NCBI GenBank assembly: GCA_963514005.1
Contig: OY740794.1
Span: 15,686,001-15,750,000, forward strand
Length of the DNA stretch: 64,000 bases
Reading direction: 5' to 3'
From: Raja brachyura
Lineage: Eukaryota
Numbering within the stretch: the stretch's first letter is position 1; every line of letters starts with the position of its first letter. Position numbers and translations under genes: made by a program. The notes beneath the pieces were generated by a model that was not told the origin of the DNA, did no database searches, and saw nothing but the letters and a program-made list of their open reading frames with translations. This document shows, one piece after another, positions 1 to 64,000 of the stretch.

Positions 1-333
1 GGCAGATTATTATCTGAATGGTGTCAGATTAGGAAAAAGGGGAGGTGCAACGAGACCTGGGTGTGCGTGTACATCAGTCACTACATAAGCAGTGAAGAAA
101 GCTAATGGCATGTTGGCCTTCATTGCGAGAGGATTTGAGTTTAGGAGCAAGGAGGTTCACTGGATGTTTTCAAGGGAGAGTTAGATTTAGCTCTTTCGGC
201 TAAAGGAATTGAGGGATATGAGGAAAATGTAGGAACGGGGTACTGATTTTAGATGATCAGCCATGATCCTATTGAATGGCAGTGCTGGCTCGAAAGGCCG
301 AATGGCCTTCTGCACCTTTTTTTCTATGTTTCT
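1..333 (+). mobile_element. CR1/HER1-like LINE 3' fragment with internal deletion
   Basis: RT C-terminal sequence (KANGMLAFIARG-type) followed by the 3' UTR shared with other copies, ending in ttctatgtttct. Confidence 0.8.
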
Positions 334-1749
334 AACCAAATAATTTCCCGAATATAAACCTAGCATCTGTAGTAGTGACCATCAAAGTGCTGGTTTGCTT
401 AAAAAACCCAATGTGGTCCACTAAATGCGTAGGAAGGAAATGCAAATTTCATTTCGGAGTCACGTGAGTGACTTCGTGAAGACCCCGCCAGGCACGCATG
501 CGCGACATATCGTCGACACGCGTGTGAGCGACGGGCAGGGAGGGGCGTTGCTCCTCCACTGCTGGGACCTGCAGGTAAGTGGAAAACTAACCCGCCGTCC
601 CTTTTTTCTTTTCAGAGACTCTGTTCAGAGTGCTCCAGGCCGCTTCGGCACTGACTGCGGACCGCGGAATGCGGGCAGTCAGCGGCGGCTCTTATTTATG
701 GAGTCGGGGAGAGCCCGTTGACCCAGGTGGGTCCGGGTTCACACTCGCCGGCGGAGGACGGCAGAGGCAGCTGACTGTACGCCGCAGCCCGCAGACCGCG
801 AGCTGGCGGCATTTATAAGTGAGTGGGGCTTGCAGGCTCGCCGTGTGCAGTGAGCAACGGCAGAGCAGCAGGCCAAATTACACCGCAGCCCGCAAGGATA
901 CTGTGGGCTGTCGGCATTTATATAGAAGGGGGGGCTTGCAGGCTCGCCGTTCGCAGATAGCAACGGCAGAGCAGCAGCCCGACGTACACCGCAGCCCACA
1001 GGATACTGCGGGCTGTCGGCATCAACACAGAGTAGGGGTTAGCCCCAACTCAACTCTACACAGCCTGCAATATCCCAGTGCTGTAATTAAGAGGTGCAGG
1101 AATTATTCATGTTGTTAAAAGCCCAACTTTATTTTACAATGGGGCAGCTCGTTGACCCTGTGGGGTCCGGGCTCAACACTCACCGTTTGCGCAGCAATGG
1201 CAGAGCGACAGCACATATCTGCACCGCAGCCCGCAAGGTCTGTGGGCTGTCGGTTTACATACCCGGACTAGCCCGTGGACAGGATCCGGGCCCGGAGACT
1301 GCCTTTCGCGGGCAGCAGAGGCGAGCAGGAGCTCTGACTCGACGCCACAGGCCGCAAGTATACCGCGGCCGAACGGCCATGCTACCCTTAGAGGTAGTAG
1401 AGCCGGGGGCTCGCATATAGGCGGGGGCCTTACCGTTAGCGGCCGTCTATGTCCCGCATGAGAATCTGGTCACCATTGGAGCTAGGGGAAGAGAGTGCGC
1501 TCCTTCACCGGAAGCTCATAAAGACCCTCAGGTAAGATACTAACCTTGAGTTGTTTAGCTTCTGTACTAGACTTTGCTTACAGAAACAATGGATGGGAGA
1601 TCAGAATGAAGGCATCGAAGTATGCCTTCCAGGGCCATGGGACTTCGGATGTGAGTCAACGCCCACCATTCCTGGAGCTGCCCGCAAATCAGCTATTTAC
1701 CTTCTGGGTAGCTCTATACAGTGGCGTATACCAGGTCACAAGTGTCTAA

Positions 1750-1985
1750 TAAACGACACCAAGTGGATCTTGAACCTCCAAATATTTGCTAAAATTATAG
1801 CATAATATGGAACACCAGATATCGACCTCCTTGTGTCCAGGTGAACCACTAGATACATATATGTGTCTCTTGAGAACCAGACCCTGCAGGAGTGGCGATG
1901 GACGAGTTCTCGCTACATTGGGGAAATGGATTTCTATGCTTTCCCCATTCTGCCTCATCAGACAGGAGTTGCAGAAAACGTACCC
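1750..1985 (+). pseudogene. DIRS Dam-like methyltransferase domain remnant (frameshifted)
   Basis: Reads W.LN..IF..I..YGTPDIDLLVSR and FYAFP/FCLIRQELQK, resembling the DIRS DLFAS and YAFPP motifs. Confidence 0.6.
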
Positions 1986-2587
1986 AGGTCTGGAACATAC
2001 AGGACCATGGACGTCATATAGATCGTGCAGAGAAAGTCCACTGGGAAGCACTACCTCACCTACATAGGATATGGGAGGTTTTTTATAGTCGGACCAAGAC
2101 CACCTACATATCTGCTACGATCTCCAATGTGCTGGCATCCTCACGGGTCTTCATTATGATGAGTCCCTCAGTTACAGTGCTGCATACAGTGCCAGGAGTA
2201 CACTGTCATCCTAGCTCAACATTGGAGTGGGATCTCACCAGCTGGTATCCAAACTACGAGGGATATGTTCTATCCATCCCTCCCCGACCACGATATAATA
2301 TCTGAGAGATAAGGGTGGTGTTGACCCTACTCAGGAGCTGATCTCTTATCTTGGTACCACTAGACTTACTCACCTTTAAAAGTGGTGAGGGCAATAGCAC
2401 TGAGTACAGCACAACGGGTCCAGACTCTACAGGAATTAAACCTGGATAGAATGATCGACCCATAATAAAGTAACTTCTTTATGAAAGAGTTACTTAAACT
2501 ATACAGACCTGCGACTACAGGTCTGTAAATGGCCATCAGGAATATGGAGGCGGATCTGTTGTCAGCCATGGAAACCCACGTCACAGG

Positions 2588-2782
2588 GTGATTGTGCAGA
2601 CTATCTCCAGATGGCTTAAGGTGGTATTCAGTGCAGCAGGTAAGACACTAAACATTTTGAAATGTCATTCTACCAAGGCTGCATCCACATCAGGGACGAG
2701 GACCATGGAGGTGTTCATGGAGCATGTCCTCGCGATAACGGGCTGGGCCAGTGAAACTATATTTCAGCGGTTTCATAACTAA
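2588..2782 (+). pseudogene. DIRS tyrosine recombinase C-terminal remnant
   Basis: TISRWLK...AG...HSTKAASTS...GWASETIFQRFHN resembles the DIRS YR HSTRxxxxS...GWxSxxTFxRFY. Catalytic R is replaced by K and catalytic Y by H. Confidence 0.8.
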
Positions 2783-4075
2783 CCTGTGGCCGTTCCCGCA
2801 ACGTTACGCACGTTTAAGTACTGTCCCTAAACGTTTGTCCCCGAGTTCAGGGGTTTATTGTTGTATTAACAATAATGTTATTATTTTTCAGCTTCTTCAA
2901 GTCTGAAATATGTTAACATACTTCCTCCATCAGTATTACGGCAGAGTGTGAGCATGGACGTGGTCCAGGGCATGTAATCACAGAGCTTTGAAGTCTTCAC
3001 GAAGTCACTCACGTGACTCCGAAATGAAATAGTAAGATTAAACGAGAACTTACCAGTTTGAAGTTTGATCTTTATTTTATGAGGAATTGCGATGAGGGAT
3101 TTCGTGCCCTCCGCTCCCAACCCTCTACCATAAGATCAACTGGTATATAGAGTCTCTTCAATCTTACTATAACAAGTAATTTCTGTTGTTGGTTCTGTGA
3201 TTCCACACCGCTGCTTTGAAGAATGTCGCGCATGCGTGCCTGGCGGGGTCTTCACGAAATCCCTCATCGCAACTCCTCATAAAATAAAGATCAAACTTCA
3301 AACTGGTAAGTTCTCGTTTAATCTTACTATTCTAACTGAAGATGAACACAAAAAGCTGGAGTAAATCAACAGGTCAGGTAGCATCTCTGGAGAAAAGGAA
3401 TAGGTGACGTTTCGGGTCGGAAGCATTCTTCAGACTGATTCTTTTCTCCAGAGATGCTGCCTGACCGACTGAGATCCTCCAGCATCTGTGTTGTTCAATA
3501 ATGTCTTTTAGCAAAGGAAGTCAGTAGACTTTATCTCACCTGAACCAAGCCCATGGTAAATTGGTGTAATAAAACCACTTTTGGTGATAGGTGTTTAGTG
3601 TCCATGTTCTATGAATTAGTAAATGAAAAATTATTTACTGAATTTATTCATTGGGCAATCGTTGCCTATTTACCTAACACTGGGATCATTTTTCAATGGC
3701 ACTCTGTACACATTTCCCCTTGAGCAAAAATCAAATGGCTAGAGGGACTCAATTGGTCAGACAGCATCTGTGGAATGAAATGGGCAAAGGACATTTGGAA
3801 GATAGACACAAAATGCTGGAGTAACTCAGCGGGTCAGGCAGCATCTCCTTTTCTACAGAGATACTGCCTGACCCACGGAGTTACTTCAGCTTTTTCTGTC
3901 TATATTTGGTTGAAACCTGCATTTGCACTTCCTTGCTACACATACAACATTTTGAGTCGGGTCCTTCATTTTAATGCTCAAGTTTCCTGCATCTGCAGTC
4001 TCTAATGTCTGCATTATCCTCCTTACAAGTTCTGGGGTTCTTCCAGTGAATCCATCACTTTAATATCACCCTTTG

Positions 4076-5122
4076 TAGGTATGTTACAAAACTTACCTTG
4101 AGCAGCGCTGCAGTTCTGCCGCTCCCCGTGTGCGTGACTTTGGCGCCTTTCAGAGGGGGGCGGGCTTAAAGTGCCGTTTTTCTGCAGACTGGGAAAATCG
4201 ATCCATGTCGGGCGATTTTGTTGCGGAAGGAAAATCGCTCCGACATTTCATTCGTGAAGGTATTTTTAAATTACGCTAGATTATTTATTAACTAGAATAA
4301 TTTAAAAATTACCTTCAAAAGCCGTGAGCGCCGACAACGGGAAGGATTTTGCGTAGGGGAGAAAAAAAGGTAGACAGTTTATTTTTATATTAAAAGTTGG
4401 TTTTTAGGGAGGCTTTAATCACATTTTCATGTTGCGAAATGGGGTTGAAAAAAATGTATGAACCAACAATATTTTTCCTCCCGACTTCACCACAAACCGC
4501 AATGTTCCAATCCACCGCATTCCACTAAAACCCACTCGCTAGTTGATTTAAATGGCCATTAATTTACAGGCATTCAACACTAAATTCCTTCCATTTGGCC
4601 TAGAAATTCATGAAAATGAGATTTTAAAATTGTTATATTGTGGATTATTGTGTGAATGTTATTTGGACACTTAGGCACTTTGGACACTAACCCTACCCTA
4701 AAAAACGTTTATCTTTTCTTAAGAAATAGATAGATGTTTAGATCTACTCATTGAATTTTGTAATTAGCTACAATTAGATAACTAACTAATTATATGCTTT
4801 AATTTCAGATCATCCACGTAAGATTGTTTCATATTTGTTTCAGAATGCTTCAATCTATAATAACATAAATGTCATTGAGTTCTCTTAATTTTTAAGAAAG
4901 TTATGGGCTTTTAACTGTTCTAGATCACAGCTTTTGAGTTGTCAATTGAAAGGCAATGGGGAACAAGATGCTAATTTCCGAGTATGAAAATGGTCATAAC
5001 TTTCTTAATACTGAAGATATGGAAGTGAATTAGGTCTCAAATAAAACTTCTTTTTATGCTTTATCTGATGGGGTAAATTGCAGACTTGATTTTTAAAATC
5101 TCAAAATTTTGTAACATTGCTA
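4076..5122. mobile_element. Unclassified non-autonomous TIR DNA element (~1.05 kb)
   Basis: Termini TAGgtATGTTACAAAA and TTTTGTAACATtgCTA; flanks CCCTTTG (4069-4075) and CCCGTTG (5123-5129) are a candidate 7-bp TSD; no ORF. Confidence 0.65.
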
Positions 5123-6402
5123 CCCGTTGCAATTCTTCTGCATTCCCGTACATACAGAGAATGCATGGTCAGGTCACATCTGCGGGAGGAAAAACACAGT
5201 TAACGTGTCAGCCATTATCTGTTAAATGAAAGAAGCTAATAGAGTGAATTGACTAGGTGAAAAGTAGTGTTCTCATCAACCTAGATTTTTTTAAATGATG
5301 ATTTGAAAGTAATTTATAATTATAAAAGTTGATATTTGACAAAGTGAGCATTATTTTGATGCTTACAAATTCTTATCAGATTGCTGATAGTTCATTGCAG
5401 TCTCCCAGTCATAGGGTTGCAGTAGTCCAAATTATCTGATGCAAGAGATAGCTCCAGTTCGTTCCCTGTAAACTGCACAGCTGCAGTGATATAACTGTTG
5501 CTCATCATGGAATGTGGGTGATGTTGGTAAGGACAGGTAAGGTTGCCCTTGAAAGACTGGTGTTAGATCGGTATCTTGTACCGTTGACTTTCATATGAAG
5601 ACAATTGCCTGACGTTGGTCTTTGTCAGAGGATCCTGGACTTCGACACTGAAAGTAAATGTGCTCGTGGCGAGACAGTGTATGGCTGAGAAGTACATTTG
5701 TAAATGATGTTAAATCTTGATAACACTTCTTTTATTCTAGGTGATAAGGGACGAGGATTGAAAATTGCTGAGAACATGGTCACACAACATTAAACACTTT
5801 CATCTTTATAAAATCATCTAAAGCTTGCATTTCTGACAAATCCTTTCTTGTCGGTATATTGTTCGCTGTCAGCACAAAACCGGGACAGAAAACGTTTGAA
5901 TGCCCATTAGGCAACTCCACCCCTCCCCCACATCCTCACCCGCCTCTGCTAACTTAACCTTGTCAGAATTTAAACAAATATTTCTGACATTTGTAACATT
6001 CAGATACATTCAAAATGGTTACAATTGATTCAAAAAACCATGGGGTGAGAAATTTGTCATTCCAGCACGTCTCCTGTGAAACTGCTTGATCCTACAAGGA
6101 GATCAGTGTTGGAGTGCAAGAATTAACAGTGGCTGTGGCTGAGTGCCACAGGAAGTTCAGAGGGTCCCACTTCACAGGTGCTTGTGTGAGCATCCTGAAC
6201 CTCTTCAGAGTTGCAGTGACAAGCGGCAGCTGATCCTTATGTACAGCACCTCATATTTCTCTTGGGCAGCTTATAACCTAGCGGTACGAATGTTGACTTC
6301 TCTAACATCAAGTAACCTTTGCTTTCCCTCCCTCTCCATCCCGCCCCCATCCTAGTTCTCTGATTAGTTTCACTGTCCTCCTGATTACATTTTACTGATT
6401 GT

Positions 6403-6905
6403 ATGAGAAGGTTCACCAGACTGATTCCTGGGATGTCAGGACTTTCATATGAGGAAAGACTGGATAGACTTGGCTTGTACTCGCTAGGATTTAGAAGACT
6501 GAGGGGGGATCTTATCGAAACTTACAAAATTCCAAAGTGGTTGGATAGGCTAGATGCAGGAAGATTGCTCCCGATGTTGGGGAGGTCCAGAACAAGAGGT
6601 CACAGTCTAAGGTTAAGGGGGAATTCCTTTAGGACCGAGATGAGGAAAACATTTTTCACACAGAGAGTGGTGAGTCTCTGGAATTATCTGCCACAGAAGG
6701 TAGTTGAGGCCAGTTCATTGGCTATATTTAAGAGGGAGTTAGATGTGGCCCTTGTGGCTAAAGGGATCAGGGAGTATGGAGAGAAGGCAGGTACAGGATA
6801 CTGAGTTGGATGATCAGTCATGATTATATTGAATGGCGGTGCAGGCTCGAAGGGCCGAATAGCCTACTCCTGCACCTATTTTCTATGTTCTATGTCTATG
6901 TTCTA
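6403..6905 (+). mobile_element. CR1/HER1-like LINE 3' end
   Basis: ORF RRFTRLIPGM..LSYEERL..LGLYSL..RRLRGDLIETYKI...TRGHSL...FFTQRVV.LWN.LP; tail (ttctatg)n. Confidence 0.9.
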
Positions 6906-7045
6906 TGTATGCCTCGTTGCCACCTTCCCCTCAGCTAAGGATGATCCATTCAACATTTTCCTTGAACATCATCCCCTTTGATCTCTCGTTTTCACAGTTT
7001 GAAGAAGGGCTCAACCAGAAACATCACCCCTTCCTTCTCTCTGAT

Positions 7046-7360
7046 AGCCCTGTCCCACTGTACAAGTTCATTCAAGAGTTCTCCCGAGTTTGCCCTGATT
7101 CAAACTCGGAGATTTACGGTAATGGCCGCTCGTAGGTACTCGGGGCTCTCCTGGACATTTTTCAACATGTTGAAAAATCATCACGAGTCTTCCCGAGCTT
7201 ACCGTGTTGCCGGAGTACTTGCCGTTAGCGTTACGAGCCGCTAAGAGACGTCCCGAGCTCCGACGTACTCACTACGTACATTCTACGTGCTTACCACGAG
7301 TTCAATTTTTTTTTAAACACGGGAGAGCTCTTGAATGAACTCGTACAGTGGGACAGGGCT
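7046..7360. mobile_element. PIF/Harbinger-type MITE, copy 1
   Basis: Long TIRs agccctgtcccactgtac.agttcattcaagag ... ctcttgaatgaactcgtacagtgggacagggct; TSD not clear. Confidence 0.8.
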
Positions 7361-9437
7361 TCCTGTTTCTCTAGCATTTTTGTCTACCTTCGATTTTCCA
7401 GCATCAGCATTTCCTTCTTAAACACAAAAAGCTGGAGTAATTCAGCGGGTCAGATAGTATCTCTGGAGAAAAGGAATAGGTGATGTTCCGAGTCGAGACC
7501 CTTCTTCAGACTCTTATTTTGTATCTATCTTTGGTTTAAACCAACATCTGCAGTTCCTTCCCACACATGATGTGTGTAACTATTGAGTTGCAACTGACTG
7601 AACGCTGTGTTCGGGTATAATTATCATAATGAACATACCTTTCCAATCTACTTCTATGTTGGAATGTACATGACTTTCTTGGAACTTTGTCTGTTTGCAG
7701 TGCAAAAAGCAGGTCAGTGTGAGAGCCATGATATGAAGAAAGTGTTTGATGTTTTTTTCTTGGTGAGGGTGGCTGAAATTCTCAGAGGTTTCATTCAGTG
7801 GATATATGTAAGGTGCTTATCTACTGTTATTACTGTAACAGCAGAGAGATTAAGGAATGTTTTCCATGTATGATCCTTCCTCCCTTCTTCTCCACTCTTA
7901 TGCTATTTTGTTTCTCCCACAGCATCACTTGCTAACAATGTTTAATAACTCAATCCATTCATGTTAACTCTGCAATCAATAGACAATAGGTGCAGGAGTA
8001 GGCCATTCGGCCCTTCGAGCCAGCACCGCCATTCAATGTGATCATGGCTGATCATCCCCAATCAGTACCCCGTTCCTGCCATCACCCCATATCCCCTGAC
8101 TCCGCTATTTTTAAGAGCCCTATCTAGCTCTCTTGAAAGCATCCAGAGAACCTGCCTCCACCGCCCTCAATCGTAACACCTGGCACTGGAGTGTGACCTC
8201 AAGGCTCCTCATTGCCAAAGTATTGCCATCCTTTGCATTTGAGTGAATAAAACTGGCAACTAATGACAAATATTGTGCTCAGTGCAAATCAAATTTGAAA
8301 TGCTTCAGAGAGGTGAGATAATGTGTTTCCTCCCTGTTCTAGGACTTCTCTATCACTGAATGAATTAAGTCACTGGCCAAAGGACTGTTTACACACAATG
8401 ATTGTGATTAATGATTGAACATCTTGTGTTGAAGGAAATAACATTTTTGTGTGAGAGTAGTCACGTTTAAAAATAAAAAGAGGAATTTTCTTCCTAACCT
8501 TACTTTAGTTTCTAGAGCTTAGATTCTCTTCTAGAATCTAATTAAAATATATCAAATATTCATTCAAAAGAAAATTAAATTGTATTAGATTAGCAAATGA
8601 ATATTTCATTAATTTGAAATTTATTAAATTTAATTAATTTTTGTTTGGTAGATTCAAGTTGCTTTTTGCTTTGAAAAAAAATCTTGGTTCATTTATTTAT
8701 TCATGTGGCCAAAGGTTGAAAAGCAGTCAATGCAAGTTTGGAAATAAATATCAAGGAAGGAATTTGGATGGAATTTCTTTTTCACATAATCATAAATAGG
8801 CTTCTTGAATAAGTCACTAAGTACATAAGGACTAAACTGACAGAAAGGTGCGCTTTTTTGAGAAGGTAACAGGGATATTGTAATACGGAAAAAAAGTTTG
8901 GATTGCTCTAGGAAAAAACAAAGACTCAATGGACCAAAAAGGTCTTCTCTTATGTTGTAAGAAATGTAATGTAAGCTATCTACATTTCTATAAAAGCCCT
9001 TGCTACCTGCACAATGAATCTAAAGCCATGATTCTCAACTTGAGATGCACATGGAAAACGGAAGACCAAAGATTGACAAGGTTCCACATGCATTTAATAA
9101 TATTTGGGCGATTTCTCTGGAAAGTTCACCAAAAATGCACTGTTTTCCATCTGGACCCGCAATAGTGTTGATTGATTGATTGATTGAAAGATGCAGTATG
9201 GAAATTAGCTCTTCGAGCCAACAGGTCCACGCCGACCATTGATCACCTGTTCACACTAGTTCTATGTCAACTCACTTTTGCAACCATTTCCTGCATAGTA
9301 GGGGCAATTTACAGCAGTCCAATCAATTTACAAGCCTGCACATTTTTAGGATGTGGAAGGAAACCGGAGCATCCAGAAGAAACCCACACAACCATAAGGG
9401 GAAACACACAGATAGCACCCAAGGTCAGGATTGAATC

Positions 9438-11640
9438 AATAGACAATAGGTGCAGGAGTAGGCCATTCGGCCCTTCAGGCCAGCACCGCCATTCAATGTG
9501 ATCATGGCTGATCATCCCCAATCAGTACCCCGTCATACCTTCTCCCCATATCCCCTGACTACGCTATCTTTAAGAGCCCTATCTTAAGGGGCTATCGCAC
9601 TTGGGCGACCTAATCCGTGAGTTCTGGCGAGTTTGCCCCCGACTCATACTCGCAGCATGGTCGACACAAGGTCCTAGGAGGTCTTTGTAACTCTCCTTCA
9701 TGCTCAAGAGTAGTCTCCATATACTGGAGGCCTCAGCTAGGTCGCGGCGTATATTTCAACATGTTGAAAAATGCACGCGAGTAAAAAAAGGTCGCCATGG
9801 AAAAAATCGATTTTTTTACTCGTAGGTTTAGTCGTAGTAAGTCGTAGTAGGTTGGCGTGTTATTCAAGGGTTGTCGATGGTAATCGAAGGTAGTCAAAGG
9901 TAGTCGTAGATAGTCTTCATCATTGTCGAAGGGAGGTCGAAGGAGGTCGTCTTCACTCTCCACTATTCGGTGTCCAATTTTCTCGAAGTTAGTCGAAGCT
10001 AGTCTTCAACATGGTCAAAGGAGGTCTTCTACATAGTTGAAGGAGGTCTTCAACGTGACATTTTTTCAAACTCTCCTAAACTCTTCTAAGCTCGGCAATT
10101 AAGTCGCCGCAGTGGGACAGCCCCTTTACTCTCTCTTGAAAGCATCCAGAGAACCGGCCTCCACTGCCCTCTGAGGCAGAGGATTCCACAGACTCACAAC
10201 TCACTGTGTGAAAAAGTATTTCCTCATCTCCGTTCTAAACGGTTTACCCCTTATTCTTAATCTGTGACCCCTGGTTCTGGACTCCCCCAACATCGGGAAC
10301 ATGTTTGCTGCCTCTAGCGTGTCCAAACCCTTAATAATCTTATATATTTCAATAAGATCCCCTCTCACCCTACTAAATTCCAGAGTATACAAGCCCAGCC
10401 ACTCCATTCTATCAACATATGATAGTCCCGCCATCCCGGGAATTAACCTACTCTGCACTCCCTCAATAGCAAGAATGTCCTTCCTCAAATTTGGAGACCA
10501 AAACTGCACACAATACTTCAGCTGTGGTCTCACTAGGGCCCTGTACAACTGCAAAAGGACCTCTTTGTTCCTATACTCAACTCCTCTTGTTATGAAGCTC
10601 AACATGCCATTCGCTTTCTTCACTGTCTGCTGTACCTCCATGCTTACCTTCAATGACTGACGAACAAGGACCTCCAGATCCCGTTGTACTTCCCCGTTTC
10701 CCAACTTGCCACCATTTAGATAACAATCTGCCTTCCTGTTTTTGCCACCAAAGTGGATAACCTCACATTTAACCACATTAAACTGCATCTGCCATGCGTC
10801 TGCCCACTCGCCCAACCTGTCCAAGTTAACCTGCATCCTCCTCACAGTTCGCACTGCCACCCAGCTTTGTGCCATCTGCAAATTTGCCAATGTTACTTTT
10901 AATCCCATCATCTAAACCATTAATATATATTGTAAATATCTGCGATCCCAGGACTGAGCCTTGCAGTACCCCACTAGTCACTGCCTGCCATTCTGAAAGG
11001 GACCCGTTAATCCCTACTCTTTGTTTCCTGTCTGCCAACCTATTTTCTATCCATGTCAGCACTCTGCCCCAAATACCATGTGCTCTAATTTTGCCCACTA
11101 ATCTCCTATGTGGGATCTTATCAAATGCTTTCTGAAAGTCCAGGTACACTACATCTACTGGCTCTCCCTTGTCCATTTCCCTAGTTACATCCTCAAAAAA
11201 GATTGGTCAAGCATGATTTCCCGTTCGTAAATCCATGCTGACTCGGACCGATCCAGCTACTGCTATCCAAATGTGCCGTTATTTCGTCTTTTATAATTGA
11301 CTCCAGCATCTTCCCCACCACCGATGTCAGGCTAACTGGTATATAATTCCCTGTTTTCTCTCTCCCGCCTTTCTAAAAAATTGGAATAACATTAGCTACC
11401 CTCCAATCCACAGGAACTGATCCTGAATATGGAAAATTGGGAAATGATCACCAATACGTCCACGATTTCTAGAGCCACCTCCTTTAAGTACCCTGGGATG
11501 CAGACCATCAGGACCTGGGAATTTATCAGCCGTCAGTCCCATCAGTCTACCCGGCACCATTTCCAGCCTAATGTGAATTTCCTTCAGTTCCTCCGTCACC
11601 TTGGCCTCTGGCCACTAGTACATCAGGGAGATTGTTTGTA
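9438..11640 (-). mobile_element. CR1/HER1-like LINE, ~1.7 kb of degraded ORF2 RT, interrupted by a MITE
   Basis: ORFs 10826-11176 (VDVVYLDFQKAFDKIPH...SGVLQGSVLG...KFADGTKLG) and 10201-10911; (ctattgt)n tail at the left end. Confidence 0.9.
9587..10125. mobile_element. PIF/Harbinger-type MITE, copy 2
   Basis: TTA|aggggctatcgcact ... agtgggacagcccct|TTA; internal gtcgtag/gtcgaag repeats; splits a CR1 3' end. Confidence 0.85.
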
Positions 11641-11719
11641 ACCTCCTTAGTGAAGATGGATCCAAAGTACAAAGAATCCAAGTGTCTGATGCTGTGAGGC
11701 AGCAATTCTGAGTTGAGTT

Positions 11720-12070
11720 AAGTTTACCTTATTGGCACGTGTACCGAGGTACAGTGAAAAGCTTTTGTTGCGTGCTAACCAGTCAGCAGAAAGACAATAT
11801 ATTATTACAATCGAGCTATTTACAGTGTACAGATACATGATGAAGGGAATAACGTAAATAACATTTACTGCAAGATAAAGTCGAGTAAAGTCCAAGCAAA
11901 GAAAGTCTGAGGATTTCCATTGAGGTAGCTAGTAGTTCAAGACTGCTCTCTAGTTATTAGTAGGATGGTTCAGTTGCCTGATGACAGCTTGGAAGAAACT
12001 GTCCCTGAATCTGGAGGTGTGTTTTTTCACACTTCTGTACCTCTTGCCTGATGGAATGGTTGAGAAGAGG
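11720..12070 (-). mobile_element. LINE 3'-end derivative (Rex1/Babar-like tail); similar copy at ~60200-60620
   Basis: Shared ...cacgtgtaccgaggtacagtgaaaagctttt... tail and ggaagaaactgtccctgaatctggaggtg segment. Confidence 0.6.
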
Positions 12071-12899
12071 TATAGAAGTTAGTTCTCCAACTATGGATTA
12101 GAGACAGGTACAATCCAGTGATGGTCACCAAGGGATGCCTACTGTTCAATACAACTGGGAGAACTATGTTACTCTTCTTTAAATTGAATCTTTTACATCC
12201 AACTATTTGGAAATGGACATAACGAACATCGTCAAAGGTTACGGGGAGAAGGCAGGAGAATGGGGTTGAGAGTGAAAAATAGATCAGCCATAACAGGCAG
12301 CATCTCTGGATAGTAGGAATGGGTGACGTTTCGAGTCGAAACCCTTCTTCAGATTGAAGAAGGGTCTCTACCTGAGTCGTTACCCATTCGTTCTATCCGG
12401 AGATGCTGCTTGTCCTGCTGAGTTACTCCAGCATTTTGTGTCTATGGTTTAAACCAACATCTGCAGTTCCTTCCTACAACAATAGATCAGCCCCGATTGA
12501 GTGGTGGAGCAGGCTCGATGGACGGAATGGCTTAATTCTGCTCCTATGTCTTATGGAGAACAAATCACTCTGTAGGACAGGAGGGGCTCAGATTATGTGC
12601 TGCATTTAAAGCAGAAAGTATGCGCTTATACCGGGTACCTCTATTATCTAATGGTTCAGTAAACATGAATGTTCCTTGCTCGTGGCAGATGAAGAGGTAA
12701 GGTGAGATAATGTTGTTCAAAAAAAGAAATAAAGTATAATGATGATACTCAAAGACCGAATAGGGGTACGCAGGTGCTTAACCATTAAACATCTTATGCT
12801 GCATGAAGTTCTGCTATTGAAAAAAATCATAATTTTTCAGGGTTGCAAACTGCGATGTTTGAGGAGGGAGGGGATAAACAGGAGTGACACGGGATAAAG

Positions 12900-25849: not shown

Positions 25850-26240
25850 TAGAAACATAGAAAATAGGTGCAGGAGTAGGCCATTCGGCCCTTCGAGCCT
25901 GCACCGCCATTCAATATGATCATGGCTGGTCATCCAATTCAGTATCCCGTACCTGCCTTCTCTCCATACCCTCTGATCCCCTTAGCCACAAGGGCCACAT
26001 CTAACTCCCTCTTAAATATAGCCAATGAACTGGCCTCAACTACCTTCTGTGGCAGAGAATACCAGAGATTCACCACTCTCTGTGCGAAAAATGTTTTTCT
26101 CATCTCGGTCCTAAAAGATTTCCCCCTTATCCTTAAACTGTGATCCCTTGTTCTGGACTTCCCCAACATCGGGAACAATCTTCCTGCATCTAGCCTGTCC
26201 AAACCCTTAATAATTTTGTAAGTTTCTATAAGATCCCCCC
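25850..26240 (-). mobile_element. CR1/HER1-like LINE 3' end
   Basis: ORF 25939-26244 is nearly identical to the copy at 6403. Confidence 0.9.
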
Positions 26241-26624
26241 TCAATCATCTAAATTTTGAGCCTGTTTTGATTTCCACCTAAGGCCTCCTCCATCCCAAGT
26301 TGGCTCTGTTATTTACATCCCAATGTAGAAGTCAAGTGAAGTTTGTTGAGTTTATTGTCATATGCACAAATATAGTGAGGTACAGGTACAATGTAAAACT
26401 TGCCTGCAGCACCATCACAACTACGTAGTCCTAGATAATCACACAAAATTACACATTCATTTCACATAGATTCTTCAAGACAGTGACATAACAGATCTGC
26501 TTTCACAACAATAAACTCTTGGAAGGAGGCCGGCCCAGATGGAGTCCTGCGAGGGGTTCTGAGTTCATGCACCAATCGAATGGCCACAGTTTTCACTGTC
26601 ATCTTCAATCTCTCCCTTCAACCG

Positions 26625-26955
26625 TCAGCACGGTGGCGCAGCGGTAGAGTTGCTGCCTTACAGTGCTTGCAGCGCCGGAGACCCGGGTTCGATCCCGACT
26701 GCGGGTGCTGTGTGTACGGAGTTTTACGTTCTCCCCGTGACCGCGTGGATTTTCTCTGAGATCTCCGGTTTCCTCCCACACTCCAAATACGTACAGGTTT
26801 GTAGGTTAATTGGCTTGGGTTTGTATACTTGGTATAAGTGTACATTGTCCCTAGTGTGTCTAGGCTTGTGTTAATGTGCGGGGATTGCTGGTCAGTGCAG
26901 ACTCAGTGGGCCGAAGGGCCTGTATCCGTGCTGTATCTCTAAATTAAACTAAACC
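26625..26955 (+). mobile_element. tRNA-derived V-SINE (HE1-like), representative full-length copy
   Basis: A-box tggcgcagcggtag, B-box gggttcgatccc, V-domain ttctccccgtgaccgcgtgg...ggtttcctcccacactccaaa, (ctaaa)n tail. Other copies at ~9185-9435, 21325-22500, 29155-29345, 33450-33730, 36235-36570, 37880-38165, 40405-40965, 47075-47960, 52405-52690, 56531-56830 and 58600-58795. Confidence 0.85.
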
Positions 26956-27089
26956 AAATTGTCAATTGACCTCTTCTGCTTCAAGGAAACCTCCATCATT
27001 CCAGTCCCCCAAGAAAGATTAAGTGACCTGTCCTAATGGCAATGCCCAGTAGCTCTAAATTGGACCACAGATACATAGATACATGATGC

Positions 27090-27480
27090 ATAGACAATAG
27101 GTGCAGGAGTAGGCCATTCGGCCCTTTGAGCCAACACCGCCATTCAATGTGATCATGGCTGATCATCGACAATCAGTACCCTGTTCCTGCCTTCTCCCCA
27201 TACCCCTTGATTCCGCAAGCCCTAAGGGCTCTTTTGAATGCATCCAGTGAATCAGCCTCCACTGCCTTCTGAGGCAGAAAATTCCATAAATTCACAACTC
27301 TCTATGTGAAAAGGTTTTTCCTAGTCTCAGTTCTAAATGGCCTACCCCTTATTCTTAACCTGTGACCCCTGGTTCTGGACTCCCCCAACATCGGGAATAT
27401 GTTTCCTGCATCTAGCGTGTCCAATCCCTTAATAATTTTATATGTTTCTATGAGATCCCCTCTCATCCTTCCAAATTCCA
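27090..27480 (-). mobile_element. CR1/HER1-like LINE 3' end
   Basis: RMRGDLIETYKIIKGLD...TRGHRLRIRG plus 3' UTR. Confidence 0.85.
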
Positions 27481-27711
27481 TAATGAAGTTCTTTGAAAGA
27501 TTGGTAATGGTCCACATTTGTGCCAGTCGTCTAGACAATCTAGATCCCTTACAATTGGCATACAAGGAAATTAAGTCTACAGGGAATGCCATCTCTCTTG
27601 CACTACATTCAGTCCTGGATCACCTTTACAGTAAGAACACCTATGTCAGGATTATATTAATTGACCACGGCACGTCCTTCAAAATCATAGCACTGAATAA
27701 ACTCCTCCTTA

Positions 27712-27847
27712 GGGGTGGAAGATTGCAACCTTCACGTGGTCCGCCCTGTTTCGACTAATGCAATCAACTCAACGTGTACAAACGGAAGATCAAATAGAAC
27801 AAGTTGTCCAACAACTTTAGGCTGTGCACGTCACACGAAAGAAGAAT
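27712..27847 (+). mobile_element. ~136-bp RTE-related short retroposon with 12-bp TSD
   Basis: Flanked by aactcctcctta (27700-27711) and aactcgtcctta (27848-27859); starts gattgcaaccttcacgtggtc like the RTE 5' motif near 20180; ends in (aag)n. Confidence 0.65.
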
Positions 27848-28219
27848 AACTCGTCCTTAAACTTCTGGACCTAGATCGTGGAGCCTCAAACTGCAACTTG
27901 CTTCTGGACTTCTTGATCAGCAAGCCTCAGTCAATTAGAATTGGTCACAACATTTCCTCCACCCTGATCCTCAACATTAGTGTAAATACCTTTGGTTGAA
28001 CCTGGCTAACATGCAATAGCCAATCTACAATTAGTTAATGTTGACACTCGACATAAGTTAACTGTTGTCTGCTCAGTCATTTGCTCTGCTCCCTTTACAC
28101 CTATGACTATGAAAGAGATTGAGAACCCAGTGTCCTGATATCAGGATAATAGTCAGCAAGATGAAAGAGTCAATTGTTGACAAGGCAGTGAGGAGGTGAA
28201 CAACACCCTGTCTTTTGGT

Positions 28220-28705
28220 CTCCTAATTTGGTCTAATCTGAGGAAAGACATTCTTGCCATAGAGGGAGTACAGAGAAGGTTCACCAGACTGATTCCTGGG
28301 ATGGCAGGACTTCCATATGAAGAAAGACTGGATAGACTCGGCTTGTACTCGCTGGGATTTAGAAGATTGAGGGGGGGAATCTCATAGAAACTCTTAAGGG
28401 GTTGGACAGGCTAGATGCAGAAAGATTGTTCCCGATGTTGGGGAAGTCCAGGACAAGGGGGTCACAGTTTAAGGATAAGGGGGAAGTCTTTTAGGACTGA
28501 GATGAGAAAATCATTTTCATACAGAGTGTAGTTGAGGCCAGTTCGTTGGCTATATTTAAGAGGGAGTTAGATGTGGCCCTTGTGGCTAAAGAGAACAGGG
28601 GGTATGGATACTGAGTTGGATGATCAACCATGACCATATTGAATGGTGGTGCAGGCTCAAAGGGCAGAATGGCCTACTCCTGCACCTATTTTCTATGTTT
28701 CTATG
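28220..28705 (+). mobile_element. CR1/HER1-like LINE 3' end
   Basis: LRKDILAIEGVQRRFTRLIPGM...; ttctatgtttctatg tail. Confidence 0.88.
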
Positions 28706-29368
28706 TCTTCATCAATGGTGCTGATGTAGAGATGGTCAACAGCTTCAAATACCTAGCTATCCATACCACTCCCTTCATAGTGCCGTGGTGATCAAAAATG
28801 TGCATCAGTGCTTTGAGGCATCTGTGAAGATTCAGCATGTCCTATGAACTTCTATATATACACGACTGAAATATTCTGACAAACTACAGCCCGGTATTGC
28901 TCTACTCTTGGCCACCTGAATCTGCAGAGACTGGGGAAAACAGCCCAGTCCATTACAGGCCCGTCACTTCATTCCATCCAGCACATCTTCACAGCATCGG
29001 AAAGATGGAAGTGGCATCAAGGATGCCTGCCACCCTGGCCATTCCCTTTTTTGTCTTCTACCTTCTGGGAGAAGGTGCAGGAGCTTCAAACCTTGGGCAT
29101 CCTGGCTTAAAAACAGCTTCTTCTACACTGGTATCAGTCTCCTGAGCCAAACCGGGTGGCACGGTGGAGCAGCGGTAGAGTTGCTGCATTAGAGCGCCAG
29201 AGACCCGGGTTCGATCCCGACTACAGAGTTTTTCTAAACGGAGTCGGTCTCCCCGTGACCTGCAAGGGTTTTCTCCGAGATCTTCAGTTTCCTCCCACAC
29301 TCCAACGATGTACAGGTTTGTAGGTTAATTGGCTTGGTATGAATGTAAATTCATACCAAGCCAATTAA

Positions 29369-30870
29369 TTTGAACCCAAGGGGGACCAATATCCTGGCGG
29401 GGAGATTTGCAAAGGAGATTTTAAACTAGAAAGGCTGGGGGGAGGCACTCGGGTAGAGGGGGCTAGGGGCCAGGGTGTGGGGCAAGAGGCAGAGAAGGGA
29501 AGCACTCTGACCCAAAATGTAGGCGAGAAAGAGGAAAAAGATAATAAACAGAGAATAAGGGATGGTGGGTTTCTAAAATGTGTATATTTTAATGCTAGGA
29601 GCATTGTAAGAAAGGTGGATGAACTTAGAGCCTGGATTGACATCTGGAAATATGATGTTGTGGCAATCAGTGAAACATGGTTGCAGGAGGGCTGTGTTTG
29701 GAAACTAAATATTCCAGGATTTCGTTGCTTCAGGTGTGATAGAATTGGAGTGACCAGAGGTGGAGATGTTGCATTGCTTGTCAGAGAAGATATTACAGCA
29801 GTGCTTTGGCAGGATAGATTAGAGGGCTCGTCTAGGGAGGCTATTTGGGTGGAACTGAGAAATGGGAACGGTGTAGCAACACTTTTAGGGGTGTATTATA
29901 GACCGCCAAATGGGGAGCGAGAATTGGAAGAGCAAATATGTAAGGAGAGAGCAGATATTAGTAGTAAGCACAAGGTAGTGATTGTGGGAGAGTTCAATTT
30001 TCCAAAAATAGACTGGGAAACACATTCTGTAAATGGGCTGGATGGTTTGGAGTTTGTAAAATGTGTGCAGGATAGTTTTTTGCAGGAATACATAGAGGTA
30101 TCGGCCAGAGAAGGGGCAGTGCTGGTCCTCCTGTTAGGAAATGAGGCAGGTCAGGTGACGGAGGTATGCGTTGGTGAGCACTTCGGGACCAGTGATCACA
30201 ATACCATTAGTTTCAATATAATTATGGAGAGAGTCAGAACTGGACCTAGGGTTGAGATTTTTGATTGGGTAACTTTGAGGGAATGCGTAAGGATTTAAAA
30301 GGAGTGAATTGGGACATTTTGTTTTATGGGAAGGATGTAGAAGAGAAATGGAGGACATTTAAAGGGGAAATTGTAAGAGTACAGAATCTTTATGTCCCTG
30401 TTCGGTTGAAAGGAAATAGTAAAAATTGGAAAGAGCCATGGTTTTCAAGGGAAATTGGACACTTGGTTCGAAAAAAGAGAGATATCTACAATAATTATAG
30501 GGGGCATGGAGTAAATGAGATGCTAGAGGAGTATATAGAGTGTAAAAAGAATCTTAAGAAAGAAATTAGAAAAGCTAAAAGAAGATATGAGGTTGCTTTG
30601 GTAAGAAAGGTGAAAGTAAATCCAAAGGGTTTCTACAGCTATATTAATATCAAAAGGATAATGAGGGATAAAATTGAACCATTAGAGAGCCAGAATGGAC
30701 AGCTATCTGCAGAGCCAAAAGAGATGGGGGAGATATTGAACAATTTATTTTCTTCGGTATTCACCAAGGAGAAGGATATTGAACTCTGTGAGGTAAGGGA
30801 AAAAAGTAGAGTAGCTATGAAAACTATGAGATTCGAAGAGGAGGAAGTACTGACACTTTTGAAAAATCTG
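29369..30870 (+). mobile_element. CR1-like LINE 5' part: end of ORF1 plus APE endonuclease of ORF2, 3' half missing
   Basis: NPRGTNILAGRF (ORF1 esterase end); LKCVYFNARSI..K.DEL...DVVAISETWL...GVYYRPP...GEFNFP...GTSDHN; frameshift into ORF 30265-30942. Confidence 0.88.
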
Positions 30871-31699
30871 GACATCCTGTCCATGTACCTGTCCAAATGT
30901 CTCTTAAACATTATGTGCCCATGCAAGTGCCCTGTCGAGTAGGGTTGCACAATTTCAAGCACTAACACAATATCACATGAGGGAACCTGCATTTTATTCA
31001 CCTGCTCTTCTGGCTCACGGATAACAATCCAGCAGCAACCAGCCATAAAGGAGAAAGTATGCAGTGTGTGCGGGAAGGTGAGGGAGGGAGAGAGGTGGGT
31101 ACGGGGGAGTGAGGAGGGGGATGGCAGCAAAACATGCAGAAAACTAATTACGAAAACTTTTAAAGACACTTATCTGATGTGCATCATTGTCTCTTTAATC
31201 ATGGCATCTGCAGGATTTCATTCAGATCAAAGACTTTGACACAGTTTGAAGATTTTCAGTTATTTGCAGACTGGAAGAGACGAAAATGTTCCTGTACATC
31301 TGATAATTCCACACAGCAGATCCAACACCTGGAACTGTATACCTCACATGAGCAAGAGATAATTCAGTCTCCAACCAGCAGATTACAAAGCTCATTACAC
31401 ATAACACATACACAAGACAATATCCCCATTGTGTCTCCAGAAAATGAAACACGGAGATATTGATACAAGTTTGAATTACTCAATAATATAATAGTGGATG
31501 AAAGTCCTGATGCATCAGGATTCTATCCCCAGCGAATCCCCACTGCTTTCAAGAACAGATGCTCACTTCCCTGGATGGTGACTGGTGACACCTAGTTCTT
31601 CAAAGAAACCTGCAATCTCCAAAGATGAAAAGACATCACCCCTGTAATATTAGCAACATCTAGAAAATAAATTGACCAGAATCATTCCATGTCAATGTC

Positions 31700-32400
31700 G
31701 GGTCGAGTTTATTATCATAGGGTGAGATAGATTACAATGATAATCCTGCTTGTCGGAGCATCACGGGCACATGACTGAGGCAATTCACAAAAACATTAAT
31801 AATATATATAAATATATACATTACACGTAAATTCCACAATAAAAAGACAGTGGAAAACACAAAGACAAGAGTGTAAAACACATTCATAAATCATGTCCAT
31901 GGTAGTGCAAAAGGTGATCCACATGTTCCATTGCAGAGGTGGAATTGGGGTTGTGCAGGTGGATTCAAGAACCTGTTGGTTGTAGGAAAGCAGCTGTTCC
32001 TGACTTCAGGCTTCTGCACCTCTTGCCCGGCGGTAGCAGCGAGATGAGGGCATGGTTTGAAGAATGGGAATATTTGATGATAGATGCTGCCTGCGTAAGG
32101 CAGTGCCTCGTGTATATGCTTTCAGTGATGTGGTTGGCTGTGCCTGTGATAGAGCGGGCTTAGTCCACCAATCCCTCTGCAGGCTCTTGCGTTGGCCGTG
32201 CCAGGCCTCAATGCAACCAGTCAGGATCATTTCTACTGCACACCTGTAGGAGGTAGTCAGAGTATTTAGATGATATGCCAAATCTGTTTAAATTTTTTAG
32301 AAAATAGAGGCACCTTTGTGATTGTACTTATGTGATGAGCCTAGGACAGGTCATCTATGTTGTTAATGCCGAATATTAGAAGTTGCAGTGTGAACACAGT
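31700..32400 (-). mobile_element. Rex1/Babar-type LINE 3' fragment; similar fragment at ~53370-53900
   Basis: YRCAVEMILTGCIEAWHG here, and KAANIIKDPKHPG...LLSSGR.FRSL...TSRFKNSFFP at 53505-53912. Confidence 0.75.
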
Positions 32401-34059
32401 AGAAATGTGCGCCCTGTAACCATCGTGGCTGCATTTCATGGGCACTAGAATGAATAACAATGGTACTTAATGGTATGCATTACAATCACAATTTGCCCAC
32501 CATTAATAGCTAAGTACAGACAAAGAACTGCAAATGTTTGTTTATACCAGAGACAAAAAAAGTGCAGGAGTAACTCAGCGGGTCAGGCAAGATCTCTGGA
32601 GAAAAGGGATGGGTGACATTTTGTGTCGGAACCCTTCAGACTGATTAAGGGTCCCAACCCGACACATCACCCATCCTTTTTATCCTGAGATGCTGCCTGA
32701 CACGATCAGTTACTCCTGCACTTTGTGTCTATCTTTGTTAATGGCTAGGTGTTGAATTTCTTCTGAAATGGGACAATTTTTCTGTGTGCTTAAGGCATGT
32801 ATTTGGCAAACAGGAGTGACATTTGCTTCATTTAATAAACGTTGAATGTACCCCCAGATAATTAGATACTGCCCAATAAGAACTGAAACGCGATAGGGAC
32901 CCTTTCACTTTCTTTACTTATTGAGGAAGGTGTGATTAAGAGGAGTGTGTTATTATTTGGGTATAATTGACACATTTATGTTTAAAAATATATATTCATA
33001 TCATCTTTGTTAAATCATCCTTTCTTAAGTCAACAAAAGAATAAACTTGATATAATCTGCTATATTGGGTTTCCTTGGTACTGGGCAGCAGTCCAGGTAT
33101 TTTGGCATAAAAGGAATTACATTAAAACTGCTGGAAAACTCAGATTGTCAGATGATTAAATATTTTGTCCAGCATTTAGTAATTTATTATTAGATTATAA
33201 CAATTTTAATTTGTACTTTTGCTTTGTGTATTTTTTTGTCTTTTTATCTATTCTCTCTTTCTCAATTTCCTTAACTATATACTGATGTGATACTTTATTG
33301 GACCCTCTGAATGGTGGAGGACCCTCCAAACGGTTGTAAACTCAGCACTCCTACAATTTGTGGTGTAAAAGCACAGAAAAGTCCTGGAAAAAGTCTTAAC
33401 AAAGCAAAATTATGGGATCAGGACACTTGGTAATTTCTTAATATCATTTTAGACTTTAGAGATACAACGTGGAAATAGGTCCTTCGGCCAACCAAGTCCA
33501 CGCCAAATAACGATCGCCCCATACACGAGCAGTATCCTACACACTAGAGACAATTTACAGGAATTACAGATGCAATTTTAACTACAAAACGTACATGTCT
33601 TTGGAATGTGGGAGGAAACGGGAGCACCCAGAGAAAACCCACACGGTCACAGGGAGAACGTACAAACTCCGTGCAGGCAGCACCAGTAGTCAGGATCCAA
33701 CCTGTTTCTCTGCCGCTGTAAGTCAGCAATTACTCTGACATCCTTGGAAAATCAAGTTGGCTGAAGCCGTTTTATGTGATGGTGGGCATTTCAGGATAAA
33801 GTCAGTGGATCACCTATTTGGCACTTGTGGCTGTACTTGGTTGGAAATGGTTCATGCCGTTCTTTAGCACACATGCAAGGCCCAGTCATTACTGAGGATG
33901 GAGATATGCTTGGTGCTTCACAGAACTTGCAGAGGTTGATCAGGAAGATGCTGTTTTCCAGGTACGGGGAGTTTGGACAAGTGGGAGGCTTTTAAAGATG
34001 AGAATGGGAGAGGGACAACATGTTGTTACAGTGAAGAGAAATGCTGGAAGGTTTAGGGA

Positions 34060-34268
34060 AGATAGACACAAAATGCTGGAGTAACTCAGCGAGACGGACA
34101 GCATCTCTGGAGAGAAGGAATGGGTGATGTTTCGGATTGAGACACTTCTTCAGTATGAAGAGACATCAACCATTCCGTCTCTCCGGAGATGCTGCTTGTC
34201 TCGCTGAGTTACTCCAGCATTTTGTGTCCATCTTCGGTATAAACTAGCATCTGCAGTTCCTTCTTCCA
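34060..34268. repeat. Penelope pLTR-derived fold-back repeat (representative copy)
   Basis: gacacaaaatgctggagtaactcagc... followed by its inverse ...gctgagttactccagcattttgtgtc. Similar pairs at ~3343-3490, 3805-3900, 12295-12480, 15540-15720, 23215-23380 and 32520-32735. The same sequence terminates the Penelope copy at 45010-45135. Confidence 0.8.
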
Positions 34269-36824
34269 CATGTTTAGAGAATCCTGGTTGACGAGGGATA
34301 TTGCGGCTATGGTCAATTAAAAGTAAGCACACGTCAGGTATAGGCAGCTGGTATCAGGCAACTCCTTGAGGAATATAAAAAACATAGAAGTACCACATAA
34401 GAGGGATAATCAGGAGGGCAAAGAGAGTGATGTGAGATACAGTAGCTCTTGCAGACAGGATAAAGGAAAATCCAAAGAGATTTTACAGATATATCAAGAG
34501 AATGGGCCTCCTTAAGGATCAATATGGTCGTCTATGTGTCGAGTCACTAGAAATGGGCCAGGTGTTCAAATTAATATTTCTCATCTGTCAAAGAAACAAA
34601 GCAATTGAGGGGAATGAATAGTGTTGTGTTGGTCCATATCGAAATTACAAAAGAGGAGTCGTTAGCAGTCATATAAAATATTAAGGTGGATAAATCCCCA
34701 AGGTCTGACAAAATGTATTTTTGGACATGACAGAAGCTAAGGAAGAAAATGCCCTGGCAGAGATATTTGTATCATCTGTAGCCACAGGGAAGGTACCAGA
34801 AACATGGAGCATGACTTATGTTGTACATTCATTTAACAACAGTTACTCAAGCACTTTGTGTCTTATCTTGTAATCCACCATTTGCAGTTCCTTGTGGCTT
34901 CAATTGATGGAAGGCCGTGTGACGGTAACTGGGTTACCATGCCATTTTGGAGTTAGAGTTGGGGTCATACGGCACAGAAGCGAGCCCTTCGGCCCACCAC
35001 ATCTGTACTAGCCATCACCAATCCATCTCCACTAGTCCTACATTTTATTTCCCCATATTCACATCAAATCCTCTCAGCTTCTGCCCCTCACCAGCTAACT
35101 GTGGGCAAATCACAGTGACAAATTCACCTACTGATCCACATGGGATGTGGGAGGAGACAAGAGTACCTGGGTAAACCCACCCACTCCTTATACTGCTTGC
35201 CCAGTAGCAGGGAGAACTTCACGCAGTCAGTAGCCGAGGATTAAACCGAGATCTCCGACACTGTGAGGCAGCAGCTGTAATTGCTGTGCGTCTGTATCAC
35301 CCATGTGCAGAAATTGGAGGAGGAGGAATTTCTTTAGCCAGAGGGTGGTGAATCTGTGGAATTCATTGTCATGGATGGCTGTGGGGGCCAAGTCACGGAG
35401 TATTTTTAAAGAGGAGGTTGATAAGTTCTGGATTAGTAACAGCATCAAAGGTTACGGGGAGAAGGCAGGAAAATGGGTTGAAAGGGAAATATAGAACACG
35501 ATCGAATGGCGGAGTAGACTCAATGGGCCGAATGGGCTAATTTTGCTCCCACGTCTTCTGGTGTTGTGTCAAACAGGCAGGGGAATTGGCGACCTGGCTC
35601 CCACTCATTGAAGACTTGGTCCACTCCAACTGCTGGGTGTTGTCTTCTTCCTGAACCTGCAGACATTTCATGGAAAATGTAGGAAGCCCAGCCTGAAGAA
35701 CTTTTCAAATAGATTTTTCTAATTTTGAAAACACAGCCTGTGTTATAGATAGAAGAACTTGAATTGATTAATGGTTAATAAAACCTTTAGTATACACACA
35801 AAAGAAGGTGTTTGACAAGCATTGCCTGTGAGAGAGCTGGTTAAGGTGGGTAATGTTACCAATTAATATGCCGTGATACTCTTTCCATGATATGGGTGGG
35901 AGAAAATCTTCTAATTGTTGGTTGAACCAAAGGGAGATTTAACTTCTCCTCCATTGGAGTTTTACTCCATTCTTAGGCAATGTTACATAATTAATTATAT
36001 TATTTTCATGGTACCCAGATGTGATTTACAGATAGGTTACTGTGATTCAGACAATCTTATGTTAAAAACTTAGCATTGCTGAGTGAACATAACTAATTTT
36101 AAGTTAGCTACAATGATCACCAGTGACGACTTAATGGAAAATGAAAGCCCAACTTCATTTGTAAAAATACATGAATAATGTTGTGACTCTCCCAATGAGT
36201 AGATTTGGAAGCTACAATGGTCAGAAGTTTTGTTTAGTTTAGTTTAGGGGTACAGTGTGTGAACAGGCCCTTCGGCCCACCAATTCCATGCTAGTTCTAT
36301 GTTATCCCATTATCACATCCACCCTCTACACGTTAACCCTACCCCCAACCCCAATTGGCCATTTTACAGAGGCCAATTAACCTACAAACTTTGGGATGTG
36401 GGAGGAACTGGGGCACCCGGAACAAACCCACATGGTCACAGGGACTGTGCAAACTCCACACAAACAGCACCCAAGGTCAGGATTGACAATAGACAATTGG
36501 TGCAGGAGTAAGCCATTCGGCCCTTCGAGCCAGCACCAACACAGAGACCCGGGTCTCTGGCACTGTGAGACAGTGACAGGGTATTTGCTGCCACACAAGG
36601 TGAGGTGGAATTATGTTTGACGTTCTTCAATAAATTGAGATGTAAAACATTTAATTTTTTCAACCAGGCCTGTGCTTTGGCACCCAAAGGTGCTGAGACT
36701 GGAGCAATGCTGCATTGATCTAATATAAGTACAGTAACCCAGTTCAGTTTAGTTTAGTTTATTGCCACGTGTACCGAGGTGCAGTGAAAATCTTTTGTTC
36801 CTTGCTAACCAGTCAACAGAAAGA

Positions 36825-37350
36825 GTTATTTTAACGGGCCTGTTTATAATGGATCTTGGTTACAGCGGACAGACCTACAGACGGCTGTCCACGCCACCCC
36901 CGACTCACGCAGCCGCCAGTGCCGTTACTGCACTGTGCCACCCACACCACCCCGGTTCACATTGCTTCTAGGCCTCTAGGCCAGACCTTCTACTGCCACC
37001 CCCGGCCCACAGCTTCCTCGGCCGCTTCCAAACTGCCTCTGCTGCCACCACCGCCAACTCTCACCTGCGCTTCGGCCAGCCATGGGGCACGTCCAATGAC
37101 ACCTCCGATCCTCGCCTCACCCCCGGCCAGCCGGTAATCAACTCATCTGGATTCCAGACCCAGTTCTGGACCAAGAGTCTGAAAAAAGGTCTTAACCTGA
37201 AACATCACCGATCCATGTTCTCCAGAGATGCTGAGTGACTCCAGTGGATTAACCAGCAACTGCAGTGGTTTGTTTCTCCTACATATACAATCATAATACC
37301 TTACATGACTTTCCACCCCAGATGGTCCATTATAACGAGGGTTTACCACA
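36825..37350. mobile_element. Tc1/pogo(Tigger)-like MITE; second copy at ~54799-55310
   Basis: Degenerate TIRs of type cagtaaaccctcgttataacggacc (ggtccattataacgagggtttac at ~37323; gtaaaccctcgtttttacgg at 54800; gttataacaagtttatactgt at ~55290). Both copies have GC-rich cores. Confidence 0.55.
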
Positions 37351-38589
37351 TCTAGGACTCGAGGGAGAGTTGGCCATCCATTAGGGCTCATGGGGCCTAG
37401 TCTATGATATTGACATTCTATCTGTACCATTTTCCAAAATCATTCCAGTATGTCTTAATTCCCCTCATGTCCAGAAATATATTAAACTCTGGTTTGAACC
37501 AACACCATGACTGAATTTCCTCTGGCCTCCAAAGGTTCACCAGTGGCAGCATAAAGAAATTTCTCCTCATTACTGAATGGTCCTTATTCTCATATTCCTT
37601 TCACTGGTCCTAGACTCCTCAGCCAGTGGGAAACATCTTCCTTGCATCTAAATTTTCAAGCCGCTTAAGATTGTATTATATTTTAAAGAGATCGCCTCTC
37701 TGTCTTTTTTTAAATTCTAGCACTTACAGTCCCAGTCTACACAATATTTCTTCATTCGGTAAACTGGGCCTCTCTGAAACCGGCCGATTGAATCTTTAAT
37801 GCCCTCTGGCAAAATATATCTTTCCGTAACTAAGGAGACCAAAACTCTACGCAATACGCCAAGGCTTTATACAAATTTAGGATGGCACAGCGGTAGAGTT
37901 GCTGCCTAAGCTGCAAAGAACCAGGTTCAATCCTGACTACAGGTGCTGTCTGAACGGAGTTTGAGCATTCTCCCTGTGACCTGCGTGGGTTTTCTCCGGG
38001 TGCTACGACACTCCAATTACGTACAGGTTTGTAGGTTAATTGGCTTTGGTAAAAAAAAAATTGTCCCTTGTCTGTGGGATAATGTTAGTGCACGTGGTGA
38101 TTGGTGGTTGGCACGGACTCAGTGGGCCGAAGGGCCCGTTTCCACGCTGTGTCTCTGAAGTCTAAATGCAAGACCCTTGTATTCAAATCCACTTACAATT
38201 CCCTAAAGTGCTTATTGCAACTATATGTTGGCTTTCAGCAACTTTTGGTTTGTGAACTGCACATAGGACTGGAATAATGAGATTCATACTTGCTGCACCT
38301 TTTCAAGCACATGAAATGCAAGAACACAAAAAATAAACATTTAATAAATTGGTGCGTAAGCCCCATAGTTTACTACTCAAACTAACAAAGCAGCTGCATC
38401 ACATTCTTAACTCAAATCTTGGCAAAACAAGGCCTTCAGCAGATTGAAATGTAAAGTTGTCGCACAAAAGATTTATTTCTCACTAAACTAAATCCCTGTC
38501 ACACGGGAGCCCTGGTCCCCCAATGCAACCCGTTCCCCAACGCAATATTCCACCACCCACCCATAGCCCCCACCTGCGCAGGCGCGGCT

Positions 38590-39340
38590 CATTTCCCCTC
38601 ATCCCCCGGAACTCCCTCCCCCTCCTCTTTATCCTCCCTCTTCTTTCCCCTCTCCTCCCCAATCCCTCCCTCACCTCTCCCTCCCTCTCCTTTCCCCTAC
38701 CCTCAGTCACTCCCTCCCTCCCTCCATAACTCCTCTCCCCTCCCTATCCCTTTTCCTCTATCCCCCACTCCTCGCCTCCCCTTATCCCCCCCCACTATCC
38801 CTCCTCACCTCCCCCACTTTCCCCCTCTCCCTCCCGACCCCTTCCTCTCCCTCAATCCCCTCCCTCCTATCTCTCCAGCATCTTTCCCCTCTCCTTCTCC
38901 CCTCCCCCATCCATCCCTCACCTCTCCCTCCCTTTTCCCTACCCTCAGTCACTCCCTCCCTCCCTACCTCCCTCCCTCCATCCATAAAAAGCATCATCTG
39001 CAGTTCCTTCCTCCATTGTTAGATGTGGTTTAGATCCCGTTGATGACGATTGGACCAGTTTGCATCACGTGTGTGAGTTAATCAAACGGCACACAAACTA
39101 CTCGGCCACCCTGCAACCCAACTCTCCCTCCCTCCCTCCCTCACTCTGCCCATTATGGCTGGGCCGCCGCTCGGCCTATCCCCGTCCTGCCCGCCCGCCC
39201 GCTGCTGCCGCTCTGCCCGTCCCTACCCTGCCCGCCCGCCCGCTGCTGCCGCTCTGCCCATCCTTACCCTGCCCGCCCGCCCACTGCTGCCGCTTGGCCC
39301 GTTCCCGCCCTGCCTGCCCACCTACATGCCTGCCAGCTGC
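38590..39340. repeat. CT-rich low-complexity tract and ~35-bp GC-rich tandem repeat inside the Helitron-like element
   Basis: Duplicated ccctcacctctccctcc...taccctcagtcactccctccctccc block; ccgctgctgccgctctgccc...ccctgcccgcc repeated at 39175-39330. Confidence 0.8.
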
Positions 39341-39358
39341 CGCCGTGGGTTGGGTGAG

Positions 39359-39436
39359 ATGGAGTTGGTGATCATCATGGTGGGCACCACGAGTTTCGAT
39401 GAGCTGGTGGAGAAGATCTACGAGAAGGCCATGAGG
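39359..39436 (+). pseudogene. ALG13: Captured ALG13-like exon 1 fragment: MELVIIMVGTTSFDELVEKIYEKAMR, followed by a GTGAGT donor
   Basis: VGTTSFD[DE]L is the N-terminal signature of ALG13 (human MKCVFVTVGTTSFDDL, recalled). Ends at a phase-0 consensus donor; no further ALG13 exons seen. Confidence 0.72.
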
Positions 39437-40679
39437 GTGAGTTACCGCTACAGCTGCGGCGGAGGAGACGGACCCGGGGGGACTGGTAGACGGGACCTCC
39501 ACTGCTGCAGCAGGTGGGAGAGAGGGGTGAGTGATGAGGGAGAGAGAGAGATGGGACCAGGGCCTTCACTGGGCCTCCACTGAATCCTCCCCCCCCCCCC
39601 ACGGCCGCCACCAGTGGTGGGAGAGACAATAAACAATTTACTGTGAGGAGGGGAGAGAGGAGTTTGTGAGTGAGGCGGAACAGGCCGCCACCGGTGGGGC
39701 AGGAAGTGGTGTCGCCATCCCGGCCTTGGCATTGAATGACAGGAGAAGAGACCAATCTGTGTGGCACTGACTGAAGGAATCAGCGCACGCGCGGGTTTTA
39801 AGATTTCTTAAACCTCGATAACTTTTACAATATAGCGCTTATCCGAACGGAACTTGTTACACTTGCAGCACAGGAGAACGGTGCGTAACCTGGTGAAAAA
39901 CCGTAGCTCTATCGCGTACCGTTTTTGTACAAATAGAAAAACCCCGAAATCCGGAAGAGCACAAGAGCACAGGATCAGAGTTTTAGTCATGTATAGATAG
40001 ATATCACCATTGTGGCAAATTCAGGGTATGGCTTTACTGCCTTGAAGCATTTACAGTCAGGCATTAACAGAAATTACAGAGAATGAAGTCTTATCTACAA
40101 ATAATATCTGGTGATACCATCTCATATGAGAGCACAGCCAATCTGAATCGTTCGAACCATACAATTGTACCATAGCCTTCTGAAGAGAATGAACAATTTC
40201 ATCATGATCTGGGTAACATTATAAGAAGTAGCTGATAATGGACCAGGAACTCAGGTGTGGCTGGCATGTAATTTTGTGTTCACTTTTAATAAAAATTTGC
40301 AGCTCGAAATTCGACTGCTGCAGAATCTTGATTATGAAGCCAACCTCTTTGCAAGAGCTCCCAAAATTAATATTTAAGCAGAATGAAGCAATATCATTGT
40401 TTAGTTGTAGTTTAGCAAATCAGCATGGAAACAGGACTTTCGGCCCACCGAGTTTCTGCCAACTAACGATCACCCACACACTAGTCTATCCTACACACTA
40501 AGGACAATTTACAGAAGCCAATAACAGACATTTACAGAACGTATAAACTTGCACCTGTTTGGATTGTGGGAGGAAACCAGAGCACCTGGAGAAAACCCAT
40601 GCATACACAGGAAGAATATACAAACTCCGTACAGACAGCACCCATGGTCAGGATCGAACCCGGGTCTCTCGGGTTGTAA

Positions 40680-40947
40680 AGGGCCTGTCCCACTTGGGCG
40701 CTATTTGCGCGCCATTTACGCGACTTCATTTATGTGTCACGATGCATGACGCGTCACCATTTACACATCACGCGTGCGTCGTGACGCGCGCATAGTGTGT
40801 GCATTACACGCGCATGGCGCGTGGTAAAACGTGGTGGCATAGGCAGTGACGCGCACTCGCGTGCGGCGCCCCAGGATTTTGGGATTCACAAAATCTTTGC
40901 ATGCCATCTGCTTGACGCGCAAATGACCCCCAAGTGGGACAGGTCCT
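40680..40947. mobile_element. PIF/Harbinger-type MITE, copy 4 (largely palindromic)
   Basis: TAA|agggcctgtcccacttggg ... cccaagtgggacaggtcct|CAA inside a SINE. Confidence 0.85.
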
Positions 40948-41402
40948 CAAGGCAGCAACTCTATCACAGAGTTTACAGGTAGGCAGGTTGCTGGCTTGTA
41001 ACCTCTCAGTTTTCTTTGGATCATGCTGCTTGGCTGTATGTAGAACGCTCTGAAATAATGGGTCTAGCCAAATGTTGGAAGATCATTAAGAAGTAGTAAA
41101 AAATAGCTTTGTTTGATAATGCCCCTCAATAGAGTCGGTGCTCGAAGAACTTCTATCATCAGATATTTAGAATACTTTCTAACTCTCTAACTCAAACATC
41201 TTGACATCAGATTCCATAACATTGTGCAGCACAGTATGAAAGGGCAACTCATAATTGTAAATCTTAATTACAATAAACTTTGACACTTGGTTCCATTTGA
41301 CTGGAATCAGAGAGCCTTTGTGCATAATAACATACTACCCAGTCATACTGTAGCTCAAAGTTTTCAATACGTAACAATATTTGTAATGTTTGTTTCTTCC
41401 AG

Positions 41403-41459
41403 GCCTGTACATGTAGTGGTAAATCAAACTGTTACTGTGATGGAGTGAAAGGCAACAAG
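41403..41459 (+). CDS. COL4A3: Collagen type IV alpha-3-like chain, exon 2 (7S domain): ACTCSGKSNCYCDGVKGNK
   Basis: ttcttccAG acceptor and GTAAGC donor; 57 bp, phase 0. CxCxxKxxCxCDGxKGxK pattern matches recalled human COL4A3 exon 2 (GCVCKDKGQCFCDGAKGEK, 57 bp) better than COL4A1 or COL4A5. Confidence 0.85.
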
Positions 41460-42399
41460 GTAAGCCAGCCTGTGACTGCTGAGGTTACAGCTCTTCTGTA
41501 GGTCAAAGTCATCCTAATACATGATCAAAGTTATGCTACTGAACTCAGTAATATCACAAATTACTGCATTAAAGGAACAGATCATGCTTTTAGTGAGAAG
41601 AAGATTCTAGCTACTTAAAAATTCATCAAAATTATTCTTTGTTTATATCGTATCTGATCCATAAAAGATTACTGTTTATCTATTCATTAGAAAACAAATG
41701 TAGCTCATGTAAAATAATGCATACAACTGCAGAAGAGAGAAATGAGAGAGAAATGTTTATGTAGATATGATATCCATTACGTAAGTTAATGCACATCACT
41801 GCACATCCTCAATATGTGGGAGAAGGCAGGTGCAGCCAGGGGAAAATCAGATGGGCACACGGAGAACATGCAAACTCTGCACAGACAGCACTAGAGGGTA
41901 GGATGGATGAAACTGGGAGACGGCAACACTGACTGCGGTGTCACTGTGCTGCAGACAGTTGTCTGAATGAATACATAAGAGCATTTAGTTATTCTGCAGG
42001 TCCTCTGCGGCTCAGACCCTGTAAGTTCCCACAGTAACAGGCCTGATTAGAAAAAAGAGTTGCTTCAAAGAAAACACAGTTAGTTAGGGAATAATCAAGT
42101 TCACAACTGGATGGTAAATATTCATTGCTTCAGTCAGTCTTAGATATAAAATATTGCAGTTCAGGAGAAGAATAGTTCACATGTTTCTCTTGTCCTGAAC
42201 TCGCACAATGTAAGTTGCACACAATTAACCTGCTGAATGTTTTCAATTGGATTAAAACTTGCTTTTTCTCTCAAAAATATTTGTTTTGTAGTTAAAATGA
42301 AAATTATCTTGAACTGAATTTTCAAATCAGGTAAAGAGGTTAACTGTGCCATTAATGCATCCCATGTCAGAATCATTGGTCCAGCTTGAAGCAGGTGAA

Positions 42400-42530
42400 T
42401 TGTGTGTGTGTGTGAGCGTATGTGCATGTGTGTGTGTGAGCTTGTGTACGTGTGTGTGTGTGTGTGTGTGTGTGTGATTGTGTGTGTGTGCACGTGTGCT
42501 TGTGTGCGTTTATGTGAGCGTGTGCACACT
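42400..42530. repeat. (TG)n microsatellite
   Basis: Seen directly; explains the HT-rich ORFs. Confidence 0.95.
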
Positions 42531-42842
42531 TACTTAAATCAAGCCTGCTAAATTTCACTTCTTCTCAGGATTACTTTTATAAATATCTGGAATGGCACAC
42601 AGGTTTATGTCATGTGACAAGAGTATTGGCTAGTCCTATAGTTATACAGCAGAGAAACAGACTTGTCCATGCCGACTGAGTTGCCCCATATCCTATTAAA
42701 GCTTTCCTTTTATTTAAAATATATTTAAAATGCCTTTTAAATATTGTTCTTGAACCTGCCTTAACTACTTCCACTAAGTTAGTCTTCATTTAACTTATCA
42801 GGACTTTCTCAAGTCTTAATAACTTCTTCCATTTCTTTTCAG

Positions 42843-42932
42843 GGTGAAAGAGGGTTAATTGGTTTCCGGGGCCAACCTGGGTATCCAGGGTTTCCCGGTA
42901 CAGAGGGTCCACAAGGCCCAGAAGGTCACCAG
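42843..42932 (+). CDS. COL4A3: Collagen IV exon 3: GERGLIGFRGQPGYPGFPGTEGPQGPEGHQ
   Basis: tttcttttcAG acceptor, GTAGGA donor; 90 bp; ten Gly-X-Y triplets. Confidence 0.9.
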
Positions 42933-44407
42933 GTAGGACCATTGCACCAGGTCCAAGGAAGGAGCACAGTAACACAATGTATTATCATTGAAAATTGCAT
43001 CAACAAACAGCAGTTATACTTCATTTACTTTTCAAGTGAGAATGAAATTTTCCAACTTTCATAATGGAGAGAATGGACAGGCGACATTTGTTTACCATTA
43101 TCATAATTAATTAATCAAAGCTAAACAAGCCTGACCCGAAATATCACCTATCCATGTTCTCCAGTGATGCTTCCTGACCCACTGAGTTACTCCAGCATTT
43201 TCTGTCTTTCCTTGGTAAGCCAGCATCTGCAGTTCCTCTTTTCTAAAGCAAAACAAGTACTGTGGTTTCTTACACTCGTTGATCCTCATAGATTAGCAAC
43301 AATTTCTTATGTTGCTTTTGGTGTATTGTGTGTGATTGAGAAATTCATACACAGTTACTGAGGTAAGTTGAAGCCCTGTTCTTCATGTAGAGAGGCATTG
43401 GAGGTGACTGTGGATGAGAGAATTCACTCTTGCTCCAACCTTTATTGGGAACTGAGATATAGAACCAAACCCTTGTTCTCTAGAAATGAATATGATTGCA
43501 TGGCAATCATCTGGTGAAACTAGCTTCTGTTATTAACTACACACAGTGCATGGGAAGATTACTTGGCATTTAATAGCTGTAACTAATAATGACTGCAGCC
43601 AGAAATTAAAGCTGATAGTAAGATATTAAAAATGCAAAACATTATCTCAGCTGCCCACTTCCAGATCAGACAAGGAGTGCCCACTTTGGCAATTTAAATA
43701 TGTAAAGGTGGTCAGCAACCACCGATAGAAACAAAAAAGAAAGTGCTGGAGAAACTCGGTGGGTCAGGCAGCGAAATGGCCAAACGTCGCCCATTAATTT
43801 CCCTCCACAGGTGCTGCCTGACCCTTGAGTTCATCCAACACTTAGGTTTTTTCCTCAAGATTTCAGTATCTGCACCAACCTTGACCCAGCACTGATCCCT
43901 GTAGCGCACCACTGGCCACAGGCCTCCAATCAGAAAAACAACCCTCCACAACTACTGTGTACGAAGGGAATGCAGATGCTGGTTTAAGCCAAAGATAGAC
44001 ACAAATAGCTGGAGTAAGAGCGGGTCAGGCAGCATCTCTGGAGAAAAGCACAAATCCACAACTACCCTTTGATGCCTTCCTCAAAACCAATTTGGAATTT
44101 AATTGACTAGCTCATCTTGGATTCTATGCAATCTAAACTTCTAGACAAGCCTACCATGTGGGATCTTGTGGGTTCTCCATATAGAAAACATCCACTGCCA
44201 TGCCCTCATAATTTCCCTTGATAGCCTCCTCAAAAATCTCTCTCAGGTTTGTGAGACATGATTTCCCATGCACAAAGCCAAGTTGACCGTCCCTGATCGG
44301 TCCATGCCTATCCAAATGCTCCTAGTTCCTATCCCTGATAATCCCCCCAACAACTTATCCACCACTGATGTCAGGCTCACTGGCATGTAGTTCCCTGGTT
44401 TATCCTA

Positions 44408-44775
44408 TTTTTTTTTTAAATACATTTTTATTAGAAGCAAACACATATTGTGGTAAATACATTTCATGTGTATCAATCATTCATTATTAATATTATCAAT
44501 TGAGGATTCGTTTTTTTAAATATAGATAGAAAGTAAGAAAGAGAGAAAGAAAAAAAAACCATAACTGTCAAGATTTTTTTTGTAAATGAATGATTTACTA
44601 ATAATACATCATTGGAGATAGGTTAGAAGATTATAAAGTATAACTTTTCATCTAATCCTGAGTTCAAGTTTCAGTTAGGTTTCCGTGCCGAACCAATCTA
44701 CCCCTTCAAATAATTGATGAATGAAGACCATATTCTAACAAAAAGTTCTTGTTTGTCCTTTAAGACAAATCTGAT
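44408..44775 (-). mobile_element. L1/Tx1-clade LINE 3' end with poly(A), nested in a CR1 fragment
   Basis: Minus strand reads KDKQELFVRIWSSFINYLKG* (fish L1-type ORF2 C-terminus), then AATAAA and poly(A). Flanks at 43880-44980 are degraded CR1. Confidence 0.6.
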
Positions 44776-45009
44776 TATTTCCAGGTGTTGCTGTCCTTCT
44801 TAAATAACGATACAACATTAGCCACCCTCCAGTCTTCCAGAACGTCACCTCTGGCTAATATCCCGGCAGATCCTTCTGTAATTTCCGTCATAGTTTCCCG
44901 CAATGGAGATTGACCCTCGCCAAAGTTTCCGTAATGAGGCAACCAGCAATGTACACAATACTTCAAATGTGGCCTAACCAAAGTGTTATGGTGCTTTGGT
45001 GTATAGGAA

Positions 45010-46050
45010 AGAACTGCAGATGCTGGTTTAAAACAAAGGTAGACACAAAATGTTGGAGTAACTCAGCGGGACAGGCAGCATCACTGGAGAGAAGGAATGG
45101 GTGACGTTTCGGTTCGAGACCCTTCTTCAGACTGATGTCAGAGGAGTGGGCGGGACAGAGATAGAATGTAGTCAGAGGTGGTGGGAGAACTGGGAAGGGG
45201 GAGGGATGGAGAGAGAGGGAAAGCAAGGGCTATTTGAAATTAGAAAAGTCAATGTTCATACCACTGGGGTGTAATCTACCCAAGCGAAATATGAGGTGCT
45301 ATTCCTCCAATTTGTGCTGGGCCTCACTCTGACAGTGGAGGAGGCCCAGGACAGAAAGGTCAGATTGGGAATGGGATGGGGAGTTAAAGAGCTGAGCAAC
45401 TGGAAGATCTGGTAGGTTGAGGCGGACTGAGCGGAGGTGTTCAGCAAAAAGATCGCCGAGCCTGCGCTTGGTCTCACCGATGTACAGAAGTTGACACCTG
45501 GAACAGCGGATACAGTAGATGAGGTTGGAGGAGGTGCAAGTGAACCTCTACCTCACCTGAAAAGACTGTTGGGGTCCTTGGATGGAGTCGAGGGGGGGAG
45601 GTAAAGGGACAGATGTTGCATCCCCTGTGGTTGCAGTGGAAAGTACTTGGGGAGGGGGTGGTTTGTGTGGGAAGGGACGAATTGACCAGGGAGTTGCGGA
45701 GGGGACAGTCTCTGCAGAAAGTAGAAAGGGATGGAGCTGGGAAGATGTGGCCAGTAGTGGGATCCCGTTGTAAGTGGCAAAAGTGTTGGAGGATTATATG
45801 CTGTATGCGATGGCTGATGGGGTGGAAGGTGAGGACAAGGGGGACTCTGTCCTTGTTGTGAATGGGGGGAGGGGGAGCAAAAGCGGAGTTGTGGGATATT
45901 GAGGAGACCCCAGTGAGAGCCTCATCTATAATGGAAGAGGGGAACCCCCGTGTCCAAAAGAATGAGGACATCTCCGATGATCTAGTATGGAAAACCTCAT
46001 CCTGGGCGCAGATGCAGCGTAGACAGAGGAATTGGGAGTAGAGGATAAAG
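45010..46050 (-). mobile_element. Penelope-like element (RT thumb, GIY-YIG endonuclease, pLTR)
   Basis: YSQFLCLRCIC..DEVF....EMSSFF..RGFP...VPLVLTFHP, then frameshifted FTCTSSNLIYCIRCSRCQLLYIGETKRRLGD (GIY-YIG). A further fragment lies at ~55620-56130. Confidence 0.88.
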
Positions 46051-46719
46051 TCTTTCATGGTGCTTTTATGGTGCTTCAATGACTACCTGACTCAATGCCT
46101 GATGGACGAAGTGAAGAATACCATAAGTCTTCTTTGCCACTCTATGTGCTTGTGTGGCTATTTTCTGTGAGCTGGGGGAATATTATTTGGGGAAAATGTA
46201 AAATTCACCCGTTTAATAGGGGAAATATTATAAGAAGTACACATTTTGTAAATGTGGTGAGATTGCAGAGCCACAGTGAGACTCTGAGACGCAGAGAGAT
46301 CTGGCTTCCCGCTGTGCAGGTACCGTACATTGTTGGATAAATTAACAGAAGCACAGGCTCAAGGGCCCGAATGGCTGTCACTTCTGCTGATCGTGTGTAC
46401 AAAAATTGAGCAAAAGAGACAAAACATGAAGTAAATGGTAGATGTGCCTTTCACATTCAATCAGGGCTGCAATGAAAGATATACCTCAACCAATGCAAGT
46501 GCAAAACAATTGTAATTAAATTAATTGGCTTTAGACCAATGCTTTAAAGAAAAAATGATATGCTACCTACTGTTAAACTCGTTTTGTACATGGTGTTACT
46601 AAACTCTGTTCAAATAGGTTTGTTATCAGTTCAGTGAAGGTTCTGATAGTGATTCTTCTCATTGTCAAAACTGAACGTGTTAAACTTACTTTTTATATTA
46701 ATATTGTTCATGTCAACAG

Positions 46720-46764
46720 GGGGACGGTGGACTCCCTGGATTTCCAGGAATAAAAGGCTCAAGG
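46720..46764 (+). CDS. COL4A3: Collagen IV exon 4: GDGGLPGFPGIKGSR
   Basis: caacAG acceptor, GTAAGT donor; 45 bp Gly-X-Y. Confidence 0.9.
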
Positions 46765-47360
46765 GTAAGTGTTTCTATATCTCGCAAATGGAACGTCAAA
46801 ATGCAACTCTGTTAGCAATAGCTCTTGGAGTGATTCCACTGGTGCTTTTTTCCCTGACATTTCCTCAATGTCAGTGTTCCAAGAAACTTCTGTAAGGAAC
46901 CCTTGGTCTCTATGAACTTGATTTCACATTCAGTGCTCGTTACCTTACAAGGTAATTGGATAAACGAAGAACCTTCCATGCTTTATTACCGGTTTTGGAT
47001 ACATCACATATACTTTGAAAATCAGCACAAATTTTCTCTTAATAAAAAATGGAGTCCTATTGTTTAATTGAATTTTGGCCCATCAAGTCCACACCAGCCA
47101 GCAATCCCCGCACATTAATATTATCCTACACATAATAAGGGATAATTGTAATGGATTTTTCTTCACTACACATATGTAAGGGATAATTTACACTTATACC
47201 AAGCCAATTTACCTACAAACCTGTGTGTCTTTGGAATGTTGGAGGAAACCAAAGATCTTGGCAAAAACCCACATGGTCACGGGGAGAACGTACAAACTCA
47301 TTACAGACAGGACCTGTAGTTGGGTTCGAACCCGGGTCTCTGGTGCTGCAAGCGCTGTAA

Positions 47361-47925
47361 AGCCCCTGTCCCACTTTCACGACCTAATTGGCGACCTCTG
47401 CAGATTTTTCCCTTGACTCATACTCGCAGCATAGTCGCCACGAGGTCGTAGGAGGTCGTAGGTCACTCTTCCTCATTCTCGTGAGTGGTCTCCGCGTACA
47501 CGTGGCCTCAAGTAGGTCACAGAGTTTTTTCCAGCACGATAAAAAAGGTTGACGAGTGAAAAAAAGATCGGCATGGAAAAAATTGATACTTTTTACTCAT
47601 AGTTAGGTCATAGGTAGGTCGTAGTAGGTTGTGATGTTAGTCGGAGTTAATCGTAGGTAGTCGTAGGTCGGTAACTGGCCCGAGAAAAAAAAATGCAAAC
47701 ATGACATCATTTTATCATGTGATCATTTCCACTCGTAGCTGGTCGTAGTTGGTCTTAGGTGTGGAAGACTGAGGTCGAGGGGGGTCGTAGGAGGTCGTAG
47801 ACATAGTCGTAGGAGGTCATAGGACGTCTGTTAGTTTGGTGAGCCAACACGACCTTGACATTTTTTTCAACTCGTCTAGGGTCTTCTAAACCCGTGGATT
47901 AGGTCGTCCAAGTGGGACAGCCCTT
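47361..47925. mobile_element. PIF/Harbinger-type MITE, copy 5
   Basis: ctgTAA|agcccctgtcccact ... agtgggacagccctt|TAAggcagc; many ggtcgtag repeats; related to copy 2. Confidence 0.88.
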
Positions 47926-48553
47926 TAAGGCAGCAACTCTACCACTGCGCCACCGTGCCGCCAATCCTTACATCCTTATACTGTACATGAGTTTGTACTG
48001 ATTGTCTCTGGTTCCGTCTAAAGGAGACAGCCTCAGGGTAACTGGTCACTGACTGATGGACATCCACAGATAACCTATTAAAGATCCTTTAAAGTTATAC
48101 CAGAGAATATTAATGAGACATGCTCATCAAACAAGAGTGGTTTCATTTGAATTAAACGAGTCAAGAATGTTTTAATTGTCATGTGTACAAAAACGGAACA
48201 ATGAAATTCTTACTTGCATCTGCAACCGCTCTATACCCTACTGTCAACACACCATCTAATCTCAATGGAATATTTTCAGGGGATCCTGTTCGGACTGATT
48301 GTTAATCATTTTTTGGACATTAAGAAGGCTGAGTTGCAATTTACTTACCCACATTTCTCTGCAATCTACACCACTCAACTGCGTAACTTAGAAGATAGAG
48401 GTCGGTTTCTACCTTTGTTCTAGTCATTGAACAGTAAGTGCAGATCAAACAAATTATGAAGTAAAAATCCAATGGTTTCTGCAATTGAATCCAGTCTGAG
48501 AACAACTTTAGCCAGTAGAGTGTCTGAAAAAGACTTGAAATTCTTAATGTTAA

Positions 48554-48758
48554 AGGGCCTGTACCACTTGGCAATTTTTATCGGTGACTGCCATCACCAT
48601 TGACTGAGGTATCGGATCACCGAAAATATCGCGGCGTGATGCAGTGGTGATGCAGCGTGATGACGTATTGACGCGCGGTGTTGCAACATTTTGTTTGTCG
48701 CCACTGGATTTGGAAATGTTCAATATTTTCAAAAGAATCGTCAAGTGGGACAGGTCCT
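48554..48758. mobile_element. PIF/Harbinger-type MITE, copy 6
   Basis: TAA|agggcctgtaccacttg ... caagtgggacaggtcct|TTA. Confidence 0.8.
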
Positions 48759-49306
48759 TTAATCCTACGTTGGGCGAGACACATGAAGAGAGAACAAAGA
48801 TGTACCCGACTGAGAAAGATGCTTTGTTTTAACAGCTTGGGATTCCTCAGCCAAAGAAAAGTCACAAGAAATGAATAATTAAACCTGGCATTTCTCTGGG
48901 TAATTAATGCAACAGGTGAATATAAATAGGAAGCAGTTTCTCAGCAAAGGAGGGTCAAAGTGTGAAGGTTCAAAGATTGGAACAGCATTTACTTCAGATT
49001 GTTGTGGGATGACCAGTATAGACAATCTAAGACAGCTCCGACTTTAAGACTGTGCCCATGACTGGCTGACCATTTAAAATTAAATGTAATTACTTTGTTT
49101 GGACTGAAATCCTACAGAAACGAATTAGTATTTCCATAATATTGAGATGTGATTTCATTTCTATGCGTGTAGAACAGAGTGCCATGTTAAATATTTGTTC
49201 CAGATCGTCTTGCTATGTGACCGCAGTACACAGTGGATGGAGCTCATTCTGTGATGTTGCTGCAACTGGTTCACTTTCTAACTCTTGTTTCCTTTCACTT
49301 TCACAG

Positions 49307-49351
49307 GGGCTTCCTGGTTTACCAGGTCATCCAGGAAATCCCGGCTTTCCA
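49307..49351 (+). CDS. COL4A3: Collagen IV exon 5: GLPGLPGHPGNPGFP
   Basis: Polypyrimidine tract with cacAG, GTAAGT donor; 45 bp. Confidence 0.9.
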
Positions 49352-49509
49352 GTAAGTTAAACCAAGGCAGATTATTCCCTTGCACATAAAACTCAACACG
49401 AATAACCAAGTTTTCACTCATTGTAGGACACTCACAATGTAAAGTCTGAAATACGTAAAGGGAAAGTATCAAAGCAGTACTATGAGGTGGGATAACGATT
49501 CTCCCTTAA

Positions 49510-50186
49510 ATGGCCTGTCTCAATTGGGTTATTTTTTAGGCAACTACAGGCAACTAGGCTGTCCCCACAAGATCGCCGGGGTGTCGCCTGTATGGTGATG
49601 CGTCGTCTCCTCAGTTGCCAAAAGCGTCTTTCTGGTTGCCGCTGGATTTTCAACATGTTCAAACATTGTCGGCGACAGTGGGTTGATGCCAATGAGCGTG
49701 GCTTGACTTCTGACATAGGTGCTGTCGTAGGTTGTCGCTAGGCGCTGACTTCGGTGAATTCCATTGTCGACTACCTACGTCAACCCATGTCAACCGGTGA
49801 CAGGTACCGGCGACTGGATTGTCTTCAGTTGACTTCAGTTGTCGTCGACAGGGTCGTAGCTTGTTGCGGGTGGACGTTGGTTGTCATAGGTTGTCGTAGG
49901 CGTGGTGGTAAGTGGACATCCGAAAGGGTCCCCGGTTGTCGGTAGCTTGCCGTAGCCTAATGTCGATTAGGTGGTAATGTCGTTGTAGCTTGCCGTAGAC
50001 ACTGCCGTAGACACTGCCGTAGACATTGCCGTAGACACTGTCGTAGACACTGTCGTAGACACTTCCGTAGACACTGTCGTAGACACTGTCATAGGGAGGT
50101 CCAGTCACCAGTTTTTCGGTGACCTGCTACAACTATGATGGTCACCAGCAATCGCCTAAAAAAATCGCCTAAGTGGGACAGGCCCT
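49510..50186. mobile_element. PIF/Harbinger-type MITE, copy 7, with internal 12-bp tandem repeat
   Basis: TAA|atggcctgtctcaatt ... aagtgggacaggccct|TAA; (gtagacactgyc)n at ~49993-50090. Confidence 0.82.
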
Positions 50187-50339
50187 TAACTCTCATTCAA
50201 AGTTACACTGATGATCTTGGATCTTGTTGCACACATAATTGATTCCCACGTTTCAAAAGTAACTATACTTCACATGTGCTTGATTAGCTTTAAACCTCTT
50301 TGGGATATCCTGAAGTAGTGAAAGGAATTTTGTACATTT

Positions 50340-50780
50340 TTAACCATATAACACCATATAACAATTACAGCATGGAAACAGGCCTTCTTGGCCCTTCCAG
50401 TCCGTGCCGACCATTTATTTACCCCTAATCCCATCTATCTGCACTCAGACCATACCCCTCCATTCCCTTCCCGTCCATATACCTATCCACTTTACTTTTA
50501 AATGTTAAAATCGATCCTGCCGCCACCACTTCTGCTGGAAGATCATTCCACACAGCCACCACTCTCTGAGTAAAGAAGTTCCCCCTCATGTTACCCCTAA
50601 ACTTCTGTCCCTTAATTCTCATGTCATGCCCTCTTGTTTGAATCTTCCCTACCCTCAATGGGAAAAGCTTATCCACGTCATTCTGTCTATCCCTTTCATC
50701 ATTTTAAAGACCTCAATCAAGTCCCCCCTTAACCTTCTGCGCTCCAAAGAATAAAGACCTAACTTGTTCAACCTTTCTTT
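50340..50780 (-). mobile_element. CR1-like LINE 3' end, different subfamily
   Basis: TRGHDMRIKG.KF...FFTQRVVAVWNDLP; aaccatat-type tail. Further CR1 3' ends lie at ~50960-51390, 56465-56970 and 57818-58055. Confidence 0.82.
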
Positions 50781-53183
50781 CTTTTATGTAGTAAGGGTTA
50801 AATTCACGGCAATGTTTCTCCAAAGTAAAGTTGAACTCCACTATAGATCCAAGACAAAGATCGCATAACGGGTAGCATTCTCATCCAGCATATGTCTAGA
50901 AAGTAATTATTTTTATTGTCATGCAGATAATACACGTTGTATTTATACGTTCGTGTTCATAAGTTATAGGAGCAGAATTACGCCATTCAGCCCAACAAGT
51001 CTACTCCACCAATCAATAATGGCTTATCTATATTTCCCTCTCAACACCATTCTCCTGCCTTCTCCCAAAACCCCTTGACATCCTCTCCAATCAAGAATAT
51101 ATCAAGCTGTGCCTGAAAAATACCCAGTGACTTGGCCTCCACAGTCAGCTGTGGAATTCACCTCCTCCTCGTCTCCTTTCTAAAGGTACGTCCTTTTATT
51201 CTGAGACCATGGCTTCGTTCTAGACTCCCAATAGTGGAAATATGGTCTCCACATCTACTCTATCCAGACCTTTCATGAGATGGTAGGTTTCAATGAGGTC
51301 CTCCGTCATCCTTCTAAACTCTAGCGACTACAGGCCCAGTGCCGTCAAACACTCATCATATGTTAACCCAATCATTTCTGGGATCATTCTCCGGATGAAT
51401 CACGGGACAACCATGTGAATCATTCCTGGGATCTTTATCTCAGTGATAGACATAACTGTGGGGGGATTGTATTGAAAGGCATCCTGTCCTCTAATATTAG
51501 GGCTGCTATCATTGGGAGGTACAATGGGATAATTAGAGGTGTGTTAGTTTCTGTAGCTCACCTGACATTGTTCTCTTTTTGGACATGCACTCAAGGAATA
51601 GTAGAATCATACACCATGGAAACAGACCCTTTGGTTCTCTGAGTCCATGCAAACCATCAAGCAACCAGCGACAACAATTCTATATGTTTTATTCTCCCTC
51701 CATTCTCATCAACCCCCTTCCCCCGTCCCCAGTGTCTACCACTCACCTGCACAAGGGATAGTTTACAATAGCCAACTAACCTACCCACACTCACTGTTTT
51801 TGGAGGAAACCCACAGGGTCACAGGGAGAACATGCACATTACACACAGACAGCATCAGTGGTCCGGATTGAACTGTGGTCACTGGAGCTGTGAGAGAGCA
51901 GCTCTACCAGCTGTGCCATTGTGCATTGCCAGCTAATCTCTCTCAGTGCTTGAGATCTGCACCATCAGTGAGCTTTGCAGTTGCTGGCAATTGCTCCAGT
52001 GTTGCCTCATTCTGTTACATAAGAACAAATGTGGCTTCTTCCCCAGGGTATCCACTTCACCTCATGCACACTTGGGCTATACTTCACATTATTTTTCACC
52101 AATTTACAAAGCCCCGTTGTACCCAAATTGATCTCACTTGACCCACAAGAGTTGGAATAGAATGTGAAAAACGCTTAAAAGGAGGAAAAGTGTTTGTGTT
52201 GAGCAGATCAATGAGGGTGATACCAGACCAAAAGTGACTCCAATTGATTCCTGATAATCTTGTATTCCAGCTGTAACATAACTCCTGCTTTCGAACCACC
52301 AGGACCAGGCTGGCTAGGATTGGTAGAGATAGATACTTGGTGGCTGGCAGTGAACCGATGGGCCTAGTTCCATGCTGCAGTCCATTCACGACCATAGTTT
52401 TAGTTTTTAGGTTTAGTTTTAGAGATACAGCATAGAAATGCAGATCACCTGTACACACTGGTTCTATGTTATCCTACTTCCTCATCCACACTACACACTA
52501 GGGGCCATTTACAAACTAACCTACAAGCCCGCACGTCTTTTGGATGTGGGAGGAAACCAGAGAACCTGGAGGAAACCCACACGGTCACAGGGAGAATGTG
52601 CAAACTCCCACACAGACAGCATACAAGGTGAGGATCGAACCCAGGTCTCTGGCTGTGTGACACAGCAGTGCTACCTGCTGCACCATCATGCAGATTCCCT
52701 GCATCAGACTAACCTTGGTGAAGTATCGTTTTGTATCATGTGCTGTCTGCTGGCAGCCAGGCACAGACTGAGCTCATTCTTTTCACCACGGCTGTACCAC
52801 CATCACAGATTGTCCTCTCGTCAGTCTGCCATGGACTGTGTGCAGCCAATACTTGCATCAGTGGGCATCTTGCACCCCATATTGCACGCTGATTTTTTTA
52901 TTTGACCCTTGCATACCTTGCATTGCCTGTTTGCCATTACATTAACATAATCTGTGATGATTATCTCAAGTTCGCTGCTGAAGGTAGAAGGTATCTTACT
53001 GCTCAGCAGTAAGTATTTACCATACACTCCAACCTTTGAAGTAGGGTCCCAACTCAAAATGCCGCCTATCCGTCCCCTCCAGAGATGCTGCCTGACCCAC
53101 TGAATTACTCCAGAACTTTGAGTTTTGCTCAAGATTCCAGAAGATTCTCAGGATCCTTGATTCTCTACTTTTCTCTCCTCCAG

Positions 53184-53246
53184 GGTATCCATGGAAAGGA
53201 TGGCCCTCTTGGTGTTCGAGGTGCACCAGGGTGCAATGGCACAAAG
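53184..53246 (+). CDS. COL4A3: Collagen IV exon 6: GIHGKDGPLGVRGAPGCNGTK
   Basis: ctcctccAG acceptor, GTAAGC donor; 63 bp; contains the collagen IV 7S GCNGTK motif. Confidence 0.92.
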
Positions 53247-53928
53247 GTAAGCCTAGCTTGAATATAATAATTTGAGAAAAAAAAGGCAAGTATATGAGTG
53301 AAGTCATGAGCTGCATTGCTCATCATGAGTAGATCTGAATCTACAGTGAAATTTACTGTTGATTGGATAGACCTGAAAGAGCCAAAGGAGTCAAGATTAT
53401 TTAATTGCCATCTGCATTGGGACCGGATCAATTAAATATTTACTTTAAAGCTACATTACTTGGAACAACTCAATAAATAAACATGTGATAAATTATCAGT
53501 TATACTAGATAGACCAAGCCATACAAACCAAAGTATGTAATGCAGCCTGATATGGACTCCACAGTAGTTTGGTACCAAGGGTCGTGATTTTGAGTTGTGC
53601 AAGGTGGTTCAGGAGCCTGATAGTTGATGGGAAGAAGCTGTTCTTAAATCTGGAGGTTACATTTCTCAGGCTTCTGAAGCTTCTTCCCGATGATAACAGC
53701 AATGTAAGAGTATCACCAGGGTGTTTTGGGTCTTTGATGATATTAGCTGCCTTCTTGGGGCACAGCTTGCTGTAGATGACCTTCAGTGATGGGGAAGTCA
53801 ATGCCTGTGATGGTCCTGGCAAAGTCCACCACTTTCTGCAGCCTCCTTTGCTCTTGGGAATTCGAGTTACTGAACAATTCCAAACCTTACTGGATGCAAG
53901 CCACCAATGCATGTTTCTATTTTTACAG

Positions 53929-53982
53929 GGTGATCCTGGTCTTCCAGGAATTTCTGGGTCAGACGGACATCAAGGAATTCAG
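53929..53982 (+). CDS. COL4A3: Collagen IV exon 7: GDPGLPGISGSDGHQGIQ
   Basis: ttttacAG acceptor, GTGCGT donor; 54 bp. Confidence 0.9.
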
Positions 53983-55565
53983 GTGCGTATTTCCAAATGA
54001 TTAGTAAGGACAAATGTTCTCACCTTGGTTGCTCTCACTTTCTAAAGTGCGCCAGGTTTCTTCTCTGCAGACAACATAGGATCAGTGAATTATTGCAGCA
54101 CATAATGGAGGCCATTCACCCCCTCCATTACATGCCAAGTCCTACTAGCAACCTCGTCAGTCCCATTCTCTTGGCCCTGCTAATTGTTTGCTGTCAAGTT
54201 CTATTTGCTTGCCTTCTGACAATGCTGATTGATTCTGTTTCCACCAACCCCCATAGGCAGTGAATTCTAGGTCATAGCCATGGTACTCTCTGCTTTGTTC
54301 CCCCTGTAGCTTGTGACCATAGTTTAAGCCTTTGTCTCATCCTTCTCTAAAACCATCCACAAACAGCTTCTCCCCAACTATCCTAACTGTTGTGATCTTG
54401 CACATCTCTACCAACGCTCCCCTCAATGTTCTTTACTCCAAGGTGGACAACCCTGGCATCCCCAGTTCTGGCCTGACTAGTTTGTCGTAGAAGGAGTAGA
54501 CAGAAGGCTCGGCATCAGGCCAAGAGTTGAGAGCCATTGGGTTTCGGATAGTCTGACATGCCCCTTAAAGTGCTACCCTTCTGATTGCAGAAATGTGATC
54601 TTCTGTGTGATATTTAGACCAGGTGATGCCAGATCAGAAGCCTGCGTTCAATCTCTCCTAATCCTTATAGCAATTTCCTTCAGAGACAATTAAAATGGGG
54701 AGAGGGGTAAAGCAACCTGTTCACTCATCATTCTCCATTTTGCACTTCTGCACAGTCAAATTCACTCCCAATCACTTCTAACCAAACAAGAACTATGGAA
54801 GTAAACCCTCGTTTTTACGGTCTCTTTGTAACGGATTTGGGTTATAGTGGACGGACTTGCTGATGCCATCCCCTGCCCGCATCGCCTCCCCGCTGCTTCT
54901 ACGCAGGGCCTACTATCACCGGCCCACACAGTTTCCTTGGCTGCTTCCAGGCTGTGCCTTCTGCCGCCACCTCCATCCCTTACCAGCACTCCGGCCACCA
55001 ATGCCTCCACCAATCCTCACCTCTCCCCCGGCCTCCACCAGGCCGGGGCCGTCAACTCACCTGGATTCCAGGCCCCGAGAAGAAGGGTCACAACCCGTAA
55101 CGTCACCTCTCCATGTTTTTCAGAGGCTGCCGGACCTGCTGAGTTATTCCAGCACTTTTGTGTCCTTTTGTGTATTAATGAGCATCTGCACTTGTGTGTT
55201 TCTGCTGCTTATACAATGATAATTCCTTCCTCGGTTTTTGTGGACAATCGGCAATAACGGACACCATTCCTACCCGTTCCCTATGGTCTGTTATAACAAG
55301 TTTATACTGTGTTACTATTTCCAACTGGATTTGGGAGAGCAATCAATATTCACACGCAAGATAATATTGTCTGTACTTTCATGCACTGACTGATAGTCGA
55401 CATAAATAACACACTGTAACAATGAAGAAAATGTGGATACAGTATATCGACCTTCAAAAAGTTGCATCGCAGCCTGAATCTTACTGAACTATTCTATACT
55501 GTTCAAAGGGTTTTCAGCTTTATCTTAAAACTTGACTTGTACTCCTCTAATTATTTTTTTAACAG

Positions 55566-55592
55566 GGACCTCCAGGGTTTCCAGGTCAAAAG
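55566..55592 (+). CDS. COL4A3: Collagen IV exon 8: GPPGFPGQK
   Basis: tttttaacAG acceptor, GTATGT donor; 27 bp, the size expected for exon 8 of the alpha1/3/5 class. Confidence 0.88.
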
Positions 55593-57308
55593 GTATGTTG
55601 AAAATTATAAAGACTGTAGATAAAGACATGGAAATCTGAAATAAAAGCGGAAAACACACAAAAAAAACACAGTCAGCATCTGTGGAAAGAGAAAGAGAGT
55701 TATTATATCAGGTCAAAGACCCTTTGTCAGAACTGGAAAGAGCCAAAATAGGTTAAGTTTAATTTGTAGAGAAAGTGAAGAAGAGATAGATGGGACAGGG
55801 GAAGTGTCTGATCTGGTAAGGCCAGGATTGGTAAATATTCATAATAAAAAGCAAGGTGTGAAAGATAGGGCTGTAGGGCAGGCGCAACAAGACCCTTGGT
55901 GCCAATGCAGAAAGGGAAAGTGAGCTATTGTCACAGATGGATGACTCGCAGTAGAAATGGCCAAAAGGGAGTTACTTCAATTGTGAAATTTGATTTGTGT
56001 GTGAAACCTGCTATATGTCCAGAACAAAGCTGAGGTGCTGTTCTTCAATCTTACGTTGGACCTCATTGCAACAGAGTATAAGACTAGAGGCAAGTAGGTC
56101 AAAGTGGGCTGGAGAATTAAAGTGACATATGTGTTTTTTCACTATAACGCGATGCTAAATCTTCCCCTTGATTTACCTTCATACACCTAAAGAGGGAGCT
56201 GCATAACCTAGAATGCAAGCAAAATTCTCACAGAGCCATATGTAGTCTGAAATATTCTTTTCACTTTACTTTGATCAAATAATTTTTGTCAGTGATTTCT
56301 AGCATGAATTGTAGTGAAGATAAATGCCCATACACTTCGAAAGTGAGAGTAAATGTTCAGACAGAGCAGAAGTGAGAATCAATGTTCACGCACCTTTTAA
56401 AATTGGGGCAGCAATCAATATTTGCACACAAAATAATCATGTGCAGACTAATAGTCGGGAGATAACATAGAACGTGGAACAGTACAGCACAGGAACAGGC
56501 TCTTTGGCCACAATGTGTGTACTGAACATGTGGCACAGCGGTAGAGTTGCTGCCTTATAGCACCTGAGACCTGGGTTCAATCCTGACTACGGATTCTGTC
56601 TGTGCGGAGTTTGTACGTTCTCCATGTGACCGTGTGGGATTTTCCCAAGTGCTTCGGTTTCCTCCCACACTCCAAAGATGTACAGATTTGTAGGTTAATT
56701 GGCTTTGGTAAAATAAATTGTAAATATCCCTCGTGTGTAGGGTGGTGCTCGTGTACGGGTGATCGCTGGTCGGCGCAGAATCGGTGGGCCGAAGGCACTG
56801 TTTCCATGCTGTATGACTAAAGTCGAAAAGAACATGATGTCAAGATAAACTGATCTCATCTGCCTGCACTTGACCCATATCCCTCCATTCCCTGCATATC
56901 CACATGCCCATCTAAATGCCTCTAAAGCCTCTTATCGTATCGGCCTCCACTACTCTCCCGGCAATGCATCCATAGTGTAACAATGAAGGAAAAGTGAATA
57001 TGTCGACCATAAGTTGTTGCTTTTCGAAACATCTGTTGCCAACTGGAGTCCACATTTTGGGAGGCAAGACAGTTTTGCATGGATTCATTTTGTCTCTATA
57101 TAGAATTATATATAGAATTATAATTAGATAAGTAACAATCATGCATTTAGTTAAAGTTGTAAATTATATAATGGGGCGATGTATAATATAAAATTATGAC
57201 TTATTCACATATGGCTATGTTGTCACCATTTGCCTATCAGGGCATGAGGTGCATGAGGAATGTCAATGCCATTAGCAGTTTAAGTGTCCCATGTGTGTAT
57301 TCCTCAAG

Positions 57309-57386
57309 GGTGAACCACCTCAGAACACACTGGTGAATCCAGGAGAGAAAGGACACCATGGAGCAGTGGGTCCCCAAGGAATCCAA
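57309..57386 (+). CDS. COL4A3: Collagen IV exon 9, containing the first helix interruption: GEPPQNTLVNPGEKGHHGAVGPQGIQ
   Basis: tcctcaAG acceptor, GTAAGA donor; 78 bp, matching recalled human COL4A3 exon 9. Confidence 0.88.
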
Positions 57387-60300
57387 GTAAGACTATTTTG
57401 CCTACGTGTTTATTGACATCAGGTGTTTGATTAATAAAATGAGGTTGACTATTTGAGAGATATAAAAACAATCTGCCACCATAGATTGATGCCATGGGGT
57501 TCGGACTGATTTACAACTTTTGATTTACAGTCCATAAAGTACAATGACAGATGCAACACAGATTAACTCCTTTTATTTACTAGCAGCTTCTCTTCATTGA
57601 GCTATGGGCCTGAAATTGCTGGGATTATTATGACACACCACTTGTGGTGTTTAGTTCATTACCATCACAGATGGCAAAGAGATACTCCCTATGTTCTCAT
57701 TTGCAACATGACTTCCACGTCTCTCCCACTAGTCCCATCAAAATCATGCCCAGCTGCAAAATAACTGGATTTGTGGTATAAAAATTACATAAATCATTCC
57801 CATTGCTCCCATTCAAGGGAAACATAGAAACATAGAAAATAGATGCAGGAGGCCATTCAGCCCTTTGAGACAGCACCGCCATTCATTGTGATCATGGCTG
57901 ATCGTCCCCTATCAATAACCCGTGCCTGCCTTCTCCCCATATCCCTTGACTCCACTAGCCCCTAGAGCTCTATCTAACTCTCTCATAAATCCATCCAGTG
58001 ACTTGGCCTCCACTGCCCTTTGTGGCAGGGAATTCCATAAATTCACAACTCTCTGTACGGAAGTATTAATGTAATGGTTAACGAAATTGGCATGGCCCCT
58101 CACCCCTGCATGTCCATAAACAAACCTTCATTATAGCAAAGATAGACACAAAAATCTGGAGTGTGTCTATCTTCGGTTTAAACCAGCATCTGCAGTTCCT
58201 TCCTACATCATTATAGCTGTTGGGGAATGTACTCATATATTTTCTTATGAGAATTGTGTTTTGGGTTGGGTTTGCATTTTGTGTTTTCCTCTTTGTATTG
58301 GGTTAGATCTTATAGGGTAACGTCTGTCATTTATCCGGATAAGTGTCACCAAGTCTGGGATCCAAACTCAAACCAACCAAACTCAAACCGCTCTCTGGCA
58401 TTGATTTCCTGAACAACGCACGGACTTAGCTCGTGCAGCTGCCCATAGCAAACGTGTGACAGATCCCCAGTACTTTGCTGGGGAATCTGCCCACTCAACC
58501 TACACCAGGTTGAATCTAACACAGAAACAATACCTTCAGCTCCGAGAAAGGAAGTATTATGTACAATACTTATTTTGATATACCTAGCTTTGGTTACCTG
58601 ATTATAAAATGTTCTCTGGTTTCCTCCCTCACTCCAAAGACATACAGGTTTGTAGGTAAATTGGCTTCGGTAAAAATTGTAAATTGTCCCCAGTATGTGG
58701 GATAGTGCGAGTGTGTGGGGGTTGCTGGCCAGCGAAGATCGGTGGGCCGCAAGGCCTGTTTCCGCACTGTATCGCTGAAGTAAACTGAACTAAAAAGCAA
58801 CTTTCTGAACATCTGAAAAGTAGATAATAGTTGGCTGTTATATTCTTTTCAGATGTTTCTCAGGTGGAGCTTGTTTGGCCTCTATCAACCTCTGACCCTT
58901 TCACCCTAAGTACAGTAATTGCATCATGTTGTGTCAGGTCCAGGTACACTGCAGGATTGTGCTGGCTTCAGGTCACAACAGTAGATTAACCTACCACGAG
59001 GGTCACCTTGCAAGCATGGGGGACTTGCAATTGCAGGACATTCTGAGCCATTAATTTTCAGGGTGGAAAACATCTTTAACGTTTTCATAGAAACGAAAAT
59101 GTAATGGATTTTGGTTGCAAGTAATATGTTATAATGCTATTTATAAATACTTTCAGACCAAACATAGTGAGTGCAGTGGTTTACTCAAAGTTCCCAAAGG
59201 TCTTCTTTGTTTTCTTGTGTCAAAACCAGTTGTAAACTAATTAATAGAGATTCTTTTTAGTTGAGTCAAGAAAGTCAGGAGTCAAGGGGGTTTTATTGTC
59301 ATATGTCCTGAAACAGAAGAAATTCAGACTTGCAGCAGCACAACAGATAAGTAAACATACTGTAGTACCCCATGAACAATATAATAAACAGCAATAAGTT
59401 ATATATATATATGTATATAAACTACTACAACTACTACTACTAATAATAATAATAATAATATACAGCTAGTTATGAATTCAAGTCATTATATGTTGTGACT
59501 AACCAGATTGTATCAGTGGGACAAGATGGGCCTTGGTTTCAATGGATGTTTCTGATTATGAAGGATAAGACTCCTGGGTGAAGAATTTGTATATATTTCA
59601 CACATTAAATCTCACATTCAGGCAGAATTTCTCAATGAACAGAACAGTCATTCTCAAATACAGACGAGTTATAATATCCTCCTCTTACCTTAACGTTACC
59701 TTAACGTTCTCAATGTGTCCATATTGCAGACTACACTTTCCATACTGGTGGGGGGAGCGGTTGTGGAATACTCACAGATGCTGTGATATTTGGGCCCATT
59801 CACCGTCTGCAGTGGTTTTCTCGTTGAATCTAGTGGAGTAGGCAGCTGGCTTTGCCAAAGACCACCCACCCAAGAGAAGGAATTTTGATCAGGGTCCATT
59901 GATATTATGGTTGCTATACACTGACTAGACCAGGACTATACACTGGCATCCATGGTTCTGGACCACTGATCTTAGTTACTACTGTGGGATTTGAACTTGT
60001 TTCCCAAGGTCAGTGGTCCAGAACCACGGATGCCAGTCAAGTAGCAACCAGAATATCACTGGACTGTGAAATCTTCCTTTTATTGTTGGAGCTGCTCTGT
60101 TGCAAACAAGTGGGAAGCATTCTTGCATACTCCTGATGTGTCTTTTGTGTAAATAGCTGCCCGATATCACCCAAAGCTAGTTTAGGTTAGTTTAGCTTAG
60201 ATTAGTTTTGTTTAGTTTAGTTTATTATTGCCACATGTCCCAATGTACATGTAAAAAGCTTTTTTGTTGCGTGCTATCCAGTCAATGAAAAGACTCGACA

Positions 60301-60708
60301 TGATTTCAATCAAGGCATCCACAATGTACGGATACAGGATACAGCATATAATGTTTAGTGGAAGATAAAGTCCAGTAACGTCCAATCAAAGATAGTTTGA
60401 AGTTCTCCAAAAGGTAGATGGGGGGTCAGGACCACTCTCTAGTTGGGGAGAGGACGGTTCAGATGCCCGATAACCGCTGGAAAGAATTTGTCCCTGGATA
60501 TGGAGGTGTGCATTTTCACACTTCTGTACCTCTTACCTGATGGGAGAGGGTAGAAGAGGAAGTGACCGGGGTGAGACTGATCCTTGATTATGCTGGTGGC
60601 CTTGCTGAGGCAGCATGAACTAAATTATAAACTAAATTATTTTATAATCAATAGTCCAAATACATTTTGCAAATGAACATGCTCAGTCTATGAATGATTT
60701 ACTTTAAG

Positions 60709-60762
60709 GGTGATCCAGGAAACCCCGGATGGCGTGGACCCATTGGACCTCCAGGTCCCCAG
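60709..60762 (+). CDS. COL4A3: Collagen IV exon 10: GDPGNPGWRGPIGPPGPQ
   Basis: ctttaAG acceptor, GTGAGT donor; 54 bp Gly-X-Y. Confidence 0.88.
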
Positions 60763-63217
60763 GTGAGTATCTCTCCTCTCTGTGTAAAAGATCTATTAAA
60801 CCTGAATTATTAAGCTGATGGCGAATGTTGATAACTTGCATTGATGCAAGTATCACTGATGAGAGCCATCCCCACTCACACAATGGCATTGCGTCATTAG
60901 AAGAGCCAGACCTCTGTATTCTGCTGATGAGTCTGGGGATTCCCCGAATATATCTATATTAGCACATGGCCGAGGAATACAATTCGTAATGAAAAGTTAG
61001 TCTTGGATTTTACACAATGGGAAAACCCCAAGCAAATCAGTCAAAAAGATCAACACTACTGCCCAAGGAAATGGATTAATTCTACACACACAAGGACTCA
61101 AACCAGGGATGTTGTAAATCTTTTGGGGTCCACCGATTTCATTTGCTACAAAAGAAAGGAATAAATAACCCCTTTCATTTCAGGTTGAAGATAGTTTGGA
61201 AGAGAAAGAGATGTGCACCAAGATCGACAAACATTGTAAACTCATGGTGTGGGAACGTTGGGCGGAAGGGGGGAGTAATTACCTGAGATCTGGGCATTTG
61301 CAGGGAGAGCTTCAGGGTGGCACAGTGGTACATTGATATTTGGAGACATTGTAGTTGAGCTCTGAGTTTATCCTGCTGTTTAATGGGATTTCAACATTGG
61401 TGGACCTTCAGGGGCAGTCTGGATGGGTGTAACTATTGGAGACTATTGCTGACAGTGAGAGACAATTGGGAATGGTGTGACTGAAGTTTCTGCCAGAATC
61501 ACATTCATCAGCAGAATTGCCAGAACAAGCTCAGCATCTATCAGCCAACCAAGGTACATGTGATGAGTTAGTGTGCAGACCGTTCTCGGGCAGGGAACTG
61601 CACGGAGAAGGGAATCACTGTTGGCTCAAGTAAGATTTGTAAAAGCATGTAAAGCATTCAGAATTAAACCAAAATGATTTTTTTTTTTTTTTTAAAGCTA
61701 CATTTGCTGGAAAGCTAAAATTAAAACAGTAAATCTCAGAGAAACTCAGAGGTCAGGCAGCCCCCATGCAAAGACAAACAGTCAATGTATTGGGTCTGTG
61801 ACCTTTTACAGAATAAAACCTACTTCAGCCGATTAAAAATGTAACCCTTTCTTTGCATAGTCTGAAGTGCCTTCTGCTGCCCATGTTTTACCACGTAACT
61901 ATAATTGTCAGCTAACCATTTCAGTATTTAGTGCTTTGGATCAGGACCCTTCAGTGAAGAAAGCTCCCGGTCCAAAACTTGCCTGTCCATTTACCACCAG
62001 AAATGCTGACTGACCCGCTGAGTAATTCTTCAGTAAACCTTCAATGATGAAGGGCCCAGATCCATAATGTCTCCTGTCCATTCCCTTCAGAGATGCTGCA
62101 CGATCCGGTGAGTTACTCCTGCACTGTGTCTCACTCAGGATTCCATCATTCGCAGTTCCTTGTGGCTCCATTTTTACAATAAAACTAGTTTCCATAAGAA
62201 AATATCTTAGTGCATTGGCTATTAATAACTGATTGAATATTATACAACTGTAACAGGTTAAAGTGGTGATTTTTGTAATTAGAAAAATTAGGCTGTAATT
62301 AAAGGTATTAAGAAATGGCACAGTGGGCAGTGTGGTGATGTATTCCTTCACAGCTCCCTGGGAGCTGGGTTCGAATCTGACATTGGGTGTTAGCTGCATT
62401 TAGTTTGCATGTGACTGCATTGATTTCTGGCAGGCACTTTAAGTTTTCTCCCACATCTCAAAGATATGGTGATCAGTTAACTGGCTACTGTAAATTCCTC
62501 CTAATGATGGCAGGGGAATCAGAGGGTGGTAGATGGGGGAGGGGATGGTGATATGTATGCAAAAGTGAGTGTGGCACTTAATGCCACTGATGGGTCTGTT
62601 CTGAAAGCCAGGATGGACTCATGGGTTGAATGGCCTCATATATCACTAGAAATATGAGAAATTAATAAATATATCAACAACTGCTTCTCAGCAGAAGCCA
62701 GGCTCAGAATTATGAGAAATAACAGAACATTTTGAGATCTCAATATTCTTTGAATAAAACTGAAAACCAAAAACTGAGAAACTGCAAACGATTTCTAAAT
62801 GAATCACTTTCATTGCTTTTTCATATATTTAGAACAAACAATTCTACAAATGTTGAAAGATGTTTTTTTTCACTAAAAATAAACTTTATTTAGAAAAAAT
62901 ATATAACATATATACATACAGAACAAGAACAGTGCAAAAACTCTTGTGACATTCTCAGTGACTCCATATCTATTTGTGGCATATTCGGTAGTGTTCACAA
63001 ACTATCTTTAAACCAGGCACCCTTGCATTCATGTGGCCCCTTGGAGTGATATCCCTCCCTTCCCTTGCATGAGGGGTGACCCCAAAGTTGAAATATGTTA
63101 TGCATTTAACTTAAGCCTTGATGTGATTGATCAGCAAAGCTCGAGTGGCCTTGTGGTCCAAGTCCTTTCTGTTTCCTTTTGCCTTTCGACTGTGCTGACC
63201 ACTTTATTTTCCTTCAG

Positions 63218-63253
63218 GGTCTGACAGGACCACCTGGCCATCCAGGTCCAAAG
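63218..63253 (+). CDS. COL4A3: Collagen IV exon 11: GLTGPPGHPGPK
   Basis: ttttccttcAG acceptor, GTACGA donor; 36 bp. Confidence 0.9.
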
Positions 63254-63355
63254 GTACGATTTTTGGAACTAGTTCTGCTACTTTCGCTGCTGTTTAAAAT
63301 ATTATTTTAAAAGCTCCAATAAAATAGATGTCATCTTCAACTCTTCTTCATGCAG

Positions 63356-63397
63356 GGCAACATGGGATTGTTCTTCGTGGGTTCGAAAGGTGACAAG
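63356..63397 (+). CDS. COL4A3: Collagen IV exon 12: GNMGLFFVGSKGDK
   Basis: catgcAG acceptor, GTAAGA donor; 42 bp; G(N/Q/H)MG..KG.K pattern of exon 12 in the alpha1/3/5 class. Confidence 0.9.
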
Positions 63398-63627
63398 GTA
63401 AGAAAGGGTCAAGTATGATTAGTTGCGTTGATATCATGCATATTTAGGCAGACAATTAGTAGAGGTAGGGTCTTTTGAGAACTGTGTCACTGATTGATTC
63501 TTTACCTGCAATGTAATACGTTTTTTTAATAATACTTAAGTAATTCCGCTAAGTATTGGTGCTTTCTTGCAAGGCATTCCTCAGTTTTTGACTACATCTG
63601 ATAAGTTGATTCCCATGTTGGAAACAG

Positions 63628-63699
63628 GGTGCGAAAGGTGCTCCTGGACCGGTTTACCGGCAAGAACGCCGTCCAACCATTATTGAGAAAGGACCGAAG
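63628..63699 (+). CDS. COL4A3: Collagen IV exon 13 with interruption: GAKGAPGPVYRQERRPTIIEKGPK
   Basis: aaacAG acceptor, GTAGGC donor; 72 bp, phase 0. Confidence 0.82.
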
Positions 63700-63945
63700 G
63701 TAGGCTTGACTTTTATTGCACCAATTCATTTATTGACTCTCCTTGTCCATCTTGTCTCATTTAGCATCTGGTTTGCATGCCAGTACAAATTGTTTATTTG
63801 TTATTTTTAGCTCCAGACATGACTTGTTCATTGTCGCAGTTTTAACCATGACTGAAGCTGAATAATTGATGAAAGAAAGAAATGCATTTATGTACAGACA
63901 TCATTTGATATCAACACATTTATGATAAACGTCTTTCTTGAACAG

Positions 63946-64000
63946 GGCAGCCCAGGACCTTCTGGTGACCCAGGGTTTCCTGGTACCCCAGGTTTACCTG
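63946..64000 (+). CDS. COL4A3: Collagen IV exon 14 (runs to window end): GSPGPSGDPGFPGTPGLP
   Basis: ctttcttgaacAG acceptor followed by six Gly-X-Y triplets; donor not visible. Confidence 0.88.

Follow-up and report, generated by a model that had tools for sequence, protein, structure and literature searches.

Helitrons that capture the 5′ end of a host gene and amplify it are already known from bats and frogs, and the skate element reported here reveals no new mechanism. The closest described system is HelibatN3, which carries a captured part of NUBPL in vespertilionid bats and for which, in the available parts of the two reports, exon trapping and host transcripts have been demonstrated (PMC4224331, PMC4778049). 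According to the accessible portion of a study of Xenopus laevis, the young Heli1Xen1 family holds 19 captured coding fragments in 64 insertions, 17 of the 19 from gene 5′ ends and none in more than 17 copies (PMC12001565). The skate element has the anatomy of HelibatN3, combining at high copy number the 5′ flank of a host gene with its first exon, the splice donor and part of the intron, but it involves another gene (ALG13, a housekeeping gene) and another lineage, it carries the whole 27-codon coding exon where the available accounts describe six NUBPL codons (PMC4224331, PMC4778049), and in its case exon trapping would be a prediction from sequence. It resembles Heli1Xen1 as a Helitron whose coding fragment comes from a gene 5′ end, but unlike that family it carries one fragment in what are likely several hundred older, decayed copies. 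In terminal features and target site the skate family agrees with Helraiser and other canonical Helitron1-type RepHel elements; however, Helraiser encodes a RepHel protein, whereas the ALG13 element encodes none and the partners we saw are broken. Our literature search, which covered few subscription papers, returned no report of a Helitron with ALG13 or of Helitron gene capture in a cartilaginous fish, and the present findings extend Helitron capture and mass amplification of a gene 5′ end from bats and Xenopus to that group.

The element lies in the stretch of 64,000 nucleotides analysed here (the window; G000:C14:15686001-15750000), at 38483-40001 on the minus strand. We are confident that it is a non-autonomous Helitron with a DNA copy of the ALG13 5′ end, that was captured once, with terminator read-through as the likely route, and has since spread to what are likely several hundred sites and decays neutrally there. 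The captured segment of ~620 bp (38988-39605, plus strand, antisense to the Helitron) corresponds to C13:8802704-8803264, with 419 of 516 aligned columns identical and profile matches at E 6e-64 and 6e-46 (30 kb around ALG13); a direct DNA comparison with the parent region gave 75% identity over 366 columns (E 1e-60). Aligned to the parent, it comprises a GC- and CpG-rich upstream flank with short tandem units (38988-39358), which would represent the promoter and 5′ UTR of ALG13 judging from its sequence, a copy of coding exon 1 (39359-39436), and a phase-0 donor GTGAGT (39437-39442) followed by the start of intron 1, ~130 bases of which can be aligned (39437-39605). The exon copy encodes MELVIIMVGTTSFDELVEKIYEKAMR directly before the GTGAGT; it keeps its ATG, has no stop and holds 26 codons, a 3-nt in-frame deletion separating it from the 27 codons of the gene. 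Parent exon 1, MASVFVTVGTTSFDELVEEISSERAVR|GTGAGT, lies at C13:8803051-8803131 within a CpG island, and the window peptide matches it at 17 of 27 residues (E 2e-9, 30-kb subject).

The parent gene itself is intact on this other contig, with exons 2 and 3. The PF04101 profile identifies the two exons at C13:8808950 and 8811493, exon 1 lying 5.9 kb upstream. Exon 3 matches yeast ALG13 structures (E 3e-5), and all ten proteins found with exon 2 among 16 candidates contain PF04101; as far as the shortened names show, each is called ALG13 or UDP-N-acetylglucosamine transferase in one source or more. The best of these is a Leucoraja record at 93%, which makes a skate the likely source of the DNA, in keeping with the cartilaginous-fish setting that the original prediction had proposed. 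Neither the 26-residue peptide nor parent exon 1, when compared on its own with Pfam and PDB, matched ALG13, the queries being too short; in a protein search with the exon-1 peptide of a less decayed copy, all six proteins found among 11 candidates were named ALG13. The prediction had read the peptide, the adjoining donor and the ALG13 identity correctly, and its proposal of capture at the DNA level also holds, since the start of intron 1 is present in the element and exon 2 is absent. We looked for a missing ALG13 match, for a single copy with neighbouring ALG13 exons and for unshared termini, and found none of the three. Conservation of the exon in sharks and platypus shows that the transfer went from gene to element. 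Intron 1 of the parent holds a GC-rich tandem repeat of ~1-kb extent (C13:8803290-8804280), which begins right where homology to the element stops and may have replaced intron sequence still kept in the adjoining arm of the element.

That arm (39606-39745) is specific to the ALG13 subfamily, 23 of the 30 loci found with it holding the exon; it has no match within 30 kb around the parent gene. It is followed outwards by a generic 5′ arm of ~260 bp (39746-40001), which locus comparison shows to be common to sister subfamilies and RepHel-bearing elements. On the other side of the cargo lies a GA-rich low-complexity arm (38571-38987), which is present too in elements without ALG13, and then the subterminal region and 3′ terminus (38483-38570), as delimited by comparison with family copies and folding. 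The 5′ end reads A(40002)|TCTATCTATAC on the minus strand, which taken from end to end opens A(40002)|TCTATCTATACATGACTAAAAC and closes ...GACAGGGATTTAGTTTAG|T at 38483. Its terminus A|TCTA-TCTATAC (39990-40001) contains one TCTA unit more than the minimal family start, TCTATACATAAC at 39997. This extra unit is likely part of the element: the empty site of another copy, L128, places the extra TCTA units of that copy within the element, and ATCTAT directly precedes the downstream 20-mer in 19 of 30 loci (picked by that 20-mer).

The same boundaries recur elsewhere in the genome. Among the 29 other copies compared, similarity ceases at 39993-40004 in 22 and extends past in none, and in 25 similarity begins at 38487-38517; together with the Helitron termini common to the copies, this upholds the element and the minus-strand A|TCTAT end as originally proposed. 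Family copies end at the 3′ side in GGGACCC-AAC-GGGTCCC-ACTTAGT-CTAG|T. Another, distinct Helitron of the family within the window closes with the same hairpin plus CTAG|T (14503-14532, plus strand; folding at -8.6 kcal/mol, z -1.96), and this 3′ end, which had served as reference terminus in the original prediction, stands as such. The window copy itself agrees only in part: its 3′ end is degenerate, GGGA-TTTAGTTTAG|T, with the hairpin deleted and TTAG|T(38482) where the family has CTAG, and it is likely immobile. Elsewhere in the family the hairpin folds at z -2.14 in L104 and weakly in L018 (z +1.15). The 3′ part of the second Helitron (13870-14532) contains tandem units of ~45 bases and matches the 3′ ends of the RepHel elements L088, L093 and L099; its 5′ end was not found within 6 kb upstream.

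The family shows the canonical Helitron features of an A|TC 5′ end, a CTRR|T 3′ end and a hairpin ~10 bases before the 3′ end. Pattern calling, which mis-picked several ends, gave 45 3′ ends from 64 family loci, with CTAG|T in 30 and T as the next base in 40. Under stricter patterns, 17 copies retained both ends, with A before 13 of them and T after all 17; their flanking direct repeats measured 0 nt in 13 copies and 2 nt in the other four, not above the level of mismatched pairs. When each flank was searched separately, the matches lay next to each other for four copies among the 17; two of these cases are clean paralogous empty sites and two are unclear. L128 had inserted between the A and T of a repeat that is found unbroken at 31 places, and L131 has a clean A|T empty site at one place. 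The family thus inserts between A and T without target-site duplication, as the original prediction had expected of TC...CTAG ends; an empty site was found for these two copies and not for the window copy. For the latter, a local flank search gave overlapping artefacts only, and no empty site occurs among the 15 joints listed of ~1500 in four related species, none of the listed contigs joining the flanks. Helentrons, or Helitron2 elements, are defined by subterminal inverted repeats and T-run targets; this assignment was rejected on the TC...CTAG ends and the A|T target.

Amplification throughout the genome, also anticipated, is borne out by several counts. DNA searches returned 585 and, in a second search, 661 candidate loci; 40 of the 585 were scored and 30 fetched, providing the 29 copies compared with that of the window. 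An exact exon 20-mer occurs at 139 places, an exact 5′ 20-mer at 1034 and a 3′ 22-mer at 2839, with controls at 0. Dividing motif counts by the share of copies keeping the motif (7/34 and 13/59) gives ~675 and ~780 copies of the ALG13 subfamily, both figures being rough, and the cassette is therefore likely to be present at several hundred places in all, with 139 as a minimum. Among the first 30 loci bearing the 5′ motif, five belong to this subfamily (four with the exon, one with the exon deleted). Five of seven exon-less loci that carry the subfamily arm keep pieces of the ALG13 flank, and so are deletion derivatives rather than precursors. At C14:44586940-44955394, at least six ALG13-motif matches on the same strand are spaced ~70-83 kb apart, and these copies arose by tandem segmental duplication rather than transposition.

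A larger sister subfamily, with 1227 candidates, makes up 16 of the 30 loci that share this 5′ motif. Its GC-rich cargo (L052:1813-1950, L046, L056 and others) reads ATG, ~45 codons and GTGAGT in several copies and is a candidate for another first exon taken from a host gene. A search for its parent found none, all 30 fetched genomic matches of the cargo bearing the Helitron 5′ arm, and eight candidate proteins included no homologue. Head-to-tail junctions of the form CTAG|TACATAAC were seen at L039, L054, L067, L104 and L132, and in decayed form in L047 and L119. At such a junction the 3′ end of one Helitron abuts an A|T four bases within the 5′ end of another (TCTA|TACAT), and insertion of the family into itself in this way could be the origin of the (TCTA)n runs found at the 5′ ends.

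All copies derive from one capture, because they share four exon differences from the gene, each in 50-55 of 58 copies. One of these, Glu at codon 2, is ancestral, as Leucoraja and several sharks still have it, and at this position it was the gene that changed after capture; Glu19Lys and Arg24Lys are residue changes that arose in the element founder, and the fourth is a silent CpG change. Since then the captured exon has decayed neutrally. Change rates at codon positions 1, 2 and 3 are equal, at 80/1291, 74/1348 and 69/1123 (6.2, 5.5 and 6.1%). Purifying selection on the exon was considered on account of a pN/pS of 0.68 by plain counting and rejected, as the signal was gone once the observed mutation spectrum was applied; nonsynonymous to synonymous changes then stand at 0.94 of expectation in 27 copies chosen by other means than exon DNA and at 1.14 in 57 copies (L053, a 41-nt partial match, being left out of these counts). 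Of 30 copies selected through exon similarity, 24 retain ATG, frame and donor together, whereas 6 of 28 selected in other ways do so. CpG positions have changed 3.3 times faster than others (369/1746, 21%, against 392/6130, 6.4%), which points to methylation of the copies in the germ line. With regard to age, contigs from the single-copy flank reach more than 31 bases into the element 3′ end in the related organisms B and F, so that the window insertion is common to relatives whose flanks are ~3-8% different and would predate the split from these two species; in organisms D and E the flank contigs stop at the element junctions. Exon depth is far above the single-copy level in all four relatives.

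The enzymes that would have moved these copies were sought among the 96 matches to PF14214 in the genome. We fetched 20 stretches, 19 chosen from those matches plus an extension of L048, and found no intact RepHel frame in them. Three elements (L104, L094 and L098) combine PF14214, Rep or helicase motifs and both family ends, with the RepHel broken in each. The PF14214 match of L104 has E 1e-36, and its last 30 bases agree with five family copies at 25-28 positions; the corresponding figures of 22-24/30 for L098 and 17-19/30 for L094 are at or below the membership line, and the 5′ ends of these partners match the family at only 22-25 of 30 bases. In L048 the same 5′ motif is joined to a helicase remnant whose best PDB match is Helraiser (7LCC, E 1.4e-8). 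The stretch L048:1500-2500 (C1:11.33 Mb) shows, in order, the 5′ motif, a promoter-like stretch with GCCATGGA|GTGAGT and the helicase C-terminal remnant, and from this arrangement L048 is likely to be an internally deleted autonomous element. The ALG13 Helitron would be mobilised in trans, by the RepHel of elements that share its ends.

The window copy lies within intron 1 of a plus-strand type IV collagen gene, with the captured exon in sense. Exon 2 of the host gene, with a phase-0 acceptor, is at 41404-41460 (plus strand), 1.97 kb downstream of the captured donor, and exon 3, the first Gly-X-Y exon, at 42843-42932; further Gly-X-Y exons follow, the window spanning the gene from intron 1 to about exon 10 (exons in 41404-63999). 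Seven candidates for collagen exon 1 passed a loose filter; the exon with the signal peptide is likely the one that lies within a CpG island at C14:15676869. NC1 exons at C14:15.84 Mb clearly assign the chain to the alpha1/3/5 class. The gene is one of a head-to-head type IV collagen pair at C14:15.47-15.85 Mb, its partner being on the minus strand, and is likely COL4A3, by elimination and by a synteny that we take to hold for these genes. Two more type IV collagen pairs were seen, on C6 and C13.

How the ALG13 5′ end entered the element admits more than one answer. It was taken up once, and a terminator that was read through is the likely cause. Read-through that merely ran on to a cryptic terminator would not suffice, because the 3′ end is the family's own rather than a new one, and we lean towards a composite capture, in which end bypass would have proceeded from a Helitron 5′ end once present in ALG13 intron 1 and been completed at a family 3′ end upstream of ALG13, on a donor allele that would since have been lost. 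End bypass is an experimentally shown capture route, as stated in the available part of PMC4778049. There is no Helitron end in the 30 kb around the parent exon, and the capture route is therefore unreadable from the locus. Filler DNA is sequence copied into an existing element during break repair or template switching, and copying of the ALG13 piece by this process into the middle of a short Helitron, with no Helitron beside ALG13, would agree with that absence; it would also agree with the occurrence of the 5′ arm, GA-rich arm and 3′ end in elements without ALG13, and with a joint skipping 38750-39661, which reaches high depth in the two runs X10 and X12. We consider this origin possible but doubtful, as the exon-less loci that might have passed for precursors are, in five of seven cases, the deletion derivatives noted above. 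Donors are mostly missing in bat captures as well (26 cases without adjacent Helitron ends and three with, according to the available part of Thomas et al., in which the term "filler" is absent; PMC4224331). A processed pseudogene, a SINE or a real second ALG13 gene would account for a coding exon that has an ATG and a donor, but the probability of such an origin is negligible: the exon runs on into intron 1 sequence, exon 2 is missing, the processed or retroposed forms were rejected on the lack of joined exons, poly(A) and target-site duplication, the PF04101 exons (profile positions 32-122) are on C13 with none on C14, and the exons around the element are those of collagen.

Whatever the route of the composite or other capture, the window copy might have acquired a function of its own. 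Both the captured donor and the start of collagen exon 2 are in phase 0, so a transcript spliced between them would stay in frame and lack the signal peptide, and to judge from sequence the copy could act as an exon trap for exon 2. If domesticated, it would serve collagen IV as an alternative promoter and first exon, giving a chain without signal peptide. Sense orientation and the distance of 1.97 kb between the two phase-0 sites agree with such a role, as does the intact ATG, frame and donor, a state found in 6 of the 28 copies that were selected by other means than exon DNA; the likely orthologous contig of organism B differs at 4 of 249 positions against 56 of 1614 (3.5%) in flank contigs (P 0.065). 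However, sense orientation and phase 0 are common by chance within a collagen gene, CpG observed/expected has fallen from 0.82 in the gene to 0.56 in the window copy, with 7 of 32 CpG positions changed as in other copies, and the exon departs from the gene at 10 of its 78 bases, with residues altered by several of these changes. A weak search also gave no chimeric protein among the six protein matches of the captured peptide. We therefore judge domestication very improbable. A wider reading, in which skate Helitrons form a third vertebrate system spreading cassettes of promoter, first exon and donor, with some ALG13 cassettes acting as live exon traps and the sister subfamily perhaps carrying a second first exon, is speculative and rather unlikely; if true, in-frame splicing would join the window copy to collagen IV exon 2, with a chain lacking the signal peptide as product, and other copies would change the wiring of host genes.

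For annotation, users should be aware that ALG13 exon-1 matches in skate genomes are mostly transposon copies. The several hundred copies of one CpG-rich promoter region, beside an essential parent gene, also make methylation, silencing and occasional exaptation measurable. The window contains further repeats, which include a CpG-rich region with repeated units and donor-like sites inside the same collagen intron (450-1600); its frames gave no Pfam match, and it is likely another mobile element. LINE remnants with reverse transcriptase and endonuclease matches occur at 10829-11206, 17724-18755 and 29369-30295.

Follow-up and report, generated by a model that had tools for sequence, protein, structure and literature searches.

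A decaying Helitron transposon carrying the front end of the ALG13 gene lies within what appears to be the first intron of col4a3 in the skate Raja brachyura, where I believe that it is likely an inert passenger. The element captured an ALG13 exon, was amplified across the genome, came to rest in this intron with the exon in the orientation of the collagen gene, inherited its start and splice signals ready-made from ALG13 and has since decayed. The window, meaning the whole 64,000-nt stretch of DNA that was analysed (C14:15686001-15750000, contig OY740794.1), had been the subject of an original prediction that the captured exon might be spliced onto the second collagen exon as a chimeric alternative first exon, and the features on which this argument turns are as follows.

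38483 to 40001, minus strand: non-autonomous Helitron of about 1.52 kb, assigned from the span common to sister copies, its ends and its A/T flanks
39015 to 39550, plus strand: captured ALG13 segment, reaching from upstream DNA through coding exon 1 into the beginning of intron 1, about -300 to +190 of the ALG13 ATG (limits approximate)
39155 to 39157, plus strand: upstream in-frame ATG (ATT ATG G), 94 open codons to the donor
39359 to 39436, plus strand: first coding exon captured from ALG13, now of 26 codons, having lost one codon and gained 6 replacements relative to the family majority
39437 to 39442, plus strand: inherited ALG13 intron-1 donor GTGAGT, phase 0
41403 to 41459, plus strand: col4a3 exon 2, 57 nt, Cys-rich start of the 7S region, phase 0 on both sides
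42843 to 42932, plus strand: col4a3 exon 3, 90 nt, Gly-X-Y

A gene fragment carried by a Helitron

Sister loci, judged from the best 40 of 585 candidates scored in a DNA search, share the span from 38493 to about 40003, and on the minus strand their termini have an A|TC start and a hairpin followed by a CTAG|T end. The 5' TC of the window copy, at its right end, falls at 40001 or 39997, blurred by a GATA repeat, and the sisters end likewise; at the 3' end (38483) the window copy has decayed, with TTAG in place of CTAG and the hairpin deleted. CTAG is retained in 12 of 29 sisters, all 12 of these ends abut the expected base, and a GGGACC...GGTCCC palindrome was seen by eye inside the 3' end in most of them. 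The window copy is flanked by A and T, which fits Helitron insertion without target duplication, and by these structural signs the element is a non-autonomous Helitron1. The exon lies within it (38483-40001), which bears out the earlier proposal that a transposon had delivered it. The genome also carries 96 matches to the Helitron_like_N (Rep) domain, and in three of the eight examined the same 3' terminus follows the Rep domain at a distance of 3.6-4 kb, correctly oriented; a shared 5' end was found within 10 kb upstream of the Rep domain in none of these eight. Elsewhere in the window there is a small MITE-like element at 40680-40947, whose 35-nt terminal inverted repeats are 86% complementary and whose interior is rich in CpG, and a CpG-rich stretch of decayed coding-like sequence at about 440-2900, which I take to resemble a tyrosine-recombinase (DIRS-type) retrotransposon.

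The cargo is a segment of ~490 bp, antisense to the Helitron, that reaches about 300 bp 5' of the ATG; its limits were judged across 70 copies, of which 39 still align at -300 and one at -320, and 32 at +180 and two at +200. Genuine ALG13 lies on contig C13 (exon 1 ATG at 8803051, exons 2 and 3 downstream), and the element matches that locus at 74.6% over 366 columns (E 9e-61); the peptide of the captured exon is 63% identical to the genuine ALG13 peptide over 27 positions and shares 18 of 27 residues with the ALG13 N-terminus of Leucoraja erinacea (pairwise E 8e-9). The housekeeping gene that had been proposed as the source of the exon is thus confirmed at both the DNA and the peptide level. 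Scans of the 26-residue peptide returned 0 Pfam families and nothing below E 1.7 in PDB, and are uninformative because the query is too short. Two other origins were considered and rejected: the window exon is not the true ALG13 gene, that being the C13 locus where exons 2 and 3 also lie, and it is not a retrocopy, since the element includes the intron start and upstream genomic sequence. The presence of these flanks on either side of exon 1 means that genomic DNA was the source of the capture.

The genuine gene shows, by eye, a pyrimidine tract and CAG ~310 bp 5' of its ATG (L041:3520-3550), and this CAG could be the acceptor for an upstream non-coding exon; if it is so used, the captured piece would lack the promoter. 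At the corresponding place in the window copy, about 39010, 24 nt are missing. Shortly past the +190 capture limit, ALG13 intron 1 holds a GC-rich minisatellite of ~1 kb (L041:4085-5075, on C13), which is absent from the Helitron copies.

Start and splice signals within a collagen IV intron

Every element of the junction that had been predicted was recovered when the sequence was re-checked: the ATG at 39359 stands in the context GAG ATG G and opens 78 nt, or 26 codons, the donor AGG|GTGAGT has its boundary at 39436/39437, and the collagen acceptor before 41403 is a pyrimidine tract with CAG in phase 0. Joining 39359..39436 to the 57-nt exon at 41403-41459 keeps the frame, and a co-oriented, in-frame splice to collagen exon 2 is feasible, as had been claimed. 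Two in-frame ATGs further upstream, at 39155 and 39326, had been overlooked, and the 94-codon frame that begins at the first of them was rejected as meaningful, given that an upstream frame open for at least 60 codons is found in 47 of 69 sisters and an in-frame ATG upstream in 21 of the 69. A sigma-70 promoter scan gave 0 sites and has no relevance to vertebrate promoters.

The host gene is identified from its surroundings. All nine collagen exons that were checked in the window have lengths divisible by 3, and NC1 exons on the same strand follow at 15.842-15.848 Mb, about 92-98 kb beyond the window, one of them with 97% identity to the Leucoraja erinacea 'collagen alpha-3(IV) chain-like' protein (next match 76%); PDB scores resolve the alpha1/3/5 class from alpha2/4 only. 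Upstream, at 15.468-15.480 Mb, the opposite strand bears another NC1 locus of collagen IV, as in head-to-head pairs. Strand and position suggest that the NC1 exons and those of the window are continuous, which would make the host col4a3. The collagen IV NC1 loci number six, as three divergent pairs on C6, C13 and C14, and ALG13 shares contig C13 with one of these pairs.

In a scan of the window and the 30 kb upstream of it, the true exon 1 of col4a3, which would encode the signal peptide, is predicted at C14:15676869, 9.1 kb upstream of the window, with 22 codons, a phase-0 GTGAGT donor and a CpG-rich bin; it is a prediction among several phase-0 candidates, the others being at 7664, 7670, 9771 and 14554. 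A protein search for a homolog of the col4a3 N-terminus with exon 3 and its read-through gave 30 candidates, none with E <= 1. The peak hydropathy of the predicted exon 1 is 3.02, with one charged residue, against 2.12 for the captured exon, where 8 of 26 residues are charged, and it is therefore likely that a chimera would have no signal peptide. Collagen IV chains need entry into the endoplasmic reticulum (ER), prolyl hydroxylation and NC1-directed trimer assembly, and a chimeric chain without a signal peptide would miss both ER hydroxylation and trimer assembly. An ALG13-col4a3 chimeric transcript may be possible, though I doubt that it is made, and a functional one would be most unlikely.

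The predicted col4a3 intron spans 50,468 nt, and on its sense strand AG|GTRAGT occurs in the captured donor only (three times antisense), which makes this a strong cryptic donor; under the looser GTRAGT, combinations of start, open frame and phase 0 number 11 in sense, two of them from the Helitron copy, and 3 in antisense. Such a donor could also interfere with splicing of the gene, if some cryptic acceptor within the C-rich repeat upstream of it were used and a pseudo-exon thereby entered some col4a3 transcripts. Five YAG sites lie 5' of the donor within 38980-39436, the nearest of which (39336) would yield a 100-nt frameshifting cassette, and in bat SGSM3 a NUBPL-carrying Helitron supplies both a cryptic site and a premature stop (PMC4224331). 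However, C predominates in the tract before 39336, where only 4 of 20 nt are T, and an insertion that disrupted col4a3 appreciably would probably have been eliminated; splicing interference of this kind is highly improbable.

Copy number, decay and selection

A 22-mer from the core of the exon matches the genome 240 times with at most one mismatch and 363 times with at most two, against 0 for a reversed-pattern control, and 363 is a lower bound on the number of sites that carry the exon core. The strict cassette ATGG...AGG|GTRAGT is found in 76 places, counting genuine ALG13 and the window copy, and after inspection by eye (one out of phase, four with an in-frame stop) about 70 are left. Of 29 copies chosen for their likeness to the window copy, 25 retain the ATG, the open frame, the GT donor and phase 0 together, as do 12 of 40 drawn by pattern from 100 listed places; an exon length of 78 nt is seen in 9 of 69 sisters. 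At C3:132638303-132641738, two near-identical captured exons stand in opposite orientation 3.3 kb apart, which suggests a local inverted duplication.

The signals exceed chance because they were inherited from a real ALG13 exon, and the fit to collagen follows from the phase 0 that every collagen exon has and in which ALG13 exon 1 ends as well; the in-frame fit is not beyond chance, and any sense-oriented copy with ATG, open frame, donor and phase 0 in any collagen intron is in frame. One could go further and see in the skate ALG13 Helitron a genome-wide exon-trap cassette of about 70 copies, the equivalent in a cartilaginous fish of bat HelibatN3, whose member in the window would replace the signal peptide in an ALG13-col4a3 chimera and so give a non-secreted alpha-3(IV) chain, or a decoy that tunes the output of basement-membrane collagen, and this I hold to be very unlikely.

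What the window copy has undergone since its insertion bears on whether its exon serves any purpose. All 6 substitutions by which the exon departs from the family majority are replacements, 4 of them being CpG transitions, and none is silent; one codon has also been deleted, which leaves the frame intact. Over the other 69 copies pN/pS is 0.74, and finding 0 silent among 6 changes has p = 0.20 under neutrality, so that the test is weak. No purifying selection on the exon was seen in this small set of sites. As for decay at CpG sites, changes have struck 9 of 36 CpG positions of the window copy (25%) but 5 of 117 others (4%; Fisher p = 0.0007), and in the sisters 524 of 2363 (22%) and 564 of 8074 (7%), from which the window copy does not differ (p = 0.69 and 0.36), and this CpG excess is absent from genuine ALG13 (3 of 32 versus 9 of 109, p = 1.0). 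The CpGs of the window copy have thus had no protection from germline decay, which has run at the rate of the sisters, and the pattern in both points to germline methylation, a state compatible with activity in somatic tissue. Over -250..+150 the window copy retains 29 CpGs (observed/expected 0.64) against 45 (0.84) in ALG13, and it is in the upper half of the 70 copies for CpG richness.

If the exon had been domesticated as an alternative first exon, it would give a functional alpha-3(IV) isoform, non-secreted or otherwise new, or a regulated decoy. It is in frame and co-oriented, has the strongest sense-strand donor motif of the intron, and some of its replacements render the first 7 residues more apolar; yet those replacements come with no silent change and a deletion, 8 of the 26 residues are charged, the ER-dependent needs of collagen IV chains are textbook knowledge, and a chimeric protein was absent among the matches of a protein search with a sister copy, in which the six proteins returned among 20 candidates were all true ALG13. 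This last point is a weak one. Domestication is extremely unlikely in my view, and the use of the window copy as an alternative first exon, which was the heart of the original prediction, finds no support where start, frame and donor are family-wide, purifying selection is not evident and CpG decay is that of the sisters.

The history that I favour, that of an inert passenger, begins with a Helitron family that took ~490 bp of genomic DNA from around the first coding exon of ALG13 and spread it to at least 363 places, presumably mobilised in trans by rolling-circle copying through RepHel elements that share its 3' terminus. The start codon, open frame and phase-0 donor arrived ready-made from ALG13, one copy landed with its exon co-oriented to col4a3, and germline methylation together with neutral drift would account for its present state. 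The normal col4a3 mRNA would then be spliced directly from the predicted exon 1, 50 kb upstream, to exon 2, with the captured exon skipped.

Relation to known systems

The gene capture is real and of a known kind, resembling the bat HelibatN3/NUBPL family. In HelibatN3 of Myotis bats the NUBPL promoter is accompanied by six codons and a donor; exon trapping by it was shown in HeLa cells, and three M. brandtii transcripts begin within such insertions (PMC4778049). Bat Helitrons preferentially amplified the 5' ends of genes, and HelibatN3 has about a thousand copies (PMC4224331). These bat findings lend some weight to a leaky version of the chimera, in which the captured upstream sequence would drive low-level transcription in some tissue, the donor would join exon 2, and a minor unselected chimeric RNA would result, whose product would likely be without a signal peptide, cytosolic and degraded. 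The intact ATG context, frame and strong donor and the residual CpG richness of the window copy speak for it as well, but its germline CpG decay is the same as that of its sisters, the bat rate is low (the three transcripts set against about a thousand HelibatN3 copies reported for the related M. lucifugus; PMC4224331), and the ALG13 promoter may sit beyond the captured piece, given the pyrimidine tract and CAG near -310. Such leaky trapping is, on balance, unlikely.

Helitron capture of the front ends of genes is known in bats and frogs, and here a skate family with ALG13 as its source is added. No paper was found for Helitron together with ALG13 or with Leucoraja, in a literature that was thin in subscription titles, and the phrase 'alternative first exon' with COL4A3 gave only seemingly unrelated work, judged by title or the start of the abstract. 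The window copy itself is important only if it is expressed; the about 70 cassettes of start plus donor form a testable set on Helitron rewiring of transcripts in cartilaginous fish.

The skate family is like HelibatN3 in being non-autonomous, in having picked up from a housekeeping gene its upstream region, first coding exon and donor, in its many copies and in its potential as an intronic exon trap; it differs in its source (ALG13 with 27 codons, as opposed to NUBPL with 6) and its host, a skate and not a bat, and whereas promoter activity and chimeric transcripts were demonstrated for HelibatN3, the skate ALG13 Helitron is known from sequence alone. Heli1Xen1 of Xenopus laevis (PMC12001565) is likewise a vertebrate non-autonomous Helitron with captured coding fragments, 17 of its 19 from the 5' ends of genes; but those 19 fragments are distributed over 64 insertions of a recent and probably active family, while the skate family has spread one fragment to at least 363 places, in copies that have diverged by about 4-7% at non-CpG sites.
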